In this document: positions 1-64,000 of the stretch, one piece after another
Position numbering within the stretch: the first letter of the stretch is position 1
How the letters are laid out: each line of letters opens with the position of its first letter
Source: Alphaproteobacteria bacterium
GTDB lineage: Bacteria > Pseudomonadota > Alphaproteobacteria > Ferrovibrionales > Ferrovibrionaceae
NCBI GenBank assembly: GCA_947473805.1
Contig: CANJGB010000001.1
Span: forward strand, 103,413-167,412
Length of the DNA stretch: 64,000 nucleotides
Direction of reading: 5' to 3'
The notes under the pieces: model-generated
Told to the model about the DNA's origin: nothing
Seen by the model: the letters and a program-made list of their open reading frames with translations, nothing else
Database searches by the model: none
Made by a program: the position numbers and the translations under genes

Positions 1-519
1 CGCGGCAGCGTCGGCCTGCCACGCCCCGGCGCCGAGATCCGCGTGGTGGATGAGATCGACGGCCACGTCCTGCCGCCGGGCCAGACCGGCGTGCTCGAGG
101 CCAAGGTGGATCGCGTCGGCCCCGACTGGATTCACACCACCGACCTTGCGTCCATCGACGCCGATGGTTTCCTCTACATCCATGGCCGTGCCGACCAGGC
201 GATCAATCGCGGCGGCTTCAAGGTCCTGCCGGAACAGGTGGCCGCCGCGTTGCGCGAACATCCCGCCATTGCCGACGCCGCCGTGCTGGGCCTGCCCGAC
301 GCCCGCGTGGGAGAGGTGCCGGTGGCGGCGCTTGAAACGCGCGGCGGACCCGCGCCGTCGTCGGCCGAACTCGAAAAATTCGCCCGCGCGCGGCTTGTCG
401 CTTACCAGCTTCCGACGCGATACTTTGTCTTCGATGCACTGCCGCGCACGGAATCGATGAAGGTCAACCTGCCTGAATTGCGCCGGTTGATCGATGCACG
501 TCTCGCCGAGGCTGCCTGA
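1..519 (+). CDS. AMP-dependent acyl-CoA synthetase/ligase, C-terminal part (5' end outside window)
   Basis: Frame 1 is open from the window edge. GSVGLPRPGAEIRVVD...GFLYIHGRADQAINRGGFKVLPEQV...PDARVGEVPVAALE matches the AMP-binding C-terminal domain pattern. Stop at 517-519. Confidence 0.85.
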   Translation, partial: RGSVGLPRPGAEIRVVDEIDGHVLPPGQTGVLEAKVDRVGPDWIHTTDLASIDADGFLYIHGRADQAINRGGFKVLPEQVAAALREHPAIADAAVLGLPDARVGEVPVAALETRGGPAPSSAELEKFARARLVAYQLPTRYFVFDALPRTESMKVNLPELRRLIDARLAEAA

Positions 520-533
520 ACGGAAGGTGCCAC

Positions 534-1313
534 ATGGAACCGATGCGCCAGAATCCACGCTTCCGCAAGCCGCCGGTGCACGACACGGTTGCGGACGCGC
601 GCCGCTATCGCAAGCAGTGCCTCGCCATCGCCTTCCGCGTGTTTGCCCGCGCCGGCTTCGATCTTGGCTTTGCCGGTCACATCACAGCGCGCGACCCGGA
701 GTTGCACGACCATTTCTGGGTCAATCCGCTGGCCATGCATTTCAGCCAGATCCGTGCCGCCGATCTGCTGCTGGTCAATGAGGCGGGCGAGGTTGTACAG
801 GGTGCGCGGCCGGTGAACCGCGCCGCCTTCGTCATCCATTCCGCCATCCACAAGGCGCGGCCCGACGTCGACGCCGCCTGCCATGCACACACCGTCCATG
901 GCCGCGCCTGGTCCACGCTGGGCCGGCCGATCGATCCGCTAACGCAGGATGCCTGCGCCTTCTTCGAGGACCATGCGGTGTTCGACCATTTCAACGGCGT
1001 GGTCTTCGACCAGAACGACAGCGAGCGCATGGGCCGGGAACTCGGCCAGAAGAAGGCGCTGATCCTCAAGAACCACGGCCTCCTTACCGTCGGCCAGACG
1101 GTGGAGGAGGCGGCCTTCTGGTTCCTCAGCCTCGAGGATTGCTGTCGCGTGCAATTGCTGGCCGAGGCGGCGGGCAAGCCGTCGCTGATCGATGCCGAGA
1201 CCGCACGCTTCACCCGCAACCAGGTCGGCATTCCGCAAACCGGCTGGCGCATGTACCAGCCGCTGCACGACGTGATCGTCAAGGAAGAGCCCGATGTCCT
1301 CGAAGACGAATGA
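534..1313 (+). CDS. class II aldolase/adducin family protein
   Basis: ATG at 534. GHITARDP...FWVNP...VIHSAIHKARPDVDAACHAHTVHG is typical of the class II aldolase/adducin fold. Confidence 0.85.
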   Translation: MEPMRQNPRFRKPPVHDTVADARRYRKQCLAIAFRVFARAGFDLGFAGHITARDPELHDHFWVNPLAMHFSQIRAADLLLVNEAGEVVQGARPVNRAAFVIHSAIHKARPDVDAACHAHTVHGRAWSTLGRPIDPLTQDACAFFEDHAVFDHFNGVVFDQNDSERMGRELGQKKALILKNHGLLTVGQTVEEAAFWFLSLEDCCRVQLLAEAAGKPSLIDAETARFTRNQVGIPQTGWRMYQPLHDVIVKEEPDVLEDE

Positions 1314-1324
1314 AGTGAACTGAC

Positions 1325-2491
1325 ATGGATTTCGGTCTTTCCGACGAGCAGCGGTCAATCCAGGAAGCGGTGGCGAAAATCTGCGCCCGCTTTGGCGACG
1401 ATTACTGGCTGGAGCGCGACCGCGAGGGCGGCTTCCCGCACGAACTGCACCAGGCGCTGGCGGCCGATGGCTGGCTCGGCGTCTGCATTCCGACCGAATA
1501 TGGTGGCGCCGGCCTCGGCATCACCGAAGCCGCGATCATGATGCAGGCCATCTCGGAATCCGGCGCTGGCATGACGGGTGCGTCCGCCGTGCACATGAAT
1601 ATCTTCGGCCTCAACCCGGTCGTGGTGTTCGGCACCGACGAACAGAAGCGCCGCATGCTGCCGCCGCTGATCGCCGGCAAGGAAAAGGCCTGTTTCGCGG
1701 TGACCGAGCCGAACACCGGCCTCGACACCACGAAGCTGAAGACCCGCGCCGTGCTGAAGGACGGCCGCTACGTGTTGAATGGCGCCAAGGTCTGGATCTC
1801 CACCGCCCAGGTGGCGGAGAAGATGCTGATCCTCGCGCGCACCACGCCCATCGAGGACGTGAAGAAAAAGACTGATGGCCTGTCGCTGTTCTACACCGAC
1901 CTCGACCGGACCAAGGTCGAGGTGCGCGAGATCGAAAAGATGGGCCGCAAGGCGGTCGATTCGAACCAGTTGTTCATCGATGGCCTCGAAGTGCCGGTCG
2001 AGGATCGCATCGGCGAGGAAGGCAAGGGCTTCCAGTACATCCTGCACGGCATGAACCCGGAGCGCATCCTGATCGCGGCCGAAGCGGTCGGGCTGGGCAT
2101 GGTCGCGCTGCGCCGCGCCGCTGCCTATGCGAAGGAGCGCGTCGTGTTCGGCCGCCCCATCGGCCAGAACCAGGGTGTGCAACACCCGCTGGCGAAGAAC
2201 TGGATGGAGTTGGAGGCCGCGCGGCTGATGGTCATGTCGGCCGCCTGGCACTACGACACCGGCAGGCCGTCCGGCGCCGCCGCCAACGCGGCGAAGTATC
2301 TCGCCGCCGAGGCGGGCTTCGCGGCCTGCCAGACCGCGGTCATGACCCATGGCGGCTTCGGCTACGCCAAGGAGTATCACGTGGAGCGCTACCTGCGCGA
2401 AGTCATGGTCCCGCGCATCGCGCCGATCAGTCCGCAACTGATCCTGTGCTTCATCGCTGAGCAGGTTCTGGGCCTGCCGAAATCATACTGA
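1325..2491 (+). CDS. acyl-CoA dehydrogenase
   Basis: 388 aa. GGAGLGITEAAIMM, FAVTEPNTGLD, RPIGQNQGVQHPLA and THGGFGYAKEYHVERYLRE are ACAD N, middle and C domain motifs. Confidence 0.92.
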   Translation: MDFGLSDEQRSIQEAVAKICARFGDDYWLERDREGGFPHELHQALAADGWLGVCIPTEYGGAGLGITEAAIMMQAISESGAGMTGASAVHMNIFGLNPVVVFGTDEQKRRMLPPLIAGKEKACFAVTEPNTGLDTTKLKTRAVLKDGRYVLNGAKVWISTAQVAEKMLILARTTPIEDVKKKTDGLSLFYTDLDRTKVEVREIEKMGRKAVDSNQLFIDGLEVPVEDRIGEEGKGFQYILHGMNPERILIAAEAVGLGMVALRRAAAYAKERVVFGRPIGQNQGVQHPLAKNWMELEAARLMVMSAAWHYDTGRPSGAAANAAKYLAAEAGFAACQTAVMTHGGFGYAKEYHVERYLREVMVPRIAPISPQLILCFIAEQVLGLPKSY

Positions 2492-2573
2492 CGGCTAAAC
2501 CTGATACTGGATTAGCGGGTCGCCCCAACGTCGCCGCGCAATTGGCTTTACATCCCGCGCACCGGCGGGGGAG

Positions 2574-2598
2574 AATAAGTGAACTTAGTCCACTTATT
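2574..2598. promoter_or_regulatory. 8-bp inverted repeat AATAAGTG-N9-CACTTATT upstream of the GntR gene (candidate operator)
   Basis: Perfect arms at 2574-2581 and 2591-2598, in an AT-rich patch about 50 nt upstream of the ATG at 2649. Confidence 0.3.
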
Positions 2599-2648
2599 TG
2601 TCGATTGGACAGCCGCTTTGCGTCGCGGGCCGTCCCGGAAGCCGTGCA

Positions 2649-3446
2649 ATGAACAGGCGTAGCGCCGTCGTCACCAAGGAGCAGACCCTCAAGGGCATGG
2701 CCGCGCCGTTCCGGATTCCCAAGGCCGCCGAACTCGTGGCCCGCCAGCTGCGCAACCAGATCATCCGCGGCGAACTGAAAGAAGGCGACTCACTGGCGCC
2801 CGAGGCCGAGCTGGTCACCATGTTCGGCGTGTCGCGCCCCACGCTTCGCGAAGCCGTGCGTATTCTGGAGTCCGAGGGGCTGATCAGCATCTCGCGCGGC
2901 GCGCGCGGCGGGGCCCGTATCCACCGTCCCGACATCTCGGTCGCCACCCGCTACATGGGCTTCATCCTGCAGGTCAGCGGCACGACGCTGGCCGACGTCA
3001 ACCGCATGCGCATCATCGCCGAGCCGGCCGCCGCCCGCATTCTGGCCGAAACCCACAGCAAGACGGCGCCGGCCGACCTGCGCGCCTGTATCGAGCAGTG
3101 CCGCGTCCATTTCGATGACGACGCGCAATACGGCCTCGCCTCGGCGCGCTTTCACACCCGGCTGGTCGAACTGACCGGCGTGCAGACGCTGATCCTGGTC
3201 ATGGAAATGCTGAACGGCATCCTGGAGAAGCACCTGGCCGCTGTGGCGTCGAATGCCGGCCGCCAGATCGATAATTCCCCCGGCAAGCGCAAGGCGCTGA
3301 ACGCGTCAGAGCGCCTGGTCGATCTGATTGCGAAGGGCGACGGGCCCGCGACGGAAGCCTATTGGCGGGACCACCTCGTCATCACCGACCGCACGATGCG
3401 GCGGTGGCAGCCGGCCGAGCGGGTCATCGACCTGCTCGACAACTAG
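2649..3446 (+). CDS. GntR family transcriptional regulator (FadR/FCD-type C-terminal domain)
   Basis: The wHTH segment LAPEAELVTMFGVSRPTLREAVRILESEGLISISRGARGG is followed by a helical FCD-like domain. ATG at 2649 chosen over TTG at 2598. Confidence 0.85.
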   Translation: MNRRSAVVTKEQTLKGMAAPFRIPKAAELVARQLRNQIIRGELKEGDSLAPEAELVTMFGVSRPTLREAVRILESEGLISISRGARGGARIHRPDISVATRYMGFILQVSGTTLADVNRMRIIAEPAAARILAETHSKTAPADLRACIEQCRVHFDDDAQYGLASARFHTRLVELTGVQTLILVMEMLNGILEKHLAAVASNAGRQIDNSPGKRKALNASERLVDLIAKGDGPATEAYWRDHLVITDRTMRRWQPAERVIDLLDN

Positions 3447-3459
3447 CCGCCACCCGGCT

Positions 3460-4746
3460 TCAGCCCTTCTTCGCGCGCAGGCGCTCGACCGCTTCCTGCA
3501 TCATGTTGGCGCCGCGTTCGCGCAACACCTGCGGCGCGTCGGGCAGCAGCACCGCGCCCTTGGCCTTCGACGGCAGCACGACGGTTGCCGTGCCGGGCGT
3601 CGTCACCTCGCCGCGCTGGTTGGTCGCCTCGATCTTCAGGTCGACGACGTGGTTGCTCCCCTCGACGCGCTTGTCCACCACTTCGCCCGAGCAGATCGTG
3701 GTGTCGCCCAGGAAGTTGAAGCCGCGCACCTCCGTCTTCATCTTCGCCAGCCAGGCGTCGTCGCCCATCCAGTTGGTGATCAGGTGGCCCAGCCAGTTGG
3801 TCCGCATGGTGCCGTAGTCGTACGGCGCTGGCAGGCCCAGTTCCTGCGCGCGCGCTGGCTCCCAGTGCAGGCGCTGCACCACATCGGGCACGCCGAACGG
3901 GTCGTCGCTGAAGAACGCCGGCATGCGCTTGCGCTGCTTCCAGCCAAAGCGCAGCGGCGAGGTGCCGTACACCTGGCCGAAGCCCCAGCCGATATGGAAG
4001 CCGACCACGTCGGTAACGCGCAACGGGCCCTTCACCACCGGATGCAGCTTGTCGCCGATCGCCACATCGTCCCAGTAGCGCTTTTCATTGCCGCGCCGCT
4101 TCTCGTCGGCATACATCGCGTCGATCCTGGCGATGTCTTCCTTGGTGTAGGTCTGGCGCTTCAGTTCCTTGTGCTTGCCCGTCTTGGCCGACGCGCCGCG
4201 CTCCGCGTTGATGAAGCTCAGGTCATGGGTGCAGACCGGCTCGCCCAGCTGGTTGACGTAGAGGAAGCGGTAGGTATCGATAACCGTGCGCTGGCCCGAG
4301 AACCTCGAGCTCTCCTTGATCTGGATGTCGCAGGTCGTGTACTCGCGATACAGCACGTCGCCCGGGCAGATCGGCCGCCACCATTCCCACTTGGCGCCGG
4401 AATAATATTTGCCGACGCCACGGAACAGGCCGCGGAACAGTTCTTTCAGTTCTGGCGTGGGGGGTGGCGTTTCGTCCAGGCCGACCGTCGTGGCGTACAG
4501 CGGCGAGCCGATCTGGGTGCGCCAGCGCGTGGTCTTGCCGTATTCCGGGTCGTGGAACAGCGGGTTGTCGTCGCCGATGCCGAAGGCGAAATGGCTCATC
4601 GTGTCCGACGTCGCGACCCGGTTAAACACGTCATTGCGCTCGAACTGGGGCACGTTGATCTGGCGCCGCGCGCGGGCGATGTCCTCGTCGGTGATCCTGG
4701 CCTCCAGGCCCTTGGCGGGCTTCGCGTCGGCGCTCGTGTCGGTCAT
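3460..4746 (-). CDS. double hot-dog fold acyl dehydratase (FAS1-like dehydratase N-terminal domain plus MaoC-like domain)
   Basis: 428 aa. GGAGG lies upstream of the ATG at 4746. Family call comes from two hot-dog-like halves and the C-terminal GDTTICSGEVV...VVDLKIEATNQRGEVT pattern. Confidence 0.65.
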   Translation of the reverse strand: MTDTSADAKPAKGLEARITDEDIARARRQINVPQFERNDVFNRVATSDTMSHFAFGIGDDNPLFHDPEYGKTTRWRTQIGSPLYATTVGLDETPPPTPELKELFRGLFRGVGKYYSGAKWEWWRPICPGDVLYREYTTCDIQIKESSRFSGQRTVIDTYRFLYVNQLGEPVCTHDLSFINAERGASAKTGKHKELKRQTYTKEDIARIDAMYADEKRRGNEKRYWDDVAIGDKLHPVVKGPLRVTDVVGFHIGWGFGQVYGTSPLRFGWKQRKRMPAFFSDDPFGVPDVVQRLHWEPARAQELGLPAPYDYGTMRTNWLGHLITNWMGDDAWLAKMKTEVRGFNFLGDTTICSGEVVDKRVEGSNHVVDLKIEATNQRGEVTTPGTATVVLPSKAKGAVLLPDAPQVLRERGANMMQEAVERLRAKKG

Positions 4747-4818
4747 CGGACTTCCTCCCAGATACGCGTGCCGGCAGGCAATAAAGGGCCACTGGGGCCA
4801 CCGGCGAAACCCCTCGAC

Positions 4819-4839
4819 ATAGTAAAATGAGTTATCTAT
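4819..4839. promoter_or_regulatory. AT-rich 21-bp box ATAGTAAAATGAGTTATCTAT (ATAG-N13-CTAT) in a divergent promoter region
   Basis: Lies between the hydratase start (4746, minus) and the nitronate monooxygenase start (4922, plus). Same length and end motifs as the box at 7896-7916. Confidence 0.3.
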
Positions 4840-4921
4840 TTAATATGGTCAAGCGCCGTCGCCGCGTCTGGCGGCGGCGATGTAAAGTCCGGCCCTTGTC
4901 GCGTCTCTCCACGGAGTTTTC

Positions 4922-5881
4922 ATGTCTCTTCCCGCGATTTTCCAGGGTCGGCTGTCGCTGCCGGTCATTGCCTCGCCGATGTTCATAGTCTCGACGCCGG
5001 AACTGGTTATCGAACAGTGCAAGGCCGGTATCGTCGGCACCATGCCGTCGCTGAATGCGCGCGAGGCCGACCAGTTCAAACCCTATCTCGTGCGCATCAA
5101 GCAGGAGCTCGCGGACTATGCGGCGGTAAACCCGGGTAAGCCGGTCGCGCCTTACGGTATCAACCTGATTGTCCACAAGACCAACAACCGGCTTGAGCAT
5201 GACCTGGAGGTCTGCGTCCGTCAGAAGGTGCCGCTTATCATCACCTCGCTCGGCGCCTCCAAGACGGTGATCGACAAGATCCACGCCTATGGCGGCATCG
5301 TGCTGCACGACGTCGTCAACATGCGTCACGCCCGCAAGGCGATCTCCGAGGGCGTCGACGGGCTGATCCCCGTCTGCGCCGGCGCCGGCGGCCACGCCGG
5401 CGCGCTCAGTCCGTTCGCCATCGTCCGCGAACTGCGCACTTTCTACAGCGGCATTATCGCGCTGTCCGGCGCGATCAGCGATGGTGCGGGCGTGCTGGGC
5501 GCCCTCGCCATGGGTGCCGACTTCGCCTATATCGGCTCGCGCTTTATCGCGACGCAGGAATCCGGCGCGAAGCCCGAATACAAGCAGATGGTGGTCGAGG
5601 CCAATGCCGCCGACATCATTTACACGCCGCTCTTCACCGGCGTGCCGGCCAACTATCTGCGCCCGACCATCGTGAACGCCGGTCTCGATCCCGAAAACCT
5701 GCCGCACCGCGAGAAGGACACGATGAGCTTCGCCGAGGGCAACCCCCGGCCGAAGGCATGGCGCGACGTCTGGGGCTGCGGCCAGGGCATCGGCACGGTC
5801 ACCGACATTCCTGCGACCGCCGACCTGGTTGCCCGCATGGCGGCGCAATATGCCGAGGCGAAGAAGCGCATCTGCGCCTAG
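4922..5881 (+). CDS. nitronate monooxygenase (NMO/2-nitropropane dioxygenase family, FMN-dependent)
   Basis: LPVIASPMFIVSTPELVIEQCKAGIVGTMPSLNAR and GLIPVCAGAGGHAG are NMO family motifs. Confidence 0.85.
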   Translation: MSLPAIFQGRLSLPVIASPMFIVSTPELVIEQCKAGIVGTMPSLNAREADQFKPYLVRIKQELADYAAVNPGKPVAPYGINLIVHKTNNRLEHDLEVCVRQKVPLIITSLGASKTVIDKIHAYGGIVLHDVVNMRHARKAISEGVDGLIPVCAGAGGHAGALSPFAIVRELRTFYSGIIALSGAISDGAGVLGALAMGADFAYIGSRFIATQESGAKPEYKQMVVEANAADIIYTPLFTGVPANYLRPTIVNAGLDPENLPHREKDTMSFAEGNPRPKAWRDVWGCGQGIGTVTDIPATADLVARMAAQYAEAKKRICA

Positions 5882-5984
5882 GCGCGCGGCCTTGTCGCTG
5901 CCAGCGGTGGCGGCATAGGATCGCGGAACGAAGCAACCATGCCGGACCCGAATGAAAACGGCCGGCGCTGCACAGGGAGATCGG

Positions 5985-6953
5985 ATGATGGTCAAAGCTT
6001 CAGGTCTTGCAGGCGTACTCGTCGCCACGGCGCTCGGTCTTGTCGCTGTGCCGGCCCGGGCGGAATATCCGGAAAAGCCGATCACCCTAGTGGTCGGCTT
6101 TGCAGCCGGTGGCGTCAGCGACATCCTGGCTCGCACGCTGGCGGATAAGATGCAGCAACGCATGGGGCAGACGGTCATCGTCGACAACCGGCCGGGTGCA
6201 GCCGGCGTCATCGCGGCAAGCTTCGTGGCAAAGGCCGCACCCGATGGTTACACGCTGTTCCCGCAAGGCGGGTCAACCTTTTCGGAGACCTTTATCAAGG
6301 ATCCGCCGATCAATATGTTCCGCGACTTCGAACCCGTCACGCTCGTCAGCATCTTCCCGATGGCATTGCTGACCAACGACCAGGTTCCTGCCAGGGATTT
6401 GAAGGAGTTCATCGACTACGCGAAGAAAAATCCAGGCAAGCTCAACTACGGCTCGTCAGGTTCCAACAATCTTCTCGCTGTCGAGATGTTCAAAAAGATT
6501 GCGGGCATCGACCTGACGCAGATCTCCTACAAGGGCAATTCCGATTCAGCCCGTGCCCTGCTGGCCAACGAAGTGCAGCTTCTGGTCGATCCGATCTTGG
6601 CACACCTCGGCAATCTGAAGGAGGGCAAGGTCCGCCCGCTCGCGGTTGCGGCCGAGACGCGCTCGCCCATTCTCCCCAACGTGCCCACGACGGTCGAACT
6701 CGGCTATCCGGGTTTTCTCGCCAATGCAAACACCGGGATGTGGGCGCCCAAAGGCACGCCGAAGGCGATTATCGAGAAGCTGAATCGAGAACTCGGCGTC
6801 ATTCTCGCCATGCCGGACGTGAAGGAGAAGTTCATGACACTCGCCGGCGCGGCGACGTCACATTCTACGCCGGAGGCCTTCGCCGAATTCATCCGCAAGG
6901 ACCAGGCGTTCTGGGCCGAGGCGGCCAAGGCGGCGAACTACAGGCCGGAATAA
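5985..6953 (+). CDS. Bug family tripartite tricarboxylate transporter substrate-binding protein (TctC-like)
   Basis: Signal peptide MMVKASGLAGVLVATALGLVAVPARA, then EYPEKPITLVVGFAAGGVSDILARTLA...VIVDNRPGAAG. AGGGAGA lies upstream of the ATG at 5985. An alternative ATG is at 5952. Confidence 0.9.
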   Translation: MMVKASGLAGVLVATALGLVAVPARAEYPEKPITLVVGFAAGGVSDILARTLADKMQQRMGQTVIVDNRPGAAGVIAASFVAKAAPDGYTLFPQGGSTFSETFIKDPPINMFRDFEPVTLVSIFPMALLTNDQVPARDLKEFIDYAKKNPGKLNYGSSGSNNLLAVEMFKKIAGIDLTQISYKGNSDSARALLANEVQLLVDPILAHLGNLKEGKVRPLAVAAETRSPILPNVPTTVELGYPGFLANANTGMWAPKGTPKAIIEKLNRELGVILAMPDVKEKFMTLAGAATSHSTPEAFAEFIRKDQAFWAEAAKAANYRPE

Positions 6954-6967
6954 GTATTCTGCAACGA

Positions 6968-6999
6968 GAAAGCCCCGGCTTTGTGGCCGGGGCTTTTTT
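6968..6999. terminator. bidirectional intrinsic terminator
   Basis: AAAA-AGCCCCGGC-loop-GCCGGGGCT-TTTTT between the convergent TctC gene (ends 6953) and an enoyl-CoA hydratase gene (ends 7022). Confidence 0.65.
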
Positions 7000-7021
7000 C
7001 TTGCCTACGTGTCTTCGAAGC

Positions 7022-7849
7022 CTACATGCCCTTGAACACGGGCGGCCGACGCTCCTTGAAGGCGCGGCCTGATTCGCGCGCGTCCTCGGTGGCGCTGCAG
7101 CGCATCATGTTCATCGCCTCCATTTCCAGCACGTCCCGGAACGAACCGGTTTCGGCGGCATTGAGGTTGCGCTTGATGTAGCGATAGGCAATCGCCGGCC
7201 CCTTGGCCAGGCGCTGCGCCAGGGCCATGGTCGCTGTCTCCAGATCGGCATCGGGCACCAGCTTGGTCGCCAGGCCCAGCCGGTCGGCTTCCTTGGCATC
7301 AAACTTGTCGGCCAGCAGGTACAGCTCGCGCGCTTTGGCCGGACCCACAAGGTGGTGCAGCAAATAGCTGCCGCCGTAATCGCCAGAGCGCGCCACATTG
7401 GCGAACACTGTGGTGAACACCGCCGTCTCCGACAGGATGCGGAAATCACACGCCGCCGCCAGGCACAGGCCCGCGCCCGCACACGGGCCCCGCACCATCG
7501 CAATGGTCGGCTTTGCCATGGTGTGCAACAGCACCGAATTCTCGACATAGCGCAGGACCTGCGAGACGCGCTGCTCGGTCGTTTTCCAAAGCGGGTCACC
7601 CGACCACTTCACCGCCGCCGGGTCCAGTTCATCGACCTGCTCGCCGGTGCGGATGTCGCCGCCGGAACAGAAGCCCCGCCCGGCGCCGGTCAGCACCACA
7701 ACCCGTACCGCAGGGTCGGCCGCTGCGTCGCGCAAGGCGGCCAGCAACTGGCCCATCATCGGCCAGGTCATGGCATTCAGCTGTTCCGGCCGGTTGAGCG
7801 TCACGGTCAGGATGCCGGCGTCGAAACTGCGCAGCACTACTTCTTCCAT
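7022..7849 (-). CDS. enoyl-CoA hydratase/isomerase family protein
   Basis: VVVLTGAGRGFCSGGDI and KPTIAMVRGPCAGAGLCLAAACDFRI are crotonase motifs. Confidence 0.9.
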   Translation of the reverse strand: MEEVVLRSFDAGILTVTLNRPEQLNAMTWPMMGQLLAALRDAAADPAVRVVVLTGAGRGFCSGGDIRTGEQVDELDPAAVKWSGDPLWKTTEQRVSQVLRYVENSVLLHTMAKPTIAMVRGPCAGAGLCLAAACDFRILSETAVFTTVFANVARSGDYGGSYLLHHLVGPAKARELYLLADKFDAKEADRLGLATKLVPDADLETATMALAQRLAKGPAIAYRYIKRNLNAAETGSFRDVLEMEAMNMMRCSATEDARESGRAFKERRPPVFKGM

Positions 7850-7895
7850 ACCGGCGTCTCCTCGGCCGCTTGCCGCTTCGGTTGCGATGGGGGCA

Positions 7896-7916
7896 ATAGC
7901 TATATTATATAACTAT
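7896..7916. promoter_or_regulatory. AT-rich 21-bp palindromic box ATAGCTATATTATATAACTAT (ATAG-N13-CTAT)
   Basis: 10-bp arms with one mismatch. Lies between divergent enoyl-CoA hydratase genes and overlaps the ATG at 7915. Confidence 0.3.
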
Positions 7917-8742
7917 GAGCGAACAAGAGAATTCCCCCTGCAGCGGAGCGCCGATGTACGAGCAGTACAAGCACATCCTCGTTGAGCGCCGTGGGCGGGT
8001 GCTGACCCTCACGCTGAACGCCCCGCCGAAGAACCCCATCGCGCCGGCCTTGCACGGCGAACTGTCGCGGATTTTTATCGACGTGAACCGCGACAAGGAG
8101 ACCGACGTCGTCGTCCTCACCGGCGCGGGCGAGGCCTTTTCCGCCGGTGCCGACCTGAAGGAGGTTGTCCAGCGCCTCGACGACCGCAAGCGCTGGGGCG
8201 AGGCGCTGCGCGAATCCCGCGCCATCCTCTACGGCATGCTGCGCCTGGAAAAGCCCATCGTTGCGCGCATCAACGGTGACGCTATCGGACTGGGCGCGAC
8301 GCTGGCGTTGTTCTGCGATTTCGCCATCGCGACGGAAGAGGCGCGCATCGCCGATACCCATGTGCGCATCGGCCTCGCCGCCGGCGATGGCGGCGCGCTG
8401 ATCTGGCCGCAGCTGATCGGCTATGCCCGCGCGCGCCACTACCTGCTGACCGGCGATCCCATTACCGGGCGCGATGCCGCCGACATGGGCCTCATCGCCC
8501 GTGCCGTGCCGCGCGACAAGCTGGATGAAGAAGTCGATGCCTGGGTCCAGAAGCTGGCCTCGCGCGCGACGCTGGCCATTTCGTGGACCAAGATCGCGAT
8601 CAACATGGTCCTGCGCGGGGATTTCGAGGGGCTGGTCGAGGCGCATCAGGGTCTCGAGACAGAGACATGGCTGTCTGACGATTACCGCGAGGCGGTGCGG
8701 GCTTTCGCCGACAAGCGCCGGCCTGTCTTCACGGGGCGCTAG
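7915..8742 (+). CDS. enoyl-CoA hydratase/isomerase family protein
   Basis: VVVLTGAGEAFSAGADL and KPIVARINGDAIGLGATLALFCDFAIA are crotonase motifs. Confidence 0.9.
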   Translation: MSEQENSPCSGAPMYEQYKHILVERRGRVLTLTLNAPPKNPIAPALHGELSRIFIDVNRDKETDVVVLTGAGEAFSAGADLKEVVQRLDDRKRWGEALRESRAILYGMLRLEKPIVARINGDAIGLGATLALFCDFAIATEEARIADTHVRIGLAAGDGGALIWPQLIGYARARHYLLTGDPITGRDAADMGLIARAVPRDKLDEEVDAWVQKLASRATLAISWTKIAINMVLRGDFEGLVEAHQGLETETWLSDDYREAVRAFADKRRPVFTGR

Positions 8743-8744
8743 TG

Positions 8745-9170
8745 ATGTTGCTGCCCGACGATCCGCCCGACGGCTTCGAGCTGATGACGGTGCGCAGCGA
8801 CTACCCGAATTTTCTCGGGCGCTTCTATCTGCGCGGCCTGGGTGACAAACAGATCATCGCCATCCGCGCGCAGCAGCATCACTGCAATTCCGATGGCGTT
8901 GTGCACGGCGGATTTTTGCTGTCGCTCGCCGACTTCGCGCTCAGCTTCCGCGGGCCGGGTGACATTCCTTCGCGCATCACCCTGGGCCTGAATGCCGAAT
9001 TCGCCGGCGGCGCGAAGTGCGGCGACTGGCTCGAGGCGCATGTCGATGTGCAAAAGGCCGGCAAGTCGATGGTCTTCGCCAACTGTTTCATCCAGGTTGG
9101 TGACAATCGCATCGTCCGCGCCGGCGGCGTGTTCAAGACCTGGCTGCCCAGGCCGCCGGCGCAGAACTAG
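8745..9170 (+). CDS. PaaI family (hot-dog) thioesterase
   Basis: HHCNSDGVVHGGFLLSLADFALS and a C-terminal beta-rich region. ATG at 8745 sits next to the GTG at 8742, which overlaps the upstream stop. Confidence 0.8.
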   Translation: MLLPDDPPDGFELMTVRSDYPNFLGRFYLRGLGDKQIIAIRAQQHHCNSDGVVHGGFLLSLADFALSFRGPGDIPSRITLGLNAEFAGGAKCGDWLEAHVDVQKAGKSMVFANCFIQVGDNRIVRAGGVFKTWLPRPPAQN

Positions 9171-9172
9171 CG

Positions 9173-9787
9173 TCAGGCCGCCTTGGCCAGTGCCTCGGCC
9201 TGCTGCGCGGCCTTCACGCCGGGGCGCGCGCCGACCCGCTCGTAATAGGCCTGCACCGCCGGCCACTTCGAAAGGTCGAACTTCATTCCCGCCGCCCAGG
9301 TCAGGATCGTGAACAGGTAGGCGTCGGCGACGGTGAACGTATCGCCCATCAGGTACTGCCTCTTCTCCAGCGCCTTGCCGAAGTAATCCAGCCGGGTCGC
9401 GATCAGGTCCTTGGCCATTTGCTTGCCTTCGTCCGGCATTTTCAGATTGAACAGCGGGCTAAACGCCTTGTGGAAATCGGACGCGATGTAGTTCAGCCAT
9501 TCCTGCAGGCGATAGCGTTCCATGGTGCCGGCGGCGGGGGCCAGCTTCGACTCAGGCTTGCGGTCGGCGAGGTACTGCACGATCGCCGCACCCTCGGTCA
9601 GGACCTGACCGTCATCCAGTTGCAGCGCCGGCACGGCGCCCTTCGGGTTGATGGCGCGGTAGTCGGCGCCGCTCTTCGTCTTCTTCGCGCCCAGATCGAC
9701 CTTCTCGGAGTCGAACGGCAGGCCCAGTTCGTAAAGCACGATATGGGGCGAGAACGAACAGGCGCCTGGAGAGAAATAGAGCTTCAT
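9173..9787 (-). CDS. glutathione S-transferase
   Basis: MKLYFSPGACSFSPHIVLYELGLPF...INPKGAVPALQLDDG is the bacterial GST N-terminal thioredoxin-like domain. ATG at 9787, so the longer ORF to 9973 is rejected. Confidence 0.9.
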   Translation of the reverse strand: MKLYFSPGACSFSPHIVLYELGLPFDSEKVDLGAKKTKSGADYRAINPKGAVPALQLDDGQVLTEGAAIVQYLADRKPESKLAPAAGTMERYRLQEWLNYIASDFHKAFSPLFNLKMPDEGKQMAKDLIATRLDYFGKALEKRQYLMGDTFTVADAYLFTILTWAAGMKFDLSKWPAVQAYYERVGARPGVKAAQQAEALAKAA

Positions 9788-9934
9788 GGGGCATCCTCTT
9801 TCTTGCTTCCGAAACGGAAGTAACTGCAGAATAGGAGGACAAGTGGCCGATTCGGTCAATCCCTTTCGGTCGTGTCCGGCGCCGGCGTGGCGCGAATTAT
9901 TGACGCAGGTTGTTCGACCCGAGGGTGTCCAGCA

Positions 9935-10315
9935 ATGGCGGTGAAGGCCACGAAGACGAAACGGTCGGCGCATCTGTGCCCCAGGTTCCAGGCTGCGATG
10001 GACGTGCTTGCCCGTCCGTGGAACGGGCTGATCCTGGCGTCGCTTGCGTCGGGGCCCACCCGCTTCTCGGCTTTGCGCGCCCGGGTCGAAGTCATGGGCG
10101 ACCGCATGCTGTCCAACCGGCTGAAGGACCTTGAGGCGCGCGGCCTCGTCAGCCGGCAGATCCTGCCCGGTCGGCCGGTCGGGGTCGAATATCGCCTGAC
10201 GCCGCTCGGCATCGGTTTCCGCGACGTCAGCACCGTCTTGTCCCGCTGGGGCGCCCGGATTGCGGCCGCCGAACCAGCCCTGACAAGGGCTCGAAAACGG
10301 GCCAGATCCCCATGA
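9935..10315 (+). CDS. HxlR family transcriptional regulator
   Basis: CPRFQAAMDVLARPWNGLILASL...RFSALRARVEVMGDRMLSNRLKDLEARGLVSRQ...VEYRLTPLG is the HxlR signature. Divergent from the GST gene. Confidence 0.87.
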   Translation: MAVKATKTKRSAHLCPRFQAAMDVLARPWNGLILASLASGPTRFSALRARVEVMGDRMLSNRLKDLEARGLVSRQILPGRPVGVEYRLTPLGIGFRDVSTVLSRWGARIAAAEPALTRARKRARSP

Positions 10316-10490
10316 TTTCGGCCATTTGTGCCGTGAAAACAGGCAGCCTGCCCGGCCCGGTGTCGGCGCCGCGCGGCATTAGCGGGTTCGTAACGGAAAA
10401 TGGCCAAACTGCGGGTGGCATGCGGCTTGCTGGGAATTACAGCGCCGGGACCTCGTTCTGTCGAATGGGCAGCCCGGCACGGAGGTAGCG

Positions 10491-11819
10491 ATGCTCTACT
10501 TGATGCATGAGATGCAGCACCTGGCGCTGATGCCGGCTCGCCTGATGGCGAAGACGTACGGACGGATGTTGGGCAACCCGTTCAACCCGTTGTCTCACAC
10601 GCCGGTCGGGAAACACATCTCATCCGCCGCGAACGTGTTCGAGCAGCTCACCCGCCGTTACGGCAAGCCATCATGGGACCTGCCCGAGACCATGGTTGAC
10701 GACGTCGCTGTCCGCATCGAGGAAGAAGTCGTCATCAAGCGGACCTATTGCGACCTGGTGCACTTCAGGCGCGACGTCGAGGGCCGCAAGGACCCGAAGC
10801 TTTTGATCGTCGCGCCGATGTCGGGCCATTATGCGACGCTGCTGCGCGGCACCGTCGAGGCTATGCTGCCCGACCACGAGGTCTATATCACCGACTGGAA
10901 GGACTGCCGGTACATCCCCGTCACGTCTGACCGCTTCAACCTCGGCGACTATATCGACTACGTGATGGATTTCCTGCACTTCCTCGGGCCCAACACGCAT
11001 GTTATCGCGGTGTGCCAGCCAGCCGTGCCGGTCTTCGCCGCGGTCTCGATCATGTCCAACTGGGGCGATCTCTGCACCCCCTCCAGCATGACCTTGATCG
11101 GCGGCCCCATCGACACGCGCGAGAATCCGACCGCCGTGAACAAGCTGGCCCTCGAACATCCCATTGAGTGGTTCGAGGAAAAGGTCATCTCGGTCGTGCC
11201 GCCGCCCTATCCCGGCATGATGCGCAAGGTCTATCCGGGTTTCCTGCAGCTGACCAACTTCGTTTCGATGAACCTTGAGCGCCACATGTCGTCTTTCGGC
11301 GACCTGTTCGATCACCTTGTTCGCGGCGACGAAGAAGCCGCGGCGCAGAAGCGCGCCTTTTACGACGAGTATCTTTCTGTCATGGACCTGCCGTCGGAGT
11401 TTTACCTGCAGACGGTGAAGACAGTGTTCCAGGATCATTCCTTGCCCAAGGGCGAAATGATGGCCCGCTGGCACCCGGTTGAGCCGCAGAAGATCACCCG
11501 CACCGCCCTGATGTGCGTCGAGGGCGAGCTGGACGATATCTGCGGCGTCGGACAGACCAGCGCGGCGCTGAAGCTGACGACCGATCTGTCGAGCGACAAG
11601 AAGAACTATTACATGCAGGTCGGCGCCGGCCATTACGGCGTGTTCAACGGCGGCAAGTGGCGGCGCGAGATAGCCCCGCGCATCAAAGCCTTTATCCGCG
11701 AGCATGACCTCGAGGTCGGCACCAAGCGCGACAAGTCTTTTGCGGTGAAGTTCGCGCCGAAACGGCGCACGGGCCGCGACTTCGACGTCGCCACCGACCG
11801 TCCGCTGCGGCTCGCGTGA
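10491..11819 (+). CDS. phaZ: intracellular polyhydroxyalkanoate depolymerase
   Basis: The N-terminus MLYLMHEMQHLALMPARLMA and the length (442 aa) are typical of PhaZ-type PHB depolymerase. GGAGG lies upstream. Confidence 0.85.
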   Translation: MLYLMHEMQHLALMPARLMAKTYGRMLGNPFNPLSHTPVGKHISSAANVFEQLTRRYGKPSWDLPETMVDDVAVRIEEEVVIKRTYCDLVHFRRDVEGRKDPKLLIVAPMSGHYATLLRGTVEAMLPDHEVYITDWKDCRYIPVTSDRFNLGDYIDYVMDFLHFLGPNTHVIAVCQPAVPVFAAVSIMSNWGDLCTPSSMTLIGGPIDTRENPTAVNKLALEHPIEWFEEKVISVVPPPYPGMMRKVYPGFLQLTNFVSMNLERHMSSFGDLFDHLVRGDEEAAAQKRAFYDEYLSVMDLPSEFYLQTVKTVFQDHSLPKGEMMARWHPVEPQKITRTALMCVEGELDDICGVGQTSAALKLTTDLSSDKKNYYMQVGAGHYGVFNGGKWRREIAPRIKAFIREHDLEVGTKRDKSFAVKFAPKRRTGRDFDVATDRPLRLA

Positions 11820-11826
11820 GGGGCGT

Positions 11827-13002
11827 CTAGCCGCGCGCCAGCAGGCGGTGGCTGACGAAGGCGATCGCCGAACAGCCGGCCATGACCAGCGCCATCGACA
11901 GGCCGCTGGTCGCCGGCATCGTCGCCAGGATTGCGCCGGCGCCCGCGCCCGCCACGAACGGCGCCGTGCCGATCAGGGCTGAGGCACTGCCGGCGTGGGC
12001 CGGCTCGCCCTGCAGGGCGCACGCCATCGCGTTTGGCATGATCATGCCCAGGCTGGCAATGGCGAGGAACAGCGGCACGAACAGGACCGCAAGGCCACCC
12101 TTGCCCAGCAGGGCAATGGCCACCAGCAACAGCAGCATGCACAGGTTGAAGGCCACGCCCACGGACAATAGCTGGCGGAAGTTGTACCGTCGCAGCAGCA
12201 CCCGGTTCACCTGCGACATGCCGATCAGGCCGGCGGCATTCGCGCCGAAGAGCCAGCCGAATGATTCCGGCGGCACCTCGTACAGTTCGATGAACAGGTG
12301 CGACGACGCGGTGATGTAGACGAACAACGCCGCCATGGCGAAGCCCGTGGTCAGGCAATAGCCGACGAAGCGCTTCTCCGACAGCAATTGCTTGTAGACC
12401 CTCAGCGCATGCACGATGCCGCCATCGCCGCGTTTTTCCGGTGGCCAGGTCTCCGGCAGGTAAAGCGCCACCGCCACCATGCAGGTCAGGCCGAACAGGC
12501 CCAGGAACCAGAAAATCTCCTGCCAGCCAAACCACAGCAGGATGTACCCGCCCAGCAGCGGCGCCAGGATGGGCGCGGCGCCCATGACCAGCGTCAGCAG
12601 CGAGAAGACGCGCGCCAGTTCCTGGCCGCCCGCCAGGTCGCGCGCCGCGGCGCGGGCGATCACCACCCCGGCACAACCGCCCAATGCCTGGATGAAGCGG
12701 AACGCGACCAGTGTGTTTACGTCGGGCGCATAGATGCACCCCAGCGTCGCCAGCAGGAAGATGGTGAGGCCCGCATAAAGCGGCGGCTTGCGCCCGAACC
12801 GGTCGGCGAGGGGTCCGTAAAAGGCTTGGCCGATGGCGAGGCCGGCGAAAAAGGCCGAGAGCGTCAGCTGTACCGAGGCGGCGGGCGCGTTCAGCGACCG
12901 CTGCATCGCCGGCAGGCTGGGAAGATACATGTCGATGCACAGCGGCGCGAAGGCCGTCAGGGCGCCGAGAAGGACAATTCGGCCGGGATTCAATCGAGAC
13001 AA
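11827..13002 (-). CDS. MFS transporter, Bcr/CflA drug-resistance subfamily
   Basis: 12-TM pattern with LCIDMYLPSLPAM and GPLADRFGRKPPL motifs. TTG start at 13002. Confidence 0.85.
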   Translation of the reverse strand: MSRLNPGRIVLLGALTAFAPLCIDMYLPSLPAMQRSLNAPAASVQLTLSAFFAGLAIGQAFYGPLADRFGRKPPLYAGLTIFLLATLGCIYAPDVNTLVAFRFIQALGGCAGVVIARAAARDLAGGQELARVFSLLTLVMGAAPILAPLLGGYILLWFGWQEIFWFLGLFGLTCMVAVALYLPETWPPEKRGDGGIVHALRVYKQLLSEKRFVGYCLTTGFAMAALFVYITASSHLFIELYEVPPESFGWLFGANAAGLIGMSQVNRVLLRRYNFRQLLSVGVAFNLCMLLLLVAIALLGKGGLAVLFVPLFLAIASLGMIMPNAMACALQGEPAHAGSASALIGTAPFVAGAGAGAILATMPATSGLSMALVMAGCSAIAFVSHRLLARG

Positions 13003-13145
13003 GATGCCGCCATAACCTATTAGGGCGGGCTTTCACCTGCCGGTTGGCAGTCTATGTCAGGACCGGAACTGTTCGCACGCAACTTATCGTGAAGTGGCGC
13101 TGGAAACCTCTTGCGCGAGCCCTGCCGGAATGGGAAGGCTTCGCT

Positions 13146-13856
13146 ATGAGCGCCTTTTCCGGCCTGACTGACTGGTTCGACGACCTGCGCACCGCGCTCG
13201 CGGTGCTGACTCGCCTGCCCATGCCTCATCCGGATGCAGGCCACGCCCAGCATCCGGTCCGCGCCGGGCGGGTCTTTCCGCTCGTCGGTGCCCTGATCGG
13301 GGGCATTGTCGGCGTCGTTTACGACGCGCTGCTGAACTTCACGGTCCCTGACCTCGCCGCCGCCAGCCTCGCGCTCGGCGCCGGATGCGTGCTGACCGGT
13401 GCCATGTATGAACGCGGCCTTGCCGCGACAGCCGACCAGGGCCAGACCACGCTCGGCACGGCGGGGCTCATGGCGCTTCTGGTTGCCTTCGGGGCGAAGC
13501 TCGGCGTCCTCACCTCATTGCCGATCCACGGTACGCTGGCCACGCTGGTCACGGCCCATACTCTGGCCCGGATGCCGCTGCCGGCACTGGCGGCGTGGCT
13601 GCCGGGCGATGATTCGGCCGAGGTGCCGGCCCCCGATGTGGTCGTGGCGTCTCTCGCCTTCGGCGCGCTGATCGCCCTGTTGTTGCTGCCCTTCGGCCCG
13701 GCCCTCACGGCTTTGATCGCCGCATTGCTGGCAGCAACCGGCGCCGCCTGGTGGGCGAGGCGGACGGGCGCGCGTCCCGAGGACGCGCTTGCGGCGGCCG
13801 AACAGGCGGCGGAAATCGCCGTCATGCTGACGGTCGTCGCGATCTGGTCCGAATAG
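13146..13856 (+). CDS. cobS: adenosylcobinamide-GDP ribazoletransferase (cobalamin synthase)
   Basis: FDDLRTALAVLTRLPMP N-terminal motif and a polytopic hydrophobic body. ATG at 13146. Confidence 0.7.
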   Translation: MSAFSGLTDWFDDLRTALAVLTRLPMPHPDAGHAQHPVRAGRVFPLVGALIGGIVGVVYDALLNFTVPDLAAASLALGAGCVLTGAMYERGLAATADQGQTTLGTAGLMALLVAFGAKLGVLTSLPIHGTLATLVTAHTLARMPLPALAAWLPGDDSAEVPAPDVVVASLAFGALIALLLLPFGPALTALIAALLAATGAAWWARRTGARPEDALAAAEQAAEIAVMLTVVAIWSE

Positions 13857-13859
13857 CGT

Positions 13860-14324
13860 TCAGTGGCCCTTGTGGGTGCCCGGCGTGGCGCCCGCCTTTT
13901 CCACCATCACCTTGATATCGACCGCACCAGCCCGTTCGAACACCAGTGTCAGTGGCATTTCATCGCCGGCTTTTAGCGGTGCCTTCAGGCCCAGCAGCAT
14001 GACATGCAGGCCGCCCGGCGCCAGCGTTACCGTCTGGCCAGGCGGCACATCGATGACCTGCACGGGGCGCATGCGCATCACGTCGCCGTCCTGCATCGTC
14101 GCGTGCATCTCGGCCCGGTCAGCGAAACCGCCGCCGACCTTGATGCCGGTCAGCCTGTCGGGCGCATCGCCCTTGTTGGTTACGGCGAAATAGGCGACGC
14201 CGGTGCGCCCCGTGCTGGGGCGCGAGGCCGGGTGACCGATTTCCAGCGTGCCGGCCCTGTAGTCGTGGGCCAGGCTTGCGGTGGCGCCGAGCATCAGCAG
14301 CACGGCAATGGCGATGGATCGCAT
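13860..14324 (-). CDS. copper chaperone PCu(A)C (DUF461)
   Basis: Signal peptide, then AYFAVTNKGDAPDRL...AEMHATMQDGDVMRMRPV...GGLHVMLLGLK (H-x-M-x-M copper motif). GGAGG lies upstream of the ATG at 14324. Confidence 0.87.
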   Translation of the reverse strand: MRSIAIAVLLMLGATASLAHDYRAGTLEIGHPASRPSTGRTGVAYFAVTNKGDAPDRLTGIKVGGGFADRAEMHATMQDGDVMRMRPVQVIDVPPGQTVTLAPGGLHVMLLGLKAPLKAGDEMPLTLVFERAGAVDIKVMVEKAGATPGTHKGH

Positions 14325-14334
14325 GGATACCTCC

Positions 14335-15846
14335 TCAGGGTTTGATGTCGATATCGGTCTCGAATACCAGCCGGTCGAAATCGGTGACCAGCATCTCGAC
14401 GCGGAATAGCCAGCGGCCGGCAACCGCAAGCTCGGGTCCCGTCAGGCGATAGCGACCGTTCGCCACCTTTTCCGGTTGGCGGAGAATCGGCTCGATGCCC
14501 GCCGACGATTGCGCCAGAAACAGGCTGACCTCAAGGGGCGTCACGACACGACCCGCCGTGTCGCTGAACGTCAGTTCTATGGTGTTGCGGCCGGCCCGCC
14601 CCGGATCGATCTCGATCAGGACCTGGCGGTCGCGCGCACTGGTCACGACCGCGATGCCGGCGGCCGCTTCTCCTGCCCCGTGCGCGTGGCCCTCATGCAG
14701 GTTCAGCGCGCGCGGTGGCGGTGTCTGTCCCAGCAGGACGGTGGTTTCGCCGCGCGCCAGTTCGGGCGTCAACCGCCACTTGTTCCAGGCAGCCAGCAAC
14801 AACAAAGCCGCAACGAGACCCAGCTTCACCAGCAGCGTGCGGCCATAGTCCGTGTCCACCAGCGGCGCCCAGCCGCGTACCTGGTTGGCCGCGATTGCGG
14901 CGCCGCTTGCCACCAGCAACGCGACGGCGACACCGGCCAGAACCGAGAACCGCCTGACGATGGCAACGGCATCCGGTCGCGCCAGCGCCCGGTCTAGTGG
15001 CCACAGCGCGCCGAGCCAGAACGCCACGCACAGTGCATGGACAAAAATCGCCGGCGTGGTGACCCAGCGCGGCTGGGCGGTCGCGGCGTGTCCCGTCAGG
15101 GCGACGGCGCCGACGGCGATGATCGCGCCTGACAGCACCACCGGGGTTGATCGCCGCCCCAGCAGCATGGCCGCCAGGCCCACTATGGTCAGGCCGATGC
15201 TCTGGCCCAGTGTCGTTGAGGCGCCGACGCGCCACGACTCAACGCTGGCCAGCGCACCGGCCGGCAAGTCTGCGAGCGCCAGGCCCTGCAGACCGATGCG
15301 GGCAGCCCCAGTCACGATGGCCAACGCCGCGGCACCAGAAAGCACACGACCGGCGGGCGTCCCCGCATTGACCAGCACAATAAAAAGAGCGCTCCCGGCG
15401 GCGACAAATAGACTGGCATAGAAAAGCGCGCGGTTCAGTGCCGCAACCCATGACAGTCGATCCCCGTCGTGATGCCCCGCAACGTGCGCCTGGCCTTCGG
15501 CTGTGGGCCCGATGCCAATGCCGAACTGCACGCTGCCGGCCACCGGGTGCGAATCGGCCGAGGTAACGCGATAGCTGACGATGTAGAGGCCGGCCGACAG
15601 GTTGGCTGGCACCGGCAAGGTCACCGTGCTGTCCGTTGCTGTCGCTGCCGGTCCGGCTACTGTTTGGCCCTGGGCATCGATGAGGCGCACGGCAATTGCA
15701 TCGACCGGCTCGTTGAAGCGCGCGCGGATTTCCGCCGGCGCGGCGTCAAGCCGCATCCCATCGCCGGGCTGTGTATCCAGCAGCACGGCGTGCGCCCATG
15801 CGGGCGCCGCGGCAAGCCACAACAGCAGAATCAGGAAATGTCGCAT
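14335..15846 (-). CDS. fused copper resistance protein CopC/CopD with a C-terminal beta-rich domain
   Basis: Signal peptide plus HAVLLDTQPGDG (CopC start), a polytopic CopD-like core, and a soluble C-terminal domain of about 110 aa. ATG at 15846. Confidence 0.85.
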   Translation of the reverse strand: MRHFLILLLWLAAAPAWAHAVLLDTQPGDGMRLDAAPAEIRARFNEPVDAIAVRLIDAQGQTVAGPAATATDSTVTLPVPANLSAGLYIVSYRVTSADSHPVAGSVQFGIGIGPTAEGQAHVAGHHDGDRLSWVAALNRALFYASLFVAAGSALFIVLVNAGTPAGRVLSGAAALAIVTGAARIGLQGLALADLPAGALASVESWRVGASTTLGQSIGLTIVGLAAMLLGRRSTPVVLSGAIIAVGAVALTGHAATAQPRWVTTPAIFVHALCVAFWLGALWPLDRALARPDAVAIVRRFSVLAGVAVALLVASGAAIAANQVRGWAPLVDTDYGRTLLVKLGLVAALLLLAAWNKWRLTPELARGETTVLLGQTPPPRALNLHEGHAHGAGEAAAGIAVVTSARDRQVLIEIDPGRAGRNTIELTFSDTAGRVVTPLEVSLFLAQSSAGIEPILRQPEKVANGRYRLTGPELAVAGRWLFRVEMLVTDFDRLVFETDIDIKP

Positions 15847-15887
15847 GGCGATCTGCCGCCCGTCGCTGGGACGGGCGGCATTCCGGC

Positions 15888-16409
15888 CTAGGGCTTCGGC
15901 GTCAGAACGAGACGCGCGGCCGGCGACTTCAAGTCGTCCGCCGACTTGCCGGCCGCCGGAATCTCGATCCAGCGGTTCGCGCCCTTTTCGCATTCCTGCA
16001 CGACGGGAAACCAAATCTCGCCGGTACGGTCCGGAAGGGTAAGGCGCGCGGTGAACTGGTCGAAATGCTCGTCCAGCAACTTGCCGCCGCTCCACGTCAC
16101 TTCGGTTACGCCCTCGGTGATGGTCTTGCCATGATCCATGTAGGGCTCAGCCAGCTTTCCCTTGACGACGGTGACTTCCCAGCCCGGCTTGGGCATGGGC
16201 TTCACGCCGACGACGCCGGCGGGGATCTGGATGCGGATTTTCGTGGTCGGCGAGCCCTCGCAGCCGTGGCCGACATTGAACACGGCTTTGTAGGTGCTGG
16301 CGGCGGGCGCCTGCCTTGCCTCCAGGGTGACGTGGGCGCTGGCGATGTGGGCAGTGGCGATGACGGCGAGCGCGGCGATACCTGCCGCGTGCAGAGTGAT
16401 GCAGTTCAT
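15888..16409 (-). CDS. YcnI family copper-binding protein (DUF1775)
   Basis: Signal peptide ending ASAHVTLE, then STYKAVFNVGHGCEGSPTTKIRIQIP...GVKPMPKPGW. Confidence 0.85.
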   Translation of the reverse strand: MNCITLHAAGIAALAVIATAHIASAHVTLEARQAPAASTYKAVFNVGHGCEGSPTTKIRIQIPAGVVGVKPMPKPGWEVTVVKGKLAEPYMDHGKTITEGVTEVTWSGGKLLDEHFDQFTARLTLPDRTGEIWFPVVQECEKGANRWIEIPAAGKSADDLKSPAARLVLTPKP

Positions 16410-16476
16410 GAGTGAACGCTCCTGTGACGTCTGATTCGAATGCGCCGGCCCGGGCGGGGCCGGCATGAAACGGAAT

Positions 16477-16842
16477 TCAGGCGTGGAGCGGGGGACCTCG
16501 GGCGTGGCGCGTGGTGGCCGCATGGCTTGGCGGCAGATCCGGGGCCCAGGAAATATTGACCACCTGCGCCGCCGCCAGACGGGCAGGGATTGCCAGCGGT
16601 GCGGCGGGAATGACCGGCGCATGCAGGATGCCGTCGCAGCGCGGGCACGAGAATTTCAGGTCTTCCTTGGCCGGCTCGCTGCCATCGGCATTGACGGCCT
16701 TCAGACCGTCTGCAGTACAGATGACCAGGTGGTCGCCCAGCTGGCCGGTGGTCGCCTGCGCCGGAATCGCCAGCGGCAGCAGCAGCTGGAAGATCAGCGC
16801 GTAAAGCGCAATCCAGGCACGACGATGCGGCGCGGTCGACAT
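16477..16842 (-). CDS. small membrane-anchored Cys-containing protein, DUF2946-like
   Basis: N-terminal TM WIALYALIFQLLLPLAI, then HLVICTADG and FSCPRCDG. The position next to ycnI/copCD fits DUF2946-type genes. This family recall is from memory. Confidence 0.5.
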   Translation of the reverse strand: MSTAPHRRAWIALYALIFQLLLPLAIPAQATTGQLGDHLVICTADGLKAVNADGSEPAKEDLKFSCPRCDGILHAPVIPAAPLAIPARLAAAQVVNISWAPDLPPSHAATTRHARGPPLHA

Positions 16843-16933
16843 GGCGCGACAATAGAACCCAAGCCGCGGCGTGGCAATAAAGCCGTCCTCGACCGTTTGT
16901 CTTTCGTCTCCGTTGTTCTACTGTCGCGCCATG
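16840..16933. repeat. 19-bp inverted repeat (1 mismatch) bracketing a 56-nt spacer and including both divergent ATG codons
   Basis: CATGGCGCGACAATAGAAC at 16840-16858 versus the reverse complement of GTTCTACTGTCGCGCCATG at 16915-16933. Confidence 0.7.
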
Positions 16934-18163
16934 TTAGATCGTATCCACCACCTGCTCGCGGGCGAAAGCCTGCCCAGCGAAACACCCGAGGCGCAGCTTG
17001 GCGAGTGTTGCCGCGTCGCCCTCATCCTGCAGGGTGGCGGTGCGCTGGGGGCGTTTCAGCCCGGCGCCTACGAAGCGTTGCACGAAGCCAATTACCGGCC
17101 CGACTGGGTGGCCGGCATTTCCATCGGTGCGATCAACGCCGCCCTGATCGTCGGCAATCCGCCCGAACACCGCGTCGCCCGCTTGCGCGCATTCTGGGAG
17201 GAAATAACCAACGACCGCGTCTGGGCGCCTGCAGACCTTGCGGTCGAGCCGTGGCGGCGCTGGCTTAATTTCCTCTCCGCCGGCAACACCGTGGCCTTCG
17301 GGCAGCCAAATTTCTTCCGCCCGCGCCCGATGAACCCCTGGCTGGTGCAATCGGGTGGCGATGACGCCACGTCGTGGTACGACACCGGGCCCTTGCGCGA
17401 AACCCTGCTGCGCCTCGTCGATTTCGACCTCATCAACAAGGGGCCGGTCCGTCTCTCGGTCGGTGCGGTCGAAGTCGAGACCGGCAACCTGTCTTACTTC
17501 GACAGCAAGGACCGCCGCCTTGGGACCGAACACATCATGGCCTCTGCAGCCTTGCCACCGGGATTTCCGCCGATCGAGATCGACGGGCGCAAGTGGTGGG
17601 ATGGCGGCATCGTGTCGAACACGCCGCTTGCCGCGGTGCTGGGTGACGAAGACGGCATCAATACGCTGTGCTTCCAGGTCGACCTGTTTCCGTCGCGTGG
17701 CAAGACGCCTGAAACCATGGCCGACGTCGAGCAGCGCCGGAAAGACATCCAGTATTCCAGCCGCACGCGCCTCAACACCGATGCTTACCGCACGTTCTAC
17801 AATCTCAGTGCGCAGATCCAGACCCTGCTCGCGGCGCTGCCGCCCGCGGTCCGCCGAAATCCCGACCTGGCCGAGATCGTCGGCCGGCCGTCGCTCGGCA
17901 AGATGCACATCGCGCACCTGATCTATCGGCCGCAAGCGCATGAACTGGACAGCAAGGACTATGAATTTTCCCGCACCTCGATGCGCGAGCACTGGGCGAA
18001 CGGCCTGCACGACACGCGGCACGGCCTGAAGAAGCCGCACTGGCTCGACCGCCTGCCGCCTGGCCAGGGCCTTGCGGCCTACGACCTCACCGCCGGCATC
18101 GATCCGAAGCCCGCCGAGGCACAGGAACCGGCGGCGGCTCCCGGAAAGCCCAGCAAGGCGTAG
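16931..18163 (+). CDS. patatin-like phospholipase family protein
   Basis: LILQGGGALGAF (oxyanion G-G-G-x-x-G) and GISIGAINAA (G-x-S-x-G), plus a long C-terminal extension. ATG at 16931. Confidence 0.87.
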   Translation: MLDRIHHLLAGESLPSETPEAQLGECCRVALILQGGGALGAFQPGAYEALHEANYRPDWVAGISIGAINAALIVGNPPEHRVARLRAFWEEITNDRVWAPADLAVEPWRRWLNFLSAGNTVAFGQPNFFRPRPMNPWLVQSGGDDATSWYDTGPLRETLLRLVDFDLINKGPVRLSVGAVEVETGNLSYFDSKDRRLGTEHIMASAALPPGFPPIEIDGRKWWDGGIVSNTPLAAVLGDEDGINTLCFQVDLFPSRGKTPETMADVEQRRKDIQYSSRTRLNTDAYRTFYNLSAQIQTLLAALPPAVRRNPDLAEIVGRPSLGKMHIAHLIYRPQAHELDSKDYEFSRTSMREHWANGLHDTRHGLKKPHWLDRLPPGQGLAAYDLTAGIDPKPAEAQEPAAAPGKPSKA

Positions 18164-18171
18164 GCCCAAAC

Positions 18172-18203
18172 AAAAGGGGCGCCCAAACAGGCGCCCCTTT
18201 TTT
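18172..18203. terminator. bidirectional intrinsic terminator
   Basis: AAAA-GGGGCGCC-CAAACA-GGCGCCCC-TTTTTT between the convergent patatin and sdhB genes. Confidence 0.75.
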
Positions 18204-18223
18204 CTGTGTCCTTGGCGCGGGGA

Positions 18224-19003
18224 CTACCCCTGGCGCTCCACCATCAGCTTCTTGATCTCGGCGATGGCCTTGGCCGGGTTCAGGCCCTTCGGGCAGGTCT
18301 GGGCGCAATTCATGATCGTGTGGCAGCGGTACAGGCGGAACGGATCCTCGAGGTCGTCGAGGCGCTCGCCCGTCATCTCGTCGCGGCTGTCGGCGATCCA
18401 GCGATAGGCCTGCAGCAGCACGGCGGGACCCAGGTAGCGGTCGCCGTTCCACCAGTAGCTGGGGCACGACGTGGTGCAGCAGAAGCACAGGATGCACTCG
18501 TACAGGCCGTCCAGCTTCTCGCGCTCTTCCTTCGACTGCAGGCGTTCGCGGCTCGGCGCCGGGCTCTGCGTCTGCATCCACGGCTTGATCGAAGCGTATT
18601 GCGCATAGGCCGTGGTCAGGTCCGGCACCAGGTCCTTGACCACCTTCATGTGCGGCAACGGGTAGATCGCCACATCGCCCTTGGTGTCGTCGCAGCTCTT
18701 GGTGCAGGCCAGCGTGTTCTGGCCGTCGATGTTCATGGCGCAGGAACCGCATACGCCCTCGCGGCACGAGCGGCGGAACGTAAGGGTCGAGTCCATCTCG
18801 TTCTTGATCTTGATCAGCGCGTCCAGAACCATCGGGCCGCAGGTGTCCATGTCGACCTCGAACGTGTCGACGGACGGTGTCTTGCCGTCGTCCTGATTCC
18901 AGCGGTAGACGCGGAAATTGCGCACGTTCTTGGCGCCGGCTGGCGCCTTGTGCGTCTTGCCCTCGGTGATCTTGGAATTCTTGGGCAGGTTGAACTCGGC
19001 CAT
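18224..19003 (-). CDS. sdhB: succinate dehydrogenase iron-sulfur subunit
   Basis: [32 protein letters not shown] and [17 protein letters not shown] are the three Fe-S cluster motifs. Confidence 0.97.
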
Positions 19004-19016
19004 GGCTCTCTCCGGA

Positions 19017-20804
19017 TCAGTACACGCGCGCCTTGGGCGCGATGTACTCGATGTCGTTGGTCAGCGTGTAGGTGTGGACCGGGCGATAGTCGATCTTCAC
19101 ACTGCCCTTGCCGTCGATCCAGGCCAGCGTGTGTTTCATCCAGTTGACGTCGTCGCGGTTCGGGAAATCCTCGCGCGCATGGGCGCCGCGGCTTTCCTTG
19201 CGGTTGGCCGCGCCGTTCATGGTGATGGTGGCCTGGGCCAGCAGGCTGTCCAGTTCCAGCGTCTCGACCAGGTCCGAATTCCACACCATCGAGCGGTCGG
19301 TGACGCCGATGTCGGGCATGCCGGCATTGACCTCGGCGATCTTCTTCACGCCTTCGTCCAGCACTTCGCCGGTGCGGTAAACGGCGCAGTTCGCCTGCAT
19401 CGTCGCCTGCATGTTGGCGCGCAGCTCGGCGGTGCGGGTGCCGCCCTTGGCATTGCGGAAGCGGTCGAGGCGGGCAAGGATCGCGTCCTCGACGCCGGCG
19501 CTCACCTTCTTGTGCTTGGTGTCAGGCTTTACGACCTGCGCGGCCTTCTTGGCGGCGGCGCGGCCGAACACCACAAGGTCGATCAGCGAGTTCGAGCCGA
19601 GGCGGTTGGCGCCGTGCACCGACACGCAGGCGGCCTCGCCGATGGCCATCAGGCCGGGCACCACGGAATCCGGGTTGCCGTCCTTCAGGGTCAGCACTTC
19701 GCCGTGATAGTTCGTCGGAATGCCGCCCATGTTGTAGTGCACGGTCGGCAGGATCGGGATCGGCTGCTTGGTCACGTCGACACCGGCGAAGATGCGAGCG
19801 CTGTCCGAGATGCCGGGCAGGCGTTCGTGCAGAATCTTCGGGTCGAGATGGTCGAGGTGCAGGTAGATGTGGTCCTTCTTCGGACCCACGCCGCGGCCCT
19901 CGCGCATTTCCATGGTCATGGCGCGGCTGACGACGTCGCGCGAGGCCAGGTCCTTGGCCGAGGGGGCGTAGCGCTCCATGAAGCGCTCGCCGTTCGAGTT
20001 GACCAGATAGCCACCTTCGCCGCGCGCACCTTCGGTGACGAGGCAGCCCGAGCCATAGATGCCGGTTGGGTGGAACTGCACGAACTCCATGTCCTGCAGC
20101 GGCAGGCCGGCGCGCAGCACCATGCCGCCACCGTCGCCGGTGCAGGTATGGGCCGAGGTGGCCGAGAAGTAGGCGCGGCCATAGCCGCCGGTCGCCAGCA
20201 CCACCATGTGGGCGCGGAAACGGTGCAACGTGCCGTCGGCCAGGTTCCAGGCCATGACGCCACGGCATTCGCCGTCTTCCATGATCAGGTCGAGCGCGAA
20301 GTACTCGATGAAGAACTGGCTGTCGTACTTCAGCGACTGCGAATACAGCGTGTGCAGGATGGCGTGGCCGGTGCGGTCGGCCGCGGCGCAGGTACGCTGC
20401 GCCGCTTCCTGGCCGTAGTTCTTGGTCATGCCGCCGAAGGCGCGCTGGTAGATCTTGCCCTCTTCGGTGCGGCTGAACGGCACGCCGAAATGCTCCAGCT
20501 CGATGACCGAGGGGATGGCCTCGCGGCACAGATATTCGATGGCGTCCTGGTCGCCCAGCCAGTCCGACCCCTTGACGGTGTCGTACATGTGCCAGCGCCA
20601 GTCATCCTCGCCCATATTGCCCAGCGCCGCCGAAATGCCGCCCTGCGCCGCCACGGTGTGGCTGCGGGTCGGGAACACCTTGGTGATGCAGGCGGTCTTC
20701 AGGCCGGCCGCAGCCATGCCCATGGTCGCACGCAGGCCAGCGCCGCCGGCGCCGACGACGACGACGTCATACTCGTGGTCGATTACCGGATAGGCGGATG
20801 CCAA
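19017..20804 (-). CDS. sdhA: succinate dehydrogenase flavoprotein subunit
   Basis: [26 protein letters not shown] and HPTG motifs. Start placed at the TTG at 20804 (product [18 protein letters not shown]), 1 nt after the sdhD stop. The ORF track maximum is 20858. Confidence 0.95.
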
Positions 20805-20805
20805 C

Positions 20806-21192
20806 TCAGCCTCCAATGGCCATGGACAGAATGGCGAAGATGCAGGCCCCGCCGACAAAGATGCACGCGAACTTGACGGCCAGGATGCCGATCAGCTTGA
20901 TCCACTCGTCGTGGACATAGTCCTCGATCACGACCTGAAGGCCCAGCGACAGGTGCCAGAACAGTGCGACGACCAGCAGCGTGGTGATCAGCGCGGCGGT
21001 CGGCCGGCCCAGCACGTAATAGACGACATCCCAGTCCTGCCCGGTCAGCATGACCAGATAGGCCGTGAACAGCACGACCAGCGGGATCAGCGCCACCGCG
21101 GTGACGCGCTGCATCCACCAGTGGTGCGCGCCCTTCTTGGCGGAGCCGAGGCCGCGCACGCGGCCGAGCGGGGTGCGGAACGAGTCGGACAT
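20806..21192 (-). CDS. sdhD: succinate dehydrogenase membrane anchor subunit
   Basis: 128 aa with three TM segments. [20 protein letters not shown] is typical SdhD. Positioned between sdhC and sdhA. Confidence 0.9.
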
Positions 21193-21195
21193 GGG

Positions 21196-21585
21196 TCAGC
21201 CCCTCAGCGCGTAGGCAAGGATCCAGGTGACCAGCGTCAGCACGACGCCGCCGGCAATCACCAGGTAGGACGACAGGGTCGCGGTCTTCAGGTCGAAGCC
21301 CTTGCCCGCGTCCCAGAACAGGTGGCGCACGCCGCTGCACAGGTGGTGGAACACGGCCCAGGTAAAGCCGAACAGGACCAGGCGGCCGATAATGCTGCCC
21401 AGGAACCAGCTGACCACGGCGAAATGCTCCGGCCCGCGCGACGCGGCGATCAGCCACCAGGCCAGCAGCAGGGTGCCGACGCCCAGCGCGCAGCCGGTGA
21501 CCCGGTGCAGGATCGACAGCGCCATGGTGATCCGCCAGCGGTAGATCTGGAGGTGGGGTGACAGCGGGCGGTCGATAATGGCCAT
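21196..21585 (-). CDS. sdhC: succinate dehydrogenase cytochrome b556 subunit
   Basis: RPLSPHLQIYRWRITMALSILHRVTG is the SdhC signature. Confidence 0.92.
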   Translation of the reverse strand: MAIIDRPLSPHLQIYRWRITMALSILHRVTGCALGVGTLLLAWWLIAASRGPEHFAVVSWFLGSIIGRLVLFGFTWAVFHHLCSGVRHLFWDAGKGFDLKTATLSSYLVIAGGVVLTLVTWILAYALRG

Positions 21586-21671
21586 GAGGATTCCTGGGGC
21601 TGTCCCTGGACGGAGCGGGTGGTCGAAATGGGCGCGGGCCGCCGGACGGCGGCCCGAAAAGGCATCGCCGG

Positions 21672-21699
21672 ATACTAGTCCGCCGCGCCTTCAAGTCAA
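21672..21699 (-). promoter_or_regulatory. candidate sigma70-type promoter for sdhCDAB (TTGACT-N16-TAGTAT)
   Basis: Minus-strand TTGACT at 21699-21694 and TAGTAT at 21677-21672, about 90 nt upstream of the sdhC ATG. Confidence 0.3.
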
Positions 21700-21775
21700 C
21701 GATTTCAGGCCTTTATTCGGCCTGCGGCGAATAGTTGAGAACGGATCGCAGGAGGTGCGCCGCTTGTCCGTCTTT

Positions 21776-22612
21776 TCAAATCGACGGCGAGGCCGGCAAT
21801 GCTTCCGGATCGAGATAGCGCAGCCGGTCAGCAAAGAACTGCGCGTGCGCCAGAACGTCGGTGTCATGGCCACGCGCTGCCGGCACGACGTAGTTGAACT
21901 GCACCGAGCTCACAAGATCGCCGAGCGGGGTGAAGGCATACCAGCGGCGGATCAGTTTCCGGCCGTTCTTGTCGTCGAAGAATCGCCCGTGAACAACCAC
22001 CGTCGAATCGTCTCCCAGCTTCGATATTTCCACGTCGCCTTCCAGGTCGAGGGCGTGAAGCCTCTGTGTGGTGAACTTGACCAGGGCGATAATCTGGTCG
22101 GCGACGTCGTCATCGTCCTCAATGCCCGGTGCTCGCGCTGCACCGGCCAGGATCGAGAGCAAATGATCGCCGCATGGGCTGCGGGCGTGCCATGCCCCGT
22201 CGGCGTCATCATCGAACGACCAGTCGAGCGGAATTCTGCCGTTCCATGTCGAATGCTGGCTTTGACCCTGCACCCGCCGCCACACAACATCGTCTGCCGT
22301 TTGGCACGCCCAGTTGGCGATGCAGCCGGCCAGGCGCTCGGCCTCCGCGTCGCAATGAACGACCAGCGCAGCGGTAAGGGGAGCGTCACGCAAGCCATCG
22401 ACGCAAACCAGCGTCAGGCGCAGGCTGCGCACGCCGGCATCTCCACGGTCGAAGATGCGGCCGAATTCAAAGAAATGACAGAGCTGCCTCTCGTCATTGT
22501 CGCTGTACTCGCGGCGGAACCGCAGGATTCCATCGTCATGCCGTGTTTCAAAGACGGCATTCGGATACTGCTCCGCCCAGTCCCGGGCTATGGAAAGAAT
22601 CTCCTGCGTCAT
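21776..22612 (-). CDS. hypothetical protein (paralog B, C-terminal part), unknown family
   Basis: ATG at 22612 overlaps the TGA of the upstream 67-aa ORF (ATGA). The C-terminal RKLIRRWYAFTPLGD...AQFFADR parallels ORF 22815-23870. An alternative ATG is at 22627. Confidence 0.55.
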   Translation of the reverse strand: MTQEILSIARDWAEQYPNAVFETRHDDGILRFRREYSDNDERQLCHFFEFGRIFDRGDAGVRSLRLTLVCVDGLRDAPLTAALVVHCDAEAERLAGCIANWACQTADDVVWRRVQGQSQHSTWNGRIPLDWSFDDDADGAWHARSPCGDHLLSILAGAARAPGIEDDDDVADQIIALVKFTTQRLHALDLEGDVEISKLGDDSTVVVHGRFFDDKNGRKLIRRWYAFTPLGDLVSSVQFNYVVPAARGHDTDVLAHAQFFADRLRYLDPEALPASPSI

Positions 22613-22812
22613 TTTTTCGTTCGGCATCGGTGGCTGGCCGGCATCGGGTCGAGCTTGATATACAGCGTGTAGTTGTCGCCAGGGCTTTCGGCGGCCCATT
22701 CACCAGCGGCGTTTTCATATACGCCGCACTTCCACCCGCGCGGTACGATAAGGCGCAGCGTCGCCGCTGGCGCCGAAAGGATGACGCTCTCGGTTTCCAG
22801 CAGCGACGGCAC
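22609..22812 (-). CDS. hypothetical 67-aa protein (paralog B, N-terminal part)
   Basis: GTG start 2 nt after the upstream stop. SLLETESVILSAPAATLRLIVPRGWKCGVYEN parallels the N-terminus of ORF 22815-23870. Confidence 0.45.
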   Translation of the reverse strand: MPSLLETESVILSAPAATLRLIVPRGWKCGVYENAAGEWAAESPGDNYTLYIKLDPMPASHRCRTKK

Positions 22813-22814
22813 GG

Positions 22815-23870
22815 CTATTTCTCGCGGATGTCGATGCCGTTGGACAGCGCGGCGTCGGTCTGTTCGGCGAAGAAGGCTTTCAGCGCCGCATAGTCCGGCG
22901 TGCCGAGGTCGGTCGTGTCACAGGCGAAGGTCTGCCGGTGCAGGCGGATATAGGTGTCGTCGTGGATGAAGGCGTACCAGCGCGTGATGGTCTGCGGGCG
23001 TCCCTCCGGATTATCTTCGAAGGTGATCTCGACGCGGCGACCATTCTTATGCCGGATGACGTCAGGCGGCGCGACGAGATTTAAATTGTCGCGGGCGAAT
23101 GCGGCGACCTTTTTCACATTGGCCTCGAGCGCCTTTTCCATCGCGCGCTTGCTCACCTTGTCGATCACCTGCGCGCCCAGTTCATGGCGCCAGCGCCCGG
23201 CCTTGTCCTCAAACCACCAAATGCCGTCGGTGCCCAGTTGCGCCGTCCAGCCCAGAGGTGTCTTGCAGGTCAGCGTGCCGCCATCTGCGCACTTCAACAC
23301 CGCCTTGCGCCACGGCACCGCCGGACCAATTCCCGGCGGCAGGGTCTTCTTGCCGCGCAGCTGGTCGGCAATTGAATTCAGTTCTGCTTCGAAATGTTGT
23401 TTCAGTACTTTCGTCTTCTGTGCGTCCACCGCGTCCGCGTCAGTGACGAAATAGATTTCCGGTCTCTCCACGCCACGGTCGCCCATATCTAGGACCTTGG
23501 CCCAAGCAAAGTCGACGAAAGCCCCTGAACCATCTTGTCCGCTAGCCTGTGTCCAGACGTGATAACCGTCCGGCTCACGCTGATGGTCGCCGTGGCCATC
23601 CTTCATGTTTGCGCGGACAAGCACTGTCAGCGCACAGGCCAGCATAAATTTTTGCAGCGGCTCCGCCGCCTGTGGTTCGGAAACATCGATATCGAGAAGG
23701 CCGACAAAGACGCTGCTCCGGCCATCGGGCGAGTCGAACATCCACGAGTAAATTGAATCCTCGTAGAGCTGGGCACGCACCCAGCCCTTCGGCAGGGCGA
23801 AGGCAATCGTGCCCGGATCGCCCTCCAGGCAGATCGTTTCAGTCTCCAGATCAAAAGTAGTGTCATTCAT
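22815..23870 (-). CDS. hypothetical protein (paralog A), unknown family, two internal P-x-GW modules
   Basis: 351 aa from the ATG at 23870 (an alternative ATG is at 23900). No motif I can assign. Similar at the N-terminus, middle and C-terminus to the two downstream ORFs. Confidence 0.6.
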   Translation of the reverse strand: MNDTTFDLETETICLEGDPGTIAFALPKGWVRAQLYEDSIYSWMFDSPDGRSSVFVGLLDIDVSEPQAAEPLQKFMLACALTVLVRANMKDGHGDHQREPDGYHVWTQASGQDGSGAFVDFAWAKVLDMGDRGVERPEIYFVTDADAVDAQKTKVLKQHFEAELNSIADQLRGKKTLPPGIGPAVPWRKAVLKCADGGTLTCKTPLGWTAQLGTDGIWWFEDKAGRWRHELGAQVIDKVSKRAMEKALEANVKKVAAFARDNLNLVAPPDVIRHKNGRRVEITFEDNPEGRPQTITRWYAFIHDDTYIRLHRQTFACDTTDLGTPDYAALKAFFAEQTDAALSNGIDIREK

Positions 23871-23904
23871 GACATATCCCGTAATCGGATATGTAAACAT
23901 AACC

Positions 23905-23946
23905 GGAACATTCTCACGCGTGGAAGCTGGAACATATTCCCGCGTG
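23905..23946. repeat. tandem 18-bp direct repeat GGAACAT-N5-CGCGTG (x2, 24-bp period)
   Basis: GGAACATTCTCACGCGTG at 23905-23922 and GGAACATATTCCCGCGTG at 23929-23946, between the ABC-6TM stop and paralog A. Confidence 0.6.
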
Positions 23947-23948
23947 CC

Positions 23949-24908
23949 TTACGACTTTGCTGGCGTCGCCTCAAACCGCGCCTGCAGGTCGGCAATCAGG
24001 TGATACTTCACGTTCGCCACCGACCATTCGCGCAGGAAGTTGATCAGGTCGCTCCACGGGTCGCGGGTGCGGTGCAGGCCGGTCAGGAACGCCACCACGG
24101 TGCCGGCCTCGATCTGCCCGTGCACCACCAGCCACCCGCCCACGCCCAGTACCCCTGCCACGCTCACGTGGTACAGCGTGTTCATGATGAAGTTCAGGCC
24201 GTACTTCAGGCGGAAGATGCCTATGTTCAGCTCGAACACTTTCTGCGTGCCCGCCTCGAACCCGTCATCGGCGCCATCGACCAGTTCCGGATGGGCGACG
24301 ATGCCGGCGCTGACCTCGCGCAAGACGACGATACGTTCCGCCGCCCGCCGGTTGATCACCCGTTGCAGCCACGGCACGACGGCGGCCTGGGGAATGAACA
24401 AAACTGCGCACAGCAGCGCCATCCACGGCTGCAGCCAGGCCATGTAGCCGAACACGCTGACCAGCAGGCCGCCCTGCAGCAGCGGTTCAGAAATGCCCAT
24501 GCCGACGAAGCCGCCCACCGCCTCCGTCTCCGCCACGACCACGGCAACCTCGATACCGTCGCGTGCGCTGTCCTGCGCGCCGGTCGACGTGGCGTGCACG
24601 TCCAGCCGCAGGCGCCGCGTGGCCTTCTCGCCGATCCAGCCGCGATAGACGTTCATCAGATATTTCAGGCCGCCGTGCAGCAACTCGACCCCGGCATAGG
24701 CGAGCGCCAGCCAGAAGATCGCGGTAAAGTCCGGGTTCTTGATCGCGTCGTTGACGACCCGCCGCTGGATTTCCAGCGGTGCGGTGTTGAGCAGGAACAC
24801 CGCCACCGCCAGGATCGACAGCAGGATCTGGTCACGCGCACTGATGCGCCAGATGAAACCGAAAATGCCCTTCGGCAGGGTTTTGTCGAGCGGTGTCGTT
24901 CCTGGCAT
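23949..24908 (-). CDS. ABC transporter six-transmembrane domain protein without an ATPase domain
   Basis: 319 aa from the ATG at 24908. Type-1 ABC exporter TMD pattern (LLNTAPLEIQRRVVNDAI...YRGWIGEKATRRLRLDV...GQIEAGTVVAFL). The ORF ends before any Walker A or LSGGQ motif. Confidence 0.7.
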   Translation of the reverse strand: MPGTTPLDKTLPKGIFGFIWRISARDQILLSILAVAVFLLNTAPLEIQRRVVNDAIKNPDFTAIFWLALAYAGVELLHGGLKYLMNVYRGWIGEKATRRLRLDVHATSTGAQDSARDGIEVAVVVAETEAVGGFVGMGISEPLLQGGLLVSVFGYMAWLQPWMALLCAVLFIPQAAVVPWLQRVINRRAAERIVVLREVSAGIVAHPELVDGADDGFEAGTQKVFELNIGIFRLKYGLNFIMNTLYHVSVAGVLGVGGWLVVHGQIEAGTVVAFLTGLHRTRDPWSDLINFLREWSVANVKYHLIADLQARFEATPAKS

Positions 24909-24913
24909 GATGG

Positions 24914-25978
24914 TTACCGGCGCGGCATCAACACCCAGTAGTCGAGGTCCAGCACCACATCGTCGGGATATTTCCCCGTGCCATCCGGGCCGGGAAATTC
25001 CGTCGCCGCACGGTTCTTGATTCCCGTGGTGCGCAGGCGCAGCGCGCCCACATCCTTGCGCCCGGCGAACTCTTCCTTCGCCAGCACTTCCGACCACGCA
25101 TAGATGGTGTCGCCTGCCGCACTGGGATTCACGTGCCGGCCGCCGTTGAGCGCCGCCACCATTGCCGCGCCGCCCAGCCCGTTGAAACTCAGCGCCCGCA
25201 CCATGCTGATGATGTGGCCGCCATAGACCAGCCTTTTGCCGGATTTCTCCTGCCCCTGCAGGTGCTGGTTGAAGTGCACCTTGGCATTGTTCTGGTACAG
25301 CCGCGTGGCGATCTGGTGCTCGGCTTCCTCGATCGTGCTGCCGTCCACATGGTCGATCTTCTCGCCGACCTCGTAGTCGTCCCAGCGGAACGGCGATCCC
25401 GCCAGCGCGCCGTCATATTTGGTGAAGTCCAGCCCGGTCGGAATTACCAGGTCACTGGCCGCGACGGCGGCGGGCAGCGACGGCACCACCGTTTCCGGCG
25501 CCGGCGCGGCGAGGTCGCGCTTGCGCACCATGACCCAGCGCACATAGTCCAGCACCGGCTCGTCCGACTGGTTGCGCCCGGTCGAGCGCACGTACACCAC
25601 GCCGCTCTGCTTGTTGGAGTTTTCCTTCAGGCCGATCACGTTCGAGCGCGCGGTGATGGTGTCGCCCGGCCAAACCGGCGCCAGCCAGCGACAATCGGCA
25701 TAGCCCAGGTTCGCCACCGCGTTCAGCGAAATGTCCGGCACCGTCTTGCCAAACACCATGTGGAACACCAGCAGTTCGTCCACCGGGCTGCGCGACAGGC
25801 CCAGGCCGCGCGCGAAGTCGTCCGACGACGTGACAGGAAAGCGGCCGCCGAACAGCCCGTTGTACAGCGCCACGTCGCCCAGCGTGACGGTGCGTGGCGT
25901 GGCGTGGGGCAGGTAGTGCCCGACCTTGAAGTCCTCGAAGAAATTGCCGCTATTGGTTTTTGTATTGGTCATGGCCAT
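24914..25978 (-). CDS. MaoC family double hot-dog hydratase, mesaconyl-CoA hydratase-like
   Basis: 354 aa. SGNFFEDFKVGHYLPHATPRTVTLGD at the N-terminus and a second hot-dog half. Adjacent to a CitE/HpcH-type CoA-ester lyase gene. Confidence 0.75.
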   Translation of the reverse strand: MAMTNTKTNSGNFFEDFKVGHYLPHATPRTVTLGDVALYNGLFGGRFPVTSSDDFARGLGLSRSPVDELLVFHMVFGKTVPDISLNAVANLGYADCRWLAPVWPGDTITARSNVIGLKENSNKQSGVVYVRSTGRNQSDEPVLDYVRWVMVRKRDLAAPAPETVVPSLPAAVAASDLVIPTGLDFTKYDGALAGSPFRWDDYEVGEKIDHVDGSTIEEAEHQIATRLYQNNAKVHFNQHLQGQEKSGKRLVYGGHIISMVRALSFNGLGGAAMVAALNGGRHVNPSAAGDTIYAWSEVLAKEEFAGRKDVGALRLRTTGIKNRAATEFPGPDGTGKYPDDVVLDLDYWVLMPRR

Positions 25979-26037
25979 TCCCCGCAGCGATATCCCGACT
26001 CAACGTTCCGGCGCGCACATGGTTGCCGGGGTGGAGC

Positions 26038-26916
26038 CTAGGCCGCCGCCAGCTTTTCGATGGCCTCGGCCAGGGCGACGACGCGCCGGGCGTTTTCCAC
26101 GTGCAGGTTCTCGATCAGCTTGCCGTCGACCAGCACCACCGCCTTGCCCTCGGCCTGCGCCTGCGCGAACGCCGCGATGATCCGGCGCGACAGCGCGACC
26201 TCGTCCGCCGACGGCGCAAAGGCCGCGTTGCACGGCTCGACCTGCTTCGGGTGGATCAGCGTCTTGCCGTCGAAGCCGAACTCCACGCCCTGGGCGCAGG
26301 TCGCCTTGAAGCCTTCGTCGTCGTTCAGGTCGTTGTACACGCCGTCGAGAATCGCCAGGCCATAGGCGCGCGCGGCCAGCATGCAATGCGACAGGGCCGT
26401 GATGATCGGCAGGCGCAAGGCGGTGTGCCGCGCATGCACGTCCTTCACCAGGTCGTTGGTGCCCATGACGAAACAGGCCACGCGGGGCGATGCGGCGGCG
26501 ATCTCCTCCGCATGCAGGATGCCTTTCGGCGTTTCCATCATGCACCAGATGGCGGTCGTCGCCGGCGCGCCGTGCCGGTCCATCAGCGACGCCACTTCCA
26601 GCACCTGGGCGCGGCTTTCCACTTTGGGCAGCAGGATGGCGTCAGGCGCGGCCTTCGACGCGGCGGCCAGGTCGTCCTTGCCCCATTGCGTGTCCAGCCC
26701 GTTGATGCGGACGATCAGCTCGCGCCCGCCAAACCCGCCGGCCTTCAGCACCGCCGCGATCTGCTCGCGGGCCATCGGCTTCGCGTCCGGCGCGGTGGCG
26801 TCTTCCAGGTCCAGGATCAGGCCATCGGCCGGGATCGAGCGCGCCTTGTCCAGGGCGCGGGCGTTCGAGCCGGGCATGTACAGCACGCTGCGGCGGGGGC
26901 GGACGGTGACGGCCAT
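26038..26916 (-). CDS. HpcH/HpaI aldolase-citrate lyase beta (CitE) family CoA-ester lyase or thioesterase (malyl-CoA/citramalyl-CoA type)
   Basis: RRSVLYMPGSNARALDKA...ADGLILDLEDATAPDAK...VRINGLDT...DAILLPKVES are CitE-like motifs. ATG at 26916 (a TTG is at 26943). Confidence 0.85.
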   Translation of the reverse strand: MAVTVRPRRSVLYMPGSNARALDKARSIPADGLILDLEDATAPDAKPMAREQIAAVLKAGGFGGRELIVRINGLDTQWGKDDLAAASKAAPDAILLPKVESRAQVLEVASLMDRHGAPATTAIWCMMETPKGILHAEEIAAASPRVACFVMGTNDLVKDVHARHTALRLPIITALSHCMLAARAYGLAILDGVYNDLNDDEGFKATCAQGVEFGFDGKTLIHPKQVEPCNAAFAPSADEVALSRRIIAAFAQAQAEGKAVVLVDGKLIENLHVENARRVVALAEAIEKLAAA

Positions 26917-27009
26917 GAAGGGGCATCCGTTGCTGGGAAGCAATCACACTACAAAGGAAGCGCGCGGCGTGGCAAGGTGCAGCGCAGCATTTTCGTCCCC
27001 GGATACCTC

Positions 27010-27861
27010 ATGGCCATCCTGTCGATCCAGTCGCACACCGTTTACGGCCATGTCGGCAACAGCGCCGCGACCTTCCCGTTGCAGCGCCTCGGCTTCGAGG
27101 TCTGGCCAGTGCCGGCGGCGGTGCTCGCCTTCCACAACGGGCACGGCAAGCCGGCCATCCGCTTTACCCCGGCGGTCGAGGTGCGGGCGCTTGTCGCGTC
27201 GATGGACGGCATTGGCCTGTTCAAAGGCTGCCAGGCCGTGCTGACGGGCTGGCTGGGCCAGGCCGACAATGCCGCCGCTGCGCTGGATGCCGCGCTTACC
27301 GTGCGTACCGCGAACCCGGCTGCCGTGTGGTTGTGCGACCCGGTGATTGGCGAGGTCGGCGACGGCGTCTACGTGCCGCCCGATCTCGCGGCGGCGATTC
27401 GCGACTCGCTGGTGCCTGCGGCCGACATCATCACGCCGAACCAGTTCGAACTGGAATGGCTGACGGGTCGCCGGATAGACAGTCTCGCCACCGCCATTGC
27501 GGCCTTGCGCGCCGGCCTCGACCTCGGCCCGAAGATGGTAGTCTGCACCTCGGTCCGGCGTGAGGACCGCACGCCCGGCCAGCTCGAAACCATGGTGGCG
27601 ACGCGCGACGGCGTCTGGGCCGCCACGACGCCGGAACTGAACGACCTCATCTACGGTGCCGGGGACATGTTCTCCGCCGTGTTCCTCGCCCGCCTGCTGC
27701 GCGGCAAGACGCCGAAGAAAGCCATGGCCTTCGCCACGGCAGCCATCTACGGCGTGCTGCTGGCAAGTGTCGATGGCGGCAGCAAGGAACCGCTGCTGGT
27801 CCAGGCGCAGGCGGAATTTAACGCGCCGAGTTTCAACCCGCGGTGCGAACGGGTGGCCTAG
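27010..27861 (+). CDS. pyridoxal kinase (PdxK/PdxY family)
   Basis: ILSIQSHTVYGHVGNSAATFPLQRLG...VLTGWLG...LCDPVIGE...ADIITPNQFELEWL...GAGDMFSAVF are ribokinase-fold PL kinase motifs. The upstream 350 codons of ORF 25960-27861 are antisense to the lyase gene and are rejected. Confidence 0.87.
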   Translation: MAILSIQSHTVYGHVGNSAATFPLQRLGFEVWPVPAAVLAFHNGHGKPAIRFTPAVEVRALVASMDGIGLFKGCQAVLTGWLGQADNAAAALDAALTVRTANPAAVWLCDPVIGEVGDGVYVPPDLAAAIRDSLVPAADIITPNQFELEWLTGRRIDSLATAIAALRAGLDLGPKMVVCTSVRREDRTPGQLETMVATRDGVWAATTPELNDLIYGAGDMFSAVFLARLLRGKTPKKAMAFATAAIYGVLLASVDGGSKEPLLVQAQAEFNAPSFNPRCERVA

Positions 27862-27864
27862 GTC

Positions 27865-27899
27865 AAAAAGAAATCGCCCGCGCATCGCTGCGCGGGCGA
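27865..27899 (-). terminator. intrinsic terminator after asd
   Basis: On the minus strand, a GC stem TCGCCCGCG...CGCGGGCGA followed by TTTCTTTTT. Confidence 0.6.
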
Positions 27900-27921
27900 C
27901 GGTTCATTCTATCGAAGCGGC

Positions 27922-28944
27922 TTACGCTGCCTTTTTCAGGTACCGCGATCCCAGGATCTCGGCGATCTGCACGGCGTTGAGCGCCGCGCCCTTGCGCAAG
28001 TTGTCCGACACGCACCAGAAGCTGATGCCGTTCTCGACCGTGAAATCGTCGCGCAGGCGCGAGATGTAGGTGGCGTATTCCCCGACGCACTCGATCGGCG
28101 TCATGTAGCCACCGGGCTCGCGCTTGTCGATCACCATGATGCCGGGCGATTCACGCAGGATGTCGCGCGCCTCGTCGGCCGACAGCGGCTGCTCGAACTC
28201 GACATTCACGGCCTCGGAATGGCCGACGAACACCGGCACGCGCACGCAGGTCGCGGTCACTTTGATCTTCGGATCGAGGATCTTCCGCGTCTCCGACGAC
28301 ATCTTCCACTCTTCCTTGGTGTAGCCGTCGTCCATGAACACGTCGATGTGCGGGATCACATTGAACGCAATCTGCTTCGAGAACTTCTTCGGTTCTACCG
28401 AATCGTTCACGTAGATCGCCTTGGTCTGGGCGAACAGTTCGTCCATGCCCTCGTTGCCGGCGCCCGAGGTCGACTGGTAGGTCGACACCACCACGCGCTT
28501 GATCGTCGCGCGGTCGTGCAGCGGCTTCAGCGCGACGACGAGCTGCGCCGTCGAGCAGTTCGGGTTGGCGATGATGCCCTTCTTGCCATAGCCGGCAATC
28601 GCCGAGGCATTGCACTCCGGCACGACCAGCGGCACGTCGGGGTCCATCCGCCACTGCGAGGAATTGTCGATCACGACCGCGCCCTTGGCGGCGATCTTGG
28701 GCGACCATTCCTTCGAGACCGCGCCGCCCGCCGACATCAGGCAGATGTCGATGCCGGTGAAGTCAAAATCCTCCAGCGCCTTTATTTTCAGGACCCGGTC
28801 GCCGAACGTGACCTCCTTGCCGACCGAGCGGCGCGACGCCAGCACGGTGACTTCCGAGGCCGGAAACTGGCGCTCGTGGAGGATGTTCAGCATTTCGCGG
28901 CCCACCACGCCGGTGGCGCCAACGACGGCAACCTTGTAGCCCAT
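27922..28944 (-). CDS. asd: aspartate-semialdehyde dehydrogenase
   Basis: MGYKVAVVGATGVVGREM, NPNCSTAQLVVALKPL and VSTYQSTSGAG motifs. Confidence 0.96.
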   Translation of the reverse strand: MGYKVAVVGATGVVGREMLNILHERQFPASEVTVLASRRSVGKEVTFGDRVLKIKALEDFDFTGIDICLMSAGGAVSKEWSPKIAAKGAVVIDNSSQWRMDPDVPLVVPECNASAIAGYGKKGIIANPNCSTAQLVVALKPLHDRATIKRVVVSTYQSTSGAGNEGMDELFAQTKAIYVNDSVEPKKFSKQIAFNVIPHIDVFMDDGYTKEEWKMSSETRKILDPKIKVTATCVRVPVFVGHSEAVNVEFEQPLSADEARDILRESPGIMVIDKREPGGYMTPIECVGEYATYISRLRDDFTVENGISFWCVSDNLRKGAALNAVQIAEILGSRYLKKAA

Positions 28945-29071
28945 GGTCCTATCCTTAACTTCTGGGGGTCCGGCAAGGTCGGAACCCGCCCCCTAATTCC
29001 GGGGAATGGCGCGGGTTTTACGCCGCGACAGGCGCCCGATCAAGTGGGGGCCAGCGGGCGACTTTCCCACC

Positions 29072-29105
29072 AAAAACAAGGGCGGCGGCCCTGCGGCCGC
29101 CGCCC
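29072..29105 (-). terminator. intrinsic terminator after the HU gene
   Basis: Minus strand GGGCGGCGGCC-GCAG-GGCCGCCGCCC followed by TTGTTTTT. Confidence 0.75.
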
Positions 29106-29128
29106 TGCAGCTTGCAGCCCGGTCTGGC

Positions 29129-29398
29129 CTAGATGTCGCGCAGGCCGACCGCGGCCTTGAAGCGCATGGTTTTGCGCGCCTTGATGGTGATCGGCAGGCC
29201 GGTGCGCGGGTTGAAGCCCTTGCGCGCGGCGCGCTTGACGACGGTGAAGGTGCCGAAGCCCGGCAGAGACAGGCGGCCTTCCTTCTTGGTGACCTTCACG
29301 ATGGCGGCGAGGATGTCGCCGAACGTGCTGTTGGCGGTCGCATTGCTGCAATCGGTGTTCTTCTTGATGATCGCGGTGAGCGTGTTGCGAGCGGACAT
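29129..29398 (-). CDS. HU family DNA-binding protein
   Basis: 89 aa. LPGFGTFTVVKRAARKGFNPRTGLPITIKARKTMRFKA is the HU/IHF arm signature. Confidence 0.92.
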   Translation of the reverse strand: MSARNTLTAIIKKNTDCSNATANSTFGDILAAIVKVTKKEGRLSLPGFGTFTVVKRAARKGFNPRTGLPITIKARKTMRFKAAVGLRDI

Positions 29399-29680
29399 TT
29401 CCGTCTCCCTGAATTGGCTGAAACGCCTGTCCTTGATAACGCAAAAGACGCGTCACGCAAGTGAGTGTGCCGCGCTACGCCGCTGGGAGTCGCACTGCTG
29501 TAGCGGGTCTCGCTGCGGGCCCGCCCGCGAATCGGCGGAAACACTGGACTTACGGGCAGGCCGCGTTGCACGATAGCTGGCGGCTTCGATTCGCCACCGG
29601 CCCTGGCAGTCCGGTGCGCAGGTTTCGCAAAAAGCGCGAAAACCGCAGCGAATCGGGCCTGGTTTGGGAGTGGAACAGGC

Positions 29681-30028
29681 ATGGCGGCCCGTTACGGCTA
29701 CACCATGGGCAGGCGCGAAATGCGCCGCAACCGGCGCGCGGCGCGGCCCCATTTGCGGGTCGAGATCGGCGGCGGCGAGTTCGATGTCATGAACTGGTCG
29801 CTGGGCGGCGTGCTGGTCGCGGCCGGCGAGGCTGCCTGCACCTTCACGGATGGCGCGGTTCTGCCGGGCGTGCTGAAGCGCGCGACCGACCCGGACCGGG
29901 TGGAATTCACCGCCAGCGTCATCCGCGCCGATACCGACGCCGGCCAACTGGCCCTGATGTTCGAGGCGTTGGACGAGGGCCTGTTCGCCTTCTTCGAACG
30001 TTGCATGGCCGCCGCGCTGAGGCGTTGA
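29681..30028 (+). CDS. single-domain PilZ protein (candidate c-di-GMP receptor)
   Basis: RRNRR (RxxxR) followed by NWSLGG (D/N-x-S-x-x-G) at canonical spacing. Confidence 0.7.
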   Translation: MAARYGYTMGRREMRRNRRAARPHLRVEIGGGEFDVMNWSLGGVLVAAGEAACTFTDGAVLPGVLKRATDPDRVEFTASVIRADTDAGQLALMFEALDEGLFAFFERCMAAALRR

Positions 30029-30038
30029 GGAATTGACC

Positions 30039-31052
30039 ATGAATCTGCAGTTCGGCACGGTCGGCTTCTACAACGAGCTCGACGGCTACCTCGAATGGCT
30101 GAAAGTGGCCGAGGGGCTGGGCTACGACCTCGCCTGTTACGGCGACACCCAGAACCTGATGCCCGACATGTTCGTCGGCCTGACCGCCGCGGCGATGACG
30201 TCGAAGCGCATCCGCCTGGCCTCCACCGTGTCCAACACCGTCACCCGCCACCCGGCTGTGATGGCCAGCGGCATCGCGGGGGTGCAGAAACTCTCCGGGG
30301 GCCGGTTCTCGTTCGGTGTCGCGACTGGCGACAGCGCGCTGCGCACGATCGGCGAGAAGCCGGCCAAGATGGCCGACTTCGAGGCCTATTGCCGGGTCTT
30401 GCGGACGCTCTGCAACGGCGAGGAGGCCGACTGGCGCGGCAACAAGTTCAGGCTGAACTGGCCGGTCGTCCCGGTACCCATCTGGTTCGCCGCCGAGGGA
30501 CCGAAGATGATGCACCTCGCCGGCCAGCTGGCTGACGGCGTGATCTTCGCCCATGGCGCCAGCGAGGAGGTGGTGAAGGACAGCATCCGCCGCGTGCACG
30601 ACGGCGCGCGCTCTGCCGGCCGCAAGCCGGAGGATGTCGAGATCTGGTTCTTCGTGAAGCCATACTTCGCGGAAACCGAGGAGGCTGCCTGGCGCGAAGT
30701 GTCGTGGACCATGGCCGCCAGCGCCAACCACGCCTTCCGTTTCAGCATGGAGGGCAAGTTCGTGCCCGAGCATCTGCAGCCCGGCATGCGCCGGTTGATG
30801 GAAGGCTACAATTCCAACGAACACAACCAGTCGGGCAAGACTGCGAACAACGCGCGCATCGTCGAGGAAAACGGCCTGCTCGAATTTCTCGGCCGCCGCT
30901 TCCTAGTGGGCGGACCGACCGACCTGATTATCGAGCGCCTGAAACAGATCGCCTCATGGGGCGCGACCAACATGATTTTCCCCGCCGTCTACGGCGACAA
31001 GATCGGCTACACGACGCGTTTGTGGAACGATGTGCTGACCAAAATGAGATAG
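30039..31052 (+). CDS. LLM class (luciferase-like) flavin/F420-dependent oxidoreductase
   Basis: TIM-barrel LLM pattern: FGTVGFYN...LAGQLADGVIF...LVGGPTDLIIERLKQ. ATG at 30039 (a TTG is at 30033). Confidence 0.8.
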   Translation: MNLQFGTVGFYNELDGYLEWLKVAEGLGYDLACYGDTQNLMPDMFVGLTAAAMTSKRIRLASTVSNTVTRHPAVMASGIAGVQKLSGGRFSFGVATGDSALRTIGEKPAKMADFEAYCRVLRTLCNGEEADWRGNKFRLNWPVVPVPIWFAAEGPKMMHLAGQLADGVIFAHGASEEVVKDSIRRVHDGARSAGRKPEDVEIWFFVKPYFAETEEAAWREVSWTMAASANHAFRFSMEGKFVPEHLQPGMRRLMEGYNSNEHNQSGKTANNARIVEENGLLEFLGRRFLVGGPTDLIIERLKQIASWGATNMIFPAVYGDKIGYTTRLWNDVLTKMR

Positions 31053-31060
31053 GGGCCGTC

Positions 31061-31471
31061 ATGAACCGGTACGCCGTATCACTGGCCGTTCTGCTGCTTG
31101 CCGGCTGCGCCACGGGCAGCGGTGCGCCGCAACTCGAGAACACCACCTGGAACCTCGTCGCTCTCGATGGCGTGCGGGTGAGCGATGGTGTCGGCACGCC
31201 CTACATCCTGCTGCAATCGGCCGAGAAGCGCGTGACCGGTTCCGGCGGCTGCAACCGTATGAACGGCACCTATGTGCTTGATCGCACCGCGCTGACCTTC
31301 GGCCCGGTCGCCGCCACCAAGATGGCCTGCATCAATGCCGGCAAGGTCGAGGACCGCTTTTTCACCACGCTTGGCGCGGTGCGCAACTGGCGGCTCGAGG
31401 GCGCGCATCTCACGCTGCTCGGCGGCACCGGCACGAAGCTCGCGGAATTCGACGCCGCGCCACCGCGCTAA
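31061..31471 (+). CDS. META domain (HslJ-like) lipoprotein
   Basis: Lipobox LLLAGC, then NTTWNLVALDG...RVTGSGGCNRMNGTY...FGPVAATKMAC. Confidence 0.82.
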   Translation: MNRYAVSLAVLLLAGCATGSGAPQLENTTWNLVALDGVRVSDGVGTPYILLQSAEKRVTGSGGCNRMNGTYVLDRTALTFGPVAATKMACINAGKVEDRFFTTLGAVRNWRLEGAHLTLLGGTGTKLAEFDAAPPR

Positions 31472-31476
31472 CCCTC

Positions 31477-31507
31477 AAATGAAAACGGCCCGTCTCGCGA
31501 CGGGCCG
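31477..31507 (-). terminator. intrinsic terminator after the ABC substrate-binding protein gene
   Basis: Minus strand CGGCCCGTC-GCGA-GACGGGCCG followed by TTTTCATTTG. Confidence 0.5.
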
Positions 31508-31532
31508 CTCCACATCTAGCTAGTACCGATGC

Positions 31533-32726
31533 TTACGGGCAATCGACCCGGCGCAGCAGGCCATCGGCCCGCGGCTTGTTGAAATCGGCGATCATGGCCA
31601 GCGACTTCACGCCGTACGCGAAGTGGTTGTCCTTGCTCACCTCGGCGGTGCCGCCGACCAGGCCGGTCAGCTTCGCCGAATTGCCCTCGATCCACTTGGC
31701 GATGGTCGGGCCGTCGGTCTTGCCGCCGGTGCCGAGGTACGCCGCCTTGAAGATATAGGCCGCGTCGTACATGTAGATGACGCTCAGCGGATCGGCCTTC
31801 GTGCCGGGCGCCGCCGCCTCGAGCTTCTTCTTGAACTGCGGCACCGGACCGGCCTCCAGCGGGTCCTTCGGGCAATAGGTGCTGACCTTCGACAGTACGC
31901 CGACCATGCCTTCCAGCGCGCTGTCGCCGGCGATGGTCGAGATCACGCGGTGCAGCGCGGTGGCTGCGATGTTGCCGACGAAGATCGGGTTCCAGCCGAT
32001 CTGCGCCATGCCCTTGCGGGTATTGGCGATGGCTTCGCCGCTGCCGCTGAACATCAGCAGCGCCTGCGGGTCGCCGCGGCGCAGTTTCAAAAGCTGCGGC
32101 AGAAGGTCGGTCTCCTGCAGGCTGATCTGCTCGATGCCCGTCACGTTCATCTTGCGGGCCTCGAGTTCCGCCTTCAGGGCCGCGCCGCCTTCCTTGCCGA
32201 AGGTGCCGTCGTCGTTCAGCACCGCGACAGACTTGGCCTTCATCACGTTCTGCACGTAATTGGCCATGACCTTGGCCTGCAACGCCGCGGTGGCCAGCAG
32301 GCTGAAGTGATAGGGCGCGAATTCCGGCGTCAGAATGCTGGCGCCCGCCGCGCTGACCGACGCGATCTTGGCTTCGTTCAGCACCTGGATGCCGGGCAGG
32401 GTGGTGATGCTGGACGACGGCCCCAGCAGGAAGGCGATCTTCTCCTGGTAGACCAGGCGGCGGGTTTCGGCTGCGGCCTGGGTGGCGTTGTTCTGGTCGT
32501 CACCGATGACCAGTTCCAGCTTGTGGCCATCGAGCCCGCCGGCCGTGTTGATTTCCTTGATGGCGATCTCGGCGCCCAGCCGCGCAGCAAGGCCGTTTGC
32601 CGGCGCGCCGGTGATCGAGGTGAGCAAGCCGACCTTGATCGGCTCCTTGCCCTGCGCGAAGGCGGCGGTGCCCAGCGTCAGCAGCGCGAGGGCGGCGACG
32701 CCGCCCAGCATGAACTTCTTCATCAT
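31533..32726 (-). CDS. ABC transporter substrate-binding protein (LivK/branched-chain amino acid type)
   Basis: Signal peptide MMKKFMLGGVAALALLTLGTAAFAQ, then EPIKVGLLTSITG...AEIAIKEINTAGGLDGHKLELVIGDDQ. Confidence 0.85.
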   Translation of the reverse strand: MMKKFMLGGVAALALLTLGTAAFAQGKEPIKVGLLTSITGAPANGLAARLGAEIAIKEINTAGGLDGHKLELVIGDDQNNATQAAAETRRLVYQEKIAFLLGPSSSITTLPGIQVLNEAKIASVSAAGASILTPEFAPYHFSLLATAALQAKVMANYVQNVMKAKSVAVLNDDGTFGKEGGAALKAELEARKMNVTGIEQISLQETDLLPQLLKLRRGDPQALLMFSGSGEAIANTRKGMAQIGWNPIFVGNIAATALHRVISTIAGDSALEGMVGVLSKVSTYCPKDPLEAGPVPQFKKKLEAAAPGTKADPLSVIYMYDAAYIFKAAYLGTGGKTDGPTIAKWIEGNSAKLTGLVGGTAEVSKDNHFAYGVKSLAMIADFNKPRADGLLRRVDCP

Positions 32727-32752
32727 TGTCTCCCCTGAGTGTTGTTTGATTC

Positions 32753-33652
32753 TTACAAGAACGCGTAACGGTGTTCGGGGATGCCCTTGGCACCCACGTC
32801 GCAACGGAAAATGGCGCCGGCATTCGGCTCGCGCGGGGCGTCGGGCTTCATCGGATCGACCACCGACGTGGTGACGAACATGGTCTTCAGGTCCGGCCCG
32901 CCGAACGCGATCATGGTCGGCAGCATGGTCGGCGCCTTCAGCTCGCGGTCCAGTTCGCCGTTCGGCTTGAAGCGCACGATCAGGCCCGAGCGGTAATAGG
33001 CCAGCCAGTAGCCGCCCTCAGAGTCCACCGCCGCGCCGTCGGGGATGTACCCGGCCGGCACGGTGCAGAACTTGCGCCGGTTGCTGACCGTGCCGTCCTT
33101 GACGTTGAAGTCGAACGCGGTGATTTGCCACTTCGGGCGGTCGGCCACATACATGGTCTTGCCGTCCGGGCTCCAGGCGATGCCGTTGGCCATGGTGATG
33201 TCGTCGATTACTGGCACCAGGCCGCGGTCATCCATGCGATAGAAAAAGCCCGAACCGTCCGGCGCCTTCGCGCCCAGGCGGCGGCGCGTGCCAACCCAGA
33301 AGCGGCCGGCTGGATCGCAGCGGCCGTCATTGTACTGATGGTTGGTGACGTCGTAGGTCGCCTCGTTCAGCTTTTTCGTCGCGCCTGTCGTCATGTTCAG
33401 CGAGAAGATGCCGGTCTCGAGCGAGACCACGGCCATGTCGCGCTGCTTGCACAGGACGAAGCTGCCAATTTCTTCGGGCGTCAGCCATTCGCGGGTCTGG
33501 GTGTCGGCGATGGTCTTGCCGAACGTGGTGCGGTTTAGCGACGGGCGGAACCCGTCGATCCAGTAAAGCGCCTGCTCGTCCTCAAACCAGAACGGCACCT
33601 CGCCGAGACCGGCCTTGGCGTCGAGGACGCACTCCCACTTTGGCTGTTCCAC
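32753..33652 (-). CDS. SMP-30/gluconolactonase/LRE family protein
   Basis: LGEVPFWFEDEQALYWIDG, NDGRCDPAGRFWVGT and ANGIAWSPDGKTMYVAD are six-bladed propeller motifs. GTG start preceded by GGAGG. Confidence 0.87.
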   Translation of the reverse strand: MEQPKWECVLDAKAGLGEVPFWFEDEQALYWIDGFRPSLNRTTFGKTIADTQTREWLTPEEIGSFVLCKQRDMAVVSLETGIFSLNMTTGATKKLNEATYDVTNHQYNDGRCDPAGRFWVGTRRRLGAKAPDGSGFFYRMDDRGLVPVIDDITMANGIAWSPDGKTMYVADRPKWQITAFDFNVKDGTVSNRRKFCTVPAGYIPDGAAVDSEGGYWLAYYRSGLIVRFKPNGELDRELKAPTMLPTMIAFGGPDLKTMFVTTSVVDPMKPDAPREPNAGAIFRCDVGAKGIPEHRYAFL

Positions 33653-33754
33653 TGTTTCCTCCCGCGACGTAAAGCCCGGCGAATGTATTACAGATGCCGC
33701 GCGGTTATTGCGAAAAAATTAGAACCCTGGCGTGAAACAAACTCCGCGATGCGC

Positions 33755-33812
33755 ATCAAGCCGCGAGCTTGTGCAGTTCCCTGATAGGCAGCTCGCCCAT
33801 CTGGACGGTGCC
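33755..33812 (-). repeat. decayed copy of the leuB 3' end (last 18 codons plus stop)
   Basis: 52/58 identical to 34796-34853. Translates [18 protein letters not shown] versus the leuB C-terminus [18 protein letters not shown]. Confidence 0.85.
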
Positions 33813-33821
33813 GGGGAAGGA

Positions 33822-34517
33822 TCAGCGTTCTGGCAAAAGCCACTGGCCGGTTCTGCAGAAGTCCATCTGTCTCTTGTTAATTGAGCCGAACGGTTCTTCC
33901 TGCAACTCGAAGAGATGGACATCGCCTGCGGCCTCATGGTGATAGGCCCAGTTTCTTTTCAGGTACGCTTGCAGGAAACGCGCGTTCGCGGTTCGGCCGT
34001 CAATGACGACGAGCGTGCCGGGCTGTAGAAAAAACTCGAAGGTGACAATGTCCGCCGCAATCGGCATGCGTTCGGGGTTTGCAATCGTGAAACCACGCAC
34101 TTCCTGAGTCGTGGCGTATTGGGATGGCCCGTCAAGATAGATGAGGTCTGGCGAGATATTTGGCGAATTGGAATAAAGGGTGACGAACCTTGAGTCGATT
34201 TGCGTCAGCTCGACCGAACTCCGGTACAGCGAGGCAAAAGGTTTTAGCTCGGCCGAGAGGCGGTTTGCCGTGACGTCGAGAAAGCTTTGCTCTTCCTCCA
34301 CCGAGTGGACATGAAAAGGCTTCTGGCATCGCAGCTTCTTCTTGGCCCAGTCGCCGTAGAAGCGGTCCAGCAGGCTTAGGGCGTGGGCGAATATCGCGGT
34401 GGAAAAGCCTGAGCCGTATTCCAGAACGGAAACGGTTCTGCGGTGAAGGGCCAGCCAATGCAGACGGCAAAGATCATCGACTTTGGGCTCGAACGGCTTG
34501 TCCTCTGAGGGAGACAC
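33822..34517 (-). CDS. class I SAM-dependent methyltransferase-like protein (possibly truncated; see in-frame TAG upstream)
   Basis: VLEYGSGFST resembles the SAM-binding motif I, and LIYLDGP resembles a post-I acidic strand. The sequence is AT-richer than its flanks. The frame continues upstream to the ATG at 34706 except for a TAG at 34610-34608. Confidence 0.5.
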   Translation of the reverse strand: MSPSEDKPFEPKVDDLCRLHWLALHRRTVSVLEYGSGFSTAIFAHALSLLDRFYGDWAKKKLRCQKPFHVHSVEEEQSFLDVTANRLSAELKPFASLYRSSVELTQIDSRFVTLYSNSPNISPDLIYLDGPSQYATTQEVRGFTIANPERMPIAADIVTFEFFLQPGTLVVIDGRTANARFLQAYLKRNWAYHHEAAGDVHLFELQEEPFGSINKRQMDFCRTGQWLLPER

Positions 34518-34796
34518 CGCTCGGGTCAGGTCAAGGTTACGGCTGCGTACCCTGTCCTGCTCGAGTTCTCGACAAAGCCGCTCTATGCCGAAAGCAGCTG
34601 AATAGCGCTAGCAGTGTTCACGATCATTGAAGCTCCCGAGGGTGTAGCCCTCAAGCAGGCGCGCAATTTCCTCGAAAGAACCGAATGATTTGGGGGAGAG
34701 AGTCATTGGATTGGCCTTGTGGAAAGCAACAATGTCTCATCGACAGTCTCCCGCGGCCAGGCACTCCAACGAGCCCGCAACTCGGGCGCGCCGTCA

Positions 34797-35909
34797 TCAG
34801 GCCGCGAGCTTGTCCAGCTCCTTGATCAGCAGCTCGCCCATCTGGACGGTGCCCACCTTGGTCTTGCCCGGCTGCATGATGTCGGGCGTACGGTACCCCG
34901 CCGCCAGCACGTTCTTGATACCCTTTTCGACCAGGTCAGCATCGTCCTGCAGGTCGAACGAATAGCGCAGCGCCATGGCGAAGCTCATCAGCGACGCGAT
35001 CGGATTGGCGACGCCCTTGCCGGCGATGTCAGGTGCCGACCCGTGGATCGGCTCGTACATGGCCAGGCGGCGGCCGGTCGCATCCGGCGCGCCCAGCGAT
35101 GCCGACGGCAGCATGCCCAATGAACCGGTCAGCATTGCCGCCTCGTCCGACAGCATGTCGCCGAACAGGTTGTCGGTGACCATGACGTCGAACTGCTTCG
35201 GGTTGCGCACCAGCTGCATGGCTCCATTGTCGGCCAGCATGTGCTCCAGCTGCACGTCGCTGTACTTCTCGGCGTGCAGCTTGGTGACCTCCTCCTTCCA
35301 GAGGATTCCGGATTCCATGACGTTGTTTTTTTCCAGCGACGTCACCTTGTTGCGGCGCTTGCGCGCCAGTTCGAAGGCGACGGCCGCCACGCGGTGGATT
35401 TCCGACGTGGTGTAGACCTGCGTGTTGACGCCGCGGCGCTGGCCGTCGGGCAGCGTCTCGATGCCGCGTGGCGTGCCGAAATAGACGCCGCCGGTCAGCT
35501 CGCGCACGATCATGATGTCGAGCCCGGCGACCAGTTCCGGCTTCAGCGACGACGCCTCGACCAGCGCCTCGAAGCACACGGCCGGGCGCAGGTTGGCGAA
35601 CAGGTCCATGTCCTTGCGCAGGCGCAGCAGCGCGCGTTCGGGCCGCTTGTCGAACGGCAGCTTGTCGTAGGTCGGGCCGCCCACGGCGCCGAACAGCACG
35701 CAGGCGCGGCTGAGCGCGGATTCCATCACCTTGTCGGTGATCGGCACGCCATGCTTGTCGTACGACGCGCCGCCGACCAGGTCCTCGGCGACGTCAAACG
35801 TCACCGCCCGGCGCTTGTCCATCCAGTTGATGACTTTGCGCACCTCGGCCATGCCCTCGGGGCCGATACCGTCGCCAGGAAGGATCAGCAGGCTCTTGTT
35901 CGCGGCCAT
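34797..35909 (-). CDS. leuB: 3-isopropylmalate dehydrogenase
   Basis: [12 protein letters not shown] and [27 protein letters not shown] motifs. Confidence 0.97.
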
Positions 35910-35949
35910 TCGGGCGCTCCGTGTCTTATGGGATGGCGGTTGGGTGGGT

Positions 35950-36567
35950 TCAGCTGGCCTTGGTGTACAGCCAGGGCTCGCCCAGCCGCTGCTTGGCCTC
36001 GAAGTCGTCGATCTTCGGCACTTTCTGCATGGTCAGGCCGATATCGTCCAAGCCGTTGAGCAGGCAGTGCTTGCGGAACGGATCGACGTCGAACTTGATC
36101 GTGCCGCCGTCCGGGCCGTTGATCTCCTGCTTCTCCAGGTCGACCGTCAGCGTGGCGTTGCGGCCGCGGCTGGCGTCGTCCATCAGCTTGTCGATCTCGC
36201 TCTGCGGCAGCTTGATCAGCAGCAGGCCGTTCTTGAACGAGTTGTTGAAGAAGATGTCGGCGAAGCTCGGCGCCACGATGCAGCGGATGCCGCCGTCCAG
36301 CAGCGCCCACGGCGCATGTTCGCGCGACGAGCCGCAGCCGAAATTCTCGCCGGTGATCAGGATGCTGGCGCCCTTGAACTTCGGATCGTCCAGCACGAAC
36401 GGAATGGGCGAACCGTCGGGCTTGCGGCGCATGTTGCCGAACAACCCCTTGCCAATGCCCGCGCGCTCCACCGTCTTCAGGTAGGCGGCCGGGATGATCA
36501 TGTCGGTGTCGATGTTCGCCAGCGGCAGCGGCGCCGCGGTCCCGCTAAGGGTCTTGAACTTGTCCAT
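35950..36567 (-). CDS. leuD: 3-isopropylmalate dehydratase small subunit
   Basis: [21 protein letters not shown] is the LeuD signature. Confidence 0.97.
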
Positions 36568-36580
36568 TGCGATGCTCCCG

Positions 36581-37996
36581 TCAGGCCAGCAGCTTGCGCA
36601 CGTCGCTCAGCGTGCCGGTCACCGCGGCCGCCGCGGCCATGGCCGGGCTCACCAGGTGGGTGCGGCCGCCCGGGCCCTGCCGGCTCTCGAAGTTGCGGTT
36701 CGAGGTCGAGGCCGCGCGCTCGCCCGGCTTCAGCTCGTCGCCATTCATCGCCAGGCACATCGAGCAGCCCGGCTCGCGCCATTCGAAACCGGATTCGACC
36801 AGGATCTTGTCCAGGCCTTCTTCCTCGGCCTGGTGCTTCACCAGGCCCGAGCCCGGCACCACCATGGCCTGCACGCCCTTGGCGACCTTGCGGCCCTTCA
36901 TGATGGCGGCAACGGCGCGGATGTCCTCGATGCGGCCGTTGGTGCACGATCCGACGAACACCTTGTCGACCTTGATCTCCGAGATCGGCATGCCGGCCTT
37001 CAGGCCCATATAGTTCAGCGACCGTTCCAGGCTGGCGCGGCGGATGGCGTCGGTCTCGCGCGCCGGGTCCGGCACGTTGGCGCTGATCGGCGCCACGTCC
37101 TGCGGGCTGGTGCCCCAGGTGACGATCGGCTCGATCGCGGACACGTCCAGCTCCACCTCGGCGTCGTACTTGGCGCCGGGGTCCGAGACCAGCGACTTCC
37201 AGTACTTCACCGCCTGCTCGTAGCCCGCGCCCTTCGGCGCATAGGTGCGGCCCTTGATGTATTCGAACGTGGTGTCGTCCGGCGCAATCAGGCCGGCGCG
37301 CGCGCCCGCCTCGATGGTCATGTTGCAGACCGTCATGCGGCCTTCCATCGACAGCGCCTGGATGGCGGGGCCGGCGAACTCGATGACGTAGCCTGTACCG
37401 CCGGCCGTGCCGATCTTGCCGATGATCGCCAGGATCAGGTCCTTGGCGGTCAGGCCGAACGGCAGCGTGCCCTTCACGTTGATGCGCATGTTCTTGCTGC
37501 GCTTCTGCTGCAGCGTCTGCGTTGCCAGCACATGCTCGACTTCCGACGTGCCGATGCCGAACGCCAATGCGCCGAAGGCGCCATGCGTCGCGGTGTGGCT
37601 GTCACCGCACACGATGGTCATGCCCGGCAGGGTCAGGCCCTGTTCCGGGCCGATGACATGGACGATGCCCTGGCGGATATCGTTCATCGGGATGTAGTTG
37701 ACGCCGAAGTCCGTGGCGTTCTTCTCCAGTGTCTCGACCTGGATGCGGCTCTCGTCGTTCTTGATCACGCCGGTCAGGCGGTCCGAGGTGGTCGGCACGT
37801 TGTGGTCGGGCACGGCGAAGGTGGCGTCCGGGCGGCGGACCTTGCGGCCGGCCAGGCGCAGGCCCGAAAACGCGACCGGGCTGGTGACTTCGTGCACCAG
37901 GTGGCGGTCGATGTAGAGAATTCCGTTGCCGGCCTCGTCGATGTCGACCAGGTGGCTGTCCCAGATCTTGTCGTACAGGGTGCGGGGCTGGGTCAT
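36581..37996 (-). CDS. leuC: 3-isopropylmalate dehydratase large subunit
   Basis: [27 protein letters not shown] and [12 protein letters not shown] (aconitase family). ATG at 37996 preceded by GGAGGA. Confidence 0.97.
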
Positions 37997-38006
37997 GCGA
38001 TCCTCC

Positions 38007-38042
38007 AAAAAAGATCGACGTGCCCCGGCAGGACCGGGGCAC
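38007..38042 (-). terminator. stem-loop plus T6 between rplS and leuC
   Basis: Minus strand GTGCCCCGG-TCCTG-CCGGGGCAC, then GTCGATC-TTTTTT, directly abutting the leuC RBS. Confidence 0.45.
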
Positions 38043-38090
38043 CCAGTCTGGGCCACCCGGTCCTGCCGGGCAGCGTCGGAAAATTAAGCG

Positions 38091-38474
38091 TTATTCCTGC
38101 GCGGCGGCGGCGATCGGTTCCTTCTTGGCGGTAATTCGGGCCGCCTTGCCGGTAAGACCGCGGAGGTAATACAGCTTCGCGCGGCGCACTTCGCCACGAC
38201 GAACCACCTCGATGGAAGCCACGCGCGGGCTGTACAGCGGGAACACACGCTCCACGCCTTCGCCGTACGAAATCTTGCGCACGGTGAAGTTCGAATTGAT
38301 GCCGCGGTTCGAGCGGGCGATGCAGACGCCCTCGAACGCCTGGATACGCTCGCGCTCGCCTTCGACCACCTTCACGTTGATCTTCAGCGTGTCGCCCGGG
38401 GAAAATTCCGGGATCGGGCGCTGGCCCTTCAGTTTGTCGACCTGTTCCTGATCGATCTGCTGGATGATGTTCAT
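38091..38474 (-). CDS. rplS: 50S ribosomal protein L19
   Basis: [35 protein letters not shown]...[20 protein letters not shown]. Confidence 0.98.
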
Positions 38475-38478
38475 GACT

Positions 38479-39207
38479 TCACCTGTCGCCTTTCAACTCT
38501 CGTTCTCGGTGCGCCGCCCACAGATCGGGACGGCGCTCTTTCGTAATCCGCTCCGCTTCGGCCCTACGCCAGGCGGCGACCTTTCCGTGGTCGCCTGACA
38601 CCAGCACGGCCGGCACGTCGCGGCCTTCCCAGGCCTGCGGGCGGGTGTACTGGGGATATTCCAGCAGTCCGTCCGCGAAACTCTCGTCAGCCAGCGATGC
38701 CGCCGTACCGACCACGCCAGGCAACAGCCTGACCACCGCATCTAGCAGCGCCAGCGCCGCGATCTCGCCACCCGACAGCACGAAGTCGCCGAGGCTGACT
38801 TCCCTGACGCTGCGGGCCTCGAGCAACCGCTCGTCGACACCTTCGAACCGGCCGCATACCAGCGTAACCCCGCCGGCCGCGACAAACTCACCGACCAGCG
38901 CCTGGTCCAGCCGCTTTCCGCGCGGGCTGAAATACACCAGCGGCTGGCTGGCCGCAACCGCTCCGGCCCCGGCCTGCACGCCATCAATCGCCGCGGCCAG
39001 CACATCCGGCCGCATCACCATGCCCGGCCCGCCGCCGAACGGGGTGTCGTCCACCGTCCGGTGCCGGTCGGTGGCGAAGGACCGGATGTCCGTCACTTCC
39101 AGCCGCCAGCGGCCCTCGTCCAGCGCCCGGCCCGCCAGGCTTTGCCCCAGCGGCCCCGGAAACATGCCCGGAAACAGGGTCAGGACCCGGGCCGTCCACG
39201 TCGTCAC
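38479..39207 (-). CDS. trmD: tRNA (guanine37-N1)-methyltransferase
   Basis: [25 protein letters not shown] and [11 protein letters not shown] motifs. Confidence 0.97.
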
Positions 39208-39758
39208 GCCTCGTCTCCGGGCGGCTCGGGCTCCGGCTCGCCCCCTGCGGGGGGCAGGGCGGTCACGGGGTCGATCACCACCGTCCCCGCCGCCAGGTCC
39301 ACCACCGGCACCGCCGCCTTGCTGAATGGCACCAGCAGGGTGTCGCCGCCGGCCAGGGGCTCGATCTCCAGCAGGTCGCCCCCGCCGAAATTCTGCACCG
39401 CCGAGACCTTTCCCAGCGCCGCGCCGTCCGTTGTCCGCGCCTCCAGGCCGACCAGGTCGGCATGGTAGAACTCGTCGTCCGCCACCGCGGGCAGCGCCGT
39501 CCGCGGCACGTACAGCCGGGTCCGGCGCAGGGCCTCGGCGGCATCGCGGTCCGCCAGGCCCGACAGGGTGGCGATCACCACCCCGTCCTTGGGCGCGCCC
39601 TGCACCTTGACGGTGAAGCGCCGCGCCCCGCTGTCGTCGGTCACCGGGCCATAGGCGCCGAGCTTCAGCGGATCCTCCGTGAAGCTGCGCACCTTGACCT
39701 GGCCACGCACACCATGCGCCGCCACCACCACCCCGATACAGATGGTGTCGGCGGCCAT
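39204..39758 (-). CDS. rimM: 16S rRNA processing protein RimM
   Basis: [25 protein letters not shown] and [10 protein letters not shown]. 4-nt overlap with trmD. Confidence 0.95.
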
Positions 39759-39764
39759 GGGTGG

Positions 39765-40124
39765 TTAGGCCTGGGCCGGTTCGGCCGGCTTGGCAGCGGC
39801 TTCGGCGGCGGCCTTGGCGCGCTCCTGGGCCTTCGCCTTCGGCAGCGCCTTCTTCGGGTTATTGCCGTGCTTCCACTGGTACACGCCGGCATCGGTCAGG
39901 AAGCGGGCGACGCGGTCGGTCGGGGTCGCGCCCTTGGCCAGCCAGGCCTTGGCCTTTTCCAGGTCCAGGGTCACGCGCTCGCGGTCCTTCGGCAGCATCG
40001 GGTCATAGGTGCCCACGCGCTCGATGTAACGGCCGTCGCGCGGGCTGCGGCTGTCGGCCACGACGATGCGGTAGAACGGCCGCTTCTTGGTGCCGGCGCG
40101 GGTCATGCGGATCTTTACGGACAT
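39765..40124 (-). CDS. rpsP: 30S ribosomal protein S16
   Basis: [42 protein letters not shown]. Confidence 0.98.
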
Positions 40125-40154
40125 AGGGTCTTCCTTCTCGCTAGTTCGGATGTC

Positions 40155-41516
40155 TCAGTTGAATTTCGGGCCGCCGGGCATCATGCCGCCGAGGCTGCGC
40201 ATGAAGCCCTTCTGGCCCAGCTTGTTGACGCGTTTCATCATGTCCGCCATCTGCATCTGCTGCTTCATCAGGCGGTTGACGTCGCTCACGCTCACGCCGG
40301 CGCCCTTGGCGATGCGCTGCTTGCGCGAGGCGTGAATGACCTTCGGGTTGCGGCGTTCCTTCGGCGTCATCGAGTTGATGATCGCTTCCTGCCGGTTCAG
40401 GACGCTCTCGTCGATATTGGCGTCCTTCATCTGCTGCTTCATCTTGCCGATGCCCGGCAGCATGCCCATCAGGCCCTGCATGCCGCCCATCTTCTTCATC
40501 TGGCGCAGTTGCTGGCGCAGGTCGTCGAAGTCGAACTGGCCCTTGGCCAGCTTGGCCGCCATGGCCTCGGCTTCTTCCTTTTCGATCGTCTCCGCCGCCT
40601 TCTCGACGAGCGAAACGATGTCGCCCATGCCCAGAATGCGGTTGGCGATGCGGTCGGGGTGGAAGTCCTCGATGGCATCCAGCTTTTCGCCGACGCCCAT
40701 GATCTTGATCGGCGCGCCGGTAACCGCGCGCATCGACAAAGCCGCGCCGCCGCGGCCATCGCCGTCCACGCGGGTCAGCACGATGCCGGTGACCCCGACG
40801 CGGTCCTTGAACGACTGGGCGACGTTCACCGCGTCCTGGCCGGTCAGCGCGTCGGCGACCAGCAGGATTTCGTGCGGGCCCGTGGCGTCGCGCACCGCGG
40901 CCACTTCGCTCATCAGCGCCTCGTCCACGTGCAGGCGGCCGGCGGTGTCCAGCATCAGCACGTCGTAGCCGCCGAGGCGGGCGGCGTTGGCGGCGCGCTT
41001 GGCGATCTCGACCGGCATCTGGCCGGCGACGATGGGCAGGGTGTTCACGCCGGCCTGCTCGCCGAGAATCCGCAGCTGCTCCTGCGCGGCGGGGCGGGCG
41101 ACGTCGAGCGAGGCCATCAGCACGCGCTTCTTGTCGCGGTCCTGCAGGCGCTTGGCGATCTTGGCGGTGCTGGTCGTCTTGCCCGAACCCTGCAGGCCGA
41201 CCATCAGGATGGCGACCGGGGCGGGGGCGTTCAGGTCGATGCCCTCGACCGTCTGGCCCAGCATCTCGACCAGGTGGTCGTGGACGATCTTGATGACCAT
41301 CTGGCCGGGCGTGACCGACTTCAGTACCTGGGCGCCGATGGCCTTGGGCCGCACCCCGTCGATGAACGTCTTCACCACCGGCAGGGCGACGTCGGCCTCC
41401 AGCAGGGCGACGCGAATTTCCCTCAGGGCTTCCCCGACATCGGCTTCGGACAGCGCGCCGCGTTTCCGCAGCCGGTCCAGCACCGTGCCAAGTTTGCCGC
41501 TCAGGGTTTCGAACAT
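40155..41516 (-). CDS. ffh: signal recognition particle protein
   Basis: MFETLSGKL, VGLQGSGKTTSTAK, DTAGRLH and a Met-rich C-terminal M domain. Confidence 0.98.
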   Translation of the reverse strand: MFETLSGKLGTVLDRLRKRGALSEADVGEALREIRVALLEADVALPVVKTFIDGVRPKAIGAQVLKSVTPGQMVIKIVHDHLVEMLGQTVEGIDLNAPAPVAILMVGLQGSGKTTSTAKIAKRLQDRDKKRVLMASLDVARPAAQEQLRILGEQAGVNTLPIVAGQMPVEIAKRAANAARLGGYDVLMLDTAGRLHVDEALMSEVAAVRDATGPHEILLVADALTGQDAVNVAQSFKDRVGVTGIVLTRVDGDGRGGAALSMRAVTGAPIKIMGVGEKLDAIEDFHPDRIANRILGMGDIVSLVEKAAETIEKEEAEAMAAKLAKGQFDFDDLRQQLRQMKKMGGMQGLMGMLPGIGKMKQQMKDANIDESVLNRQEAIINSMTPKERRNPKVIHASRKQRIAKGAGVSVSDVNRLMKQQMQMADMMKRVNKLGQKGFMRSLGGMMPGGPKFN

Positions 41517-41843
41517 GCCGTCCAGACCTCAAACAAACAGAATGGGCGCCAGTGCGCGATACTCGCGGACTGGCGTTTGGCTTGGGATCCCGGCCCAAGG
41601 CCTGATCCTCGTCACCGGTTCTGCGAACAGAACGTGGAATTCGCGGGCTAAAAACACCCTGGGGGGCGGAAAGTCAAGGAGGCGAGGGGCGGAAGCCGCA
41701 TCCGGCAATCTCACTCGGCAATCAATACTGCCTCTTATTTGCTATTCCAGCAAATCCGCCTTGCCCATCGCGTACTGGGCTTTCGCCGCCGTCCGGCTAA
41801 AATCCGCCCAAGAAACGGCGAACCGGGTCAGGAGGAACCACCC

Positions 41844-42794
41844 ATGATGCGCCCCGAACGGAATTTCAATCGGATCAAGGTCCACCCCATTGCCGGCTCG
41901 CTCGGCGCCGAGATCGAGGGCGTCAGCGACCTGAAGGCGATGGACGCCGAGACCCATGCCGAGGTGCGGCAGGCCTGGCTCGACAACATGGTCGTGTTCT
42001 TCCGCGACCAGACGTTCGACCTGGCCGAGTTCGACGCCATGGCCGCAAAGTTCGGCAAGGCGACCATCACCTTCTATGTGAAGCCGATGGCCGGCACGAA
42101 GTACCTTTCGCAGCTGGTGCGCAAGGCCGAGACCAAGGCCAATCTGCGCAATTACGGCGACCGCTGGCACATGGACCAGACGATCCGCCAGAATCCCAAT
42201 TCCGGCTTCCTGCTCTATTCGAAGGTCTGCCCGCCCTATGGCGGCGACACCATGTTCTCGAACCTGCAGATCGCCTACGACAACCTGTCGCCCGGCATGC
42301 AGGCCCTGTGCGACCGCCTGATCGTCATCCACACCGCGTCCGGCCTGTACGGCAAGGGCGGCGATGGCGCCGGCGGCAGCAAGTCGATGGCCAAGCAGGG
42401 CTCGGAGAACCATTTCAACATCACGCAGGATGAACTGGCCAAGTACCTGGCGAACGAAACCGAGCAGCCGCTCGTCCGTGTCCACCCCGAAACCGGCAAG
42501 AAGGGCCTGTTCCTCGCCGGCGACTATTGCACCCGCTTCAAGGACATGACTGAGGCCGAGAGCCGCCCGCTCATCGACTATCTGCAGCGCTGGATCGAGC
42601 GGCCGGAATTCACCTGCCGCTTCCGCTGGAGCCAGGGAGCCGTCGCCCTGATCGACAATCGCTGCCTGCAGCACATCGCGCTGAATGACTATTCCGGCTT
42701 CGAGCGCGAGATGTGGCGCACCGAGTTTGAGGATTCCGGCCGCCCCTACGGCCCCGCCATGCCGCTGGAGAATGCGCAGCAGGCGGCGGAGTAG
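41844..42794 (+). CDS. TauD/TfdA family Fe(II)/2-oxoglutarate dioxygenase
   Basis: IKVHPIAGSLGAEIEGV, WHMDQT (H-x-D), GGDTMFSN and VALIDNRCLQH. AGGAGG lies upstream of the ATG at 41844. Confidence 0.87.
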   Translation: MMRPERNFNRIKVHPIAGSLGAEIEGVSDLKAMDAETHAEVRQAWLDNMVVFFRDQTFDLAEFDAMAAKFGKATITFYVKPMAGTKYLSQLVRKAETKANLRNYGDRWHMDQTIRQNPNSGFLLYSKVCPPYGGDTMFSNLQIAYDNLSPGMQALCDRLIVIHTASGLYGKGGDGAGGSKSMAKQGSENHFNITQDELAKYLANETEQPLVRVHPETGKKGLFLAGDYCTRFKDMTEAESRPLIDYLQRWIERPEFTCRFRWSQGAVALIDNRCLQHIALNDYSGFEREMWRTEFEDSGRPYGPAMPLENAQQAAE

Positions 42795-42816
42795 CCGTCC
42801 TGCCGATCGCGTGACG

Positions 42817-42846
42817 ATGGCCCGCCTCGCGCGGGCCATTTCGTTT
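42817..42846 (+). terminator. intrinsic terminator after the tauD-like gene
   Basis: ATGGCCCGC-CTCGC-GCGGGCCAT followed by TTCGTTT. Confidence 0.6.
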
Positions 42847-42920
42847 AGGGCATGCGCCCATGCGCCGCGGCCGCTGACGGTTGGACAGGGTGCTTCGGAT
42901 CGCCATATAAACCCCCAGCC

Positions 42921-43781
42921 ATGACCCAGCCCGTTCTCAAGCCCGCCACCGCGCAGGAACTGCCGTTCCTGAAGATGCATGGCCTCGGCAACGATTTCGT
43001 CGTGCTCGACGCGCGCCAGGGCGCGGGCCGGCTGAACGAGGCAGCCGTACGCGCGGTCGGCGACCGGCGGCGCGGCGTGGGCTTCGACCAGCTGCTGACG
43101 CTGGAACCGTCGTCGAAGGGCGACGTCTTCATGCGCATCCACAATCCCGACGGCAGCGAGAGCGGGGCCTGTGGCAACGGCACCCGCTGCGTGGCGGCGC
43201 TCGTCCTGGCGGAAACCGGCAAGACCGAGGTGGTGGTCGAAACCGTGGCCGGCCTGCTGCGCGCCACGCAACGCGCCGATGGCGAGGTCACGGTCGATAT
43301 GGGCAGGCCCCGTCTCGACTGGCGCGACATTCCGCTGGCGCGCGAGATGGATACGCTGAAGCTCGATTACGCCAAGGGCGTGCTGTCGCACCCGGCGGCC
43401 GTCAACATGGGCAATCCGCACGTCGTCTTCTTCGTGCCCGATGCCGAGGCCGTGGACCTGCCCCATATCGGCCCGGTCATCGAACATGACGAACTGTTTC
43501 CCCAGCGCACCAACGTCAATGTCGCAACCGTGCGCCCCGACGGCACCATCCGCCTGCGCGTCTGGGAACGCGGCGCCGGCATCACGCTGGCCTGCGGCAC
43601 CGGCGCCTGCGCCACGCTCGTCGCCGCCTCGCGCCGTGGCCTCGTGCCGCGCAAGGCGCGCGTGTTCCTGAACGGCGGCCCGCTCACCATCGAATGGACG
43701 GCGGACGACCATGTGCTGATGACCGGCCCGGTTGCCACCAGTTTCGCCGGCACGCTCGCGCCCGAACTCCTCTCCGCATGA
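42921..43781 (+). CDS. dapF: diaminopimelate epimerase
   Basis: FLKMHGLGNDFVVLD, GSESGACGNGTRC, NMGNPHVVFFV and TLACGTGACA motifs. Confidence 0.95.
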   Translation: MTQPVLKPATAQELPFLKMHGLGNDFVVLDARQGAGRLNEAAVRAVGDRRRGVGFDQLLTLEPSSKGDVFMRIHNPDGSESGACGNGTRCVAALVLAETGKTEVVVETVAGLLRATQRADGEVTVDMGRPRLDWRDIPLAREMDTLKLDYAKGVLSHPAAVNMGNPHVVFFVPDAEAVDLPHIGPVIEHDELFPQRTNVNVATVRPDGTIRLRVWERGAGITLACGTGACATLVAASRRGLVPRKARVFLNGGPLTIEWTADDHVLMTGPVATSFAGTLAPELLSA

Positions 43782-45024
43782 CCGAAGTCGTCACGTTCGG
43801 CTGCCGCCTCAACGCCTATGAGTCCGAGGCGATGAAGGCCATGGCCGCGCAGGCGGGCCTGGGTGACGCGATCATCGTCAATACCTGCGCCGTGACGGCC
43901 GAGGCCGAGCGCCAGGCGCGCCAGACCGTGCGCCGCCTGCGCCGCGACAATCCTGATGTACGTATCGTCGTCACCGGCTGCGCCGCGCAGATAAAGGGGC
44001 AGGCCTGGTCGGACATGGCCGAGATCAGCCACGTGATCGGCAACGTGGAAAAGATGCAGCCCGCCACCTGGGCCGCGCTGGCGAACGACGCCGCGCCGCG
44101 CCTCGCCGTCGCCGACATCATGGCGGTGCGCGAAACCGCCTCGCACCTGGTCGAGGGGTTCGAGGGCCTGGCCCGCGCCTTCCTGCAGGTGCAGAACGGC
44201 TGCGACCATCGCTGCACGTTCTGCATCATCCCCTATGGCCGCGGCAACAACCGCTCGGTTCCGCTCGGCGTCATCGTCGAACAGGCGCGCGCGCTGGTCG
44301 ATGCCGGCTATCGCGAAATCGTGCTGACCGGTGTCGATCTCGCCTCCTATGGTGCCGACCTGCCGGGCCAGCCCAGCCTCGGCCAGGCGGTGCGTCGCCT
44401 GCTGCACGCGGTGCCCGATCTGCCGCGCCTGCGCCTCTCGTCGCTCGACCCCGTGCGCGTCGATGACGATCTGATGCGCCTGGTGGCGGAGGAACCGCGC
44501 ATGATGCCGCACCTGCACCTCTCGCTGCAGGCGGGCGATGACCTGGTGCTGAAGCGCATGAAGCGCCGCCACCTGCGCGCCGATGCCGTGGCGCTTGCGC
44601 AGCGCCTGCGGAAGTTGCGCCCCGATGTCATCCTCGGCGCCGATTTCATCGCCGGTTTCCCGACCGAGGACGAGGCGATGTTCCAGCGCAGCCTCGACCT
44701 CGTCGATGAATGCGGCCTGACCTGGCTGCACGTCTTCCCCTATTCGCCGCGCCCCGGCACGCCCGCCGCGCGCATGCCCCAGGTCCCGGGCGAGGTGCGC
44801 AAGGAACGCGCCGCCCGCCTGCGTCTTGCCGGCGCCAAGGCCGTGCGCGACTGGCTGCTGCCCCGCACCGGCGAAACCGTCACCGTCCTCGTCGAACAGA
44901 ACGGCGTCGGCCGCGACGACTGGTTCGCACCCGTTTTGCTCTCGGGCGATGCGCGCGTCGGCAGTGTCATCGCCGCGACCGTGACCGCAACCGAACCGCA
45001 CCGCCTGCACGCCCGGGTGGCCGC

Positions 45025-45028
<4 letters not shown>
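43778..45028 (+). CDS. mtaB: tRNA (N6-threonylcarbamoyladenosine37) methylthiotransferase, MiaB-like
   Basis: FGCRLNAYESE and NTCAVT (UPF0004 domain), radical SAM GCDHRCTFCIIP, and a TRAM-like C-terminus. ATGA overlap with dapF. Confidence 0.85.
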
Positions 45029-45957
<929 letters not shown>

Positions 45958-46035
45958 CGCGTTTACGCCGCATCCCCTCGACATCGCTGGCCATAGCCGC
46001 CATATGGGCGGTGCGGAAACGGTGAGGGATGTCCA

Positions 46036-47400
46036 ATGGAACTCGATCCCGTCTTGCTGGCCCGGACACAATTCGGCTTCGCGATCAGTTTCCACATCCT
46101 GTTCCCGACGCTGACCATCGGCCTGTCCGGCTTCATCCTGCTGCTCGAGGCCTTGTGGCTGCGCACCGGCCGTGAGGCGTACCTGCGCCTCGCGAAGTTC
46201 TGGACGCGGCTGTTCGCGCTGGCGTTCGGCATGGGCGTGGTGTCGGGCGTCGTGCTGTCCTATCTGCTCGGCGCAAATTTCAGCCGCTTCTCCGCCGCCA
46301 CCGCCAATGTGCTGGGCCCGCTGCTCGGCTACGAGGTGCTGACCGCGTTCTTCCTCGAGGCCGGTTTTCTCGGCATCATGCTGTTCGGCTGGAACCGCGT
46401 CGGGCCGCGCCTGCACCTGTTCGCCACCGCCATGGTCGCCGTCGGCACGCTGATCTCGGCGTTCTGGATTCTCGCCGCCAATTCGTGGATGCAGACGCCC
46501 GCCGGCCACACGTTCGACGGCGCGCGCTTTTATGTCGCCGACTGGTGGGCGGTGATCTTCAACCCGTCCTTCCCCTATCGCCTGATGCACATGAGCATGG
46601 CCGCCTATGTCACCGCCGCGTTCGTGGTGGCGGCGGTGTCGGCGTGGCACCTGCTGAAGGGCCGCGATGTCGAATCCGCGCGCCTCGGCCTGCGCTTCGG
46701 CATCGGCCTCGCCGCCGTGCTGGCGCCGCTGCAGATCTTCATCGGCGACCTGCACGGCCTCAACGTGCAGGAACACCAGCCGGTGAAGATTGCCGCGATG
46801 GAAGGCCTGTGGGAAACGCGCGGCGCCGCGCCGCTGCTGTTGTTCGCGGTCCCCGACCAGAAGGCGGAGACCAACCATTTCGAGATCGGCGTGCCGAAGC
46901 TCGCCAGCATCATCCTCAAGCACGACGCCGAGGGCGTGGTGAAGGGGCTGAAGGAAGTGCCGCCGCAGGATCGTCCGTTCGTGTTCCAGGTGTTCTGGGC
47001 GTTCCGCATCATGGTCGGCATCGGCCTCGCCATGCTGGCGCTGTCGTGGCTCGGCGCGCTCGCCTGGTGGCGCGGCTGGCTCGAACGCTCGCGCCTTTTG
47101 CTGTGGACCTTCGTGCCCATGGGCGGCAGTGGCTTCCTCGCCGTCCTCGCCGGCTGGTCGGTCGCCGAAACCGGGCGGCAGCCGTGGATCGTCTATGGCC
47201 TCATGCGCACGGCCGATGCGGTGTCGCCGGTGGCGGCCGGCGTAGTTTTGTCGTCGCTCCTCGCCTTCGTCGCGGTCTACGCCGCCCTGTTCGTCGCGTG
47301 GCTGTACTACAGCGCCAAGGTCATCCGGCGCGGTCCCGATGCGGGCGATACGCACGAACCGGGCGAGCAAGGCCAGCGTCCCATGGCGGCGGGGAACTGA
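46036..47400 (+). CDS. cydA: cytochrome bd-type ubiquinol oxidase subunit I (short Q-loop, CIO-like)
   Basis: LARTQFGFAISFHILFPTLTIG, GYEVLTAFFLEAGFLG and EGLWET. At 454 aa it is shorter than E. coli-type CydA. Confidence 0.93.
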   Translation: MELDPVLLARTQFGFAISFHILFPTLTIGLSGFILLLEALWLRTGREAYLRLAKFWTRLFALAFGMGVVSGVVLSYLLGANFSRFSAATANVLGPLLGYEVLTAFFLEAGFLGIMLFGWNRVGPRLHLFATAMVAVGTLISAFWILAANSWMQTPAGHTFDGARFYVADWWAVIFNPSFPYRLMHMSMAAYVTAAFVVAAVSAWHLLKGRDVESARLGLRFGIGLAAVLAPLQIFIGDLHGLNVQEHQPVKIAAMEGLWETRGAAPLLLFAVPDQKAETNHFEIGVPKLASIILKHDAEGVVKGLKEVPPQDRPFVFQVFWAFRIMVGIGLAMLALSWLGALAWWRGWLERSRLLLWTFVPMGGSGFLAVLAGWSVAETGRQPWIVYGLMRTADAVSPVAAGVVLSSLLAFVAVYAALFVAWLYYSAKVIRRGPDAGDTHEPGEQGQRPMAAGN

Positions 47401-47403
47401 GCC

Positions 47404-48405
47404 ATGACCCTCGACCTTCCGCTCATCTGGGCCGGCATCATCGCCTTCGCGGTGTTGATGTACGTGCTGCTCGACGGGTTCGATCTCGGCATCGGCATCC
47501 TGTTTCCGTTCAATCCCGACCGCCGCGACCGCGACGTGATGATGAACTCCATCGCGCCGGAATGGGACGGCAACGAGACCTGGCTGGTGCTGGGCGGCGG
47601 CGGCCTGCTGGCGGCGTTTCCCGGCGCCTATGCGGTGCTGCTGCCGGCGCTCTACCTGCCGATCATCGTCATGCTGCTAGCGCTCGTGTTCCGCGGTGTC
47701 GCGTTCGAGTTCCGCTTCAAGGCCGAGCGCAGCCGCGCGGTGTGGGACACGGCCTTCGCCGCCGGCTCCGCGCTCGCCGCCCTTTCACAGGGCGTCGTGC
47801 TCGGCGGCTTCATCCAGGGCGTGAATGTCGTGAACGGCGAGTTCGCCGGCGGTTCGTTCGACTGGTGCACGCCGTTCGCGCTGATGACCGGCCTCGGTGT
47901 CGCCAGCGGCTATGCCCTGCTCGGCGCCGGCTGGCTGATCGTCAAGGCCGAGGGCGGCCTGCGCGAGCGCGCCTATCGGTCCGCCCGCATCGCGCTCGTC
48001 TGCGTTGCCGTGTTCATGGCGGTGGTCAGCCTGTGGACGCCGCTGGAGCATGGCTTCGTCGCCGCGCGCTGGTTCACGCTGCCGAACCTGTTCTTCCTCG
48101 CGCCGGTGCCGCTGCTTACCGCCGCCGCGTTGCTCTATGGCTGGGTCGCCATTGCGCGGCAGCATAACTGGGGGCCGTTCATCGCCGGGCTGCTGCTGTT
48201 CCTGCTCGGCTATCTCGGCCTCGCGATCAGCCTGTGGCCGTTCGCCGTGCCCTATAACGTGACGGTACGCCAGGCTGCCGCCGCCGATCCGGGCCTGATG
48301 CTGATGATGGTGGGCGTGGTCGTCATCATGCCGCTGGTGCTGATCTACACCGCCCACAACTACTGGGTCTTCCGCGGCAAGACGGGCCATGACGGCTACC
48401 ACTAG
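47404..48405 (+). CDS. cydB: cytochrome bd-type ubiquinol oxidase subunit II
   Basis: LMYVLLDGFDLGIGILFP and APEWDGNETWLVLGG motifs. Confidence 0.93.
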   Translation: MTLDLPLIWAGIIAFAVLMYVLLDGFDLGIGILFPFNPDRRDRDVMMNSIAPEWDGNETWLVLGGGGLLAAFPGAYAVLLPALYLPIIVMLLALVFRGVAFEFRFKAERSRAVWDTAFAAGSALAALSQGVVLGGFIQGVNVVNGEFAGGSFDWCTPFALMTGLGVASGYALLGAGWLIVKAEGGLRERAYRSARIALVCVAVFMAVVSLWTPLEHGFVAARWFTLPNLFFLAPVPLLTAAALLYGWVAIARQHNWGPFIAGLLLFLLGYLGLAISLWPFAVPYNVTVRQAAAADPGLMLMMVGVVVIMPLVLIYTAHNYWVFRGKTGHDGYH

Positions 48406-48496
48406 GCGCTGGCTCTGCTTCGCCGCCCTCTACGCCGTGGGCCTGCTGGCCACCGGCGCGCTGGCCTACGGCGTGCGCATGCTGCTTCGCCTCTGA
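48389..48496 (+). CDS. 35-aa single-TM small protein overlapping the cydB 3' end (CydX/DUF2474-type candidate)
   Basis: Hand-translated as MTATTRRWLCFAALYAVGLLATGALAYGVRMLLRL. It is below the ORF-track cutoff. GC-rich third positions. 17-nt overlap with cydB. Confidence 0.45.
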   Translation: MTATTRRWLCFAALYAVGLLATGALAYGVRMLLRL

Positions 48497-48514
48497 ATGT
48501 GCTAGAAGCCTGCG

Positions 48515-49084
48515 ATGACAAAGACTCCCATGCACCCCCTGCTGAAGCTGGCGCTCGAGGTCGGGCCGCTCGCGGTTTTCTTCATCGGCAATGCGCGCTT
48601 CGGCATTTTTCCCGCCACCGCCGCCTTCATGGTGGCCATCGTGGTCGCGCTGATCGCGAACTATGTGCTGGAGCGCCGCCTGCCGATCCTGCCGCTGGTC
48701 ACTGCCGCCTTCGTGCTGGTGTTCGGCGGCCTGACCCTGGTCCTGCAGGACGAGCTGTTCATCAAGCTGAAGCCGACCATCGTCAACCTGCTGTTCGCCG
48801 CCGCCTTGTACGGCGGGTTGTTTTTCGGCAAGTCGCTGTTGAAGCCGCTGTTCGCCATGGCCTTCCCGCTCGACGATGCCGGCTGGCGCGCGCTGACCTT
48901 TCGCTGGGCCAGTTTCTTCGTGCTGCTGGCGGTGCTGAACGAAGTGGTGTGGCGCAACTTCACGACCGACACCTGGGTGTCGTTCAAGGTGTTCGGCATC
49001 ATGCCGCTCACCATTGCGTTCGCGCTGGCGCAATTGCCGCTGATCAACCGCCACACGGAAAAGCCGGCAGAGGCCGGCGAGTAG
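48515..49084 (+). CDS. yciB: inner membrane-spanning septation protein YciB/IspZ
   Basis: [24 protein letters not shown]...[15 protein letters not shown]...[13 protein letters not shown]. Confidence 0.87.
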
Positions 49085-49087
49085 CTG

Positions 49088-49372
49088 CTAGACCCTGATG
49101 TCGAGGAAGCGGCCCAGCGGGCTGTTCCGCTGCGGCGTGCCGGGCGACATCTGGGGCGATGCCGCAACCGGCGGGTCCTGCCGGCTGGACGAACCGGCCG
49201 GCGACGACGGCTGCACCGCCGCCCGTGCTTGGGGCTGCTGCACCTGGGCGAGGGCCTGAAGCAAAGCGTGGCTGGGACCGACCTGCATGACAACATTATC
49301 CCGCCTGTTCGTTAGGGCCGGGTTAATGCCCGCTGTGCCATTTGCGTTCTCTGCGATCCCAATTTGAGGCAA
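49088..49372 (-). CDS. hypothetical P/Q/S-rich small protein (start uncertain; internal ATG at 49288)
   Basis: TTG start at 49372 with AT-rich early codons. From the ATG at 49288 onward the third positions become GC-rich. No recognisable motif. Confidence 0.3.
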   Translation of the reverse strand: MPQIGIAENANGTAGINPALTNRRDNVVMQVGPSHALLQALAQVQQPQARAAVQPSSPAGSSSRQDPPVAASPQMSPGTPQRNSPLGRFLDIRV

Positions 49373-49432
49373 TTTTTTTAATCGATAATTTTATTCCCGA
49401 AACAGATCAAGTGCTTGACCATGGCACAGAAT

Positions 49433-49542
49433 GGCACGACACTTGCTGCCGATGAGTCGTGTCCCTGGGCATCCCCAACGCCTCGGGAACACGGATGCCG
49501 TACTGACTTCGGGGGCGCTGCAAGGCGCCCCCGCTTTCTTTT
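49433..49542 (+). ncRNA. candidate small RNA or 5' leader: three stem-loops ending in an intrinsic terminator
   Basis: H1 pairs 49433-49440 with 49456-49463. H2 is GGCATCC/GGATGCC at 49468-49474 and 49493-49499. H3 is the terminator at 49511-49542. No credible ORF in this stretch. Confidence 0.3.
49511..49542 (+). terminator. intrinsic terminator 95 nt upstream of the next start codon
   Basis: GGGGGCGC-TGCAAG-GCGCCCCC followed by GCTTTCTTTT. Confidence 0.65.
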
Positions 49543-49636
49543 GGCCCTTCGCTCAACGCTCGTCCTGCGGCGGCGGAAGATTTGCCGCCCGACCCTTGGC
49601 GCGGTATTTGAACCGTCCCCCCGTCATGGACGCCTC

Positions 49637-50734
49637 ATGCTGACCATCGGTGACATCGCCCCGGCCTTCATGGCCGAAAGCAGCAGCAACCCGCGCTACC
49701 GGTTTGACACCGCCGCCGGCCGTTACATCGTGTTGGCCTTTATCGGTTCATCGGCAGATCCGGCCGGCCGGCTGCTGCTGAACGAACTGCTCGCCGACCT
49801 CTCGCTCTACGACGACATGAAGCTGTGCTTCTTCGCCGTCAGCGCCGATCCAGCCGACCGCGAGCGGCTGAAGCCGCGGTTGCCCGGGGTGCGTTTTTTC
49901 TGGGACGGCGATGGCGCCGTCAGCCGCCTGTACGCGGCGCAGGTCGATGGCGCCGACGCCTACCGGCCCTATGCCCTCGTGCTCGATCCCATGCTGCGCG
50001 TCATCGCGCGCGCCCCGGGGGTCGGTGATCATCCTGCGCGGTTGCGCACTTTTCTGCATCGCCTGCGTCCTGTCGATGAACATGCCGGCGCGGCGATCCA
50101 TGCGCCCGTGCTGATCGCGCCGCGCATTTTTGAGCCCGATTTCTGCCAGCGACTGATCGCGGCCTATGACAATGGCGAGACCGAGGATTCCGGCTTCATG
50201 CGCGAGGTCGACGGCAAGACCGTCGGAATGATCGATCATTCCTTCAAGCGCCGCGCCGACCACTACATCGAAGATGCGGCTTTGCGCCAGGCTGCTGCCG
50301 CACGCATCGTGCGCCGTCTGTTTCCACTGGTGCACAAGGCGTTCGCCTTCACGGTGACGCGGATGGAGCGCTACATTGTCGCCTGCTATGACGCCGGCCA
50401 GGGCGGTTATTTCCGGCCGCACCGGGACAACACGACCAAGGGCACGGCGCACCGGCGCTTCGCCGTCACCATCAATCTGAATGCCGAGGATTATGACGGC
50501 GGCGATCTGCGCTTTCCCGAATTCGGCACGCGCAGTTATCGCGCGCCGACCGGTGGCGCCGTGGTGTTTTCCTGTTCGCTGCTGCACGAGGCGCTGCCGG
50601 TGACGCGCGGCCGCCGCTACGCCTTTCTGCCGTTCCTCTACGACGATGCCGCCGCCGCGCTGCGCGCCGCCAACAACCCCTATCTCGGCGAGGAAGTCGG
50701 CCTGTACCAGCCCGACGGTCCGGAGGTCGAGTAG
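49637..50734 (+). CDS. redoxin-like (Cys-less) N-terminal domain fused to a 2OG-Fe(II) oxygenase (prolyl 4-hydroxylase-like)
   Basis: N-terminus MLTIGDIAPAFMAES...RYIVLAFIGSSADP has a peroxiredoxin-like layout but no Cys. C-terminus has YFRPHRDN (H-x-D), SCSLLHEALPV (distal His) and RGRRYAFLPF. Confidence 0.8.
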   Translation: MLTIGDIAPAFMAESSSNPRYRFDTAAGRYIVLAFIGSSADPAGRLLLNELLADLSLYDDMKLCFFAVSADPADRERLKPRLPGVRFFWDGDGAVSRLYAAQVDGADAYRPYALVLDPMLRVIARAPGVGDHPARLRTFLHRLRPVDEHAGAAIHAPVLIAPRIFEPDFCQRLIAAYDNGETEDSGFMREVDGKTVGMIDHSFKRRADHYIEDAALRQAAAARIVRRLFPLVHKAFAFTVTRMERYIVACYDAGQGGYFRPHRDNTTKGTAHRRFAVTINLNAEDYDGGDLRFPEFGTRSYRAPTGGAVVFSCSLLHEALPVTRGRRYAFLPFLYDDAAAALRAANNPYLGEEVGLYQPDGPEVE

Positions 50735-50741
50735 GCGAACC

Positions 50742-52520
50742 CTACCTCTTCAAACCATCCAGGCTGCGCTTCACCTGCGCATGGTCCTGGCTGCCGGGCT
50801 CCAGCTGCGCCAGCAATTGCTGCCACAGCCTGGCCGCTTCCGCCGGGCGGCCAGCCTCGGCCTCGACGCGGCCGCCGTACCACAGGGCCTCGGGCTGATT
50901 CGGGTCCAGCGCCAGCACGCGGCGCCACACGGTCGCGGCGCCCGGGGATACCGGCTTGGCATCGCCGCCATCGGCCTCGGTCGTGGCGCCGGCCAGCGCC
51001 AGCAGCGCATCCACATCGCCCGGCCGCTGCTTCACGGCCTGCGCGAAGGCATCGCGCGACTTGTCCATCTCACCCAGCACGGCGCGCGCCCGACCCAGTC
51101 GCAGCCAGCCATCGAAATCACCTGGATTGGATTTCAGCTTCGCCTCGAGGCCGCCGACCATGCCGCGGATCATCGTCTGGCGGTCGGCCGGACTCATGTT
51201 CTGCGCGGCGGCCATCTGCTCCGCTGTCGGGCCGGGCGCACCGGCGGCAGGTGCCTGCGGGGCGGCGCTCGGAGCGGGTCCGGGGATCGCCCCCGGCGCA
51301 CCGCCGACCATGGCCAGTGCCTGCCGTGCAGCCGGGTCGGCGGGGCGCAACGCGACCGCCTTCATATAGGCGTCGCGGGCCGCGCCCGGATTGTCCATGA
51401 CCGAATAGGCGCGCCCCAGGCGCATCCAGCCATCGAAGTCGTTCGGATTGTCTTTCAGGCGGTCGGCCAGGCCCTGCACCATGCCCTGGATCATGCCGCG
51501 GCGGTCGGTGTCCGACATCTTCGCGGCGGCGGCGACCTGTTCGGGGCTGGGCCCGCGCTCGGGCGACGGCGCCGCTGCTTGCGCGGCCTGCGGTGGCGGC
51601 ATGGGTGGCGCCACCGGGCCGACCGCGGGCTTTGCCAGCGACGGCAGCTTGGCGACGTCGATGTTCAGCTGCTTGCCCGCATCGGCGATGCGCGCGCGCA
51701 GCGCCGACATCCACGGCGCGTCTTCCGGGCTGTCGGCCTCCAGACCGCGCCACTGGTCGAACGCCGCCTTGAAGTCGCCGGCCTGCGCGCGGGCCAGCGC
51801 CAGGTAATAGCGCGCGCCCGCATGCTTCGGCTCCAGCGCCAGCGCCGCCTCGAATGCCTGTTGCGCCTTCGGCGTCACCACGCCGCCGGCCACATAGACC
51901 TGCGATTCGCCCCAGGCCATCTGGCCCTCGGGCTCCTTCGGATTCAGCTCCACCGCGTGGCCATAGGCCGCCGCCGCTTCCAGGTGCCGCTCCTGCATCA
52001 GGTACGAGCGGCCCAGCAGCATCCAGCCATCGCGGTCCGCCGGATTGTCCTTCAGACGCTGCGCCAGCCGTTCGACCAGTTGCGGCATGTCGCCGGCCGG
52101 CTGTCCGCCGCCGTCATCCTGCGCCACGTTCATCGACGGCGGCGGCAGGCCACGATAGGCCAGCGGCTGGTCCGGCACGTGCGGGTTGCCCAGGCGCAGG
52201 TACAGCGCGCCGGCGGCCAGCGGCACCGCGATGGCCAGCGCAATGGCCAGGCCACGCTTGGGCGCCAGGCCTTGTACGCCCGGGTCGATCTCCGCGCCGG
52301 CGCGCAGGATGCGCCGTTCGATTTCCAGCTTTGCCTGCGCCGCGTCGTGCGCGGTGACGGTGCCGCGCGCGACATCGCCTTCCAGGTCTTTCAGCTGCTC
52401 GCGATAGACGGCCAGGTCATGCTCGACGCGGCGGTCGCCGGCCAGCGGGCCCAGCCACAGCGGGCGCAGCATCACGGCCAGGGTGCCGGCGGTCACCAGC
52501 ACGGCAAGAATCCACAGCAT
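50742..52520 (-). CDS. ccmI: cytochrome c-type biogenesis protein CcmI/CycH with a reiterated C-terminal module
   Basis: N-terminal TM plus DLAVYREQLKDLEGDVARG, TPR-like repeats, and three copies of the L-x-x-R/K-L-K-x-NP-x-D-x-D-G-W-x-x-L-G-R module. Confidence 0.9.
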   Translation of the reverse strand: MLWILAVLVTAGTLAVMLRPLWLGPLAGDRRVEHDLAVYREQLKDLEGDVARGTVTAHDAAQAKLEIERRILRAGAEIDPGVQGLAPKRGLAIALAIAVPLAAGALYLRLGNPHVPDQPLAYRGLPPPSMNVAQDDGGGQPAGDMPQLVERLAQRLKDNPADRDGWMLLGRSYLMQERHLEAAAAYGHAVELNPKEPEGQMAWGESQVYVAGGVVTPKAQQAFEAALALEPKHAGARYYLALARAQAGDFKAAFDQWRGLEADSPEDAPWMSALRARIADAGKQLNIDVAKLPSLAKPAVGPVAPPMPPPQAAQAAAPSPERGPSPEQVAAAAKMSDTDRRGMIQGMVQGLADRLKDNPNDFDGWMRLGRAYSVMDNPGAARDAYMKAVALRPADPAARQALAMVGGAPGAIPGPAPSAAPQAPAAGAPGPTAEQMAAAQNMSPADRQTMIRGMVGGLEAKLKSNPGDFDGWLRLGRARAVLGEMDKSRDAFAQAVKQRPGDVDALLALAGATTEADGGDAKPVSPGAATVWRRVLALDPNQPEALWYGGRVEAEAGRPAEAARLWQQLLAQLEPGSQDHAQVKRSLDGLKR

Positions 52521-53002
52521 CAGCCGCCGTCCTTCAGCAATTGTCCCAGCCGCTTCTGCTCATCGCTCGACAGCGGCGCCACGGGTGCGGCAACGGCGAT
52601 CTCGCGCTTGCTGCGCCGGTAATACAGGCCCATGCCGCCCAGCGCGACGAACAGCAGCAGCGCCGGCCCCGTCCACAACAGGATCGTGCGCGCGTTGAAC
52701 GGCGGGTTCAGCAGCACCCAGTCGCCATAGCGCGCGACGATGAACTGCTTGACCTGCTGGTCGCTCTCGCCGGCGGCGATGCGCTCGCGCACGATGATGC
52801 GCAGGTCCTGCGCCAGCGTGGCGTTGGAATCCTCGATCGACTGGTTCTGGCACACCAGGCAGCGCAGCTCGCGCGACAACGCCACCGCGCGCGCCTCCTG
52901 CGCCGGGTCGGCCAGTTTCGGATCGGCGGTGATCGCGAACGCAGACGCGCTCACAAGAAACGCTAGGGTCGCGAGCGCCGCGACGGAAAACTTCCGGTGC
53001 AT
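52520..53002 (-). CDS. ccmH: cytochrome c-type biogenesis protein CcmH/CycL
   Basis: LRCLVCQNQSIEDSNATLAQDLR (LRCxxC motif) and a C-terminal TM. ATG at 53002 (an alternative is at 53017). Confidence 0.92.
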   Translation of the reverse strand: MHRKFSVAALATLAFLVSASAFAITADPKLADPAQEARAVALSRELRCLVCQNQSIEDSNATLAQDLRIIVRERIAAGESDQQVKQFIVARYGDWVLLNPPFNARTILLWTGPALLLFVALGGMGLYYRRSKREIAVAAPVAPLSSDEQKRLGQLLKDGG

Positions 53003-53553
53003 CAGCTGGCCGAACATTTGTCGGTCGTGCCCTTCGCCTTCAGGTCGGCCAGCGCCGGCAGCAGCTTGTCGCGAATATCGTTCGGCATGACCGGGCCGAT
53101 ATGCTTGCACGCGATGTGGCCGTCGCCGGTGATGATGAACGTCTCCGGCACGCCATACACGCCCCAGTCGATGCTGGTGCGGCCGTTGCGGTCGTCGCCG
53201 GTGCGCTTGTACGGATCGCCGAATTCATCCAGCCATTCGCCGCCCTGCGCGTCGCGCTGGTTCAGGCCAAAAATCGTGACGCCCTTCTTGGCCAGGTCCA
53301 TCAGCAGCGGATGCTCAACCCGGCACGGGACGCACCACGACGCGAACACGTTGACCAGCACCGGCTCGCCGCCCTTCAGGTCGGCGGTGCTGAAACCTGC
53401 CGTCCGGCCCTTGACCGCCGGCAGCGCAAAGGTCGGCGCCGGCTTGCCGATCAGCGCCGACGGAATGATGCGCGGGTTCAGGTACAGGCCGATGCCCAGC
53501 GCCAGCGCGATCAGCGCAAACACCGCCAGCGGAAAGAACGTCTTCAGCTTCAT
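53002..53553 (-). CDS. ccmG: thiol:disulfide interchange protein DsbE/CcmG
   Basis: VNVFASWCVPCRVEHP (WCxxC) and GVYGVPETFII. Confidence 0.95.
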   Translation of the reverse strand: MKLKTFFPLAVFALIALALGIGLYLNPRIIPSALIGKPAPTFALPAVKGRTAGFSTADLKGGEPVLVNVFASWCVPCRVEHPLLMDLAKKGVTIFGLNQRDAQGGEWLDEFGDPYKRTGDDRNGRTSIDWGVYGVPETFIITGDGHIACKHIGPVMPNDIRDKLLPALADLKAKGTTDKCSAS

Positions 53554-55541
53554 GCCGCTTTAACCTCGCCCGCCTTCGGCCGCGGCACGGCGGATTTCTT
53601 CGGTGCGCCGACGCGGTGGCGGCGGTCGCTCAGCGACATCAGGCCGCCCAGCACCATGACCAGTGCGCCGAACCAGATCCACGTCACCAGCGGCTTGAAG
53701 TACAGCCGCGTGGCAAACCCGCCATTGGCCTCGGGCTGGCCGATCACCGCATACAGGTCGGCATAGAGCGAGGTGCGGATCGCCGCCTCGGTCGTTTCCT
53801 GCGCCGGCTGGGTGAAGCGGCGCGTCGCCGGGAACAAAGTCGTCACCGGCTCGCCACCGCGGGTCACGCGAAACTCGCCGCGCAGCGCGGTGTAGTTCGG
53901 GCCGCGCGCCGGGCCGGCGCCGACGAAGGTGTAGCGGTACGGGCCGACGTCGATGCTCTCTCCCGGCTTCATCACCTGCTGCTTCTCGACCTGCCAGGTC
54001 GCGGACACGGTAATGCCCAGGATCACGATGGCGACGCCCAGATGCGCCAGCGTCATTCCCCACGCCGCGCGCGGCAGGTGGATGGCGCGGAACAGCGTGT
54101 CGCGCGCGCTGACGCGGAACAGGCCGATGCGCTCGGCCAGTTCGACGATGACGCCGACCGCGACCCACAGGCCGATGGCGAGGCCCAGCACCGGCAGCAG
54201 CGGTCCGAAATCGTTCAGCCACCAGCCCAGCAGCGCGCCCGCGACCGAGATGCCAAAGGCCACGCGCATGCGTTGCGCCACCGCCTGCAGGTCGCCGCGC
54301 TTCCACGCCAGCAGCGGGCCGATGCCGACCGCAATCAGCAGCGGCGTCATCAGCGGAATGAACACGGCGTTGAAATATGGCGGGCCGACCGAGACCTTGT
54401 CACCGGTCAGCGCGTCGAGGAACAGCGGGTACAGCGTGCCCAGCAGCACCGCGCCGCACGATGTCGCCAGCAGCAGGTTGTTCAGCACCAGGCCGCCCTC
54501 GCGGCTGATCGGCTGGAACAGGCCGCCGGCCTTCAGCGCGGGCGCGCGGATCGCGAACAGGGCCAGGCTGCCGCCGACGACGATGACGAGGAAGGCCAGG
54601 ATGAAAATGCCGCGCGCCGGGTCGGACGCGAACGAGTGCACCGAGTTGAGCACACCCGAGCGCACGATGAACGTGCCCAGCAGGCTCAGCGAGAAGGTCA
54701 GGATCGCCAGCAAAATGGTCCACGCCTTCAGCGCGTCGCGCTTTTCCACCACGATGGCGGAATGCAGCAGGGCGGTGCCCGCCAGCCAAGGCATGAACGA
54801 GGCGTTCTCGACCGGGTCCCAGAACCACCAGCCGCCCCAGCCCAGTTCGTAATAGGCCCACCACGAGCCCAGTGCGATGCCGGCGGTCAGGAAGCACCAC
54901 GCCGCCAGCGTCCACGGCCGCACCCAGCGCGCCCAGGCCGGATCGACGCGGCCCTCGATCAGGGCCGCAATGGCAAAGCTGAACGCCATCGAGAAGCCGA
55001 CATAGCCGAGGTAGAGCATCGGCGGATGGAAGGCGAGGCCGGGGTCCTGCAGCAGCGGGTTCAGGCCCTGGCCGTCGGCCGGGGCGGGCACGATGCGCTC
55101 GAACGGGTTCGAGGTCAGCAGCATGAACAGCAGGAAGCCGATGCCGATAAACGCCTGCACCGACAGCACGCGGGCGCGCAGCGCCTTGGGCAGGTTGCCG
55201 CCAAAGGTCGCGACCGCGGCGCCGAACACCGCCAGGATCAGCGTCCACAGCAGCAGCGAGCCCTCGTGGTTTCCCCACACGCCACTGATCTTGTAGATCA
55301 GGGGCTTCGCCGAGTGCGAGTTCTGCACCACGTTGAGCAGCGAGAAGTCGCTCTCGACATAGGCCGTCGTCAGGCAGGCAAAGCTCAACGCCACCAGCAC
55401 GCATTGCGCCAGCGCCGCCGGCGGCGCCAGCGCGATCAGCGTGGCGTCGTTGCGCTGCGCCCCCCACATCGGCACGACGAACTGCACCGCCGCCACCATC
55501 AGCGCCAGGATCAGCGCGAAATGTCCGAGTTCCGCCGTCAT
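53550..55541 (-). CDS. ccmF: cytochrome c heme lyase subunit CcmF
   Basis: Polytopic. The WGGWWFWDPVENAS tryptophan-rich motif is present. ATG at 55541 overlaps the ccmE stop. Confidence 0.96.
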   Translation of the reverse strand: MTAELGHFALILALMVAAVQFVVPMWGAQRNDATLIALAPPAALAQCVLVALSFACLTTAYVESDFSLLNVVQNSHSAKPLIYKISGVWGNHEGSLLLWTLILAVFGAAVATFGGNLPKALRARVLSVQAFIGIGFLLFMLLTSNPFERIVPAPADGQGLNPLLQDPGLAFHPPMLYLGYVGFSMAFSFAIAALIEGRVDPAWARWVRPWTLAAWCFLTAGIALGSWWAYYELGWGGWWFWDPVENASFMPWLAGTALLHSAIVVEKRDALKAWTILLAILTFSLSLLGTFIVRSGVLNSVHSFASDPARGIFILAFLVIVVGGSLALFAIRAPALKAGGLFQPISREGGLVLNNLLLATSCGAVLLGTLYPLFLDALTGDKVSVGPPYFNAVFIPLMTPLLIAVGIGPLLAWKRGDLQAVAQRMRVAFGISVAGALLGWWLNDFGPLLPVLGLAIGLWVAVGVIVELAERIGLFRVSARDTLFRAIHLPRAAWGMTLAHLGVAIVILGITVSATWQVEKQQVMKPGESIDVGPYRYTFVGAGPARGPNYTALRGEFRVTRGGEPVTTLFPATRRFTQPAQETTEAAIRTSLYADLYAVIGQPEANGGFATRLYFKPLVTWIWFGALVMVLGGLMSLSDRRHRVGAPKKSAVPRPKAGEVKAA

Positions 55542-55987
55542 TTCGCCGCCTCGCCTTCGGGCCGCCATTCGCCGGCGCGCTTCAGCGCGTCGATCACTTC
55601 GGGCGGCATGTATTTCTCGTCGTGCTTGGCCAGCACCTCGCTGGCGGCGAACACGTTGCCGGCCTGCAGCCGGCCCTCGGCCACCACGCCCTGGCCCTCG
55701 CGGAACAGGTCGGGCAGCAGGCCGATATGCACGACCTTGATGCTGTGCTTGGTGTCGGTGACGGTGAACTCGGTGCGCGTGCCGTCCTTCTTCACGCTGC
55801 CGGCCTCGACCAGGCCGCCGATGCGGAAGCGGCGCTCCGGCGGGATGTGCTTTTCCACCACGTCGCTGGGGCTGTAGAAGAACACCAGATTGTCCTGGAA
55901 GGCGGCCAGGACCAGCGCCACCGCGATGCCCAGCCCCGCCATGCCGGCAATGACCAGGTACATCCGGCGGCGCTTGCGCGGCATCAT
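55538..55987 (-). CDS. ccmE: cytochrome c maturation heme chaperone CcmE
   Basis: N-terminal TM, FFYSPSDV, RIGGLVEAGSV and EVLAKHDEKYMPPEV (heme-binding His). Confidence 0.96.
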   Translation of the reverse strand: MMPRKRRRMYLVIAGMAGLGIAVALVLAAFQDNLVFFYSPSDVVEKHIPPERRFRIGGLVEAGSVKKDGTRTEFTVTDTKHSIKVVHIGLLPDLFREGQGVVAEGRLQAGNVFAASEVLAKHDEKYMPPEVIDALKRAGEWRPEGEAAK

Positions 55988-56166
55988 GTCCGGCTCCGCC
56001 CCGACGCGGCCTCGGCGGCCTTCAGTTCAAAGGTGGCGGCGCGCAGGCGGGCGCGGCTGTTAAGCCCCAGCCCGGCGAGAATCGCCACGGCCAGCCCGAA
56101 CGACGGCCAGACATAGGCCGCATATCCGCCCATGGCGAAAAATTCGCCCAGCGAGTTCCACTGCAA
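55984..56166 (-). CDS. ccmD: heme exporter protein CcmD
   Basis: QWNSLGEFFAMGGYAAYVWPSFGLAV parallels the E. coli CcmD segment SWNEFFAMGGYAFFVW (from memory). TTG start at 56166 (an alternative ATG is at 56133). Confidence 0.85.
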   Translation of the reverse strand: MQWNSLGEFFAMGGYAAYVWPSFGLAVAILAGLGLNSRARLRAATFELKAAEAASGRSRT

Positions 56167-56301
56167 AGGCTGGCCCCAACGTCAAGAACGGCTTGTTATA
56201 TTTATATAAGGACGAATACCGGCCCGTCCAGATGCGCAGGCGCGGCAAATGGCGGCGTCTGGGCGTGCTGTCCTATAGTGCGGGGGAAAGGGGAGGGAAT
56301 C

Positions 56302-57474
56302 ATGCGCGAGAACATCGCCGCCACGCCATTTACGGTCGCCGTGCCCGATGCGGTGCTCGACGATCTGAGGGACCGCCTCTCCCGCACCCGGTTCCCGGCC
56401 GAGGAGCCCGGCACCCCCTGGCAATACGGCACCAGCCTGGCCTGGCTGCGCATGGTGGTCGAGCGCTGGCGCACCGGCTACGACTGGCGCACCTGGGAGC
56501 GCAAGCTGAACCGCTTCCCGCACTACCGCGCGCCCGTCGCCGGCCTCGCGTCAGGCCCGCTCGACGTGCACTTCATTCTCGAACGCGGATCGGGTGAGAA
56601 TCCGCTGCCGCTGCTGCTGACCCATGGCTGGCCGGGCTCGGTGGTCGAATTTCTCGACGTCATCGAGCCCCTGGCCCATCCCGAACGCTTCGGCGGCGAT
56701 GTGCGCGACGCCTTCACCGTCGTAGTGCCCAGCCTGCCGGGCTACGGCTTTTCCGCCGCCCCGCCGCAGCCGATCCGCGCGTCCGACGTGCCGGCCATCT
56801 GGACGCATCTGATGGTCGATGTGCTGGGCTGCGACGGTTTCGTCGCCCAGGGCGGCGACTGGGGCGGCATCGTCACCTCGTGGCTCGGCCTCGCACACAC
56901 AAAGAATCTCCGCGCCATCCACCTCAACGGCGCGCCGTTCCGCGCCGCCGTCGATCCGGCCAATCCCGTCACGGCCGAGGAAGCCGCCTGGCAGGAGGCC
57001 GACCGCAAGAAGCGCGACGGCCTCGCCGGCTACCAGATGATCCAGGGCACGCAGCCGCAGACGCTGGCCTATGGCCTGACCGATTCCCCCGCCGGCCTCG
57101 CGGCCTGGATCCTCGAGAAGTTTCACGCCTGGACGGTGCGCCACAGCGCGCACCCGCCGCCGTTCGACCTCGACCACCTGCTGACCAACGTGATGCTGTA
57201 CTGGCTGAACGGCATCAACGCGCCCAGCTGGCTGTATCTCAGCCTGTTCGATCCGACGCTGACCTCGCCGCCGCCGGGGCGGAAGGTGCAGGTGCCGACC
57301 GGTTTCATGCTGTGCCCGAACGACCTCGGCGTGCCGCCGCCGGATTCATGGCTGCGCCGCAGCTACAACATGGTCCACCGCAACGACGCACAGAAAGGCG
57401 GCCACTTCCTCGCCTTCGAACAGCCGCGCCTGTTCGTGAACGAGTTGCGCGACTTCTTCCGCGCCTATCGTTAG
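56302..57474 (+). CDS. epoxide hydrolase (alpha/beta hydrolase with EHN N-terminal domain)
   Basis: FTVAVPDAVLDDLRDRLSRTRFP...WQYGTSLAWL...YDWRTWERKLNRFPHY...LLLTHGWPGSVVEF...GGDWGG. GGGGAGGG lies upstream of the ATG at 56302. Confidence 0.88.
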   Translation: MRENIAATPFTVAVPDAVLDDLRDRLSRTRFPAEEPGTPWQYGTSLAWLRMVVERWRTGYDWRTWERKLNRFPHYRAPVAGLASGPLDVHFILERGSGENPLPLLLTHGWPGSVVEFLDVIEPLAHPERFGGDVRDAFTVVVPSLPGYGFSAAPPQPIRASDVPAIWTHLMVDVLGCDGFVAQGGDWGGIVTSWLGLAHTKNLRAIHLNGAPFRAAVDPANPVTAEEAAWQEADRKKRDGLAGYQMIQGTQPQTLAYGLTDSPAGLAAWILEKFHAWTVRHSAHPPPFDLDHLLTNVMLYWLNGINAPSWLYLSLFDPTLTSPPPGRKVQVPTGFMLCPNDLGVPPPDSWLRRSYNMVHRNDAQKGGHFLAFEQPRLFVNELRDFFRAYR

Positions 57475-58199
57475 GTGTTCGCCAGCAGGCGCAATTGCCG
57501 CGCGCGGCGCGCCATGATCTCGGCCTTCACGCGCACGCACAGCAGCGCGATGTAATAGGCGGTGAAGCCCAAAGCCATCAGCAGCAGCGGCCACAGAATC
57601 GACGCCGCGATCTTCGGTCCCGCCATGGTCACCACGCTGGCCGGCTGGTGCAGCGTGTTCCACCAGTCGACCGAGAACTTGATGATCGGAATGTTGACCG
57701 CACCGACCAGCGCCAGGATCGCCGCCGCGCGGCCCGCCTTTGCCGGGTCGTCGAACGCCTGCCACAGCGCGATGTAGCCGAGGTACAGGAAGAACAGGAT
57801 CAGCACCGAGGTCAGGCGCGCGTCCCACACCCACCACGTGCCCCACATCGGCTGGCCCCACAGCGACCCGGTGACAAGGCAGAGCGCGGTGAAACCCGCG
57901 CCGACCGGCGCCGACGCCTTGGCGACCAGGTCGGCCACCGGATGCTTCCAGATCAACGCGGTCGCGCTCGCCACCGCCATGCAGCCATAGATGAACATCG
58001 CCATCCAGGCCGACGGCACATGCACATACATGATGCGCACGGTGTTGCCCTGCTGGTAGTCGGGCGGCGAGAACAGCAGGCCCCACACGAGGCCGACCCC
58101 AATGCCCAGCAGCGCCACCGCGAACGCCCAGGGGCGAATCGCATCGGCCAGTTTCAGGAACCGGGTCGGGTTCGCAAAGCGGTGCAGCATGTTGGTCAT
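57471..58199 (-). CDS. ccmC: heme ABC exporter permease / heme handling protein CcmC
   Basis: IMYVHVPSAWMAMFIY and the WGTWWVWDARLTS tryptophan-rich motif. Confidence 0.96.
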   Translation of the reverse strand: MTNMLHRFANPTRFLKLADAIRPWAFAVALLGIGVGLVWGLLFSPPDYQQGNTVRIMYVHVPSAWMAMFIYGCMAVASATALIWKHPVADLVAKASAPVGAGFTALCLVTGSLWGQPMWGTWWVWDARLTSVLILFFLYLGYIALWQAFDDPAKAGRAAAILALVGAVNIPIIKFSVDWWNTLHQPASVVTMAGPKIAASILWPLLLMALGFTAYYIALLCVRVKAEIMARRARQLRLLANT

Positions 58200-58229
58200 T
58201 CTAGTGGATGAACATTTCTGATGGCGCGC

Positions 58230-58895
58230 CTATTCCGCCGCCAGTTTCAGCGCCGCCGCCGAGGCCAGCGGCGCCAGGACCAGCGCCAGCATGCTGAGCG
58301 CGGCGAGGATCAGCAGATAGGCATTGGCGCCAAGGCCGGTACTTGCTGCCTCCACCGCGCCGGCGCCGAAGATCAGCGTCGGGATGAACAGCGGCAGGAC
58401 CAGCAGCGACAGCAACACGCCGCCGCGCCTTATGCCCACCGTCAGCGCCGCACCGATACTGCCGATCAGGCTCAACGCCGGCGTGCCCAGCAGCATCGCC
58501 GCCAGCAGCGTCGGTGTGGCGTGCGCGTCCATGTTCATCAGCAGCGCCAATACGGGCGCGATGATCGCCAGCGGCAATCCCGTCACCAGCCAGTGCGCCA
58601 GGCATTTCGCCAGCACCAGCAGTGACGGCGGCAGCGGCGACAACAGCAGCAAATCAAGGCTGCCATCCTCGTAGTCCGCCTGGAACAGCCGGTCCAGCGA
58701 CAGCATCGCCGCCAGCAAGGCCGCGACCCAGATCACCCCGCCGCCGATCCGCGCCAGCACCTGTGATTCCGGCCCAACGCCCAGCGGGAACAGTGTCACC
58801 GCCAGCACGAAGAACAGGGCCGCCATGGTTGCCGCGCCGCCTTGCGCGAATGCCAGCCGCAGGTCGCGCCGCACGACGGCGATGAAGGCGTTCAT
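58230..58895 (-). CDS. ccmB: heme exporter protein CcmB
   Basis: VVRRDLRLAFAQGG...LFFVLAVTLFPLGVGP...DRLFQADYEDGSLDLLLLSP. The ATG at 58895 overlaps the ccmA stop. Confidence 0.93.
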   Translation of the reverse strand: MNAFIAVVRRDLRLAFAQGGAATMAALFFVLAVTLFPLGVGPESQVLARIGGGVIWVAALLAAMLSLDRLFQADYEDGSLDLLLLSPLPPSLLVLAKCLAHWLVTGLPLAIIAPVLALLMNMDAHATPTLLAAMLLGTPALSLIGSIGAALTVGIRRGGVLLSLLVLPLFIPTLIFGAGAVEAASTGLGANAYLLILAALSMLALVLAPLASAAALKLAAE

Positions 58896-59488
58896 GCGCC
58901 AAGCTCCAGCGTCGCCGCCGTGCCAAAACCCAGATCCGTATGTGTCGCCGCCATGACCATGCCGCCGCGCGCGCGATGCTCGGCCACCACACCGGCCAGC
59001 AGCGTTACCGCTGCCGCATCCAGCGCCGTGGTCGGCTCGTCCAGCAACCACAGCGTGGCGGGTGAGACCAAGAGGCGCGCAAGGTTCGCGCGCCGCTTCT
59101 GCCCGGCGGAGAGATAGCGTCCCGGCACATCGGCCAGCGCGGCCAGTCCGAACCGGTCCAATGCGGCATCGACAGCGCCGCCATGCAGCGCCGCCCAGAA
59201 CGCCACGTTCTCGCGCAGGCTCAAAGCCGGCTTCACCGCATCCAGGTGGCCGACATAGGCCAGCCGTGCGCGATGCTCGTCGTCATCCACCGCAACGCCG
59301 TCCCAGGTCAGCTGCCCCTCGGCCGGCGCGATGAATCCGGCACACAGCCGCAGCAGGGATGATTTGCCGGTCCCGTTCGGCCCGCGCAGCACCAGGGCGC
59401 CGCCGGCCTCGACGCGAAACGACAGCGCGCGGAACACCATCCGCTCGCCACGCACGCAGGTCAGGTTCTCGGCCCCGAACGTCCCCAT
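58892..59488 (-). CDS. ccmA: heme ABC exporter ATP-binding protein CcmA
   Basis: GPNGTGKSSLLR (Walker A), LSAGQKRRANLARL (signature) and LWLLDEPT (Walker B). Confidence 0.95.
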   Translation of the reverse strand: MGTFGAENLTCVRGERMVFRALSFRVEAGGALVLRGPNGTGKSSLLRLCAGFIAPAEGQLTWDGVAVDDDEHRARLAYVGHLDAVKPALSLRENVAFWAALHGGAVDAALDRFGLAALADVPGRYLSAGQKRRANLARLLVSPATLWLLDEPTTALDAAAVTLLAGVVAEHRARGGMVMAATHTDLGFGTAATLELGA

Positions 59489-59533
59489 GGGCGGCAGGCA
59501 TAGCAGGGTTTCGTCCGGTCCGGCTGAAAGAAC

Positions 59534-59563
59534 TTGACAAGAACAGGTTATTATACCTATAAT
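59534..59563 (+). promoter_or_regulatory. consensus sigma70-type promoter TTGACA-N18-TATAAT
   Basis: TTGACA at 59534-59539 and TATAAT at 59558-59563, with an AT-rich spacer. The -10 element is 31 nt upstream of the ATG at 59594. Confidence 0.55.
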
Positions 59564-59593
59564 ATGTCTTTAAACCCTCATCGGGAAAATGCC

Positions 59594-60298
59594 ATGCCCC
59601 AGCCCGGCCCCCAATCCGGCGACGAATCCGAGTTCGACCGCATCGTCCGCGAACTGCACGACGAGGCGCGGCGCGAGGAGGCGCACAAGAACGGCGACCA
59701 CATCATCCCCAACGGACTGGCCGGCGAATGGGCGCAGCGTTACGACCCGCTGGCCGAGGACGAACCGCCGCCAGGCTCCGTTCCCGGTGGCCGGTTCCGC
59801 CGCCGCTACGACTGGCGCAAGGCGGCCGAACTGCTGGCCGACGGTGTCGACTGGCGCCAGGCCTGCGCCGCCATCGGCTGCCGCCACAAGGCGATGCAGC
59901 GCATGTTGCGTCACTCCACCCAGTTCCGCCGCATGCTGGAGGAGGAGCGCCGCCTGCGGGCCGAGGCGCTGGAGCGCCGCCTCGAAATGATGCTGCTCAA
60001 GATCCCGTTCCTGATCGAGAAGCAGGTCAATGCCGGCGACAAGCAGACCATCCGTTGGCTGTTCCGCCGACTGCTCAGCAACCAGCCCAATCACGTCGCC
60101 CACGCCTTTGCCGAAAGCCGGCCCGAGAAGCGCGAGGCCGAACTGGCCGAACACGCGTCCCGCCGTATCAATCGCGCATCGACCGAGCGGATCGTGCGTC
60201 AGGTCGCCCAGGCCCTGCCGCGTCCCGACCCAAGCCTGCGCATGCCCGCGCATGAGGTGCGCCAGCCTGCGCGGATAGCACTGGATAAGGACCAGTAA
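59594..60298 (+). CDS. hypothetical protein with a possible helix-turn-helix segment and an Arg/Glu-rich helical region
   Basis: 234 aa from the ATG at 59594. YDWRKAAELLADGVDWRQACAAIGCRHKAMQRMLRHS looks HTH-like. No family recognised. Confidence 0.6.
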   Translation: MPQPGPQSGDESEFDRIVRELHDEARREEAHKNGDHIIPNGLAGEWAQRYDPLAEDEPPPGSVPGGRFRRRYDWRKAAELLADGVDWRQACAAIGCRHKAMQRMLRHSTQFRRMLEEERRLRAEALERRLEMMLLKIPFLIEKQVNAGDKQTIRWLFRRLLSNQPNHVAHAFAESRPEKREAELAEHASRRINRASTERIVRQVAQALPRPDPSLRMPAHEVRQPARIALDKDQ

Positions 60299-60333
60299 GC
60301 TCCAATAAGGACTGATAAGGACCAATAAGCTCC
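60285..60333. repeat. local tandem repeat: ATAAGGAC x3 and a 19-mer x2 (ATAAGGACCAGTAAGCTCC / ATAAGGACCAATAAGCTCC)
   Basis: The first copy contains the last codons and the TAA stop of ORF 59594-60298. The second 19-mer lies 30 nt downstream, 18/19 identical. Confidence 0.7.
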
Positions 60334-60440
60334 CGGTTTCGCTGCGGCCTGAACGAAATCAACGGCTTGTCGCCAGGACGTGCATTTTTTTCTCCGCTCG
60401 GGGTATCATCCCGCACGCTTCAGGAAGAGAGACACCGCCC

Positions 60441-60644
60441 ATGTCCATGCCCGGAAATCCCAACGTCATGCCGCCGCCGGAAGTCGTCACCGTCGAGACC
60501 GACCGGGTCGCCTGCGATGGCGGTGGCGGCGCGCTGGGCCATCCGCGCGTCTATCTCAGCGTCGGCGCCAACGGCCAGGTCGATTGCCCCTATTGCGACC
60601 GCCGCTTCGTCCTCAAGGCCGGCGCCCACGCCGCTGCCCATTGA
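60441..60644 (+). CDS. zinc-finger domain protein (CHCC type, NDUFS6-like)
   Basis: 67 aa. VACDGGGGALGHPRVYL...VDCPYCDRRF. Confidence 0.8.
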   Translation: MSMPGNPNVMPPPEVVTVETDRVACDGGGGALGHPRVYLSVGANGQVDCPYCDRRFVLKAGAHAAAH

Positions 60645-60671
60645 TTTTCCGCCTCATCTAGGCGGACCCCT

Positions 60672-63476
60672 ATGACGACCGCTCCGCGCCAGCGCCTGTA
60701 TCTGATCGACGGGTCCGGCTACATCTTCCGCGCCTATCACGCGCTGCCGCCGCTGACGCGCAAGCGCGACGGCCTGCCGATCGGCGCGGTCTCCGGCTTC
60801 TGCAACATCCTGAACCGCTTCCTGGAGGAGGCGCAGGTCGATGGCGCGCTGTCGCATCTCGCCGTCATCTTCGACACCGCGCGGCTCACTTTCCGCAGCA
60901 CGATCTACCCGGAATACAAGGCGCACCGCCCGCCGCCGCCCGAGGATCTGGTGCCCCAGTTTCCGCTGACGCGCGAGGCCGTCACCGCCTTCAACGTCGC
61001 CTATATCGAGAAAGAGGGCTTCGAGGCCGACGACATCATCGCGACTTTGGCCTGCCAGGGCGCGGATGCCGGCATCGAGGTCGTCATCGTCTCGTCCGAC
61101 AAGGACCTGATGCAACTGGTGCGGCCCGGCATCTCGATGTTCGATCCGGTGAAGCAGAAGCCGATTAACGAGGCCGAGGTGCGCGAGAAATTCGGCGTCG
61201 GCCCCGACAAGGTCATCGACATCCAGTCGCTGGCCGGCGATTCCACCGACAATGTGCCCGGCGTTCCCGGCATCGGCATCAAGACCGCCGCCGAACTGAT
61301 CAACACTTACGGCGATCTCGACACGCTGCTCGCGCGTGCGGGCGAGATCAAGCAGCCGAAGCGCCGCGAAAGCCTGATCGCCAATGCCGACAAGGCGCGC
61401 ATCAGCCGCCAGCTCGTCACTCTCGACACCAAGGTGCCGCTCGAGGGCACGCTCGACGACCTGCGGGTGAAGCCGCTCGACCGCGACAAGCTGTACGCCT
61501 TCCTCGACGACATGGAGTTTCGCGGGCTGAAGGTCCGCGTGCAAAGCCGCCTCGGTGCCGCGGGGCGTGGCGGCGACACCGACGTTGCCGTCCATCCGCA
61601 TCCTGAGGCTGCCGCCACGCCGGCCACGCCCGCGGCGCCGGCCGAGGCCAGGTACGAACTGGTGCAGGACGAAGACGCGCTCATGCGCTGGGTGGCCGAG
61701 GCCACGCGCACCGGCCTCGTCGCCGTCGATACCGAAACCACGTCGCTCGACGCCATGCGGGCGCAGCTGTGCGGCGTGTCGCTGGCCACCGCGCCCGGCC
61801 GCGCCTGCTACATCCCCGTGGCCCACAAGGGCACCGGCGGCGGCGGTCTCGACTTCGTCGGCGACGCGCCGAAGCAGATCCCGTTGCAGCGCGCGCTCGA
61901 CATTCTGAAACCCATGCTGGCCGATCCCGCCATCCTCAAGGTCGGCCAGAACATCAAGTACGACATGGTCGTGCTGGGCCGCCTCGGAGTCACGGTGTTT
62001 CCTATCGACGACACCATGCTGATGTCGGCGGTGCTGGATGGCGGCCTCGGCAGCCACGGCATGGACGCGCTGGCCGAGAAGCATCTCAACCACACCACGA
62101 TCAAATATGCCGACGTCACCGGCACCGGCAAGGCGCAGGTCACCTTCGATTGCGTGCCGCTCGACAAGGCGCTCGCCTATGCGGCCGAGGATGCCGACGT
62201 GACGCTGCGCCTGCACGGTGTGCTGAAGCCGCGCCTGGTGCCGAACCGCGTGGTCACACTGTACGAAACAGCCGAGCGCCCGCTGGCCGCCGTGGTCACG
62301 GCGATGGAGACCGACGGCATCAAGGTCGATGTGGTCGAACTCGCGCGCCTCTCCGCCGATTTCGCCGGCCGCATGGCGGAACTGGAAAAGACCGTGCACA
62401 AGCTGGCCGGCGAACCGTTCAATCTCGGCTCGCCCAAGCAGCTCGGCGAAGTGCTGTTCGACAAGATGGGCCTGCCCGGCGGCAAGAAGGGCAAGACAGG
62501 CGCCTACGCCACCGGCGCCGATATTCTCGAGGACCTTGCCGCACAGGGGCACGACCTGCCCAAGCGTCTGCTGGAATGGCGTCAGCTGGCCAAGCTGAAA
62601 AGCACCTACACGGATTCACTGCAGCAGCAGATCAATCCCGCGACCCATCGCGTGCACACCAGCTACGCACTGGCGGCAACGACGACAGGCCGTCTCTCAT
62701 CGACCGATCCGAACCTGCAGAACATTCCGATCCGCACCGAGGAGGGCCGCCGCATCCGCCGCGCCTTCGTGGCCGAGCCCGGCAATGTCCTGCTCTCCGC
62801 CGACTATTCGCAGATCGAGCTGCGCCTGCTGGCCCACATCGCCGGCATCGATGCGCTGAAACAGGCGTTCAAGACCGGCATCGACATTCACGCGCTGACC
62901 GCCAGCCAGGTGTTCAACGTGCCGGTCGAGGGCATGGACCCCATGGTCCGGCGCAGCGCCAAGGCGATCAACTTCGGCATCATCTATGGCATGAGCGCGT
63001 TCGGCCTGGCGCAGCAGCTCGGCATTCCGCAGGGCGAGGCGAAGCGCTACATCGACGCTTATTTCGAACGCTATCCCGGCATCCGCGACTACATGGCCGC
63101 GACGCGCAAGCAGGCGCATGACCAGGGCTTTGTCACCACCATTTACGGCCGCCGCTGCCACGTGCCCGACATCAATTCCAAGAACCCGGCCATGCGCGCG
63201 TTCCAGGAGCGCGCGGCGATCAATGCGCCCATCCAGGGTTCCGCCGCCGACATCGTGAAGCGCGCGATGGTGAAACTGCCCGGCGCACTGGCCGAGGCGA
63301 AGCTCGGCGCGCGGATGCTGCTCCAGGTCCATGACGAACTGGTGTTCGAGGTGCCGGCCGCCGAGGCCGAGCTGACCGCCGTGCTGGTCAAGGACGTCAT
63401 GCAGCGCGCCGCCGACCTGTCGGTGCCGCTGGTGGTCGAGGCCGGAATCGGCCCGAACTGGGGCGAGGCGCACTAG
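60672..63476 (+). CDS. polA: DNA polymerase I
   Basis: 5' nuclease N-terminus (LIDGSGYIFRAYHA), 3'-5' exonuclease (VAVDTETTSLD), and polymerase motifs (DYSQIELRLLAH, RRSAKAINFGIIYG, QVHDELVFE). Confidence 0.98.
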   Translation: MTTAPRQRLYLIDGSGYIFRAYHALPPLTRKRDGLPIGAVSGFCNILNRFLEEAQVDGALSHLAVIFDTARLTFRSTIYPEYKAHRPPPPEDLVPQFPLTREAVTAFNVAYIEKEGFEADDIIATLACQGADAGIEVVIVSSDKDLMQLVRPGISMFDPVKQKPINEAEVREKFGVGPDKVIDIQSLAGDSTDNVPGVPGIGIKTAAELINTYGDLDTLLARAGEIKQPKRRESLIANADKARISRQLVTLDTKVPLEGTLDDLRVKPLDRDKLYAFLDDMEFRGLKVRVQSRLGAAGRGGDTDVAVHPHPEAAATPATPAAPAEARYELVQDEDALMRWVAEATRTGLVAVDTETTSLDAMRAQLCGVSLATAPGRACYIPVAHKGTGGGGLDFVGDAPKQIPLQRALDILKPMLADPAILKVGQNIKYDMVVLGRLGVTVFPIDDTMLMSAVLDGGLGSHGMDALAEKHLNHTTIKYADVTGTGKAQVTFDCVPLDKALAYAAEDADVTLRLHGVLKPRLVPNRVVTLYETAERPLAAVVTAMETDGIKVDVVELARLSADFAGRMAELEKTVHKLAGEPFNLGSPKQLGEVLFDKMGLPGGKKGKTGAYATGADILEDLAAQGHDLPKRLLEWRQLAKLKSTYTDSLQQQINPATHRVHTSYALAATTTGRLSSTDPNLQNIPIRTEEGRRIRRAFVAEPGNVLLSADYSQIELRLLAHIAGIDALKQAFKTGIDIHALTASQVFNVPVEGMDPMVRRSAKAINFGIIYGMSAFGLAQQLGIPQGEAKRYIDAYFERYPGIRDYMAATRKQAHDQGFVTTIYGRRCHVPDINSKNPAMRAFQERAAINAPIQGSAADIVKRAMVKLPGALAEAKLGARMLLQVHDELVFEVPAAEAELTAVLVKDVMQRAADLSVPLVVEAGIGPNWGEAH

Positions 63477-63539
63477 GTTCGATCGTCCTCCGTATTAGCC
63501 CTGACTTGACAATTGGTCGCAGGTCCGGTTTATCGTTCC

Positions 63540-63554
63540 TGACAATCATTCTCA
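63540..63554. promoter_or_regulatory. candidate iron-responsive operator TGACAATCATTCTCA (TGA-N9-TCA, Fur-box-like)
   Basis: Sits 16 nt upstream of the ATG of the Fe(3+) binding-protein gene. A second TTGACAATT lies at 63506-63514. Confidence 0.35.
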
Positions 63555-63569
63555 GTCAGGGAGACTTCC

Positions 63570-64000
63570 ATGTCACGCCTCGCTTCCATGCTCGCCACCG
63601 GCGCGCTGGTTCTCGGCTTCGCCGCCGCCGCCTCGGCGCAGGAAGTGAACGTCTATAATGGCCGCCACTACAGCACCGATACCGAGCTGTGGACCGGCTT
63701 CACCAAGGCGACGGGCATCAAGGTCAACGTCATCGAGGGGGATGCCGACCAGCTGATCCAGCGCATCAAGAGCGAGGGGAGCAACTCGCCCGCCGACGTG
63801 CTGATCACCGTCGATGCCGGCCGTCTCGGCTTCGCCGCGCGCGAGGGCATCTTCCAGCCGGTCAGGAGTGCGGGCATCGACGCCATCGTCCCGGCCAGTC
63901 TGCGTGACCCCGACGGGCTGTGGACCGGCATCGCCACCCGCGCCCGCGTCATTGTGTTCGCCAAGGACCGCGTGAAGCCCGGCGAGCTCTCGACCTACGA
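63570..64000 (+). CDS. Fe(3+) ABC transporter substrate-binding protein (FbpA/AfuA-like), 3' end outside window
   Basis: Hand-translated as MSRLASMLATGALVLGFAAAASAQEVNVYNGRHYSTDTELWTGFTKATGIKVNVIEG...ADVLITVDAGRL. The frame is open to the window edge. Confidence 0.85.
   Translation, partial: MSRLASMLATGALVLGFAAAASAQEVNVYNGRHYSTDTELWTGFTKATGIKVNVIEGDADQLIQRIKSEGSNSPADVLITVDAGRLGFAAREGIFQPVRSAGIDAIVPASLRDPDGLWTGIATRARVIVFAKDRVKPGELSTY

Follow-up and report, generated by a model that had tools for sequence, protein, structure and literature searches.

A rare alphaproteobacterial family of predicted PsbP-fold repeat proteins encoded beside sdhCDAB downstream of a putative LexA operator

Between the sdhCDAB genes and the mch gene of a member of the Ferrovibrionaceae lie three short, tightly packed open reading frames (ORFs) that a sequence-only reading took for a compositionally foreign islet of three tandem paralogues, of the kind seen in immunity or antitoxin arrays. 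This raises the question of what the locus encodes, how long it has been in place, and what its products might do. We examined it within the 64,000-nucleotide stretch that contains it (the window; contig CANJGB010000001.1, positions 103,413 to 167,412) and in related loci.

Gene content and the break in gene 2

The three ORFs, 22815-23870 (ORF1), 22609-22812 (ORF2), and 21776-22612 (ORF3), all lie on the minus strand; 2 nt separate the first two, and the last two overlap by 4 nt (ATGA). The coordinates and spacing given earlier were confirmed from the sequence. Their paralogy also stands, and is beyond chance: in BLASTP, ORF2 matches ORF1 residues 8-58 (E value of 2e-8) and ORF3 matches ORF1 residues 121-301 (E value of 8e-6). 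The number of genes does not stand, as ORF2 and ORF3 make up one gene. Judging from the sequence, the locus is two neighboring genes, the second broken by a one-base frameshift, rather than three ORFs.

Gene 1 (ORF1, 22815..23870, minus strand) is an intact ORF of 351 aa with two tandem modules of ~170 aa (about residues 1-176 and 180-345), predicted to adopt the Mog1/PsbP/DcrB fold. An ATG at 23900 is unlikely to be its start, as it falls within the conserved operator-like upstream motif described below, and the frame belonging to this ATG is closed in the closest relative (L001). The 5′ fragment of gene 2 (ORF2, 22609..22812, minus strand) encodes 67 aa that span beta-strands 1-5 of module 1 and ends at a TGA produced by the frameshift. 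The 3′ fragment (ORF3, 21776..22612, minus strand) encodes 278 aa, with the remainder of module 1 and the whole of module 2, and is closest to the family proteins P0007 and P0006 (27-30% identity). The two fragments cover positions 4-64 and 63-345 of the family HMM, respectively.

The frame of gene 2 breaks at an A6 homopolymer (22612..22617, minus strand), where A7 would read ...RTKKMTQEIL... in frame. When one A is added at 22612-22617, the result is a 345-aa protein that scores 184.3 bits over positions 1-340 of the family HMM, which was built without the restored gene 2 protein, vs 126 and 51 bits for the unfused pieces. The identical A6 is present in three further assemblies, which are 100% identical across the region. 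We also considered as the cause a 17-nt insertion with the 9-nt direct repeat ccgatgccg on its flanks; its removal brings gene 2 back into frame, but the product scores lower (175.6 bits) and the explanation is less parsimonious. Gene 2 was probably split into ORF2 and ORF3 by the loss of one A from the homopolymer. A -1 programmed ribosomal frameshift or transcriptional slippage at the A6, giving a full-length gene 2 product in addition to the 67-aa fragment, is very improbable: although the A6 directly precedes the TGA and a -1 slip would give the exact in-frame fusion ...KKMTQ..., the zero-frame context at the break is G AAA AAA TGA rather than a canonical X XXY YYZ heptamer, the RNA downstream of the A6 has no notable or stable structure (z of -1.07), the split is not conserved, as it was found in no relative examined, and six A residues are a short run for efficient transcriptional slippage.

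The tight packing suggests that the array is one operon, as had been proposed, and the genes are packed equally tightly in relatives.

Fold and distribution of the family

Each full-length unit had been described as carrying two P-x-(G/D)-W modules. An hhalign comparison of the N-terminal half with the C-terminal half bears this out (probability of 97.7%, E value of 2.3e-12, 153 columns), and the two modules are a true internal duplication. In the AlphaFold2 model of ORF1 (pLDDT of 89.7, pTM of 0.86), a beta5-alpha-beta4-alpha topology is repeated. Foldseek matched the model to 2xb3, 1v2b, 1eq6, 6e8a, 6xrf, 1tu1, and 4ol4 with a probability of 1.0, at TM-scores that are low (TMt of 0.45-0.59 per domain). 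On this model, the modules are predicted, at the level of superfamily, to be alpha-beta-alpha sandwiches of the Mog1p/PsbP/DcrB (DUF1795-like) type. A DcrB/PsbP/DUF1795-like fold had been put forward earlier as a weak inference, and the model and the matches to PsbP, Mog1p, DcrB, EagT6, and PA94 agree with it. A search of the Foldseek viral library returned only phage lipoproteins with low TM-scores (best single-domain TMt of 0.46).

The products are predicted to be soluble cytosolic proteins. No hydrophobic segment was found in ORF1 to ORF3, in which the highest 19-residue Kyte-Doolittle means are 1.12-1.32, and the previously noted lack of a signal peptide or transmembrane (TM) segment in the three ORFs is consistent with the maximum of 1.32. 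The acidic run recorded as DDDDD is in fact EDDDD. Most family members have a pI of about 4.7-5.2, and a role as DNA mimics was set aside because the proteins are merely moderately acidic.

The earlier failure to assign a named sequence family was borne out by every database searched. The single ORFs have no match in Pfam, NCBIfam, PADLOC, or PHROGs, none of ten aligned family members matches Pfam at E values up to 1, and the family profile matches no PDB sequence at E values up to 10. Word-indexed homologue searches gave only the query itself, P0002, and P0012; the family surfaced in an exhaustive HMMER search, with ten non-window family proteins among 1.84 billion representatives. The HMMER search listed 12 matches, of which three (P0002, P0003, and P0005) had already been included in the query alignment. 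When 5.8 billion clusters were searched, only the query itself and one relative with 49% identity were found. Plasmid and phage searches gave no copies of the family, and an origin from such mobile elements was dismissed for this reason. The family alignment has no conserved stretch of 7-10 columns, and Rfam found no RNA across the window. Taken together, the family is unclassified, very rare, clade-restricted, and fast-evolving.

A conserved slot, low G+C, and an upstream LexA-type element

Arrays of 1-3 family genes occupy the stretch from the mch/ABC-type membrane gene to sdhCDAB in at least four lineages besides that of the window. The slot between the mch/ABC-type membrane gene and sdhC is held by the family in the window, in L001 (mch-ABC-P0002-sdhC), in L010/L011 (for L010, mch-cupin-ABC-P0007-P0006-sdhCDAB), and in L012 (mch, a one-module gene, P0010-P0008-sdhCD). 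In L013 (ABC-P0009) and L014 (ABC-P0011-paralogue), the family comes after the same ABC-type membrane gene. The proteins of other lineages at this slot share 22-30% identity with the window proteins. Shared ancestry within one clade may alone account for the adjacency to sdhCDAB.

The ABC-type membrane gene (23949..24908, minus strand) lies directly upstream and provides context only; it encodes a stand-alone ABC-exporter-type membrane domain of 319 aa (PF00664, 28 bits) in which no ATPase domain was found. It adjoins the array in the window, L001, L010, L013, and L014, and is absent in L012. Scanning genome contigs with this protein gave nothing but relatives at 43-45%, from metagenome-assembled genomes of Casimicrobiaceae and Stellaceae, with unrelated neighbors. 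A distant relative with four modules, P0013, stops 9 nt before ubiE-ubiB. Across the usable loci, the identifiable neighbors are mch, cupin, the ABC-type membrane domain, sdhCDAB, ubiE/ubiB, and tadA; among the neighbors in loci with usable flanks, we found no type VI secretion system (T6SS) or effector genes. The earlier statement that no toxin, nuclease, or ATPase partner is visible holds at the locus.

The spot G+C counts given earlier (26/60, 31/60, and 37/60) were reproduced exactly, and the low local G+C is real. The window locus has a G+C of 0.56-0.63 vs 0.65-0.69 in its flanks, the 1-kb minimum is 0.583 (window mean of 0.660, standard deviation of 0.028), and GC3 is 0.72-0.73 in the ORFs vs 0.86-0.94 in neighboring genes. 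The interpretation as a foreign islet does not follow, as the family occupies the same slot in L001, L010/L011, and L012, and its GC3 is equally low in the other lineages (0.69-0.80). Because GC3 is low in every lineage that carries the family, it is not a marker of recent acquisition. The sequence-only reading would have given up the islet if the same genes lay at this locus throughout the clade with native composition; the first was found, and the second was not. The shared slot indicates that the array is old and has been passed on vertically at one fixed place, and that it was not inserted from a foreign source. The locus is a low-G+C "islet" that seems foreign yet is old and syntenic, and counsels caution in calling horizontal transfer from composition.

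The array and sdhCDAB appear to be separate units. A promoter scan placed a sigma-70-like sdhCDAB promoter (TTGACT-16-TAGTAT; 21672..21699, minus strand) downstream of gene 2, marking a unit boundary. The hexamers and their spacing are identical upstream of sdhC in L012, and the intergenic region at this promoter is 87% identical to that of L001.

Upstream of gene 1, 25 nt from the ORF1 ATG, lies a direct repeat that resembles a LexA operator, GTTCcggttatGTTT (23895..23909, minus strand; 7/8 consensus bases), an element missing from the sequence-only reading. GTTC-N7-GTTC is described as the alphaproteobacterial LexA motif in PMC3323433, PMC9578287, and PMC12700426, and in Caulobacter, matches at 7/8 bases have been used as candidate LexA sites (PMC4211646); our box consensus was taken from PMC3323433, PMC9578287, and PMC4211646. 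The window box alone is not significant, as 39 sites with 7/8 bases were found in the window vs 40 expected. It is, however, positionally homologous to exact GTTC-N7-GTTC boxes in L001, L012, L013, and L014, each the sole match in its locus and always followed after 32-60 nt by the first two-module gene, and when the upstream regions are aligned, the half-sites form the principal invariant block. The region upstream of P0014 has GATC-N7-GTTC, and searches of L010, L009, and L049 found no box. A scan for consensus E. coli-type promoters called none at the box in L012, L013, or L014. No canonical SOS gene that would show use of the motif by this genome was found in the window. EcfG-type (GGAAC-N16-CGTT) and CtrA (TTAA-N7-TTAA) elements were rejected because, by eye, they misfit the aligned upstream sequences. 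The conservation of the predicted LexA operator suggests that the array is probably induced by stress or DNA damage.

Comparison of ORF1 with P0002 gave a dN of 0.42, a dS of 1.46, and a dN/dS of 0.28 (0.10 for mch), which points to a family under purifying selection yet changing rapidly, and the pairwise similarity matrix has a birth-and-death pattern. L001 has a 1.16-kb deletion and has lost gene 2 as well as the end of gene 1, and its codon 7 is an in-frame TGA. The system appears to be eroding in the window genome and its closest relative because of the gene 2 frameshift, the 7/8 box, and the codon-7 TGA and deletion of L001. The family is seen in the course of erosion: gene 2 is frameshifted, the operator is degenerate, and the sister lineage carries a deletion. 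It is unlikely that the window genes are a nonfunctional relic, that is, pseudogenes heading for loss. The fixation of the frameshift in four assemblies would fit such a state, as would the degenerate operator, the low GC3, and the early stop and deletion in L001; however, ORF1 is intact with a confidently modelled fold, its dN/dS of 0.28 is far from about 1, intact arrays remain in L010, L012, and L014, and, with the stop of ORF2 and the ATG of ORF3 sharing an ATGA, translation of both pieces could continue.

Possible roles and relation to known systems

The reading that we favor, with about even confidence, is that the locus encodes two protein-binding PsbP-fold proteins that are restricted to the clade and probably SOS-inducible, a pair partly decaying in the window genome. 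The array would have its own promoter, overlapped by the putative LexA operator GTTC-N7-GTTC; LexA would repress it, DNA damage would switch the genes on, and the paralogues would be co-translated. The array evolves as its genes duplicate and are lost; its proteins diverge very fast, and its codon bias is weak. The weakest step concerns function, where the modules may be protein-binding adaptors or chaperones rather than enzymes. This is proposed by analogy, because to our knowledge every characterised member of the fold binds a protein partner (PsbP, photosystem II; Mog1p, Ran; Eag chaperones, the transmembrane helices of effectors). The partner may be a membrane-embedded protein; Mog1p/PsbP-family proteins are often tied to membrane complexes (PMC7716261).

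Two other roles were weighed against this inducible pair of adaptors. One is that of an Eag-like chaperone or adaptor for a neighboring membrane protein (the ABC-type protein with six TM segments, or SdhC/SdhD), with linked modules mimicking the Eag dimer, which we consider doubtful. Eag proteins bind transmembrane domains of effectors (PMC7773334). Foldseek matched EagT6 (6xrf; probability of 1.0, TMt of 0.45-0.52) and PA94/DUF1795 (1tu1), the array adjoins the ABC-type gene in five lineages and sdhC in four, and P0013 adjoins ubiE-ubiB, another membrane/quinone context. However, the L012 array has no ABC-type gene, the module family is missing from 33 of the 34 metagenome loci that carry this membrane protein, and the array seems to have a regulated promoter of its own, as sdhCDAB has a conserved one. 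In addition, there is no DUF1795 sequence match, there are no prePAAR effector or T6SS genes nearby, and SdhC and SdhD are normally inserted co-translationally.

The other is an orphan immunity array, in which paralogues neutralise the polymorphic toxins of competitors and diversify under an arms race. Tandem divergent paralogues, rapid protein evolution, and duplication and loss are in line with it, as are a weak Foldseek hit on TplEi, an immunity protein of the T6SS (TM of 0.19-0.21), and the recorded fusion of PsbP/MOG1 domains to Imm-SUFU immunity proteins in polyimmunity loci (PMC3482391). Against it, no toxin, VgrG, PAAR, or Rhs gene was present in any locus (up to 11 kb), no toxin domain or other immunity family turned up at any of them, and in no lineage does a toxin lie within 5-11 kb. 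PADLOC was negative, there were no plasmid or phage copies, and the slot between core metabolic genes is fixed across deep divergence. Known immunity families are widespread and mobile, whereas this one has about ten relatives in 1.84 billion representatives, and immunity genes would not usually be expected to carry an SOS operator. The immunity or antitoxin assignment of the sequence-only reading gained no positive support, with no toxin nearby, no PADLOC match, no mobile copy, and a very narrow distribution, and we judge it improbable.

The favored reading can be extended to a lineage-specific alphaproteobacterial SOS effector, so far unrecognised, in which the adaptors would be produced in response to DNA damage, dock on respiratory membrane machinery, and modulate respiration under genotoxic stress. 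This extension is speculative, and we regard it as distinctly unlikely. Its targets may include succinate:quinone oxidoreductase, ubiquinone biosynthesis proteins, or the stand-alone ABC-type membrane protein. If true, it would account for the LexA box as well as for the recurrent location next to sdhCDAB and, in the distant member, next to ubiE-ubiB. As far as we know, the PsbP fold has so far been seen in bacteria above all in photosystem subunits, lipoproteins, and T6SS chaperones. Should the LexA link be true, the family would be a new, structurally defined, nonenzymatic component of the poorly charted alphaproteobacterial accessory SOS regulon. Its practical importance is modest, as it is limited to a narrow clade.

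Among known systems, the Eag/DUF1795 proteins (DcrB family, PF08786; EagT6, 6xrf; PA94, 1tu1) are likewise cytosolic and acidic, with the same predicted fold, and function in protein binding rather than catalysis (PMC7773334). Eag proteins act as a pair of domains in a homodimer, to which the two modules on the single chain of the window protein would correspond. The PF08786 profile has no match in the family, and, unlike Eag loci, the family loci lack neighboring genes for a prePAAR/TMD effector, VgrG, or a T6SS; one chain carries 1-4 covalently linked modules, and the array is fixed beside sdhCDAB with a LexA-type operator upstream. PsbP/CyanoP (PF01789; 1v2b, 2xb3, 2lnj) gave the best per-domain Foldseek matches (probability of 1.0, target-normalised TM of 0.53-0.59), and PsbP docks as an extrinsic subunit onto a membrane complex. 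PsbP is, however, a single-domain, photosynthetic protein exported to the lumen or periplasm, whereas the family is tandem, lacks a signal peptide, and occurs in a nonphotosynthetic context; the PF01789 profile matches none of ten family members, and there is no sequence similarity to PsbP. Mog1p (PF04603; 1eq6), DcrB (6e8a), and Mtc28 (4ol4) belong to the same fold superfamily by Foldseek (TMt of 0.48-0.53). Mog1p is a eukaryotic Ran-binding protein and DcrB and Mtc28 are secreted or lipid-anchored; none is a tandem repeat, and none is known to be linked to LexA. From polymorphic-toxin immunity arrays, the family differs in its syntenic slot, its narrow, nonmobile distribution, and the absence of a cognate toxin nearby, and from programmed -1 frameshift genes, gene 2 differs in its missing heptamer, weak downstream fold, and unconserved split. 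With regard to the alphaproteobacterial LexA regulon, the family is not among the SOS genes mentioned in the accessible parts of PMC3323433 and PMC9578287. The window site itself differs in matching at only 7/8 bases, but the likeness lies in a GTTC-N7-GTTC element that stands near the start codon and is conserved across lineages.

A two-gene array between an ABC-type gene and sdhCDAB

The coordinates and packing of the three tandem ORFs described in the sequence-only reading were reproduced on the minus strand: ORF1 (22815-23870, 351 aa), ORF2 (22609-22812, 67 aa, GTG start) and ORF3 (21776-22612, 278 aa), spaced by a 2-nt gap and then by a 4-nt ATGA overlap. They are flanked on one side by an ABC-exporter-type membrane protein (319 aa, 23949-24908, minus), itself preceded by mch and mcl, and on the other by sdhCDAB (18224-21585), with the flanking genes (mch, mcl, ABC-type, sdhCDAB) identified through the Pfam tags of contig L002, which is identical. 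The paralogues noticed in that reading are real, but they had been parsed as three genes. ORF2 matches residues 8-58 of ORF1 (E 2e-8) and ORF3 matches residues 121-301 (E 8e-6), and the two are consecutive pieces, in different frames, of one ORF1-like gene (gene 2); the array holds two genes, one of them frameshifted.

The frames of gene 2 meet at ...acg AAA AAA tga..., in an A6 run (22612-22617). Restoration to A7 gives ...RTKKMTQEIL... and a 345-aa protein that scores 184.3 bits over positions 1-340 of a family HMM built without it, compared with 126.2 bits for ORF3 and 51.2 bits for ORF2 when unfused. Just 5' of the run lies a 9-nt direct repeat, ccgatgccg, in two copies with a 17-nt period (22622-22647, minus); removal of 17 nt between the copies also restores the frame, but the product scores 175.6 bits and the change is less parsimonious. 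The A6 run is also present in three more assemblies (L002, L003 and L004), which are 100% identical over 1.5-2.4 kb and therefore represent the same strain, and it is thus not a one-off assembly error. Programmed frameshifting could likewise yield a gene 2 product from such a run; however, there is no canonical slippery heptamer at the run and no stable RNA structure downstream of it (z -1.07), and none of the relatives shares the split. We regard the frame break as mutational rather than programmed.

A narrow family at a recurrent genomic position

No match was obtained for the single ORFs in Pfam, NCBIfam, PADLOC or PHROGs, for all ten aligned family members in Pfam, or for the family profile among all PDB sequences. 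A word-indexed search of 5.8 billion clusters recovered only the query itself and one 49% relative (P0002). Searching 1.84 billion representatives exhaustively with a HMMER profile yielded 12 proteins; three of these (P0002, P0003 and P0005) had been part of the query alignment from the start. Members from outside the window (P0002 and P0006-P0014) are 332-671 aa in length.

In the closest relative, L001, the gene order is mch-ABC-P0002-sdhC. Three loci (L010, L011 and L030) carry mch, a reversed cupin gene, ABC, P0007, P0006 and sdhCDAB, while L014 carries ABC, P0011 and a second paralogue, and L013 carries ABC and P0009. L012 has an array of 1 + 2 + 3 modules, in which a 162-aa single-module member (823-1311) overlaps the mch stop codon, replaces the ABC-type gene and is followed by P0010, P0008, sdhC and sdhD. 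Tandem genes overlap by 4 nt in L012 and L014 and are separated by 10 nt in L010. The lineages carrying arrays are far apart. Amino-acid identities to the proteins of the window in L001 and L010 are 92% and 66% for mch, 85% and 62% for SdhC, 67% and 52% for the ABC-type protein, and 49% and 22-30% for the module proteins; SdhA (88%) and SdhB (85%) could be compared in L010 and are not on the L001 contig. Among distant members, P0012 adjoins tadA, P0014 is on a short contig, and P0013 (four modules, 671 aa; L049 5160-7175) ends 9 nt upstream of ubiE-ubiB, a second quinone-related neighborhood beside sdhCDAB.

The low G+C reported for the ORFs held, all three spot counts matching exactly: regional values are 0.56-0.63 versus 0.65-0.69 in the flanks, and the 1-kb minimum of 0.583 (window mean 0.660, sd 0.028) makes this the second-lowest stretch of the window. 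The drop is carried by third codon positions (GC3 0.72-0.73 versus 0.86-0.94 in the neighbors), and since GC1 and GC2 are normal, the ORFs represent coding sequence whose codon bias is weak. In most lineages the GC3 of module genes is 0.69-0.80, and that of their neighbors 0.82-0.93; P0009, P0012 and P0014 are higher (0.81-0.86). As low GC3 recurs across most lineages, it is a family trait and not a mark of recent acquisition. With relatives at the matching position and no family copy on plasmid or phage records, the proposal of a foreign islet is not supported. The lowest-G+C stretch of the window is 33250-35000 (1-kb G+C 0.56), where a 231-aa ORF (33822-34517, minus) with only a weak Methyltransf_24 match sits between an SMP-30-like gene and leuB; a genuine foreign insertion is more plausible here than at the sdh-adjacent array.

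The similarity matrix places ORF1, P0002, P0008 and P0010 in one group, gene 2, P0007 and P0006 in a second, and P0009, P0011 and the neighbor of P0011 in a third, so that the window holds one gene from each of the first two. Paralogues from the same genome are often each other's nearest relatives, a pattern of duplication and loss. Between the window and L001, NG86 estimates for ORF1/P0002 are dN 0.42 and dS 1.46 (ratio 0.28), against 0.04 and 0.43 (ratio 0.10) for mch. The ORF1 gene has been under purifying selection, yet is changing about ten times faster than its neighbor mch. In L001, a 1.16-kb deletion (3190-3236, corresponding to window 22926-21762) has removed the 3' end of gene 1 (its final ~37 codons) together with the whole of gene 2, and an in-frame TGA lies at codon 7 past the conserved gene 1 ATG (2238-2262). 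Together with the frameshift in the window, these lesions suggest that the system is eroding in this sub-lineage.

A LexA-type box upstream of the array

Ahead of the first two-module gene lies a short stretch whose conservation exceeds that of the proteins. At its core is an exact direct repeat, GTTC-N7-GTTC, known as the LexA-binding repeat of Alphaproteobacteria (PMC3323433; PMC9578287 Table 1; PMC12700426). It is the sole match in each of L001 (2202-2216), L012 (1355-1369), L013 (267-281) and L014 (783-797), always 32-60 nt before the start codon, while about 1.6 sites per 64 kb are expected by chance on both strands. In a five-lineage alignment, the two half-sites account for 9 of the 20 invariant columns. 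The box in the window, GTTCcggttatGTTT (23909-23895), retains 7/8 bases, a degree of match accepted for candidate LexA sites in Caulobacter (PMC4211646). Such sites occur in the window at chance frequency (39 found, 40 expected), and this one gains its meaning solely from occupying the position homologous to that of the exact sites in relatives. No box was found upstream in L010, L009 or L049. Upstream of P0014, in an independent context, there is a LexA-like GATC-N7-GTTC (L050 about 175-235) followed by another TTGTTCT.

These results suggest that the sequence is probably an SOS operator and the array an SOS-controlled unit, which would be repressed by LexA and switched on by DNA damage. The A/T-rich spacer (cTTAAT) could serve as a -10 element; a consensus promoter scan called none there. 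A promoter-like TTGACT-16-TAGTAT precedes sdhC (21699-21672, minus), with identical hexamers and spacing in L012 (3992-4019), whose SdhC is only 63% identical; this site of sdhCDAB's own marks the downstream boundary of the array unit. Elsewhere in the window, an exact GTTC-N7-GTTC (GTTCTTGTCAAGTTC, 59530-59544, minus) occupies the gap separating a ccmA-like gene (58892-59488, minus) from an ORF without a Pfam family (59534-60298, plus), a candidate SOS-regulated gene of the same genome.

Fold of the modules and their possible role

By hhalign, the profiles of the N- and C-terminal halves are homologous (probability 97.7%, E 2.3e-12), and members consist of 1, 2, 3 or 4 modules of ~170 aa, with L-P-x-G-W, W-x-x-D-x-P-D and R-W-Y recurring in the family alignment, A3. 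The AlphaFold2 model of ORF1 based on A3 (pLDDT 89.7, pTM 0.86) contains two copies of a beta5-alpha-beta4-alpha unit. In a Foldseek search of PDB, one module at a time matched, with probability 1.0, PsbP/CyanoP (2xb3, 1v2b, 2lnj and 4rth; TMt 0.49-0.59), Mog1p (1eq6), DcrB (6e8a), EagT6 (6xrf), PA94 (1tu1) and Mtc28 (4ol4). The earlier suggestion of a DcrB/PsbP/DUF1795-like protein is thus borne out for the fold and fails for membership of those sequence families; the proteins form a new sequence family, very narrow in extent, inside a known fold superfamily. The module proteins are cytosolic and moderately acidic (pI about 5), no hydrophobic segments were found in the ORFs, and their tandem-module cytosolic architecture is unusual.

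One alternative, in keeping with the EagT6 match, is an Eag-like chaperone dedicated to the neighboring membrane protein. That protein is a stand-alone membrane domain that matches PF00664 at 28 bits and lacks an ATPase domain, and its relatives (25-52% identity) occur among unrelated neighbors in MAGs of Casimicrobiaceae and Stellaceae and in 34 loci from metagenomes. It is far more widespread than the module family, which is missing from 33 of the 34 loci and from four MAGs, and L012 has the array and no ABC-type gene, so the partnership is not obligate. A relic without function would fit the erosion seen in the window and L001, beside which stands the purifying selection on ORF1. The orphan immunity array proposed from tandem paralogy is not supported. 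We favor a role shared with other members of the fold. The recurrence of the ABC-type protein, SdhCD and, for P0013, UbiE/UbiB as neighbors raises the possibility that the partner is membrane embedded, and by analogy with all characterized members of the fold (PMC7773334; PMC3482391; PMC7716261), the module proteins may act as a protein-binding adaptor or chaperone.

Follow-up and report, generated by a model that had tools for sequence, protein, structure and literature searches.

How did a single gene of foreign composition come to lie at the end of leuB, with a copy of the leuB 3' end on either side of it? An earlier note on the DNA analyzed here, a stretch of 64,000 nucleotides that we refer to as the window, attributed the arrangement to site-specific integration, while observing that no integrase remains. 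We find that the foreign insertion at the leuB end, the duplicated gene ends, and the empty sites that such an insertion predicts are all present, but that the integrase-mediated, site-specific part of the interpretation is not supported. The segment is foreign DNA that has been inserted near the leuB stop codon and is flanked on each side by the end of the gene, and it is a scar of gene gain rather than an active element.

The leuB end, its second copy, and the unoccupied sites

The leuB gene (34797-35909, minus strand), which is present in the list of open reading frames and encodes 3-isopropylmalate dehydrogenase, is intact (370 amino acids; Pfam Iso_dh, E = 2.3e-131) and is 84-88% identical to its closest metagenomic orthologues. 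Positions 33754-33812 and 34795-34853 form a direct repeat of 59 nt with 53 identical positions; the 58-nt repeat with 52/58 identity that had been described before is correct on its own coordinates, and both of the 18-residue translations given with it, one for the copy and one for leuB, were reproduced. Since leuB spans 34797-35909 on the minus strand, the repeat takes in the last 18 codons of the gene, its stop codon, and 2 nt, so that its identification as the leuB 3' end stands. When the whole 3.3-Mb genome is searched, the repeat is found as these two copies only (E = 1.9e-15 for the second), and there is no third. The copy at 34795-34853 (minus strand), here called R1, is the working end of leuB; its residues fit the consensus LL[LI]KELDKLAA of relatives and its third codon positions are G or C throughout. 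The copy at 33754-33812 (minus strand), here called R2, lies in frame behind the stop codon of the inserted gene and is a displaced, non-functional leuB tail. It differs from R1 at six nucleotides (Leu to Pro, Lys to Arg, Asp to His, and two synonymous changes), three of which lower GC3, and its proline and histidine are unlike the residues of every relative; the GC3 of R1 and that of R2 are both host-like. At its inner end the repeat has a perfect block of 25 nt, with all six mismatches lying beyond it (chance ~0.03), which fits a crossover inside the repeat, the block being its longest identical stretch. Beyond the block, similarity continues at 82% up to 2 nt past the stop codon and then ceases. 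The same structure is found, 99.99-100% identical, in four further assemblies from other samples and is therefore not an assembly artifact; the insert is present in all five assemblies of the population.

Downstream of R2, a spacer of about 100 nt (33653-33753, minus strand) extends from the R2 stop codon to the start of an SMP30/gluconolactonase-family gene (32753-33652, minus strand; Pfam SGL, E = 1.4e-66), which is the native neighbor of leuB on this side. Orthologues of this gene, 82-84% identical, are located directly behind leuB in L099 and L241, and the empty sites that the earlier note had proposed to look for are found, with no insert, in two related lineages that are 12-15% diverged in nucleotide sequence, where the leuB stop codon is followed by 95 nt (L099) or 94 nt (L241/L242) and then by the SMP30 start. 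Judged by this spacing, the ~100-nt spacer occupies the native leuB-SMP30 intergenic position and R2 lies at the place expected for the native leuB end, although neither spacer on the insert side can be aligned with the sequence between leuB and SMP30 in the empty sites. In 40 GTDB relatives the match is restricted to the leuB part, at ~75% identity or less, and the nearest match in a leuB scan of JGI metagenomes is 74% identical. A second leuB tail is present at none of 64 other leuB loci, for each of which 300 nt or more could be inspected downstream, and an exact look-up of the predicted excised allele, in which leuB would end in the R2 tail, gave no match in the protein collection.

The 982 nt between the 59-nt repeats contain a single ORF. 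This agrees with the earlier description of an AT-richer, single-gene segment, the GC content of the 983 nt delimited there being 0.565 compared to 0.66 for the window (~0.65), and the G+C counts on which that description drew (27/60 at 34141-34200 and 38/60 at 34861-34920) are exact. GC3 is 0.66 for the inserted gene and 0.91 and 0.88 for leuB and SMP30, respectively. Because the gene has low GC3 and both repeat copies are host-like, the unit is chimeric, joining foreign DNA to a leuB tail of host-like composition. An 88-nt spacer (34707-34794, minus strand) separates the leuB stop codon from the ATG of the inserted gene; its first ~50 nt are GC-rich and include a short hairpin (GCCCG-AGTTG-CGGGC), the remainder is AT-richer, and no promoter-like site is found in it, nor is there a promoter or terminator above chance at the boundaries of the unit. 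At the right-hand insert junction only 9 nt (33813-33821, minus strand) lie between the stop codon of the gene and R2, and these hold no inverted repeat where an attC would be expected, so that an integron gene cassette was rejected. A transposon, insertion sequence or MITE was also rejected, as the insert ends lack terminal inverted repeats and there is no transposase; moreover, the duplications in the homologous cases discussed below range from 19 to 171 nt, with unrelated termini, rather than being of fixed length. An RNA gene as the target of insertion was discarded because no tRNA, tmRNA or other Rfam RNA is matched in the window.

The cargo gene and its relatives at other sites

The inserted gene, hereafter the cargo (33822-34706, minus strand), is a 294-codon ORF that is broken by an in-frame TAG at 34608-34610 (codon 33), its longest open part being 231 amino acids from a GTG at 34517. 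We identified 507 homologues of about 300 amino acids, the N-termini of which align across the TAG. The match to Pfam Methyltransf_24 (PF13578) is weak, at 17.8 bits compared to a gathering cut-off of 26.3, and a precomputed PF13578 hit exists for 3 of the 120 homologues listed. An AF2 model of the cargo (pLDDT 80.5, pTM 0.84), however, retrieves 65 PDB methyltransferase chains at E <= 0.001 in Foldseek, and the translation contains motif I (LEYGSGFS), an acidic loop (VEEE), and DLIYLDGPS. On the basis of this model, the cargo is predicted to have a class I SAM-methyltransferase fold with a glycine-rich motif I. Its Rossmann-type fold is shared with cation-dependent class I SAM O-methyltransferases (Methyltransf_3/24; PDB 3dul, 4pca; Foldseek E ~1e-5, TM 0.5-0.57 on the target), but the cargo is only 12-14% identical to these enzymes and has an extra N-terminal helical region of ~90 residues. 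Despite the TAG, 60 of the 65 family-invariant residues are kept, intact members of the family losing 0-8, and their retention while R2 has come to differ from R1 at 10% of sites suggests that the cargo was under selection in the past.

The cargo family is patchily distributed, usually within surface-glycan clusters (capsule, nonulosonic-acid sugar), and has no model in Pfam, NCBIfam, PHROG or PADLOC; assignment to a defense-system or phage family was rejected for want of any match. Searches among cultured phages and plasmids gave no match to the cargo, and bracketing repeats are absent from the 23 IMG/VR contigs that carry cargo homologues. At three unrelated sites in other phyla, cargo homologues are also flanked by duplicated ends of neighboring genes, the repeats (19-171 nt) having no sequence relationship to one another. 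At one of these sites, found in 13 Acidimicrobiia genomes, the gene is located between mnmA and a convergent membrane-protein gene, and the shared end is duplicated in three of them over 54, 24, and 19 nt, respectively; these repeats are 100% identical within each genome, and the synteny is common to all 13. In relatives without the gene, mnmA and the convergent gene overlap by up to 49-70 nt. At a second site (L145), a 171-nt repeat stops exactly where a tRNA-like gene has its 3' end, and one homologue has a repeat composed of the RBS and 5' coding end of a gene. Four independent sites of the cargo family are therefore bracketed by duplicated gene ends compared to none of ~790 other ORFs at the same loci. 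These control ORFs are mostly core genes rather than recent gains, however, and among the small variable segments of E. coli, S. aureus, and S. pyogenes, 10-18% are known to have flanking direct repeats (PMC2884548). As a result, we do not rely on this comparison, and family-specific mobility deduced from it alone was set aside.

The same observations bear on whether the cargo might be a minimal mobile cassette, in which the gene and its carried gene tail exit as a ~1 kb circle by recombination between the repeats and re-enter related genomes via the captured tail, the whole being one example of a general, undescribed class of recombinase-less, one-gene units. Four bracketed sites in one family, together with the perfect repeats in three Acidimicrobiia genomes that have common synteny, are what such a cassette would produce. 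The control set and the published background weaken this argument, and neither a circle, nor polymorphism among near-identical strains (five assemblies), nor a second copy is seen; the cargo, in addition, has an ordinary enzyme fold. We therefore regard the cassette as very unlikely. It is likewise improbable that the unit belongs to a widespread set of recombinase-less cassettes using host recombination enzymes or a trans-acting enzyme alone, although such a class, if it exists, would explain the bracketing at leuB, mnmA, the tRNA-like gene, and a Helicobacter glycan gene, as well as the repeats kept 100% identical in genomes with old synteny.

Routes by which the cargo may have entered leuB

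Integration by a tyrosine or serine integrase would require that an element with an attP mimicking the leuB end entered the gene and supplied the replacement tail, and that all but one cargo gene was subsequently deleted or, alternatively, that a 1-kb mini-element without an integrase was moved in trans in the style of CIMEs or the H47 island. The anatomy is indeed that of attL and attR, with a perfect inner block followed by imperfect similarity to just past the stop codon and none thereafter. Moreover, the closest precedent concerns a gene of the same protein family as leuB, namely icd, of which a pseudo-copy of 163 bp is left by the integration of prophage e14 (PMC6379469); the H47 island shows that recA-deficient cells can support the movement of islands that have imperfect direct repeats and no integrase (PMC3191183); and the cargo homologue at L145 is flanked by the duplicated 3' end of a tRNA-like gene. 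No integrase or remnant of one is present in the insert, however, as the earlier note had itself observed; its sole ORF is methyltransferase-like and is accompanied by the 88-nt and 9-nt spacers only. Since this ORF takes up 885 of the 982 nt, any deletion had to stop within 88 nt of the cargo on one side and 9 nt on the other. There are three PF00589 genes in the genome (C31, C4, and C1:214680), the nearest of which is 77 kb away, and no recombinase gene is found within 77 kb of the insert. Nor does the 3.3-Mb assembly, which is 95% complete and has only the two repeat copies, contain a helper element that shares this att site. The lack of a duplicated tail at all 64 other leuB loci also argues against a dedicated integration site, as do the unrelated repeats of 19-171 nt at the other bracketed homologues, one of which involves a 5' rather than a 3' gene end; repeats this varied, at unrelated sites, would not be the product of one dedicated recombinase. 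Given these findings, we consider an integrase to be a doubtful explanation of the insert.

The repeat might instead have been created de novo if a staggered double-strand break, or template switching during replication fork progression, led to the capture of the foreign DNA and a 58-nt overhang was filled in, for example during Ku/LigD end joining. The two copies would then have been identical at first, the six differences representing later decay of R2. Ku is encoded in the genome, the non-synonymous proline and histidine in R2 are derived, and the three changes that lower GC3 do so as neutral decay would; between convergent overlapping genes, as at mnmA, only events that duplicate the overlap would be survivable. 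The position of the repeat is harder to reconcile with this route. It ends 2 nt past the leuB stop codon despite the presence of a ~100-nt spacer, and the L145 repeat ends exactly with the RNA gene; limits that match gene ends in this way are a coincidence under a de novo model but are expected if the incoming DNA carried a gene end. In addition, the mismatches are clustered rather than spread over R2. Overhangs of 58-171 nt far exceed the known substrates of end joining, and Helicobacter, the genus that hosts one of the bracketed homologues (L170), generally lacks Ku. De novo duplication is, in our view, quite unlikely.

We tentatively favor host homologous recombination acting via a leuB tail that the incoming DNA brought with it, an account to which we would give slightly less than an even chance. 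About 1 kb of DNA from a lower-GC source, carrying one stand-alone gene, would have entered leuB by recombination at a point 18 codons short of the stop codon, together with a leuB tail of its own that we infer to derive from a related high-GC host. Because the incoming DNA would have brought this tail, leuB ends in the intact R1, and R2 would have been stranded at the native spot before SMP30, where it may be decaying. Two forms of this event can be envisaged. In the first, a small circular molecule would have entered by a single Campbell-type crossover within the 25-nt perfect block; in the second (homology-facilitated illegitimate recombination, HFIR), a homology-anchored event would have been combined with an illegitimate junction 9 nt past the cargo stop codon. 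Selection would then have retained the cargo for a time, with the TAG at codon 33 later knocking it out. Given that no promoter-like site precedes the cargo, its transcription probably came from the leuCDB operon by read-through.

The anatomy of the locus fits a homology-anchored scar, and a comparable product is seen in Helicobacter, where alignment of L170 with L169 reveals a 115-nt copy of the start of the downstream gene together with a 35-nt foreign tail. Judged from this alignment, the L170 arrangement looks like the expected product of HFIR. A mosaic test for a donor-derived 3' part of leuB, which compared sliding identity and third-position identity with L099 and L100 against a background of five neighboring genes, gave a result within noise. 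A RecA crossover with only 25 identical bases is inefficient, and leuB is not found beside a cargo-family gene, as in a possible donor, at any of ~110 homologue loci; both points count against recombination through a carried tail. Furthermore, a perfect core with imperfect similarity up to the stop codon is also just how the att site of an integrase looks when the element has supplied the gene end, e14 in icd being the classic case. RcGTA was rejected as the vector because a GTA_TIM domain is absent.

Comparison with known elements and wider meaning

In HFIR (de Vries & Wackernagel 2002 and Prudhomme et al. 2002, both cited in PMC2884548), a homologous gene anchors the incoming DNA on one side and the other side is joined without homology, whereas in the Campbell alternative a circle carrying a gene 3' fragment crosses over once. 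Both yield an intact gene, an insert, and a copy of the 3' fragment, a pattern that the window and L170 match. These routes are laboratory-defined in naturally transformable species, whereas at leuB the route is deduced from the scar only.

In Escherichia coli, prophage e14, like phage 21, is integrated in icd at its 3' end (Hill et al. 1989, described in PMC6379469). By that description, e14 resembles the leuB insert in being foreign DNA inside the 3' end of an Iso_dh (PF00180) family gene, in giving the gene a working replacement end, and in leaving the displaced end as a short pseudo-copy, with imperfect repeats. It is, however, ~15 kb long and has its own integrase and excisionase, whereas the leuB insert is 1 kb and consists of one metabolic-type gene with no recombinase; the icd site is also portrayed as being reused repeatedly by related phages, whereas the 64 leuB loci give no second case. 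Thus, flanking repeats of the target-gene 3' end, an intact gene, and an unoccupied site in relatives are found at leuB as for an e14-type element, but an internal integrase and repeated use of the site are not. The insert is also like the H47 genomic island (PMC3191183) and CIMEs, in which long imperfect direct repeats bracket a cargo that lacks its own recombinase and the identical blocks that these repeats contain are where exchange is expected. Att-like repeats at both ends with no recombinase between them are present at leuB, but a helper with the same att is not found in the genome, and it is a housekeeping gene whose end forms the repeat. The H47 island, moreover, is 13 kb long, its RecA-independent excision and integration have been shown experimentally, and att sites for it occur widely in E. 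coli (PMC3191183), whereas nothing at leuB points to mobility. The leuB insert is an ordinary scar.

As such, the insert is a well-bounded example, with both filled and empty leuB sites at hand, of how an accessory gene can enter a bacterial chromosome without disrupting an essential one: two copies of the gene end are provided, of which the spare decays. Its wider value is comparative, because scars of this type accompany the gene family in four bacterial lineages, each time at an unrelated site. At mnmA, where the convergent genes overlap, duplicating the overlap is the sole way to keep both. Should insertions of this kind, with a duplicated gene tail and no recombinase, be frequent, gene gain by this route would be under-counted, and they would also lead genomic-island predictors to call "att sites" falsely.

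The duplicated leuB end and the inserted gene

The leuB gene (34797-35909, minus strand; Iso_dh match, E 2e-131) ends in a segment, R1 (34795-34853, minus strand), that comprises its 18 final codons, the stop and 2 nt, and a second copy of this tail, R2 (33754-33812, minus strand), lies upstream of the SMP30 gene. The two copies share 53 of 59 bases, which extends by one position the 52/58 match reported in the earlier note, and translation of R2 bears out that note's reading of it as an 18-residue leuB-like tail. Only these two copies were found when the whole 3.3-Mb assembly was searched (second copy, E = 1.9e-15). Moreover, four further assemblies, from other samples, carry the structure at 99.99-100% identity, so that it is not an assembly artefact; R1, R2 and the gene between them are a genuine, sharply bounded scar left when a single gene was inserted and a gene end duplicated. 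R1 encodes the relatives' consensus LL[LI]KELDKLAA and R2 carries P and H where this consensus is conserved, while three of the six changes lower GC3 in R2, the pattern that an unconstrained relic would show. The K>R change and GAA are also found in relatives, however, so that the difference between the copies may date in part from the insertion event. The innermost 25 nt of the repeat match perfectly, and all six mismatches lie beyond them (calculated chance ~0.03).

The DNA between the repeats is AT-richer, as claimed (GC 0.565 vs 0.66 for the window; the G+C counts quoted earlier are exact), and contains one ORF, the cargo gene (33822-34706, minus strand, ATG at 34706 to TGA at 33822), with spacers of 88 and 9 nt and nothing else. 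Over 33754-33824, R2 continues in the cargo reading frame, 9 nt past the cargo TGA. The single ORF noted previously is a 294-codon frame broken on translation by an in-frame TAG at codon 33 (34608-34610). Because the N-termini of its homologues (more than 500 proteins of ~300 residues, best 68% identity) align across this TAG, the cargo is a complete family member interrupted by a single nonsense codon, which is identical in the four other assemblies of the same population and thus fixed in all. The TAG separates the conserved N-terminal helices from a 231-aa remainder, the GTG start of which (34517) is preceded by no obvious Shine-Dalgarno sequence. A GC3 of 0.66, compared to 0.91 for leuB, indicates that the cargo is foreign. 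It keeps 60 of the 65 residues that are invariant over 15 homologues; since intact members lose 0-8 in a leave-one-out version of the same test, the cargo was under selection until recently, and it is now dead. No Pfam, NCBIfam, PHROG or PADLOC model was found for the family, and the sole profile match of the cargo is to Methyltransf_24, below threshold. Structure comparison shows that its AlphaFold model (pLDDT 80.5) resembles cation-dependent class I SAM O-methyltransferases. The nearest homologues neighbour capsule-synthesis, NeuB, cytidylyltransferase and polysaccharide-deacetylase genes, and the family likely functions in surface-sugar modification.

The leuB site in relatives and the proposed integrase route

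The nearest leuB relatives are metagenomic (84-88% protein identity), and the empty site that the earlier note had proposed to look for is present among them: the leuB stop is followed by 95 nt and an SMP30 orthologue in locus L099, and by a 94-nt gap before the next gene, again SMP30, in L241 and L242. The R2 stop lies ~100 nt upstream of SMP30, a similar spacing that places R2 at the site where leuB would natively end. Spacers of the insert region gave no alignment with the leuB-SMP30 spacers of these relatives. The flank behind leuB is variable, with a luciferase-like oxidoreductase gene directly behind it in one other relative and a PilZ gene in another. In the window, 29681-33652 holds SMP30, Peripla_BP_6, META lipoprotein, LLM oxidoreductase and PilZ genes; the META gene is absent from the L241 flank, on the contig of P0123 the LLM gene and the leuB stop adjoin without a gap, and L100 has the PilZ gene behind leuB and a PAS_5 gene between leuD and leuB.

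Site-specific integration into the leuB end had been proposed, and the insertion with a duplicated gene end stands, although no integrase accompanies it. The anatomy equals that of the E. coli prophage e14 in icd, which supplies the icd gene end and leaves a 163-bp pseudo-icd (PMC6379469), and the scar is structurally e14/icd-like with the recombinase absent; the H47 island, which lacks an integrase and has imperfect repeats, is able to move (PMC3191183). These parallels keep the integrase route in consideration, but we regard it as unlikely. The insert has room for little beyond the ORF, the nearest of the three PF00589 genes in the genome is 77 kb away, and searches for tRNA genes, Rfam families, promoter-like sites and inverted terminal repeats were all negative. 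In addition, the suggested search for further insertions at leuB came back empty, with a second tail at 0 of 64 other leuB loci and no cargo homologue near a leuB among the homologue loci examined.

Cargo homologues at other sites

Several of ~76 homologue loci from species genomes, checked for tight bracketing by direct repeats, are so bracketed. In 13 Acidimicrobiia genomes the homologue is flanked by mnmA and a convergent membrane-protein gene, and in 3 of the 13 the shared gene end is duplicated (54, 24 or 19 nt, 100% identity). Relatives lacking the homologue have these two genes adjacent, in many cases with an overlap of up to 49-70 nt, and both genes stay whole only if insertion duplicates the overlap. 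The repeats (L132, 5873-5926/6815-6868; L141, 2726-2749/3618-3641; L134, 1325-1343/2180-2198) are identical within each genome and different between genomes, yet the order mnmA-gene-membrane gene-ligA is common to the 13 genomes, and sister genomes L136 and L138 retain only a diverged ~19-nt remnant. This combination would need gene conversion or repeated re-insertion. The Acidimicrobiia ORFs end inside the distal repeat or within 2 nt of it, and in L134 (135-2177) mnmA and the methyltransferase-like gene form one 680-aa frame that contains masked bases (N) and may be an artefact.

At L145, the copies of a 171-nt repeat (5482-5652 and 6751-6921) are 95% identical, and the repeat stops precisely where a tRNA-like gene has its 3' end; ARAGORN makes no call for this tRNA-like domain (Rfam scores: tRNA 31.5 bits, tmRNA only 20.9 bits). 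Just 170 nt of the contig remain beyond the second copy, so a larger island may follow, and the same genome (G043) carries a second family member, L155. Alignment of the Helicobacter loci L170 and L169 reveals 147 nt inserted upstream of the L170 homologue at a 9-nt RBS motif. The added DNA includes 115 nt that repeat the RBS and the first 33 codons of the downstream gene, then 35 nt of unrelated DNA; judged from this alignment, the segment looks like what would be expected if a homologous crossover on one side were combined with an illegitimate joint on the other. The 9-mer, TTAAAGGAG, precedes several Helicobacter glycan-cluster genes and stands at both ends of the extra segment (L170, 5782-5955; L169, 5936-5955).

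Route of insertion

The bracketing repeats (19-171 nt) share no common sequence across sites, and comparison of the insert termini found no common motif, which makes a single dedicated recombinase or transposase unlikely; that the insert is a true minimal mobile cassette is the reading to which we give least credence. We tentatively prefer host recombination, of the Campbell type or homology-facilitated and illegitimate, through a leuB end that the incoming DNA would itself carry. DNA carrying a gene end would account for the repeat stopping 2 nt past the leuB stop, for the L145 repeat ending exactly with its RNA gene, and for the clustered mismatches. De novo target duplication, perhaps at a staggered break, explains none of these three features and is improbable, even though Ku is encoded in the genome. 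This Ku gene (contig C20, 5476-5970) lies within a 618-aa open frame, unusually long for a bacterial Ku. The predicted excised leuB allele has no record in the protein collection consulted, and a mosaic test comparing leuB with its relatives gave a signal within noise.

Bracketing of this kind was seen for none of ~790 other ORFs that these loci contain, which are mostly core genes. Since such genes served as the control and 10-18% of small variable segments are flanked by repeats (PMC2884548), we make no claim that the cargo family is itself special.
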